Shown in pieces: positions 1-32,151 of a DNA stretch of 32,151 nt. Numbering within the stretch: the stretch's first letter is position 1; every line of letters begins with the position of its first letter. The position numbers and the translations under genes were made by a program. The DNA comes from Klebsormidium nitens. Taxonomy: Eukaryota; Plantae; Klebsormidiophyceae. Location of the stretch: contig DF237745.1 of NCBI GenBank assembly GCA_000708835.1, forward strand, positions 1-32,151, read 5' to 3'. A model generated the notes under the pieces. It was given only the letters and a program-made list of their open reading frames with translations. It searched no databases and was not told the origin of the DNA.

Positions 1-49
1 GGGTTTGAGCGGTTAGACTTAACCATAGCCCAAACGTCACAGAAACGTT

Positions 50-2807
50 GTGTCTGGTCAAAGAGGGGGGCTAGGAGCGCATAAGTACTCCGAGATTCAC
101 ATCCAGAATGCTCAGATGATGTTCCTGTCAAGCGAAAGGCTTGTCAAGGCACTTGCAGACGGCAACGGGGACAAGCTCTGGCACCTGTTCAAAGACCAAG
201 CCGCAAGCCCCCAGTCTCAACAGGACCTGCTCACCTGTCGGGAATTGGGCGATCGCCTTACAGCGCTTTTCGTCAACATCATCATCCTGCACGTGCCCCG
301 ACCTCCCCAGCAACAGCCTTTGCAGAGGAATTACCTGAGGAGTTTTGAGCCGCTTAAGCCAAGGAGTAGAAAAGCGAAAGACCTAGAGAAGATAAGAGCA
401 AAGAAGACGCTTATAGTCATGAAAAGGCTGTTAGAAGCGGAGAGGCAAGGGCGGTCGCTTGGCACGAACCTAACTGTAACAACTCCAATCTCTTTGGCCC
501 TGTTTGATGCCGCGGGCGATATGCGTAAAGGGTCAAAAAGCGATTTTAACAGGTTTCTTGTCGAGAACGAATTTCCACAAACGCTCTCCAACCGCTACCC
601 CGCGACAACCTGCTGGATCCTAGAGGGCATGTTCATGATCAACTCAGTGCCGCTCGCAAACTGTGTCTACCTCAAGGACTATGTGTACCAGCTTGTGGGC
701 AGGTGGATTAAGTGGAGGCTCCAAGGTAAGGACTCACGACTGTACTCCTTCAGGTCATCTTGAAGGGTTTGTACTCTAAAAGTGTACCACACAGTACGGT
801 GTAAAACAGGGACAACCAAAACAATACCGACCAAAACGGACCGAATGAAGACTAATCTAGATCTATGATATCTCTGAAGGAAACGGTTAACCATTGTAAC
901 TTGCTAGAGCATCTTACGTCGACTGTACTTCTTTGAGGTGCTTCTATTGACTTGGTACAACCGAAGGGGCCCAGACGCTTGCTTTGCCTAGTTCGACCGG
1001 CCTAATCTGGTATTTGACCTGCGAAGAATGTAAAGCGGCAATCAAAAGCTCGAGAAAGCACCGAACAGACTAGCTTACTCATTACCTTCTCAGGTCCCCT
1101 GGTGAACCGGGTGGAGGTGGTCTTTGACGATCGACGGCACTCGACCGGGATGAAGAGCTTCCTGCAGGCCAAAAGGGCCGAGTCAGCGGGAGGCTCCGAC
1201 GACTCCACCACCAACCTCACTGCCGAGTCCCCCGTCCCCCATACCAACAAGGCGTGGGGCAGCTTCTTGCCAGCGCAAAACTGAAGCGCCAGCTGATCAA
1301 CATCGTAAGCGACATCCTGCCGGGGCTGGTCACACCTCTCCTTCGGGAAGGGCAGACTTGTCTGCTCGCTGGCGGTTTCGACGGCGGGCAGTTTGAGAAC
1401 AAGGCGTGCGTCATCACTCGTGTCAACGGCGAAGTTGCGGTAAGCGTGGGGGACGAGTACCTAAGCAATCACGCCGAGGCGGACACCCGAGTCTGGCTGC
1501 ATGCGCATAAGTGTCCGGAAGACACCATTGTCGTCTATTCCCCCGATTCGGACGTCCTAATGGTGGGCCTGCTCACCTTCGAGCGGTGGAGTGCGCAGCG
1601 CTTGGAGAGGCCGGGTAGCAGGCAGGTGTACGTCCTGTCCAGATCAGCCGGTCGCGAGGTGAAGAAGCGAACGAGCCGGGTATTGTCGACGTCAACCAGC
1701 TGGTCGGGGCCATCCAGGGTCATCCCCATCTCCAGTCCATCGAAGCTGCACAGCGAGTGAGAAGCCTGGTTAGTCTGTTTGTCCTCACCGGATGCGACTT
1801 TGTCTCCTTCTTTAGCGGCATTAGCAAGCGCACGTTCCTCAAAAACTTCTACCAGGAAGCGCATTTTGTGAGCGGGCTGGCAGGCTGCACTTTAGCAGAT
1901 TGGGAAGAGATGACAACTCGACCTCCGGGGGATGCACGATCTGGGGGGGAATTGGCTGGGGAGCCGGCGAAGGCGCACGGAGTTTCGGGTGCGGCGGCAG
2001 AAGAGTTAGGAGGTGCATATGGGGCGTTTTTGAGGATGGTGGGAGTTGCTTACTTCTTGAGATACAGAGCCAGGCTGGTCGAAGAAACGGCTCCTCGCTC
2101 GTTCTCAACCTTGACCGGGGGCGCCGACTCACGCGACGCTGCTGCAGTGGAGAGATGGCTAGAAGCAGTTCGGGACTGGACGTGGACGGCATCTGCAGGG
2201 GAGGAAGGGAATGTGCCGTCAGCTGGGGCCCTCTTGTTCCACTTCCTGAGGGGTGTGCTGGTCCTAAAAATCTGGGACTCGGCATGCACGGGCTGGATGA
2301 GCGTCCCCGCAGTAGGGGAATTTGGCTACAAGCGCGATGCGAGCACGGGGCAGCTGGGGGGCCTTGAATGCTGCCGCTGTGGGCGACCGAGAAACAGGGA
2401 CTGCGGTTGGGGGCGGAAATGGCTCACCGACGAGCTCTGGCGTGGAGAGTGGCGTCAATGCCGGAGTGGGGGGAGGGGACTGGACACCGTCCGGTCCTCC
2501 CCAAGGAAGCAGCGTATCGACCGACGGTCCTGGAGAGACGGAGAGGGGAACCCCAAGTGCTGGTCCCAGCGGGGGCGTCGTTGCAAGCCAAAGTTTCGAG
2601 GGGGGGGGGTGGGAGCCTGCAAGCGCACGGGGCATCTTTGGTGAAGCGCTCTCGGACAGTGAATCTGACGATGGTTGGTCGGACGACGATGACGACGACG
2701 ATGAGGAAGCGGACATTGAGGAGGATATGGGCCTTGGGGTGGGGGAGGCTTTCACGGACGAAGAGCCTGAGCTCGAGCAAGAGGGCCAAACTGGGGTGAC
2801 TGACTGA
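50..2807 (+). mobile_element. Frameshifted FEN1/XPG-family (PIN-fold) nuclease ORF, probable C-terminal part of an AcademX-like DNA transposon protein; 5' part probably lies outside the window
   Basis: Joining 116..725 to 1094..2807 across a phase-1 GT-AG intron, with frame corrections near 1269, 1637 and 2360, gives about 774 aa with no stops. 5'-nuclease acidic motifs appear in order: WILEG (611-628), VVFDD (~1117-1131), NHAEADT (~1467-1487), YSPDSDV (~1536-1556), H3TH LFVLTGCDF (~1775-1801). Then VPSAGALLFHFLRGVLVLKIWDSAC..GEFGY and an acidic tail (SDDDDDDDEE). The nuclease fold is well supported; the Academ assignment rests on recalled family architecture. Confidence 0.65.
726..1093 (+). 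other. Spliceosomal intron inside the XPG-like ORF
   Basis: Donor CAAG|GTAAGG at 726 and acceptor TTCTCAG|GT at 1093. Removal fuses frame +2 (..KWRLQ) to frame +1 (GPLVNRVEVVFDD) with matching phase 1. Confidence 0.8.
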
Positions 2808-2820
2808 GAGGCACCACCCG

Positions 2821-2897
2821 GGGGTGAGAAGCCTGTACTTCTCTAGCACCAAGTTACACAATAGGACTTCAATGGTCTTCCATTGAAGCATCACCCC
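2821..2897. repeat. Nested inverted repeat (hairpin) just downstream of the XPG-like ORF
   Basis: CTTCAATGG (2867-2875) / TCTT loop / CCATTGAAG (2880-2888), a perfect 9-bp stem. It is enclosed by GGGGTGA (2821-2827) / TCACCCC (2891-2897). Confidence 0.7.
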
Positions 2898-3287
2898 GTC
2901 CCAAGTCCTTCACTGCTTGCATCCTTTCCTTTTATTTGCAATCTCCAAATAGCCATACCTACTTGGAACTGCAAAGACTGTTGCGAGAAGACCTGGAGGC
3001 TGGCTGATTGAGTTTACAGATGCTCTGCACATCAGCGCTGACTTACCTCACATCGTATCTGCAGTGCGCCAAGAGCGCTTCGCGCCCCTAGGCAGTGCCT
3101 CCCCCGTACACCATCCCCCTCTTTTCAGGTAGGCGCTCAAGTAGCACCCAGGCTGCGCTCGCTTGAGACCTTGCCAAGGCTGTGCGCGCTTCGAACCTGC
3201 CTAAGTGCCATTTCCCTTCGTCTCTGAGCGCCCCTGCTCCTTTGCAAAACATGCGCGCGCCCTGGGCCATGGCTCAAGGTCATACCC

Positions 3288-5105
3288 TCACTGGCCAACA
3301 CCCCTCGTGCACGTTGTGTGTCCCTGCCCCTGGCCCAAGCTGGGCCGCCTGACCCTTGCCTGAGCCTTGCATGTCCTCTTGAATGCACTGCTGGCGTGCT
3401 TATTGCTTGCCGCCCCCAACACTTGCAGGCGCGCTGAGCTCTGCTGCCCCCCATCCCCTCTGTCATAGTACAACCAGGTGCAAGGCGCCCCCACTTTCGA
3501 ACTTTCGAAGGCCCCGCGCTCGCGATCACCTCCCCTGTTTACCGCGGGGCCACTGCGCGCTGGGCGCTTGCCGCCCCTGCCAGCAACACTTGCTGCTGCC
3601 GTGGGCCCTGCCTGGTGCAAACTCCCCCCTGGCGGCGAAGGCCCCGGCGTGCTCAGCGCCTGCCGCCCCTGCTTTGTCACTTGCTGGCGCCGTGCGCCCT
3701 GCCTGGCCCCCAGTCGGGCCTGTGTACAGCATGCCTCCGCGCGCAGCCACACCTTTTCCAGGCTGTAGCGCACGCTGGGTGCTTGGCGGTCCTGGCGGTT
3801 GAACCGCTGGGGACGCCCACCTCCTGATTCTGCACAGGTTGACATTAAGGTAAGATATTCACTTTGTCTCATCAAAATGTTCAAAAGTCAATGCCTTCTT
3901 CATCCGGGGGTTGTACTATTGTCGCAACGCTTGTGATCAACGATCGCGCTTTTGCTCTTCTGCCCCTCAAATCTGTACGTCATAGCGGCAGCTGAACACT
4001 CGCATTTGCGAGCTAGCGGGCCATCATGCAGCAGCGGCTGAATGTCTGGGGCATTGCATCGAAACTCAGAGGGGCACCAAGGTGAGAAGTGATGGGTCAA
4101 GACCTTAAAACCATATGATTAGAAGCCTTCAAGGATACAGGGTCACTACACGAATCAATATTGCATCGCCAGTTGCGTGTGTGGCCCCTTCTCTGAAACT
4201 GGTGCGCAGATTATGGGTCAGATGCTCACCTCTTTTTTTATGCATGTTGCTGGCAGGGGGAGGTCTGGCTGCCGGTGCTTTGATGGCCAGTGTGACCAGC
4301 CCATCCACAGCGGCACGGTGCCTTGCTGCTAAATATCGAAGCAGCAGCAAGAACTCCACCTGCGCAGTGAGCAAGACAGTTTGTTTTTGCTTCTTAGCCC
4401 ATGATTAGAGCTTGAGCTTGATGAGCATTGTGTCTGGCTTTGTTGAATTACAATCGTAATCCACATTCACTTCTCCTGCCCGGCCAGACTTTTGCCCGCC
4501 AAATTTTATAGAAATGCTAGAAGTGGGTCTTTTCAACATGAGTTTGTGTTGCGAATCCTCATATGGATTCTCAGAACTATCACAGTAAAACAAGTTGCGG
4601 TCAATGTGGATGTTGAGCTGAATGCTGCCACTGCGATTGCTGCAATTTCATAAGCTTTGTCCAGGCCTTGGACAATGCAGAACAGGATGCAGGACTTCAA
4701 GCAACATGTTCTGACAGAGGTTATACCTTCGTTCTTAAGACAAGGTGATTTTACTGGATTCAAATGTAAGGCATCAGGCGCGTTGGTACAACTGCAAAAA
4801 TGAAAATGCACTTTCTGCTCTGCAGGTAGCTTATTGTCTGGCTTATAGCAAACCACTGCAATTGACCTGAACCAGGCACTAGAAGACACTAGGCTTCCGA
4901 GCAACCCGTAGATTTTGTACAGGATGTTGCCAGTCCATTGAATGCTCACCGTAGGTTGTCCCCCCCGAGTGCCACCTTCGGATGCCCACAATGAGTGCAG
5001 GCATGCATCCCTGCATAGTGTCTTGCATTTCCAGTTGCACCGAAAGCAATCGGACGATGCCACAATGATATGTGCGCCCCCAATACTCAAATGGTCTATG
5101 AGGCA
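3288..5105 (-). pseudogene. Degenerate multi-exon minus-strand gene relic of unknown family
   Basis: Exon-like blocks with this genome's splice signals: 5105-4950 (TTCTCAG|..|GTGAGC; PHRPFEYWGRTYHCG..RWHSGG), 4359-4230 (GCGCAG|..|GTGAGC; VEFLLLLRYLAARHRAAVDGLV..) and an acceptor at 3830 (TGTGCAG). The middle exons do not phase cleanly, and an internal repeat indicates a frameshift. Confidence 0.3.
3564..3706. repeat. Imperfect ~52-bp direct repeat, 2 copies
   Basis: 3564-3615 and 3656-3706 align at about 42/52 positions (shared TGCCGCCCCTGC, CACTTGCTG, GCCCTGCCTGG). Confidence 0.8.
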
Positions 5106-5562
5106 CTGAGAATGCCATGAAATTTCACCACATTTCTCATGGCCGCTGCGCTCTATCGACTTGCAGCCAGAACATGTCCTTGCGGTTTGAGGTAGCTACG
5201 GGGGCCCTCTTAGGGTTGGCACCCTTACTTACATCAAAATGGCGTCTACAGCCTCCCTGTCAGTTGTGGAATGTCCCAAGGTTTCTGATCTGTTGCTGTC
5301 AAGAGCAGCCATTCGGACACCGTCTTAGAATCTTGTGCCGATTCGGACATGTTCCAACAGCGTCCGAATCTTTTGAGCCACTATAGGCGATGACGTGTCA
5401 CACATGGCTGAATCAACCAATGCGGGATACAGATGCCTGTTTCTGAGATTCGGCGTTCCGCGTGAGAGTCTACACTCTAAGATTAGAGACTAGAGTGCAA
5501 CGCAGCAAAACTTGATGCTTTCTGCAGGGTGATCCAAGCGTGTTCATTGTGTTCCTCGCGCC

Positions 5563-8500
5563 ATGGCTGCCTCGTCGATCGCCTCTCCTGTCGCCCAGCT
5601 TGTCCCTGTCGCTGCTTATCGCAAAGCCTCCGCCTCAGCTGCATCAAGAGACTCTCACTGGTTGTGCCCAACATTGTCGCTGCCACAATGCCTCGGCGCA
5701 TTGGGCGGGCAGTCCGCCTTCCTGTCCGGTCCGATCCTTTCCAGGAAGGGGGAGTCCCAGCGGCAGTGCTTCTCCCGAGGCTTGCAGGTGCGGTGCGCAA
5801 AGGCTGCCACATCCGGCAATGTGGCTGAAGATATCAAGCAGCACACGCGCCTGCATGACCTGTACAACCAGCAGGGGCAGAGCCCATGGCTGGACAATCT
5901 CACCAGGTACAGAAATTCCCCCAGCTCTTGGCCAGGTTCTTTGTCACTGGGCTAGATCTCTATGAAAGCACAGCAGCATTCTAGTTCATGCAGTGTTTTG
6001 TGGGGGCTCATGTGCCGGTGTTGGACCAAGTCCCACCATTCTTTTCCTATCTTTGTCCTGCTCCCCTTATCGGTTCGCGAAGTGCCAAGACAATTGCCAG
6101 CGGCTTGCATGTAAAGGAGAATTAGGTTGTCAATGTTCTTCTACCCCCAGATCATCTGCTCAATTGACCATGCGGAGTGAGCTGGCACTGTGATGATATT
6201 TGACGTAAACATTGTGGTCAGCTTGAAGCATATGCGGCTGCCGCACAGGCCCAGAATTGTATACCTGCGATCAAGCGTTGGGCATGCTCGGCTGCAGGGA
6301 CGACCTCCAGGACGGCAAGCTGCAGGAGTGGGTGGACAAGGGCATCAGGTGGGGGCACACCCAGCCACAAGCCCGCACACCCTCTATGTAGCACCAACTC
6401 ACTACGACCCCGCTTGTATTGCTTGCACAGGCCTGTTTACATCTGCTTTGCAGAACTTCACAGCATTGCGGTATTTGGACTCCCTTATGTGTGAAAAAGT
6501 CCTGGCTGCACTGGGCTTCCTCCATGTGATCCTTCCTCTGGCGACGCCCCTATCCGACATGCGGGCGGTGTGTGATGTGTGCAGGGGTGTGACGGACAAC
6601 CCGAGCATCTTTGAGAAAGCAGTGATGCACTCGGATCGCTACGATGGTCAGTACCGGGAGCTCATTGCAGCGGGAAAGACTGTGGAGCAGAGCTACTGGG
6701 AGCTGCAGATCACAGACATCAACGACGCGCTTGAGGTGAGCGCCCACGTAATGGACCAACGCTGTGCACAAGGTGTTCGGAAGTCGGGCGCCATAAGTCA
6801 GCCTCTGCGCTTCGTGTAAGAGTGCAGTCAAAACCACAATAGCAGGCTTCGGTTTCCATTGACCCCTTGAAGGGGGCCTATGTGTCGAATGACATCTTTC
6901 AGAGCGCTCTTGTGACTTACACATGGGGCGTCACATAGTCGCGTTTGCACTCAGGTGCTGTGGCCTGTGTATGCGGCCAGCCATGGGGAGGACGGCTACA
7001 TCAGCATCGAGGTGTCCCCTGAGGTGGCCCTTGACACGCAGCGTACCATTGACTCCGCACGCTACCTGCACGGCAGGTCAGCTCACCGCTTGTTGTTTAG
7101 AAGACGAAAATGCCAGGCTTGAGTGTCTAAGAAGTATAAAACACATGTTTCAGGATGATCTTGGGTCTTTGTTTCCTGCAAACTGACGTTGACTGTACTT
7201 AACCTGGTGGGTTTCGCCCCCCTTCGACGGGATTGTGACCTTTAAAAAATCACAGGTGTTCGGTGGTGCTTAGTTGTTCTGCTGACGGCTCCTGACATTC
7301 TGCTGGGCGCAGGATCAACAAGCCGAACCTGATGATCAAGATCCCGGCCACCAAGGAGGGCGTCCCCGCCATCCAGCGCATGATCGCGGAAGGCCGGAAC
7401 GTGAACGTTACAGTAGGTTCCGATCAAACGCTGATGCTCCACTCCTTTGATCTGCCAGTTCCTTGCGTCCCCTGCGTGAGCTGGCTTATAGGCACCATTT
7501 GATGTGGCCCAATGAACCGGCTAAACCGCCTCATACACGATTTGCAACCTCACAGATTATGCATCCTGGAGGAAGGCTGCAATCAGGAACGGCGGGACGC
7601 GAGTCCTCCCTTATACTTCCGAGCACTTCCTCAATCGGAGTCTCTTGTCCATGTCTCCGGCCTTTCCTCTCCTCTCATCGCGCTGACGCCTGCCTGGCGT
7701 GCTTGCAGCTCATCTTTTCGCTGACGCGGTACGAGGCGGTGATTGACGCGTACCTGGCGGGCCTGGAGGAGGCTGCTGAGCAGCTATCAGCCGAGAAAGT
7801 AGCGGCCATCTCCAGCGTTGCGTCCTTCTTCGTCAGGTGCAACATTCTCCCCTCCCCTAGCAGAAACTTTTTGGCGGGACACGCAAGGTCGTCTGATTGC
7901 CCCCCACTGGGGCAACCGTTTGAAGACTGTATCCACGTGTTTCAAGGCCCAGGACTGGAGGGCTGCAACTTTTTACGTTTGTCAGTGGTCCTTTTTGAGG
8001 ACGGCGCTTGGTAAGAAGGGCATGGCTTCTGTGTGCCCCAGCCAATGTAAACGTTGCTTGGTCGAGGGTTGCAAAATCTGCAGTAAAACGAGCACGTTCC
8101 TTAACTTTCATGTCTATCATTCTTTTCATCATCTGCTCGTGGTCGTGTGTCGCTGAAAGCACCATTTCCCCGAGTTGATTGGAGTTGCGCCTTTAGAACT
8201 GTCCTGCTTGGAGGCCCGCTGATGCTGACGTGGCGGTGTTGTGTGCAGCCGCGTGGACACGGAGGTGGATAAGCGGCTGGACGCGATCGGCACGCCCGAG
8301 GCGCAGGCGCTCAAGGGGAAGGCCGCCGTCGCGCAGGCCAAGCTCGCGTACGAACTTGCGCAAAAGTGAGCGGGCTCTTCGGCACCACTTGCGCCTCCTT
8401 CACTTCGACACAGTCTCGCAGCATCCGCCGCGGGGTTTTGCGGCAAAGGAAGGTGATATCGTGCGGCGATCCGACAAGCTCCTCTAGCTTAAGTCATGGC

Positions 8501-9994
8501 GGTCAACACATAGCGAGTGACCTTACAAAGCACTGTACGCTTCACGAGCAGGTGTTTGCGTTTCGTTGGTTTGGCCTCTGGCAACTCGTCCGAGAAGGCG
8601 CATTTTACTTCAGTCAGAACTTGTTGACAGGCGACGCGTGGGTCGAGACACAGCGTGACCCTGTAAGTCACTTTAGATTGAAATCTCATCGGCGAGGTTT
8701 GGCAGACATGCTTTTGCCCCCTGCAGAAATCCCAGTCGAAATCGAGAAGCGGTAAATAGAGGTACTGAAGGACCGCGCCACATACAAAGTCCTCAGCAGT
8801 GAAACGAAACGACACGTCTCTGCTACAATACCAACTACACAGGATTTCACATGCTCGGAACCACTCAAAGCCGACCGTTCATCAAAAGGGGGTCTGCGTC
8901 TCAAAGGCCAGATGGGCTTGTATCTCAAGACGTCAAGCTGCGGTATCGCATACACTTGTGCAGTCTTTCCGTCCTCCTGGGCAACAAGAGGATGGTACCC
9001 CATTTCATCGCCAGTCCGCGAAGTTGAGGTGTGACAGCCCAAGTCCGTTGCTGCTTCTTAAACCACCCCCCTTTTCCTGCTGTGCAGCAAGTTCAGCGGC
9101 CCGCGGTGGCAGGGGCTGGCGACGCGCGCGAGCGCCAAGATGCAGCGGCCGCTGTGGGCGAGCACGGGGACCAAGAACGCCGCGTACCCGGACACGCTGT
9201 ACGTGGACCAGCTCATCGGGCCCGCCACCGTCAACACCATGCCCGAGAAAACCATCCAGGTGGGGCACGCCGGGCAGGCCACGTGGCGCCCCCGGGCACT
9301 CTGCGACTGCGGTCGCTCGCGATCTTCGTGGGCTGCGCCCAATTGACATCTGCAGCAGTATCGGTTGCCACGAAGGGACTGCCAAGACAACAGGCGCGCC
9401 TGCTCGGAGGTTCTCCGATTGCTTTGGAAGAGTGCTCTGGTTTTACACGTACCTCGACATCCGTGGTGTAGGTTTTGGGGGTTTTAGGATTTTAGGGAGT
9501 CACGACGGATGGACTCGTGCTGTGTGCAGGCGTTCATGGACCACGGCAGTGTGGCCCGCACTGTGGACCAGGAACTGGACGACGCGCACGCCACCATGCG
9601 AAAGCTCAAAGAGGTGACTCCTGCCGACCCTCACCATGACGACCACCGCTCGGGGCTGCGGCCTGCCTCTTATCGTGTTGTATCCATGTTTCGCATGAAA
9701 CCTCGTTTTCGAAGAAGTCGCACTCAAGCCGTTGTTCGTCGCAATCCGTTGGAATCAAAGTTGCGCATGTGTCTTCATTGCGGGCCGTTACGGCTATTGT
9801 CGCTCTCTAAATGGTGACTTTCGTGAAGCGAGGCTGACAAGTCCGCTCCGCGGCGCTTCTGTGCCCAGATCGGCATCGACATGGAGGACGTGGCGACGAC
9901 GCTGGAGAAGGCGGGCCTGGACTCCTTCGGGCAGTCGTTCTCGTCGCTGATGGACAGCCTGACCAAGAAGTCGGAGCAGCTCACGCCCGCCTAG
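5563..9994 (+). CDS. tal: Transaldolase (plant/cyanobacterial type), plastid-targeted, 10 exons, 464 aa
   Basis: join(5563..5906,6298..6348,6585..6735,6955..7076,7313..7412,7709..7836,8249..8365,9088..9259,9530..9613,9869..9994) = 1395 nt. Motifs: [27 protein letters not shown], catalytic Lys in NLMIKIPAT (AAG 7338-7340), [32 protein letters not shown]. Ser/Ala-rich N-terminal transit-like peptide. Confidence 0.95.
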
Positions 9995-10499
9995 GCGCAC
10001 GCCGGCACCCGGGGGAGCGGGGAATCGGGTGTGCACCCACCAGGAGGGACGCGGAGAGAGATCATGCATCAGGAGCGGACCGGAGGAGCCCCTCGGCTTG
10101 CCAACCCAATGATGATGTAACAATACAGTGAACGCTTAGGGCCAGATGTCAAATATAGGTGTAAGCATATGGTGCATGCCAGGCTGTACAATATTACGCA
10201 CGCTTTCAATGGAAAAAAAAGGACGCTTTGCAGGATATCCTTGTACAAGTAAGTCGGAGGTTCCGCCCAAATCCCTGTGAAAACCAAGCTGGAAAAGTTT
10301 TGTTCCGAAGGATACGTCGTTTGATCGAGGGACGTGTAGCTGCTCATGCATGCTTGGTCGCGTACGATTTTATTCAAGTCAGAGCAATGAAAGTACGTTT
10401 CTGGCTGACAATCTATTCACCTGGCAAGCCGGGTTGGGCATAATCGTCCGTGAGTCGGTAGTACAGCGCACTCCTCAAATAGTTCTTTGGCGATGTAGG

Positions 10500-10965
10500 G
10501 ACGTAAACTGTCATCTGTACGCCATGCGCGCTGGCGGCAGCATGCGTGCTGCAGCGGCCCGAGCCTGTGTACACTCGAAGTTGAGCATGCAGGAGTAAAT
10601 AGTTGTACCGACTCATTGAATGCTTATCACTTAGTGTGCAAAAGTAAGTTGAGAAGCATGGTCGAATGGCATACTACCACGCGCACGATGTTGTGCGGTC
10701 GCGCGGCGCGCAACCGCAGCCAGAATGTCTGCCATGGCCAGCTAGATTCATGAACGAGTACGGTGGACACTGAGCGCGGTGGTGCACACATGACCGTACG
10801 TATATTTGATCGCTATGCTAGCTAGCTGTGGGAGTCGCGATCGGATCCATGAAATTATGATTCTTCTGCACTTGGCCGGGCGCTGACTCATTGTAGAATT
10901 GGTTGTATTGTAGTCGTACTGCATGAGACTCCTGCATGAAAATCAAATCAAGTACGACTACGCAG
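10500..10965. other. Palindrome-dense patch in the tal/nagZ convergent gap
   Basis: About 31 palindromic 4-mers in 10681-10860 (hand count; ~11 expected per 180 bp). Includes TTCATGAA, GCTAGCTAGC, TCGCGATCGGATCC and an 11-bp inverted repeat GTAGTCGTACT (10910-10920) / AGTACGACTAC (10951-10961). Confidence 0.7.
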
Positions 10966-11055
10966 ATTCAAACGAGCTTTTTGAACCAAAATTTCCAGGG
11001 TTGCACGTTTACTTCGATCACGTTCTCACACCTAAGGCAATGTCTGTACACCTTT

Positions 11056-13744
11056 CTAAGTTCCACTCTGTTTCACGAGATCATCTTCCGGCGCTATATC
11101 ATCTCCAGATTCCGTCCTCCCCCCTTCCCCCTGCGTCCTCTCCTGCGCCTGCTTCACAATCTCCGCGATCGCCTCTTTGTGTGCCCTGCTTCCGACGCTG
11201 CCTACCAGCGCTTCCCGGTACGCCGTCTCCACGGGGTCGCTCAGCGACGGCGCGGGCCGGCAGTAAGTGCTCGCCAGCTGTCCGATCCGCCACTGCGCTT
11301 CCCGCAGCCGCTTCAGGGGCACATGCCCCGCCTCTACGGCCGCCGCAATCCCCTCGATCGCGGCCACCTGTTTCTCCTCCGTGTGGCATACCAGGAACAT
11401 GTCGCACCCCGCGGCAAGGCCCGCCGCGGCCGCCTCCGCGATGCCGTACGATTGCGCGATGGCGCCCATCTCGAGGCAGTCCGTGGCGATGACGCCGTCG
11501 AAGTGCAGCGTGTGCCGCAGGTAATGCAGCGCGCCGCGGCTCAGGGACGCGGGCAGCGCGGCCTCGGAGGGGGCGGCCGCGAGGGCGGGGACGGCCACGT
11601 GGGCAACCAAGATGGACGCCACGTCAGCGCTGATGGCGGCCGCGAAGGGCGGCAGCTCAACGCGTTCGAGCCTGCGAAGCATAGACTCAAGAGGCTTGGG
11701 GCGAATTTGAGGAGGTTGGGCGGGATCTTTGTGATAGAGTAGCAGTGAAGGTGCGCCGACTTACTGAATCACGAGTTTCGTCAGCGTGGCTTCGACCAAA
11801 GCAGTCAACGACGTTTGAAAGGTCGGCGAATGGATGATGCTTACAGGCTTATTGTTTTACCTAAGTCAGTGGAAGCTTGAGTTTAGGCTTTTGTGATTAG
11901 CAACCGCATGTTCGAAGTTCGCTGTTTGAACAGCGTGTGTTCAAGAACGTCCTATCACGGAAGTCGGAGTACACCGTTCTCGATAATCCAGCAGAACCAA
12001 CTTTCGAGACGACAGATGTTTGTAGCGGCAGAAGGGCAGCGAGCAAACATTTTTGGTGCTCGCTTAGTGACGAAGCCAGCGATCGTTACGAACTCAATAT
12101 TTGGGTCTCAACAATGACATCCGCCAGGGCTATCTGATTATTGCTGCAAAACGAAGGGCCGAAGAGCTAGGGCCGACGCAGTTTGGCTTTACCTCGGCAT
12201 CCTCTCGACAAGCGGACTCATCTTCTTCACGAAGGAGGAGAGAAACTCCAAGCAAGTCGTGTGACGAGACGGGGCAGAACAGGGCAAAAGAGCCTTGGCA
12301 CCGACCTAGGACACGCGAGCCTTCTCTCATTTGTACGTTCTGAAACCAGAGCACCAGCTGGCATCAACCTCCTCGACTGTTTTGTTCATCTTTGCGCTCA
12401 CCTCTCCCGGTCGTGGTGCACGTGCGGCAGGCTGAGATGACTGTCTTGTTCAGTATCGCCATGGCCCGGGAAGTGTTTGGCACACGCGGCCACCCCTTCC
12501 TGCTGCAGGCCCCGGATGACCGCGTACCCCATTTCTGACACCACCTCCGGCGACGTGCCAAAGCTGCGGCTGCCAATCACCGGGTTCAGCGGGTTGGTGT
12601 CGACGTCCATCACGGGCGCCAAGTCCATGTCCACGTTCACCGCGCGCAGCTCTTTGCCTAGGACTCTCCCTGCCGCTTCGGCTGTAGAGGGATCCCCCGC
12701 AGCCCCAATTGTTCTTGCTGGGGGGACGACAGTGAAGGGCGGGCCCAGTCTCTGCACGCGCCCCCCCTCCTGGTCGACCATGACGAGCAGCGGCCGGCTG
12801 CCCGCCTCGCGCTTCAGGTTGGCAGCCAGCTCCGCGACCTGGGGGGGGTCCGCAAAGTTGCGCGAGAACAGGATCACGCCGCCCGCGCCTGGAGGGAAAG
12901 AAGGACGTTTTACAAAAGAAGTGGAGGACAGGGTACAAAGATGAGGAATAAACATATAGAGGAGACTTGAAAGCAGACGCCATTAATCTTGTATCTCCTG
13001 TAGAAGCTCCAAGTGGTGCCAGATGTGTCAACAAGTTAGCTAGGGTGCATCCAGGACAGTTCTGCCTTTTGGCACTCCTACTGAACGTGGGTGAACCTAT
13101 TATACTGCGGGACCCACTCTTCTGATGCGCCGAAAGCTCAAGCATGAACAACTCCAAATGATCAGATCCCCTTAAGAACTGAGCTGAATATCGCATAAGT
13201 CATTATTGTGAAAACTTCAGAGCAAAATTACTGGGCTACTCTAAGACAAAATCCATGCTCTCATTCACCCAAGCTTTGACCATCACCACCACTGTACAGC
13301 GAGAAGAGCAGTTCATCATTGTTCGAAACAGCGCGGAAGCTAAGACTGCCTCAGGCGGGCCATCTCACCCCGAGCAATCATGTTCTTGGCGTGCTTGTTC
13401 AGAGTGGGCCCTTTGCCTGTGAACCCAAACACTATCAGCCGAGCAGCAATCGACTGGAGATCCTCTGTTGATGGGAGGTTTTGAGACCTTCCTTCCTGAG
13501 CTAGCTTGTTGGGCTCTATGGCAGGGGCTTCTGAAGGGGCATTTGATGAGGGTGGTTCCCTTGTCTCATGAAGCGTCCTAGTGTCAGGTCCCATGGATTC
13601 TACTGCCCCTTCTGAAGTGCCCACGTCAGAGGGCTCTGGATCCAGCTCAGGAGCAGGCTTTGTTTCCAAGGGAGTCTCGATGTAAGTGTTTGCTCTGCTT
13701 TGCAGCTCAGCGGTGTCGGGGGGGGGCTCTTGTGAAGTGTCCAT
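11056..13744 (-). CDS. nagZ: GH3 beta-N-acetylglucosaminidase, NagZ-type, 3 exons, 492 aa (5' end may extend further)
   Basis: complement(join(11056..11671,12402..12888,13369..13744)) = 1479 nt. Motifs: RLIVFGF..GAGGVILFSRN, MVDQEGGRVQRL, DLAPVMDV, RSFG, NagZ signature KHFPGHGDTEQDSH, nucleophile motif IATDCLEM, GCDMFL. Confidence 0.92.
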
Positions 13745-13972
13745 CCTTGGGAACGCTGCACTCAATGATGAGAGCTGTCCAAAGCCATTTCTAGCTTACT
13801 TTCTGACATGACCACTCTCTGCACAAGGGGCACTTTAATGGAGTGCTTCGGCAGTTCAAACAGAACCTTGTGAGAATTCAACAAGAGGCCACTCCTCCGG
13901 GGCCAGCCAGCCCCGCCTGTTGCCAACAAGATGCAGAATGGGTTCCCCTGCCCTGTCACCTCAAGGCTCAAG

Positions 13973-14233
13973 CTATGCTCTTCGCGGCTCCTGACACTCC
14001 ACCACTCTTCTCTGATCTTGATGGGTGGTGGTACCCCCTTGTTGTTGCCCAATGCTGGAGCTACTTCCGGCGCCACTTGCAGCATGCCCAACGGAATTCT
14101 TCTCTTTGTGGCTGTTGGCCCACCCTTCGGGCAGCGGGCTCACAATTGCGGTGTCTACCGCAGGCGGCACTCTGACCAGGCCACTGTCGCCACCCCCTGC
14201 TGCTGGAGGAACTCGTACTAGAGCATCATCCAT
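13973..14233 (-). CDS. Probable coding exon upstream of nagZ (possible extra 5' exon or separate small gene)
   Basis: Open frame MDDALVRVPPAAGGGDSGLVRVPPAVD.., in the same minus frame as nagZ exon 1. LVRVPPA occurs twice with all seven codons synonymously different. A pyrimidine-rich acceptor (TTTCATTCTCGCTTGTCAG) sits just before the ATG. Confidence 0.4.
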   Translation of the reverse strand: MDDALVRVPPAAGGGDSGLVRVPPAVDTAIVSPLPEGWANSHKEKNSVGHAASGAGSSSSIGQQQGGTTTHQDQRRVVECQEPRRA

Positions 14234-14695
14234 GCTGACAAGCGAGAATGAAAGCGGACCATGCTGCACATGCCAAGCTCTAACAGGATGCGATCACATG
14301 TTTCGTCCGTCTTGAAGTTGAAGGTGAAGTCATCTATGCAGTCCACTGGTCAGTTGACACATTCTTCCAAGTCTGGCAAGAGTCAAGAGTCGAGACACAC
14401 GCATGTCTTGTCACTCTACCGTCATGAAGCTCTCGGATCAGTTCTGATTAGCACCACCACTGCTCAGGCACATGAGCGCCCGTTGCTGATGGCAGTGTTG
14501 CAGTTGAAAGCAGAGCTTGACGTCAGTGTAAGGAGTTGAGAGGAGCCCCACCACTGGCTGGCCAGGACAATCAGAACTATCTCTGCAGCTTGTGCTCCTG
14601 AGCTCCAAGGCATAATCTTGCAGAACAGCGCGTGCATTTTATATTAGCACGTTGATGGGCAGGCCAATCGCGCAGTGACGATGGGTGGGTGCACT

Positions 14696-17600
14696 ATGGC
14701 CGCAGAGTTGAGGATGGGCCCAGCTGTTGGTGAGCTTCTCAGCAGCCCATCCTGTGGCTTGAACAATCACAGCCCAACTTTGTACAGACCCCTCTGCAGG
14801 CATCTATTCGCATCCCCCACACATAACCCCTTGCATGCTAACAGCACGCAAAAGGCTAACGGCATTCGGAGGCATCTCAACAGAAGAATCCTTCCCCCCA
14901 GACCACTCGTGATTGCAAGCAGCCAGCGAGACTGCCCACAAAACGATGCGGCTCCTATTGCCCCTCCCTTGCCACCAAGCTCCGCTGAGTCCTCCAATGC
15001 TGCACCGCCAGCTGGCGCCTCCGCTGCCCAGCTGTCCCGCCGGCAGGCCCTCATTGCGGCGGGCGCCGCTGCAGGGACGGGCCTGGCGCCCGCAGCCTTG
15101 CGGCACCGGCCGGGGCTAACGGCGGCAGAGAGTGTTTCTGACGGAGAGCCGGCAGCCATAGCGGCACTGCGCGAACGCGTGTCAGCATTCACTTTGAGCA
15201 ACGGCATGCGCTGGCTGGTGCTGGAGCGCCACAACGCGCCCGTCATTGCGTGCCACACGTATGCGGACGTGGGCGCCTCGGTGGAGGTGGCGGGGCAAAC
15301 GGGGATTGCCCACTTGCTGGAGCACATGTGAGAAGGGGCTCTGAGGACTTGCAAGGAGTGCGTGCTGTAATCGAGCTCTTGTATGGGAAGATGAGCAGAG
15401 AGTGACTGTCATGCGGCTGATTGATTCCCCTGTTCGAAGAATTCATGTCTCGTCCCTCTGTCCTGATGGGCTTCCAAGTATATTTCTTGATGAGCTAGCA
15501 AGACTGTCGTCACTGCTGGGAGTGTCTTGTGCTGCACCCATCCTTTGCTCTTGTCGTCCGCGTCTCCTCATGTTGTGTCTCTGCCTCCCCACAGGGCTTT
15601 CAAGGGGACAGCACGAGTAGGCACCACCGATCCACGCAGGGAGGCACAGCTGCTCGACTCCATCGACGAAGGTCAGTATCACAAAGCGAACTGCCAATGA
15701 GGGGTTTGAGGAGTACAGTCTGCTCCCAATTTGTCCTGTTTGTGCTGCTTTCTGGGTTGTGCTGGAAGGACTGTCCCTTTTCTAGTCCATCTCTTCCTCC
15801 TGACTGTCCCATGCTGTCGTCTACCTGTGGCGCCACCCCTTCACACACCTTGCTAAATCCCTGTCTTCTTGGCAGTGTTCTACAGCATGCGCGACGCTGA
15901 AGCCAGCGGCAACTCTGCCCGCGTGTCCAAGCTCCGAGACGAGTTTGCCCGGCTGTTGGCGGCGGCCGAGCAGCTGGCGGTGCCCAACGAGTATGGGTCC
16001 ATCCTGGCGCGCCAGGGGGGGGTAGGCCTCAATGCGGCCACCAGCCAGGACAACACAGGTCAGCTGCAGGTGCCCCCCTGAGACAGGGGCAGGGCTGCAG
16101 GAGACTGTCCTTTCGGTATGCTTCTTGTGATCATGTGTATGAACCTCGAGCATACGGGTCACTGGCTTGCGAAGCTGGGTGTACTTTATTGGAGATGAGA
16201 TTTCCAAACGGACAGATTGCGGGACAGAACAGATCAAATCTTTAAGGGAATAATCAGGGAGCATCGGCGGATGACTGCAGCGAAAACTGGCTCGCAAGAG
16301 CTCGTTCGTGCAGACTTTTTACAAAAGGATGCGTCATGATGTTCGACTTTCTTGGTACAGAGTATTACGTGTCGTTGCCTGCCAACAAGCTGGAGCTGTG
16401 GATGGCCCTTGAGAGTGGCCGCTTCATTGCACCCGTCTTCCGGCAGCTCTACAATGAAAAGGAGGTGGGAGGCCGCCGTCAGGAAGCTTCATCAATGACG
16501 AGTGTCGAATGCTGCTATTGGTCAGCCCGCAGAAAGCCTGTTGTGGCATCAGTGAAGCTACGCAGACGAATGCTGCGATTGCGTGCCTTTCGGCATGCCT
16601 AACTCATCAAGAAGGCCTGTAATGAATGGTATAAGAAGACGTTTTGGTGCCTGTCCGCCTCAGCTATGACAGCCACCCTCTTTGAGAGAGGCAGGCATCA
16701 TCTGATATGCTCGCTCGCTCCTTAGTCCCTTTTCCCCTTGTTAGGCCCTTCTCTCGAACCCTCGGTCTCACCCAGCGTCCTCGGGGTTAACTGCTGAACC
16801 TCATACCACTATTTATGTAGCTCTTAGGTGTAACTCCTCCCTCCAGCTGATTGTCATCACAGGGCTCGACTATTTGCATCTCTTGCTTGATTTTCTTTCT
16901 CTCGTAGCCTAGTTTCTCCGGTGGCGCTCCATTTCCGGCTTACATGCTCATTATTGCTCGCTCGCCCCCTTAGGTGGTGAAAGAGGAGCGCCGATTACGC
17001 GTGGACAACTCCCCTTACGGCCGCTTCAGCGAGGAGTTTGCGCGTGTCGCGTTTGCCGGTGCGCCGTACGGGCGGCCCGTGATAGGCTACCCCGGCGACC
17101 TGGAGGCGCTCGGCCGCCGCGAGGTGGACGCCTTTTTCGCGCGGCACTACCGCCCCGACACGCTCACCTGCGCGGTCGCGGGGGACGTCGACCCCACCAC
17201 CGTGCAGCGCCTCGCGGAAAAAGTGAGGCCGCCAGCCGTTGATCTTGACAGCCGATTGGTCCTTTTTTGCGTCACACAAATAGATTTCGCGGCCACCTAT
17301 TAAGGACGAGCGAAAGGAAAGGGCTGTGCGCTACAGGGAGTCCTTATCTGCATTTTCTGTTTGATGAAGATGCTCGTTCGTCGGAACACGCATGTTTTGA
17401 GAACGTGTATGAAGGTCCTCCTTCGCAAATACGGACTAGTCGCTTTGGGTGCCAATTCAAGTGTGCAAAGTAAGGAACCTTTTGCCCTGTCATTGGGGCA
17501 GTCAGTGGGAGGGCGCGGGTCGCAAAGGGAGATTCCCCATTACTTGGGACACCAGTCAAGGATTTGAAAGGGATTGACTTTCGGCTAGGCGCTGAGATTT

Positions 17601-19517
17601 CATGCGGTAAATTCAAGAGGCGGCTTTCAGTGGAGTCGAGAGCCAACAAGATTAGTCAGAGCGGCATAGTCAAGGACGGCGACAAACTCATTTCGGGATA
17701 GCTCAAAATAGGAATAAGATGCCGGAGAAGCGGTTAACATCGCGGACTTCGAGCACTCTCGTGTTCAGTCGATATTGCATCAAGCAATACCAGGGGCGCC
17801 TCCTGACCCGTCCCCGGCAGCGCTCCGTTGGCAAAGAGCTATCACGCTCTGCAGCGATTGCGGATGGAGCAAAACGAGGGCCCCCTGCCTTTTGTCACCT
17901 GCCTCGTTGTACCTCTGAGCTGGGTCCCTTCTCTGAATCTGCCCTCCTTGCTGCACAGTACTTCGGTCCTTGGCGGCCTTTCTCGCCGGACCCACGCGCG
18001 GCAGCGGAGCTGCGGGCGGCGGCCGCGATTGCGGGCGAGTGGCCACAGGCGCAGGGGCCCAAAGAAGTGCGCGCCTCGTTGCCGGCCAACCCGTTCTACA
18101 TGGAGGGTGAGCGATGCGCAATTAACCGGGGTCACGAGTAAGCGAAGGCGGCTTTGTGAAACTGTCGGAACTTTCATGTGTTTTGCGTGAACCAGCACGT
18201 CAACCTCTCTGATTTGCAGGTTTTGATGATTGCTGAATCAAGCGAACTTGAATCTGACCTTAAGCTGGGGCTTCCGTGTGCTGATGTTGTTCCCTACGAG
18301 CGGAGGTCGTTGCGAGAACCCTTGTTTGTCAGCACAACTCAGTAGCAGGTCGGCAATTTCTATGAAATATTTGGCCACTAGAAGACGGGAGTCAAGATAA
18401 CTCATGTCCTACGTATCAGTAAGCATCCTCCTCCTTTCAAAAAACAAAGCTGAGGTTGACAAGTGACTGTATGGCTGACGGTTTCCAACTATTAGTGCAT
18501 CTATCAGGCGCCGACGAGCTCCGTACAGGGCGTTTCATGGATATATCCTGTCGAACTTTGTCGAAATTTGGCCGGAGAGCGTGTGTTCCTCAATCATTGC
18601 GCAGTCTTGCCGTGCGGTATCGTTTGCTCTTGCGTCACCCTTTCGCTCGGCCTGCTGTGCCCCGCAGGCTACTTGCGCCCCCCCTCTAGTTCCCCGCTGG
18701 ACCCGTCCCTGTCCGTTCTGTGCGACGTGCTCAGCTCCGGCCGCACGTCGCGCCTCTTCCGCCGCCTCGTCGTCCCGGGCAAGCTGCTCTCCGTGGACGC
18801 CGCCGAGAGCTTCCCCGGGGACCAAATGGCCACGCTGCTCCTGCTCTACGGAATCCCCAAGCCCGGTACGGGCTCCCGCGCCGGCGTCAACCAATGTCCC
18901 TTGACCGCGGAACTCGGAAGACTGCCGTATTGCCACGGCTTCCAATTCCCTCTTTCCAGTCGGGAGGAGCTTTTTGGGCCTGGTTCGTACATGTTGGACT
19001 GGCTCGACTTTCTTCATTGCTGTCACGGCGATGCCAATTGTCTTTCTGGTTGTCTCAGCACCGCGGCTGCGCTCAAAGCCTCTGAGTCGAGCGCCTCGAC
19101 AGTCCACTTCACCGCCTCTCCAAGGTCATATCGCACCCGTGGTGACCGTCTGCCGCCGCCCGCTGTCTCGCAGGCAGCAGCACGGAGGACGTCGCGTCTC
19201 TCCTGCACAGCGAGCTGGACAGCCTGCTGTCGCAACCACTGACGGAAGACGAGTTGCTGCCCGCCAAGAAGTCGGCCAAGGCGGGCCTGCTCGAAGCGTT
19301 CGGCAGCAACCGCGCCATGGCGCGCCTGCTCTGCGAGTACGAGGCGACAACGGGCAGCTGGGCCAACCTGCTCCAAGAGCCGGACAAGATCCAGGCGGTC
19401 GCCCCCAACGACATCCAGGCCGTCGCGCGGCGGCTGTTCCGGCCGGATAATCGTGTTGCGGGCCACGTGAGCATGGGGCCGTTCGATGGGTTCTCTGTGT
19501 CGGCTCCCTCCATGTAA
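14696..19517 (+). CDS. M16 family zinc metallopeptidase (insulinase/processing-protease-like, cyanobacterial type), 8 exons, ~644 aa, predicted plastid transit peptide plus Tat signal
   Basis: join(14696..15327,15595..15671,15876..16058,16361..16464,16974..17222,17959..18106,18668..18865,19174..19517) = 1935 nt. FTLSNGMRWLV, inverted zinc motif HLLEH (15311-15325) followed by MAFKGT, GLNAATSQD, EKEVVKEERR, YGRPVIG, AVAGDVD, GRTSRLFRRLV. The start codon is uncertain (14681, 14696 or 14714). Confidence 0.92.
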
Positions 19518-19609
19518 GATGGCTGGGGTTTGAAAATGATTCAGTAGAAGGACAAAGATGTGTGTTGCGTAGAATTTCAACATAGAAGAACGTCGCCTGG
19601 TGTTGCCGC

Positions 19610-20760
19610 TGCTAGCTCTGCATGAGCCGCGAAGGTGTGATAACAGCTAAAGTACTACAAGTACCTAGCTCGACAGTGGATAAAGTCAAGGGGCGTATTT
19701 TGAGAGTTACGTACGGTAGTTGCAATTCATGTACGACTTGCCGGTTGCACGTAGAATCAAATGGCACATTATTAAACGCCCATCAGTGCCAACTTACCTA
19801 GGCCGCCGTATGTGCACTCATGCATCATGCGTACTGATGATCAGTGCGTAGCCGGCCCACAATCATTGAATAATTGCTTACGATCACTCAACTATAGCTA
19901 TATTATATAGCCATAGAGCTGCTAGATCATTATATCAAATTGCATGAACTAGAATGTCCTCCCCCTTGGAAGTTTTGCGATGAAGGGTTTATCATGGGGT
20001 CAAGAGTTATCTGGTTTCGAAGCAGGGAATTTGCAGGGGTTAGTTGGGGGTCAAACTGGTTCATGTTTCGATCTCGGTCAACGTGGTCAACCCGGTAAGG
20101 GTTTCGGCCAATAGGATCACGAATAAAAATGCCTTACCGTTTTAGGAACATGTCATGTCAATAAGGGAGGCAATGATCGTCAGACTATGCGTATACCCGG
20201 CCAGTAACGTCGGTTGCGTACGTAGGTTTTGCAGGCAAGCTATAGTGAAGGCGATCATGAACTAGCATACACTATATATATGTCACATGAGCTCATGATC
20301 AGCCGCGATTGCAGAATCGACCCTAGCTTCATGGCCGGATATCTCCACCCGCGCAAGCTTAGTACTGACCGTCGAGATATACACGTCATATGCAGCCTGG
20401 CGCCCGCGCTGTGATTGACTGCACGATCGATCGTGGCATGTCGCCTCGAATACTATATAGCCTCAACGTGCGGGCCAGCTCGTTAAGCATGTTGCATAAG
20501 CTGCACATAAACTTGAAATTGTTCGCGGTGCCCGGTCGGTGCCGGATGGTCTGAACAACTTGTGCCGGGTCACTTACTATTGACTCAAACTCATATGCCG
20601 CTAGCTGTGATGCGCAGATCTCATTGAAACAAGGCATCATGCATAGCATCCGATTGTATCATGGCTGCCCGCCGCGCCAGGGCCAAACTCATTCTAGGTC
20701 AACATACTTGACACACAAGTGCGGCATCGCAGATGCAACAATGTCAACTCAGCTCGCAAG
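19610..20760. other. Palindrome-dense patch in the M16/PP2-A10 convergent gap, split by a ~190-bp insert
   Basis: About 28 palindromic 4-mers in 19781-19960 and about 35 in 20281-20460. Perfect palindromes CATGAGCTCATG (20286-20297) and CACGATCGATCGTG (20422-20435); GCTATAT-T-ATATAGC (19897-19911). The intervening 19961-20140 has only about 11. Confidence 0.75.
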
Positions 20761-21065
20761 CAAAATTAGACAGAGCAACTCAGTTGCTCGACGCCTTCAG
20801 ATTCGAGTCCAATTTGTATGTAGCATCCAGACTGTCTACCTGATTTTCCTTGAGCAACTTGCAAATAATTGCTCGCAAAGGGCCAAGCCAACATACTAAT
20901 CACAGTTACAATTGCAGCTGATTGCAGGCAGTTGAGTCTGTCACAGTTGACTTGAATCGAAATAATAGCCTTATGTAATGATAGCCTAACTTTATACAGG
21001 ACGCACTTCTTCAAGGAGGGGTTGACTGACTTGTGAATATGAATCAATATTCTATTCGCACCTGA

Positions 21066-22829
21066 TCATACGTAGGAGACTCCCGAGACCATGTTGAGGC
21101 AGAGGGCCAAACAGACTGTCACACACACAAGCGCCTTCGCTGCGAGAGCCCTGAAGTAGTCATCCAAAGTTCGCGACACACCGACCACCGCTGAAGCCAC
21201 CCCGGCTCCCCCGCCACCTTGCCGTGGGCTACTCCTCGGGCTTCTCCAGAGCACCTCATGCAACCCCGCAACCAAAGCCCTAATCGCCTCATAAGCTGCG
21301 ATGCCCGTAACGTCCATCAGGAACCGGCGGTTCTGTGGGTCGATCAACGTCTGGAACAGCTCCTGCAGCCATGCCTGATTTTCGCCGCCGGTTGACGCCC
21401 CCCCTCTGCTGACCCCTACAGCTGCCCTTGGCAGCAAACCCCGTTCCCCGGCTGGCGGCTCCCCTCTTGGTTGAAGCCTTCTTTCAGAGGTTCCAACTCC
21501 CTTTTCTCGCTCTATAACTTCCTCGATCCTAGCTCTCCGTAACCTTTCTTCCGCCGGCTCCCCTTCTGCGTATCTCTCCTCAGGCCACAGCACTCGCGGC
21601 TCTAGTGAGGACGAGGGCGTCACGGCGGCACGCTCTCGCAGGGCCGATGCCGGCGGCCGCGACGGCTTCTCGCTGGTGAGCACCTCGTGGGAGGTGCGCA
21701 CGAGCGTATCAACAGCACTGTTGGCCAGTGTTCCCACCAGGTCTCGCACCTGCTGCTTGTTTCCCGGCTTGCTCATGCTGGCCCACATGTCATCGTACAC
21801 ATTCACACCCGCCGTCTTATCCAAAAACACGGTAACTGCGTTCACCACCAGCGTGGTGACACAGTCTGTGACCAGAGCCCGTCCCTTGTCTGTACACGCC
21901 TTCTCAAACACCGCGTCAAGCAGACCGGGCTGAGGTCCGCTGTCGTCCCCGCTCTTGCCCCCTTTTCCAGAATCCAAGTACGCCGCTGTGAGCTCCCTCA
22001 CAACGCTGCCGACGATAGCGGACGCGAACCCTCGCCCTGGCTTGGTGAAGAGTTTGTCCATGACCTTGTCCACAAAGCCTGGCTCGTCAGCAGCATCGCA
22101 CGCGCATCTGCTGCTCAGGTACGGAGCCGCAGCTTTCGACTGAAGAAGACCGTCGTAGTCGACTCCACTCCAGTCAGCATCTCTGGTGGAGAAACACTTT
22201 CCGCCAGAGAGCTGCAAGGGCGAACAAGTGTACTCAGAGAACAAGTCACATGTCAGTCGGCAACACAGCTTGTAAAATGCGGAAGAGTTCGGTCACTACA
22301 GACAGCATGAGACGGACAGAGCTTGTTTACAACCTTTGAAATCAAGTGACCGTCTGCTTCCTCAGGTGGTCACGCGACCAATAGAAAGCAACAGAACTGA
22401 CATACGCAACATCATTTCACCTCGACAGCTGAAGGTCAGTGGACTTACGCTTCTTGACATGGGACTCTGCCCTTGAGTGGCCCCGACAACCCCTTTGACC
22501 AATGATCCAGACAGCGATGCTGCAGCCTGCTGAAACTCTTGCGAGGCTGCAATCTTGAGCATCTGACGAATGCTGCGTGGAACCTCATCACTGTCAGACT
22601 GCAAAAACGTCTCCAGTTCTGTTGTCACCAGATGGACAATGTCCCCGCTCCCTTTTGCTGCGTGGCTTAATGCAGTGCAAGCCTCTTCCACCGCACACAA
22701 CTGCTGCTTTGCCCTGGTCCACACATCAGCCGTATACACTTTATAGCCCGCATAGGCCCCCACCAGTATGAGCGCCCCGCCTACAATAACATGTTTCTTC
22801 CGCATCCTTGGCCCGCTGAAAGGAGTCAT
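21066..22829 (-). CDS. PP2-A10: PHLOEM PROTEIN 2-LIKE A10-like membrane protein, 2 exons, 508 aa
   Basis: complement(join(21066..22211,22449..22829)) = 1527 nt; donor AGC|GTAAGT, acceptor TTGCAG|CTC. Resembles the plant family as I recall it: RKK-hydrophobic-GAYAGYKVY, FLQSDSDEVPRSIRQMLKIAASQEF, FVDKVMDKLFTKPGRGFASAIVGS, C-terminal hydrophobic segment. Confidence 0.85.
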
Positions 22830-22982
22830 CGCCCCAGACACGTCCTTGACATCTAAAACGTCAGCGGCGACCACCTATCCACTAACCTTTTCTCCTAGAG
22901 CAATTGTCGAACAGAATTGCTCCACTGGCATCGTTGCCACAAGGACACCCCCGCCGCTCTGCCATCCTTCTCAGGCTTCTTT

Positions 22983-23050
22983 TGTCCCTGTCACTGTCAC
23001 TGTCCCTTGTCCCTCAGGGGCTGTATCTTGATCAGTCTGAGACAGTGACA
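22983..23050. promoter_or_regulatory. Array of TGTCNC hexamers upstream of PP2-A10
   Basis: Plus strand: TGTCCC TGTCAC TGTCAC TGTCCC t TGTCCC (22983-23013). Minus strand: TGTCTC (23039-23044) and TGTCAC (23045-23050). A regulatory function is inferred only. Confidence 0.35.
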
Positions 23051-23102
23051 CTAGGAGAGTGAGAGGTCTGAAACTGGCCCAGTGGGTTTGAACTTTGATC
23101 TT

Positions 23103-23361
23103 CAGTGGCACGGGGAATTCGCACCAAGCTCTTACGAAAATTATTTTTTTCCTTTTTTGAATTTCGCCCCAGGGTTTTGTGGATTATTTGAGTTTCGCAC
23201 TAGCCAAGATCTACAGTGTTTTAGGCACATTTTACGTGTTTCCAGGGTACATTTGAGTTTATTCTGATTTCGCACTTTCGCACTAAGGTCAAAATAATTC
23301 CCGGAAATTTTCGCACCGAGGCCATACGCATTATTTTTGGTGCGAATTCCCCGTGCCACTA
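23103..23361. mobile_element. MITE / non-autonomous DNA transposon with 24-bp perfect terminal inverted repeats
   Basis: AGTGGCACGGGGAATTCGCACCAA (23104-23127) is the exact reverse complement of 23337-23360. AT-rich, non-coding interior with TTTCGCAC at 23193, 23268, 23276 and 23309. No clean adjacent TSD. Confidence 0.85.
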
Positions 23362-23510
23362 CGGTAGACTTCGATCTGACTGTGCGCGGCCTGGCGCGCT
23401 ATCCGAGTCAGAGGCATATCGAACGTTTTATTTCTCGCCAGCTGGGACAGGTAGATAATCGACGGTCAAGATCTTCTTGTTTTCACATGGCCTTCCAACG
23501 ATATCGGAAT

Positions 23511-23555
23511 CCCGCACTAACCCAAACTAACCCGCACAAACCCCCGTACTAACCT
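23511..23555 (+). repeat. ~10-bp tandem repeat, 4 units, with an (A)CTAACCC core
   Basis: CCCGCACTAA CCCAAACTAA CCCGCACAAA CCCCCGTACTAA CCT. Confidence 0.65.
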
Positions 23556-23617
23556 CCCTGTAGAGAATACCGTAATACGTGCACAGTTCACTGTTCAGGC
23601 TTCAGCCTTCCACTTTC

Positions 23618-23650
23618 CAGCCTTCAGGTGCTTCAGCCTCAGGTGCTTCA
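23618..23650 (+). repeat. 15/16-bp tandem duplication upstream of the L28 gene
   Basis: CAGCCTTCAGGTGCTT (23618-23633) + CAGCCTCAGGTGCTT (23634-23648) + CA. Confidence 0.7.
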
Positions 23651-23758
23651 TGCGCGGACAGGCGCTTCGTTCTTGCGTTCAAGGAGCCCTTTCGAGTTCG
23701 AAAATCCGGCTTCACTCCTAGGGGTTAGAAGGAGGTTGGGTCTGAGGAACTCTGAGCA

Positions 23759-24743
23759 ATGCCTCTGGGGATCTGCCAGCATTTAGCTAGGGAAGTGATG
23801 AAAAGGGGCAGGCGTGGATTATATGCTGGGGAAAGAATACGCTTTGGGGATCAGATTAGTGAAGATGGAGGAAACAGGTGAGGAAAGTGTACCGAAAAGC
23901 GGGATAAGGTCATGGAGCTTGCTTCCCCTGCCAGTTGTCTGGATGTGGCAGTCTGCCTGCATTCAAGTAGCAATCAGAGGGTGGTAGATGCTTGTCCTAA
24001 TGAGCGACACTTTCTTCTGATTCATCTGGCAGTGGTAATGATATCCTTTGTAGTAAATGCTGATTTGGCTGCCCATGAACTTGAGTTTCCATGTGTGCAA
24101 GAGATGCAAGACTTCAGGTGAAACATCCCTTTGGTGATGCTCATGCACCAGCCCAAAAAAGGATCCTTTCTAGCTGTACTCAGGACGGATGGTTCATAGC
24201 ATTCTGGCCACCATCTGGCCACACTTCTTCCAGGATGCGCTATATATTTCGCATATAGTTCGAATGAATCTGCAGCATATTCATCACACTTAGACCATTG
24301 TAAACCACTTTTCAGACGCTCAATTGTGGAAGGATTTATTGCAAAACATAGATTTGCGTAACTTTCCGAGGCATTTTTTGAACCACCTAATGCAGCTGCT
24401 CAATCTCAGGCTTTGTGAGGCTTGAGGAGATTCTGGGGAGAAGTTTCTGCAGGACCTTTGAGCAGGGTGTCTTGGTGTTGTCTCCATGTACAGGACAAAG
24501 CGGACATGGAAGCCCAATGTGCAATGGAAGCGCGTGTTCAGTTTAGCTTTGGATGAAATGGTCAGAATACGTATGACTACACAAGCGCTGCACCAAATTG
24601 ATGCTGCCGGCGGCATTGATGAGTATCTGCTGAATACCCCACAAGAGAAGTTGAATTCAGATGTAGGAATGAAGCTCCGGGGCCGCATTGTGGAGGCACT
24701 TGCAATCAGGAAGAAAGAAAGGCTCGCACAAGTATCTCAATAA
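23759..24743 (+). CDS. rpmB: Mitochondrial ribosomal protein L28 (bL28m), 2 exons, 122 aa
   Basis: join(23759..23877,24494..24743) = 369 nt: RRGLYAGERIRFGDQISEDGGN|RTKRTWKPNVQWKRVFS..RIRMTTQALHQIDAAGGIDEYLL. This matches the plant mitochondrial L28 pattern. An in-frame TGA lies just upstream of the ATG. Confidence 0.92.
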
Positions 24744-25229
24744 GAGCATAGTTAGGAAGTTGTGAAACCCCCAGTTTGTACATATCAACAATCAAAAGCA
24801 CCTGTTTGGAGCGAATCTTGGATACTGGGGAGACATACACAGCAAGAGCAGTCGCGTCGCGTGACCAGCAGGAATGTACAGATTCTTGTACCTACAAAAG
24901 TAGGTAGTATTCCAATATCTCTTCTGTCAGTGAGATATGACGATCGAGACATTGGGCTTCGTTTCTGAGCCAATGTCAGAATTGAAAGGAACGATCGCAC
25001 ACTAAGTACCATAGGCCTCCACTTTTTATGTTGGTTTTTGAATAGATGTACAGATAGGGTCTAAGATGAGTGATTACGATTGTTGATCTGTTCACAGTGG
25101 TCATGTTCTACTTCATATACGTACTGGTTTGCTTCAAAGACAATTCCATAATGGTTTCGATGTTCAGCCTCTGCGGCCACGCATGCGGGAACGCTTACAC
25201 ATCTTGTGCAAGGTTTCAACTTCCATGCA

Positions 25230-25810
25230 ACTAGCACGATGGTATTACACTGCTAAAAGATATCTGGCAAACATGCAACTGAAATGCAGGATATGTATAT
25301 GCAGACGCGAAGCTTAAGTGATCTTCATGTATAATGGTAACTTCCAATTTATCAACTCGATCAATACACAGATATATATGCCGATCCGCCATCACTTAGG
25401 CTCAGGCCGCCCATGCACATATGCAGCTTTAATTCGATACCCAATTACTCCAATTGGCGTGCATGCTTCAGTGAATTGAGCGATTCTGTTAAGCTATATG
25501 GTTGCAAATTGAAGCTCGTATAGTCCGAAATTAGCATGAGTAAGACACCCATGTGAGACACCGACATACGTGCCATGGCTATAGCTACCAATGGCCAGTG
25601 ATCGAGGCCCAGTCGGGAATGCTGCAATTCGTAAATGTGTGTACATTGTTCAGCTGATCGGAAGTTATAAGTCCCGGCTCGCTGAGTATTATAGCTTCTT
25701 TACAATCATTTACGCAATACAAGAACTTGATTAGCTACCACGGCTAACATTTACTCGAGTTATAGTCCGTTCTTGATCTAGCTCATTTGGCCGGTCTGTT
25801 AGTATGGCTC
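25230..25810. other. Palindrome-dense patch in the L28/secE convergent gap
   Basis: About 27 palindromic 4-mers in 25401-25580. Includes CCAATTGG, GCATGC, GCCATGGC, GCTATAGC, CAGCTG, ACTCGAGT. Confidence 0.7.
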
Positions 25811-26141
25811 AGTTCATCATGTGTAGAGATTCTTTGATCACACGAAATTTGCAGCAACAGCAAGCGGCGGATTTAAGTAGATCTCTGAACACAAAGCAAA
25901 TCCTTCTTTGCAACTCCATGCTGCATAGCCCTTTTCGCACGTTCAAATAGCATGCTTGAAACGAACATACCGTGCAACTGCTGGGTTGACTGTACAGTGG
26001 GGCCCAACTTTGCAGAGACAGACAGTCTCGTAGTCCAAGGGCAACACAGTGCCTCATCGGAAAGCCAGATCAGACGGTCAAAGTCTACTGTTTCTCTTGT
26101 GCCTCAGGAAGGATTCTGACTCAACGAATCAAAAATGACAA

Positions 26142-27216
26142 TCAAAAGCCGAGGCTGCCCTTCACGGCGTCTCGGAGGGGCCCATCCTCGAAAAAAGCCT
26201 TCGTCCCTTCGGACAGGCCATAGTTGAGCACGGTGAGCGCAGTGGCGGCCCCCACCAGCATGCCCATCACCAGCGCGGTTGTCCCGGCCACCTGCCCCAG
26301 CGGCGGCCAGTTGATGAGCCCAATCTCCTCGAGCACCCCCGCGTAAAATGCGGAGCTGCTGCGCGCCGGCTCCCCACCGGGCACTCCCTGCAGAGCCTTG
26401 CGCAACGCCTGCAGTTCGGCAGCCTGCTCATCCGCAGACTGCGCCGCAGTGGGCTTGGCCTCCACCCCGTCTGACTGCTCTCGGGCTGCCCCCTCCGCAG
26501 CGGCTGTGCTCGTCACTGGCTCACTCGCTGGCTGGGCCTTCTGCTGAACCCCCTCTTGCGTCCTCTCTGTTTGTTTGGGCTGCACCAGGGTTGCATTGGC
26601 CTCCTCTTCCCGGGCCTTGCTTGGCGGCTGTGCAATGTTTTCTTGCTTCCCCTTTTGCTCTCCTGCTTCCTTCTGCTCTGGCCGCGGGGCGGGTGGCTTC
26701 AGCTGCAGTTTCTTGCCCACCAGGGCCACCTTCCCGCTTTGCTTCCGGGTCGCCTGTGCCCGCACACTTGTCCGGCCCGCCCCTCCTGCAACCCGGCGTC
26801 GCCTCCAGAAGTCTGCAGACCCTTGACCTTGGGCGCATCTACAACTTGTTTGGCAGCTGTGTGGACCCCATGTTCCCACATCTGTACTGTTCCAGCGGGC
26901 CCTGAGGGAAAGACGAGCAAACGAGGTGAGGCGAAACTCGCTGCTTACACAGAGTGATCGCCACATGGCAACATCGAAGTCAGACAACCAAGATGCCTGC
27001 TCCATCTTTGCCAACAAAATCTTTGGCCTGTTGAGGCGTCCACAACTCCTTCCCTGCATCAACGCAAGTTGCCCTCTTCCCTGGCGCATGCTCCAGTGCT
27101 CACCTGCCTGTGGGGGCCCATTGCAGCGCTGCTGCTCGAGACTGCCCCGTAGCGAGGGCCCCACGTGCGGCTCCTATCCCCGCACAGTGCAGCCGCTCCA
27201 ATGCTGTGACCGCCAT
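26142..27216 (-). CDS. secE: Plastid preprotein translocase subunit SecE (SECE1-like), 2 exons, ~290 aa
   Basis: complement(join(26142..26901,27104..27216)) = 873 nt; donor GCAG|GTGAGC, acceptor TTGCTCGTCTTTCCCTCAG. SecE core FYAGVLEEIGLINWPPLGQVAGTTALVMG..LTVLNYGLSE. Transit-like N-terminus MAVTALERLHCAG..SVRAQA. The exon-1 assignment is less certain than the SecE core. Confidence 0.85.
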
Positions 27217-27712
27217 GCCTGCGCACCAGCAAACAGACTCAAACACACAGGTAACAGGGATGCGTGTGCGATTCGTCATGCGGTGTGCATTCCGGTACAT
27301 TCACCAGAAAAGACCCATCACTTTCAAGAGGAGGCTTTGCGCGAGCACAGTCAGCAGGCGGGTGCCATAGCAGTGCAGCGCGCCGCGCCCTGGCAGGTGG
27401 TGGGCATGGGGAGCACACGCTGCAGTCACACTGCAACAGCTGTCTTGAATGCACCAGTTAGCAGGCCCAATCACCAACGGCCCTGCCAATGTGAAGCCAT
27501 CCCAGGCACTTGCTTGCCTTCCACCAGCAGCAGAGTGGTTTTGTTAGCGAAAAATGAACAGCATGTCCAGCCAGTGGCACCGTCTCACCGTCACGTTGCC
27601 CGTGCTGTGTCGGCCACACCTGACAGCGCTGGAAGCAATGGGTCCTGAAGCGGAGTCTCCGGCGACAACAGGCCAGGAATAGCTGCAGCCCACAAAAAGA
27701 ATGGCAGGTGAC

Positions 27713-27740
27713 GTAATGTAATGGAAATGTAATGTAATGG
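27713..27740. repeat. Short (GTAAT)n microsatellite-like repeat
   Basis: GTAAT GTAAT GGAAAT GTAAT GTAAT GG. Confidence 0.6.
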
Positions 27741-28688
27741 ACTGCTTGTTGGGGGCAGCGGAGAGCAGGCAAAAGAAAGCCCAGGAAGTAGGAGATGCAG
27801 CGGGCACTGCTAGTGCCCACAAAAGGATAACTTTTTTGGATTAAGTTGCCCGATACGTGCACGTCAATGACCAGCACAGCAACCTGCATATTGTGCTCTG
27901 CGTCATTCAGATAGGAGAGAACCATTTGAACGCGCCACATTCGACATACTAGCATAAGCAATGAAACTGGTCTGGGTAGATGCAGCCACAGAAAGAAGAA
28001 AAAGTACGGTCCCCACCTGCAGAATTCACCAACTGAAGCGAGCACTCCCGCCTGATTTCGATGTGAGCAAAGCACGACTGCTCCAAGCAACTTTTGTAAC
28101 CGCTCCTCACAGAATGGTGCCAATTACCGATTCCCTCTTCACCTCCCCCAATCTCAAGCTAGCGTACTGCAGTCTCACAATGCTGTAAAGGGGACAACCG
28201 ACAATTGCCCTCTCAAAATCCTTCGAATCCAATCAGAACCTGGGACCTTTGAAAGGACAGCCTTCTCGCACAAAGGGAGCCTTCAAAGACAGCCCTCTTC
28301 AACTTGGTCTCCAAGAAGACAGCAAGTTATTAATTTATAATAGAGAAGAAGCAGGCCGGTTGCCAAGCTGCCGTTTCCTGTGACGAGTGGAATTTTCAAG
28401 GCAGCAGCAAGCATTCCCAGGTAACGGATGGCACCGTTACGGGCCTCGGCGTGAGCTTAGAATGCTCAGTGAGAAGTCCGGTTTGAAATTTAATCAAGCT
28501 CAAAAACTGTGTGAGCTTCTTCGCAAGCAGAGGTCGGCTGCGGATCTGATCAATGCCAATGGGCTGCTGGTCCGTTCCTACAGTGTTGTGATCTGTACTC
28601 CTCATACTGGTCATAATCTCCTCCTGCCCCAGCCTTCAGGTGGTGGCAGGGCATCTGCTTTGCTGCACACCTTGTATTGTGTGGCGCC

Positions 28689-31600
28689 ATGCTCCGGGTG
28701 CGGCTTCCCCTTGCGTGGTCGCAGGGCGTGCCCCGCGGCGCTGCCTGGTCCGCTGTTTGGGAGCGCTGGGATGCTGCGCTGGGGGCGGGCCCTGCTCTTG
28801 CGGCGGAGGGGGCCGGTGTTGCGCCCGGCATGCTGGGGGCAGCGCCGGCGGCGGGGCAGCGCTGGGCGGCGCGCCTCATGTCCACCTTTGTGCGCAGGTG
28901 AGGCGCCAGCTGCGTGGTGGGATGAGGGCAGCGGGGGGCTCCGGGGTGCCGGTTTCGGGTTTAGATTGCTTAGGTGTCAGAGAAGCACGGACATCCGAGC
29001 AGAATGACTTGTATCTGCAGTCGACCAGCCATCAGCGTTTCCTTGATCGTCCTGCCAGCTTCTGGTCGCTGGGGCTCAGGGCTCGGAGCCTGGCTGCCTG
29101 CTATATCGTGCAGTGTGCCAGCACTGGTTGTCAGCGCAGTGGCTGGAAGCAGGCAGAGCGGTGCTGACTGCGTGCCCTGTGTGTGCGGTGCAGCAAGCCC
29201 CACCTGAACATCGGGACCATCGGGCATGTGGACCACGGCAAGACCACGCTCACGGCCGCCATCACCAAGGTCAGCGCCCGCATGCGCGCCATGATTGCTC
29301 GGGACGCTTGCTCCCTCTATGCTTCATGCTTCTCTGAGCAATGCTGGCAGGCAGGCCTGGTGCAGTGGGCCTGAGCCTGAGTGTGCTGGGTGCAGGTGTT
29401 GTCGGAGCAAGGGCAGGCTAAGGCGGTGGCGTTCAACGAGATTGACAAGGCCCCTGAGGAGAAGGCGCGCGGTATCACCATTGCCACGGTGAGACTCGCG
29501 CATCATGGCAACATGGCGTGCCTCTTCTCTCTTGTCCACTGCTTGCATGCTGCAGTGCGATGGAGTGGTGGTAGCGCTGCACGCTGGCTGGCAACTGCAC
29601 GTCCTGACTGGTTATACTGCTGGGGTGGCTGCAGGCCCACGTGGAGTATGAGACGGACAAGCGGCACTACGCCCACGTGGACTGCCCTGGTCATGCCGAC
29701 TACGTCAAGGTCAGCCCACCGACGGCCCACTTGTACGCAGGGAGACGCTTTATGTAATTTCGTGAAAGTACCGGTAATATTTCTGGGGTGCGCAGTGTGC
29801 CCCGATCCAGTCGAGACCCAGTCACCAAGCAGTCAGCATACCTGGCAGACATTGGTGGTTTACATATGGCCCGCATGTCCTCGAATGCAGACATCCAAAG
29901 ATCCAAAGGCAGGGGCCCAGCTAATGCAAAGATTCCCCTGCTTAGCATATCGACTGTGTTTCGTTGGCTTGCAAGGTTCTTGCAAGTGGAAATAGGTCAC
30001 AGTGGGCTTCATGACTACTCGCACATTTTTCGTAGGGCCTTGCAGCTTGTGGGCCTATGTTTGCCCCCCCACCCTTTCTGCCGGATCTGTCAACCAGTCA
30101 GGGTATGTCAACTTGGTTCTACAATTCCTGATTTGTGCTCCATCAGGTACTTCAGCCGTTTGCTCAGGTCTCTTTCGTCTGGGCTGCCCTGCTTGGCTGA
30201 CTGCTGCCGGTGGGTTGGCTTGTGTGTGCAGAACATGATTACGGGCGCAGCGCAGATGGATGGGGGCATCCTGGTGGTGTCGGCCCCCGATGGGCCCATG
30301 CCCCAGACGCGCGAACATATCCTGCTCGCTCGCCAGGTACGCGTTGTGCGCGCGTTTGCAACCGCCATGCGCTTTCTTTGACTGCAGCCCTCCTGAGTCA
30401 GTTGCGCTGCCTGTTGGAGACTCCCCGCGACTTGTTCGTTGCAATCGAGAGAGGGCGCTCTGACGGCGGCACGGTTGTGGGCGGGGTGCAGGTGGGCGTG
30501 CCGTCGCTGGTGTGCTTCCTGAACAAGGTGGATGCCGTGGACGACGAGGAGCTGCTGGAGCTCGTCGAGATGGAGCTGCGAGGTGGGCGGCGCAGGACAA
30601 GGCCCGAGGCTGCGGTCCTGCCGCAGTTCTTCGTTCCGGGAAATCTCACCTTATTCTGGCATGCAGTGGACAAACATGCTGGGTGCGGCTGTAGGCCAGC
30701 CATGGTTGCGACTAGGATTGGAGAAGTGTGATTTGGACGGGGCCAGGCTTCTGGGAGGGGGACGCGGCCTGCCTACTGACTGTGTGCCTGCTGCTGGTGC
30801 AGAGCTGCTGACGTTCTACAAGTTCCCGGGTGACGACATCCCGATTGTGCGCGGCAGTGCGCTGGCGGCGCTGGAGGGGCGCGACCCCGAGATTGGGCGC
30901 GACGCAATCTTGAAGCTGATGGCGGCGGTGGACGCGTACATCCCGGAGCCGGTGCGTCAGTTGGACAAGCCGTTTAGCATGCCCATCGAGGACGTCTTCT
31001 CCATCCAGGGCCGCGGCACCGTCGTCACGGGGCGGGTGGAGCAGGGCGTGGTGCGCACGGGCGAGGACGTGGAGATCGTGGGGATCAAGGAGAAGCCGCT
31101 GCGCACGACGATCACGGGCGTGGAGATGTTCAAGAAGACGCTGGACCAGGGCCAGGCGGGCGACAACGTGGGGCTGCTCATGCGCGGCCTCAAGCGCGAG
31201 GACGTGCAGCGCGGGCAGGTCGTGTGCAAGCCGGGCAGCGTGAAGACCGCGCGCCGCTTCGAGGCCGAGATCTACATCCTCACCAAGGAGGAGGGCGGCC
31301 GCCACACCGCCTTCTTCAAAAACTACCGCCCCCAGGTCAGCGCCCGCACATGTGCACCGCACCGGCAGGACCAGCCTCTCAACGGCCGGTGCCGCAGCCG
31401 GAGCAATCCACGCTGCACCATCCGCAGTCCTTAGCGTACGGCCTGCTCCTCGCTTGTTGGAGCAGTGCGTGCTGCACCTCATGCTGACACAGCTGGAGGG
31501 CCGCCGGATGCTCCTTGAATACTCTTTGAATGCCCTTGACCCGTGCAGTTCTATCTGCGCACCGCTGACATCACGGGGTCCATCACGCTGCCGGAGGGGG

Positions 31601-31896
31601 TGGAGATGGTGATGCCCGGCGACAACATCCGCGCCACGCTCGACCTGCTCACGCCCATTGCCCTCGACCCAGGTCAGCGCTTCCATCCTGTCATTGCAAG
31701 AGGATCATGCCTGGCAAGTGATTCTCTTACAGATTGACAAGAGGCACGTGCTTCCGGCCTGCGGACGCCTGTCAAACCTGGTCCAACTTGCTTTAAATTG
31801 ATCCCCCCTGTTGCATGCATTGCAGGGTTGCGGTTTGCGCTTCGAGAAGGCGGTAGAACTGTTGGAGCGGGGGTCGTTTCCAAGGTCCTGAGCTGA
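28689..31896 (+). CDS. tuf: Mitochondrial elongation factor Tu, 9 exons, 458 aa
   Basis: join(28689..28897,29194..29269,29396..29488,29635..29709,30232..30336,30492..30582,30803..31335,31549..31672,31826..31896) = 1377 nt. Motifs: [52 protein letters not shown] and [11 protein letters not shown] are of the plant mitochondrial type. Arg/Ala-rich presequence. Confidence 0.97.
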
Positions 31897-32151
31897 TTGG
31901 CACATTGCATATATGCTTACTTTTGAATCGAGATCATGGACAACGCCATGTGGCACAACGAATCTACGTGATTTGGCAGCTTGGCAGATTCATCATTGCA
32001 AGCATTAGTATTGGAACTTCGGATGCCCACTGCATGATGCCGTGTCACTCTACGAACCATTACGAAGGTGATTCGGCCTGGCCCGACCCATCCAATCGCT
32101 CATGATTTCAATCTTGAAATCGTGTCTACTCTGACATGTAACGATTACGAC

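Follow-up and report, generated by a model that had tools for sequence, protein, structure and literature searches.

What does a gene that is cut by the very start of a scaffold, and that encodes a divergent nuclease in several frames, belong to: the algal host or a mobile element? Scaffold DF237745.1 of the streptophyte alga Klebsormidium nitens, which in its entirety is the 32,151-bp stretch of DNA analysed here (the window), begins inside such a gene, and a nuclease region of the FEN1/EXO1/XPG fold is encoded at 41–2365 on the forward strand in four frame pieces. We consider it highly probable that positions 1–2807 belong to a pseudogenised AcademX-type cut-and-paste DNA transposon (“Academ-1” in RepeatMasker), of which they form the 3′ part. 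The AcademX-type label is a putative one, drawn from motif order read by eye and from domain architecture rather than from scored comparison against the Academ proteins of Repbase. In the algal-type relative P0161 the last transposase motif lies ∼60 residues upstream of the window's start point, which places the scaffold start ∼60 codons downstream of that motif, and the scaffold end cuts the window copy just 3′ of the DDE transposase domain. With the scaffold starting within the gene, the transposase, terminal inverted repeats (TIRs) and target site duplication (TSD) of this copy are out of view. The scaffold carries one copy only. Ordinary host genes adjoin the locus, among them EF-Tu and an exon of a transaldolase. 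Neither Rfam nor tRNA scans found a match in the window, and none of its repeats marks a 3′ terminus.

The four pieces lie in open reading frames at 29–760 (frame 2), 1018–1281 (frame 1), 1128–1757 (frame 3) and 1619–2641 (frame 2). A family HMM, built without rows from the window and searched against each piece separately, matches them collinearly at hmm positions 6–40, 43–95, 91–211 and 205–406, with E values from 4e-5 to 6.5e-56. The first piece (41–725, +, frame 2) is 53–70% identical to P0155–P0161 and collinear with residues 1054–1258 of P0023 and 823–1045 of P0025 (E down to 8e-17). It contains a helical linker, which follows the transposase domain in relatives, then the block TPISLALFD..GDMRKGSKSD and the first active-site strand, WILEGMFMIN; in the model of the relative P0044, alignment to EXO1 runs from GSKKKW on, at EXO1 residue 2 onward. 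Two upstream blocks that the original prediction had singled out, TPISLALFD..KGSKSD and W..FL..K..LI, are conserved motifs of the family. At the scaffold edge (1–40, +), frame 1 may carry an upstream continuation, FERLDLT, where relatives have KEQIDLG; frame 2 would then resume after ∼13 extra bases. From these 7 matching residues, a weak match, there may be a further frame break at nt 25–40, which we note tentatively.

A GT-AG spliceosomal intron of 368 nt (726–1093, +, phase 1) follows, with the donor caag|gtaagg and the acceptor ttctcag|gt. The codon that it splits encodes Gly, and the splice junction is gapless, the residue count being equal to that of intronless animal relatives in 5/6 usable comparisons. 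Algal-type relatives diverge at both intron boundary points, as they would if an identically placed intron had been read through in them. Behind the intron, the first piece of exon 2 (1094–1260, +, frame 1) is 55–66% identical to P0003, P0005 and P0006 (HMM 43–95, E 5e-8) and contains the second active-site strand, VEVVFDD, along with a basic stretch that ends K-A-W-G. At frame break 1 (∼1257–1262, +) the run tgggg/cag lacks one base, and relatives have W-G-K-L-L-A-S-A-K there; the break sits in a G run and could be an assembly error. The frame 3 piece (1263–1628, +), 51–66% identical to P0001–P0007 (HMM 91–211, E 6e-37), holds the arch helices (LASAKLKRQLINIV), GGFD, HAEADTRVWLH and YSPDSDVLMVGLL, and its E, D, D and D are nearly invariant residues in the family. 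Frame break 2 (1629–1639, +) adds five bases (gtc|ctgtc|cag) to a conserved beta strand, between the V-Y-V and Q-I-S codons of what relatives read as V-Y-V-Q-I-S, and is not in a homopolymer context. The last homologous piece (1640–2365, +, frame 2) is 59% identical to P0052, 55% to P0007 and 43% to P0013 (HMM 205–406, E 6.5e-56) and includes QISRSRGEEAN, the LTGCDFVSFFSGISK motif with the last active-site Asp and the helix-two-turn-helix region, and a helical cap that extends to G-Y-K-R-D..G-Q-L. Relatives read straight through both frame breaks, and the four homologous pieces have no in-frame stops within them. From the letters alone, one GT-AG intron and three single-nucleotide frame corrections had been proposed for this gene. 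The intron, by its phase and gapless collinearity, and break 1 both stand, while break 2 is five extra bases. The third correction, a shift out of frame 2 into frame 3 at ∼2320–2420, finds no support in homology, which ends at ∼2365 and at 2419 at the latest.

All seven acidic positions of 5′ nucleases are present in the window copy, in the motifs LEG, VFDD, EAD, SPDSD and GCDF. Six of these residues were checked against the family alignment A3 and are the dominant residue there, while the Asp of VFD was read from the sequence only; the ordered acidic flap-nuclease motifs of the original prediction are thus borne out. The first acidic residue is Glu in the window copy, as it is in roughly half of the family. 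An AlphaFold model of P0044 (pLDDT 90.5) aligns to EXO1 with a Z score of 15.4 (rmsd 3.6, 267 aligned residues), and its other matches are FEN1 (Z ∼14), Rad2/XPG (∼13.3), GEN1 (12.7) and XRN1/2 (∼12.5). By sequence, a Pfam search of the window pieces found neither XPG_N nor XPG_I, the sole match being XRN_N (E 0.28), and a PDB sequence search with a window piece found none; the family profile reaches EXO1 at E ∼0.09, which is not significant, with this weak match falling exactly on the VFD..K..ER.RR and GCDY..GIG motifs. On the basis of the predicted structure, the “XPG” domain of the family is predicted to be a complete nuclease of the EXO1/FEN1 fold. The likeness to Rad2/XPG nucleases and to XRN1/XRN2 lies in this predicted fold and in the shared order of seven acidic positions that bind metal. 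In contrast to Rad2/XPG proteins, to which the sequence match is not significant, the domain of the window's family is embedded in a transposase fusion and has motifs of its own, both within the fold and ahead of it. The family shares the Rad2/XPG fold but is not a member of that family in the narrow sense.

In relatives, the nuclease is followed by a CXC finger and then an acidic tail, and the CXC pattern is found in 35/154 of them. The corresponding part of the window is a decayed 3′ tail (2366–2807, +), with an acidic run in frame 3 at ∼2650–2790 and a stop at 2805–2807. No CXC finger can be recognised in any frame of 2340–2700, and alignments of this region to the CXC region of a relative score no higher than shuffles, with the observed score reached by 149 to 430 of 500 shuffles. 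The absence of a clear Cys finger had been predicted correctly; a Gly-rich coding tail, proposed for 2366–2807, has no homology to support it, and stop-free frames of similar length occur on both strands. A frame 2 string, LECCRCGRPRNRDC (∼2370–2420), was considered as a CXC remnant and rejected, being no better than shuffles. The Logan-derived relative P0013, 43% identical, retains the CXC finger, so the missing finger reflects decay of the window copy rather than a demonstrated trait of its lineage. The window copy is non-working, since it has at least two frame-breaking indels, has lost its CXC finger and has its transposase part off the scaffold. Its decay is limited or fairly recent, because the seven active-site acidic residues and the lineage-conserved intron are kept. 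The locus is a dead, truncated copy from which no function is expected.

The identity of the element comes from its wider family, which is large and patchy across eukaryotic proteins (2506 representatives at E ≤ 1e-3). Many members are 800–2250 aa long with the nuclease domain near the C-terminus, and full-length members have the order DUF6589, nuclease, Tesmin/LIN54-like CXC finger and acidic tail. DUF6589 lies upstream of the nuclease in 10/15 long relatives scanned. A DUF6589 match in the short relative P0009 was set aside as evidence for domain order because P0009 looks like a chimeric call. Residues 1–493 of a P0031 model (pLDDT 83) match the P-element transposase with a Z score of 10.7 (283 aligned residues), Hermes with 9.8 and integrase cores with 8.2–8.7, and this predicted structure allows DUF6589 to be read as a DDE transposase whose RNase H-like fold is close to those of the P-element and Hermes enzymes. 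At the other end of the protein, a TCR/CXC match exceeds the Pfam threshold in P0094, and the CXC region of the family matches LIN54 (E 3e-4), suggesting that its “Cys8” finger is a LIN54-type CXC DNA-binding unit. The C-terminal Cys cluster resembles the CXC of Tesmin/TSO1/LIN54 (Pfam TCR, PF03638), but the family has just one CXC unit, placed at the C-terminus of a transposon protein, and the window copy has none. Two metagenome contig scans found no relative, nor did a viral contig scan, whose sensitivity was limited.

AcademX is the nuclease-encoding lineage of Academ and has 3–4-bp TSDs (PMC10045372, which cites Kapitonov and Jurka, 2010 and Kojima, 2020). In curated consensus elements of bivalve DNA/Academ-1, read by eye from a paper's supplement, the same motifs occur in the same order. 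The Academ-1 consensus and the consensus of the long relatives share ADN, GDK, G.FH.L.N and D..IEQ..M..LK, along with the nuclease and CXC motifs, and the bivalve elements have TAGT...ACTA termini. Academ elements are plentiful in bivalves and ∼5.6 kb long, a length that the Mytilus relative P0021, at 1417 aa, fits. When six P-D-T-D codon strings were compared with a bivalve TE library, there was one match, not itself significant, that pointed to Academ entries. DUF6589 has been reported to be enriched in rust fungi, where, among fungi, Academ is most abundant. Family architecture and Academ-1 motif order together support the original prediction of an AcademX-like element in a streptophyte alga.

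As in AcademX, the DDE transposase of the intact relatives shares a single long protein with a nuclease of the XPG/FEN type, a Cys-rich finger and an acidic tail. Relatives of the window copy are abundant in marine animals. Differences are also seen: the host here is a streptophyte green alga, the algal copies have a spliceosomal intron inside the nuclease domain, and the window copy lacks the Cys finger, has frame breaks, and has its transposase, TIRs and TSD beyond the scaffold. The Klebsormidium copy extends the host range of a known kind of transposon and is not a new kind of element.

Could the locus instead be a working host gene, either domesticated from Academ or a cellular FEN-like nuclease, with frame breaks introduced by the assembly? 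In favour of this, the active site retains its seven acidic residues, the four homologous pieces are free of in-frame stops, the intron position is common to algal-type relatives, break 1 sits in a G run, and ordinary host genes such as those with the transaldolase exon and EF-Tu adjoin. Yet break 2 inserts 5 bases into a conserved strand and is no homopolymer slip, the CXC finger is gone although the close relative P0013 keeps it, and protein searches returned no protein model from the locus. The scaffold also ends within the gene; repeats often interrupt assemblies, and one may be the cause here. Taken together, a working gene is unlikely. A further reading, a paralogue of a cellular repair nuclease (GEN1, EXO1 or XPG) or an insert of a giant-virus FEN1, would account for the fold matches to EXO1, FEN1, XPG and GEN1, but is hardly credible given that sequence similarity is not significant (EXO1 E ∼0.09 for the profile, none for the window piece), that close and distant relatives all belong to the transposase-linked family, and that the viral contig scan, within its limited sensitivity, was without a relative. 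The best matches are likewise not the GEN1, EXO1, Asteroid or giant-virus FEN1 proteins that the original prediction had weighed against itself; the relatives form a transposase-linked eukaryotic family.

A mobile element of another kind must be weighed as well, that is, a different or undescribed superfamily with a FEN-like nuclease that shares only the nuclease and CXC module with Academ. The Academ link is made by eye-read motifs and architecture, and DUF6589 is annotated only as a domain of unknown function, both of which leave room for such an element. Against this, the Academ-1 consensus shares the transposase motifs of the long relatives in addition to the nuclease and CXC motifs, and DUF6589 is reportedly enriched in the rust fungi, where Academ peaks among fungi. 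We therefore regard a non-Academ element as very unlikely, and prefer the reading of a dead AcademX-type copy.

In intact relatives a single protein joins DUF6589, read as a DDE transposase with an RNase H-like fold, to a helical linker, a divergent metal-dependent 5′ nuclease of the FEN1/EXO1/XPG fold, a Tesmin/LIN54-like CXC zinc cluster and an acidic tail. In intact elements the DDE domain is proposed to nick the DNA and transfer the 3′ ends, while the flap-endonuclease-like domain would cut the other (5′) strand at structured transposon ends, in much the way TnsA does for TnsB in Tn7, and the CXC cluster would bind DNA. The short 3–4-bp target duplications would accompany this nuclease-bearing lineage. 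We infer this division of labour between the DDE and nuclease domains by analogy only: Tn7 likewise relies, for cut-and-paste transposition, on a DDE enzyme and on another nuclease unrelated to it. TnsA, however, has a restriction-enzyme fold and is a separate subunit, whereas the second nuclease of the Academ type is FEN-like in fold and forms part of the same protein as the transposase.

To our knowledge, Academ is among the least characterised of the cut-and-paste superfamilies, and we know of no member that has been studied biochemically. Kojima in 2020 reportedly gave animals, a red alga and fungi as the Academ hosts, and our literature search turned up no report of Academ from green algae. 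A broader reading, which we raise tentatively rather than favour, is that K. nitens has its own intron-bearing AcademX lineage and the first Academ element on record in Viridiplantae, with DUF6589 as the P-element/hAT-like Academ transposase and the FEN-like domain, its active site complete, as the second-strand nuclease of a cut-and-paste mechanism that uses two nucleases. If such a green lineage were real, the fusion of transposase, FEN nuclease and CXC would be very ancient, or would have been transferred between marine animals and streptophyte algae. The recognisable, intron-bearing K. nitens copies widen the Academ host range to streptophyte algae and offer a way to date the fusion of transposase and nuclease from the plant side. 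The family-level by-products may outweigh the locus itself, namely DUF6589 as a DDE transposase, a complete nuclease and a CXC unit, and these readings together would make a two-nuclease model of transposition testable. Where the original prediction had looked for a transposase and for further copies, DUF6589 is found in the long relatives and a second, diverged K. nitens locus, GAQ93560.1, lies on a 3,201-bp scaffold. At least 13 further fragments, 50–70% identical, come from JGI and Logan contigs.

Reading of the transposon remnant begins with nt 29–2807, where the + strand holds stop-free pieces that switch frame: 29–760 (frame 2), 1018–1281 (frame 1), 1128–1757 (frame 3), 1619–2641 (frame 2) and 2316–2804 (frame 3). 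The sole Pfam match among the ORF pieces is XRN_N (E 0.28), over the EAD..SPDSD stretch, and a PDB sequence search with the 1128–1757 piece gave no match. Because searches of named families were nearly empty, the frame model had to be judged from relatives. A word search with 1128–1757 recovered seven unnamed proteins at 51–66% identity (from Logan and JGI) and three further proteins at 31–34%, and a search with 29–760 added seven more relatives at 53–70% identity. A family HMM, built without rows from the window and searched with the pieces one by one, matched four of them collinearly (hmm 6–40, 43–95, 91–211 and 205–406; E 4e-5 to 6.5e-56).

The predicted GT-AG intron is borne out at 726–1093 (+ strand, phase 1), with ends gtaagg and ttctcag. 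In five of the six comparisons that could be used, intronless animal relatives have exactly as many residues spanning the junction. Algal-type relatives part from the window at the same two points, as expected if an intron in that position had been read through. Downstream, relatives cross both frame changes without interruption. At the first, K-A-W-G (frame 1) and L-L-A-S-A-K (frame 3) of the window stand against W-G-K-L-L-A-S-A-K in relatives, and the run tgggg/cag near 1257–1262 is one base short. At the second, R-Q-V-Y-V in frame 3 passes to Q-I-S-R-S in frame 2, where relatives have a gapless V-Y-V-Q-I-S; five additional bases (gtc|ctgtc|cag) lie within 1629–1639, in what is predicted to be a beta strand. 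The original prediction had three single-nucleotide corrections, of which the first holds, the second is a five-base excess and the third finds no support, nor does the Gly-rich tail that went with it, since homology to relatives is over by ∼2365 (2419 in one comparison).

The nuclease domain belongs to a large family. A profile made from the first matches and run against 1.84 billion representatives retrieved 2506 proteins at E ≤ 1e-3, of which 852 reach E ≤ 1e-10. Many of the proteins retrieved are 800–2250 aa long, with the nuclease domain close to the C-terminus; those with names belong to Mytilus coruscus, Antedon mediterranea and Ptychodera flava. An AlphaFold model of a 600-aa relative, P0044 (96-row alignment; pLDDT 90.5, pTM 0.90), is placed by Foldseek nearest XRN2/XRN1, then EXO1 and FEN1. 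VIA-align gives EXO1 a Z of 15.4 (rmsd 3.6, 267 aligned; chain 2–311 against model 60–489), followed by FEN1 (∼14), Rad2/XPG (∼13.3), GEN1 (12.7) and XRN1/2 (∼12.5). The family profile matches EXO1 weakly (E ∼0.09), exactly at VFD..K..ER.RR and GCDY..GIG. The ordered acidic motifs expected of a 5′-nuclease are all present, with seven of seven acidic positions kept in the window copy (LEG, VFDD, EAD, SPDSD, GCDF); at six, the residue is the family-dominant one in columns of the family alignment, and the VFD aspartate was read from sequence alone. The upstream TPISLALFD..KGSKSD block and the second upstream block, W..FL..K..LI, also prove to be genuine family motifs; structural alignment places the KGSKSDF part in the predicted N-terminal helix of the FEN fold, with TPISLALFD immediately ahead.

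Longer relatives reveal what precedes this nuclease. Pfam DUF6589 lies upstream in 10 of 15, and one of the family proteins, P0094, additionally has a TCR/CXC match above the Pfam threshold; the CXC region of the family matches LIN54 in the PDB (E 3e-4). In a structure model of the 975-aa relative P0031 (pLDDT 83, pTM 0.81), residues 1–493 resemble P-element transposase at Z 10.7 (283 aligned), Hermes at 9.8, integrase cores of retroviruses at 8.2–8.7 and Tn5 transposase at 8.2, and residues 660–975 match FEN/XRN nucleases. Together, these domain and structural matches define a family in which a DDE transposase, a FEN-fold nuclease and a CXC finger are joined in one protein. Given its position upstream of the nuclease, DUF6589 is probably the Academ transposase domain. 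Pfam lists its function as not known; in P0025, P0031 and P0094 it has a confidently predicted RNase H-like fold, nearest P-element/Hermes. Another relative, P0068 (723 aa), has two tandem CXC clusters instead of one.

AcademX is the nuclease-encoding lineage of Academ, with TSDs of 3–4 bp (PMC10045372). Bivalves have abundant Academ elements, on average 5565 bp long, and supplement 12 of the same study provides curated consensus elements under the label DNA/Academ-1 (PMC10294476). We compared entries A.marissinica_82 and _83 by eye. In the transposase part they read A-D-N, G-D-K-S, G-x-F-H-x-L-M-N and D-L-x-I-E-Q..M..L-K, mirroring the consensus DN, GDxKT, GDWHxLKN and DExHExxINxxxK of our long relatives. 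These motifs are followed by V-V-F-D-G, H-E-E-A-D-T..L-H, x-D-T-D and S-G-C-D-S..G-V-G-K, then by a CXC cluster and, last, an acidic stretch; the termini read TAGT...ACTA. On this by-eye reading, the content and order of the motifs match throughout between these elements and the family. The family architecture and this motif series thus support an AcademX-like element in a streptophyte alga. The kind of transposon is known; a literature search found no report of Academ in this host lineage (green algae), and the host lineage is what appears new.

The window is the complete 32,151-bp K. nitens scaffold, with assembly ends on both sides, and the element is therefore cut off by the scaffold end. 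In the relative P0161, the last transposase motif (A-L-D-E-A-H-E-Q-M-I-N..K) falls ∼60 residues upstream of where homology to the window starts, so the missing part is expected just beyond that end. The scaffold carries one copy only. A second, diverged K. nitens member (GAQ93560.1) lies on a 3,201-bp scaffold, where its annotation is partial hypothetical protein; it shows 36–44% identity to the window pieces.

Beyond the point where homology stops, relatives go on to a short strand, then the Cys cluster (CXC) and a tail of acidic character; P0013, for example, shares 43% identity with the window over the 240 residues before this point. The family HMM found no CXC in any window frame, and Smith-Waterman comparison of the P0013 CXC region with each frame of 2340–2700 gave scores reached by 149 to 430 of 500 shuffles. 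An acidic run in frame 3 (∼2650–2790) resembles the relatives' acidic tails in composition only. The suggestion that a clear Cys finger is absent therefore holds for this copy. The absence is put down to decay of the copy, and nothing shows that the whole lineage is without a finger.

In an intact element, the DDE domain would make the 3′-OH cuts and perform strand transfer, the FEN-like domain may cut the 5′-strand at the ends, in the way that TnsA works beside TnsB, and DNA binding would fall to the CXC unit. What has been observed of this scheme is the architecture, the predicted folds and a nuclease active site that is complete. The window copy itself is dead, and the locus is an ordinary decayed transposon fragment.

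Just downstream of the remnant, 3001–4000 has strongly negative skews (GC −0.18, AT −0.21) and long stop-free frames overlapping on both strands; a 33-nt direct repeat lies at 3548–3580 and 3640–3672. The ORF piece at 6190–6816 (+) matches transaldolase/fructose-6-phosphate aldolase (PF00923, E 6e-9) and is probably a single exon of a host gene. At 30532–31431 (+), an ORF with GTP_EFTU_D2 and D3 is an exon of an organellar-type EF-Tu, 98% identical to an NCBI K. nitens EF-Tu protein. The nearest relatives that have a name carry the annotation mitochondrial EF-Tu and come from land plants.
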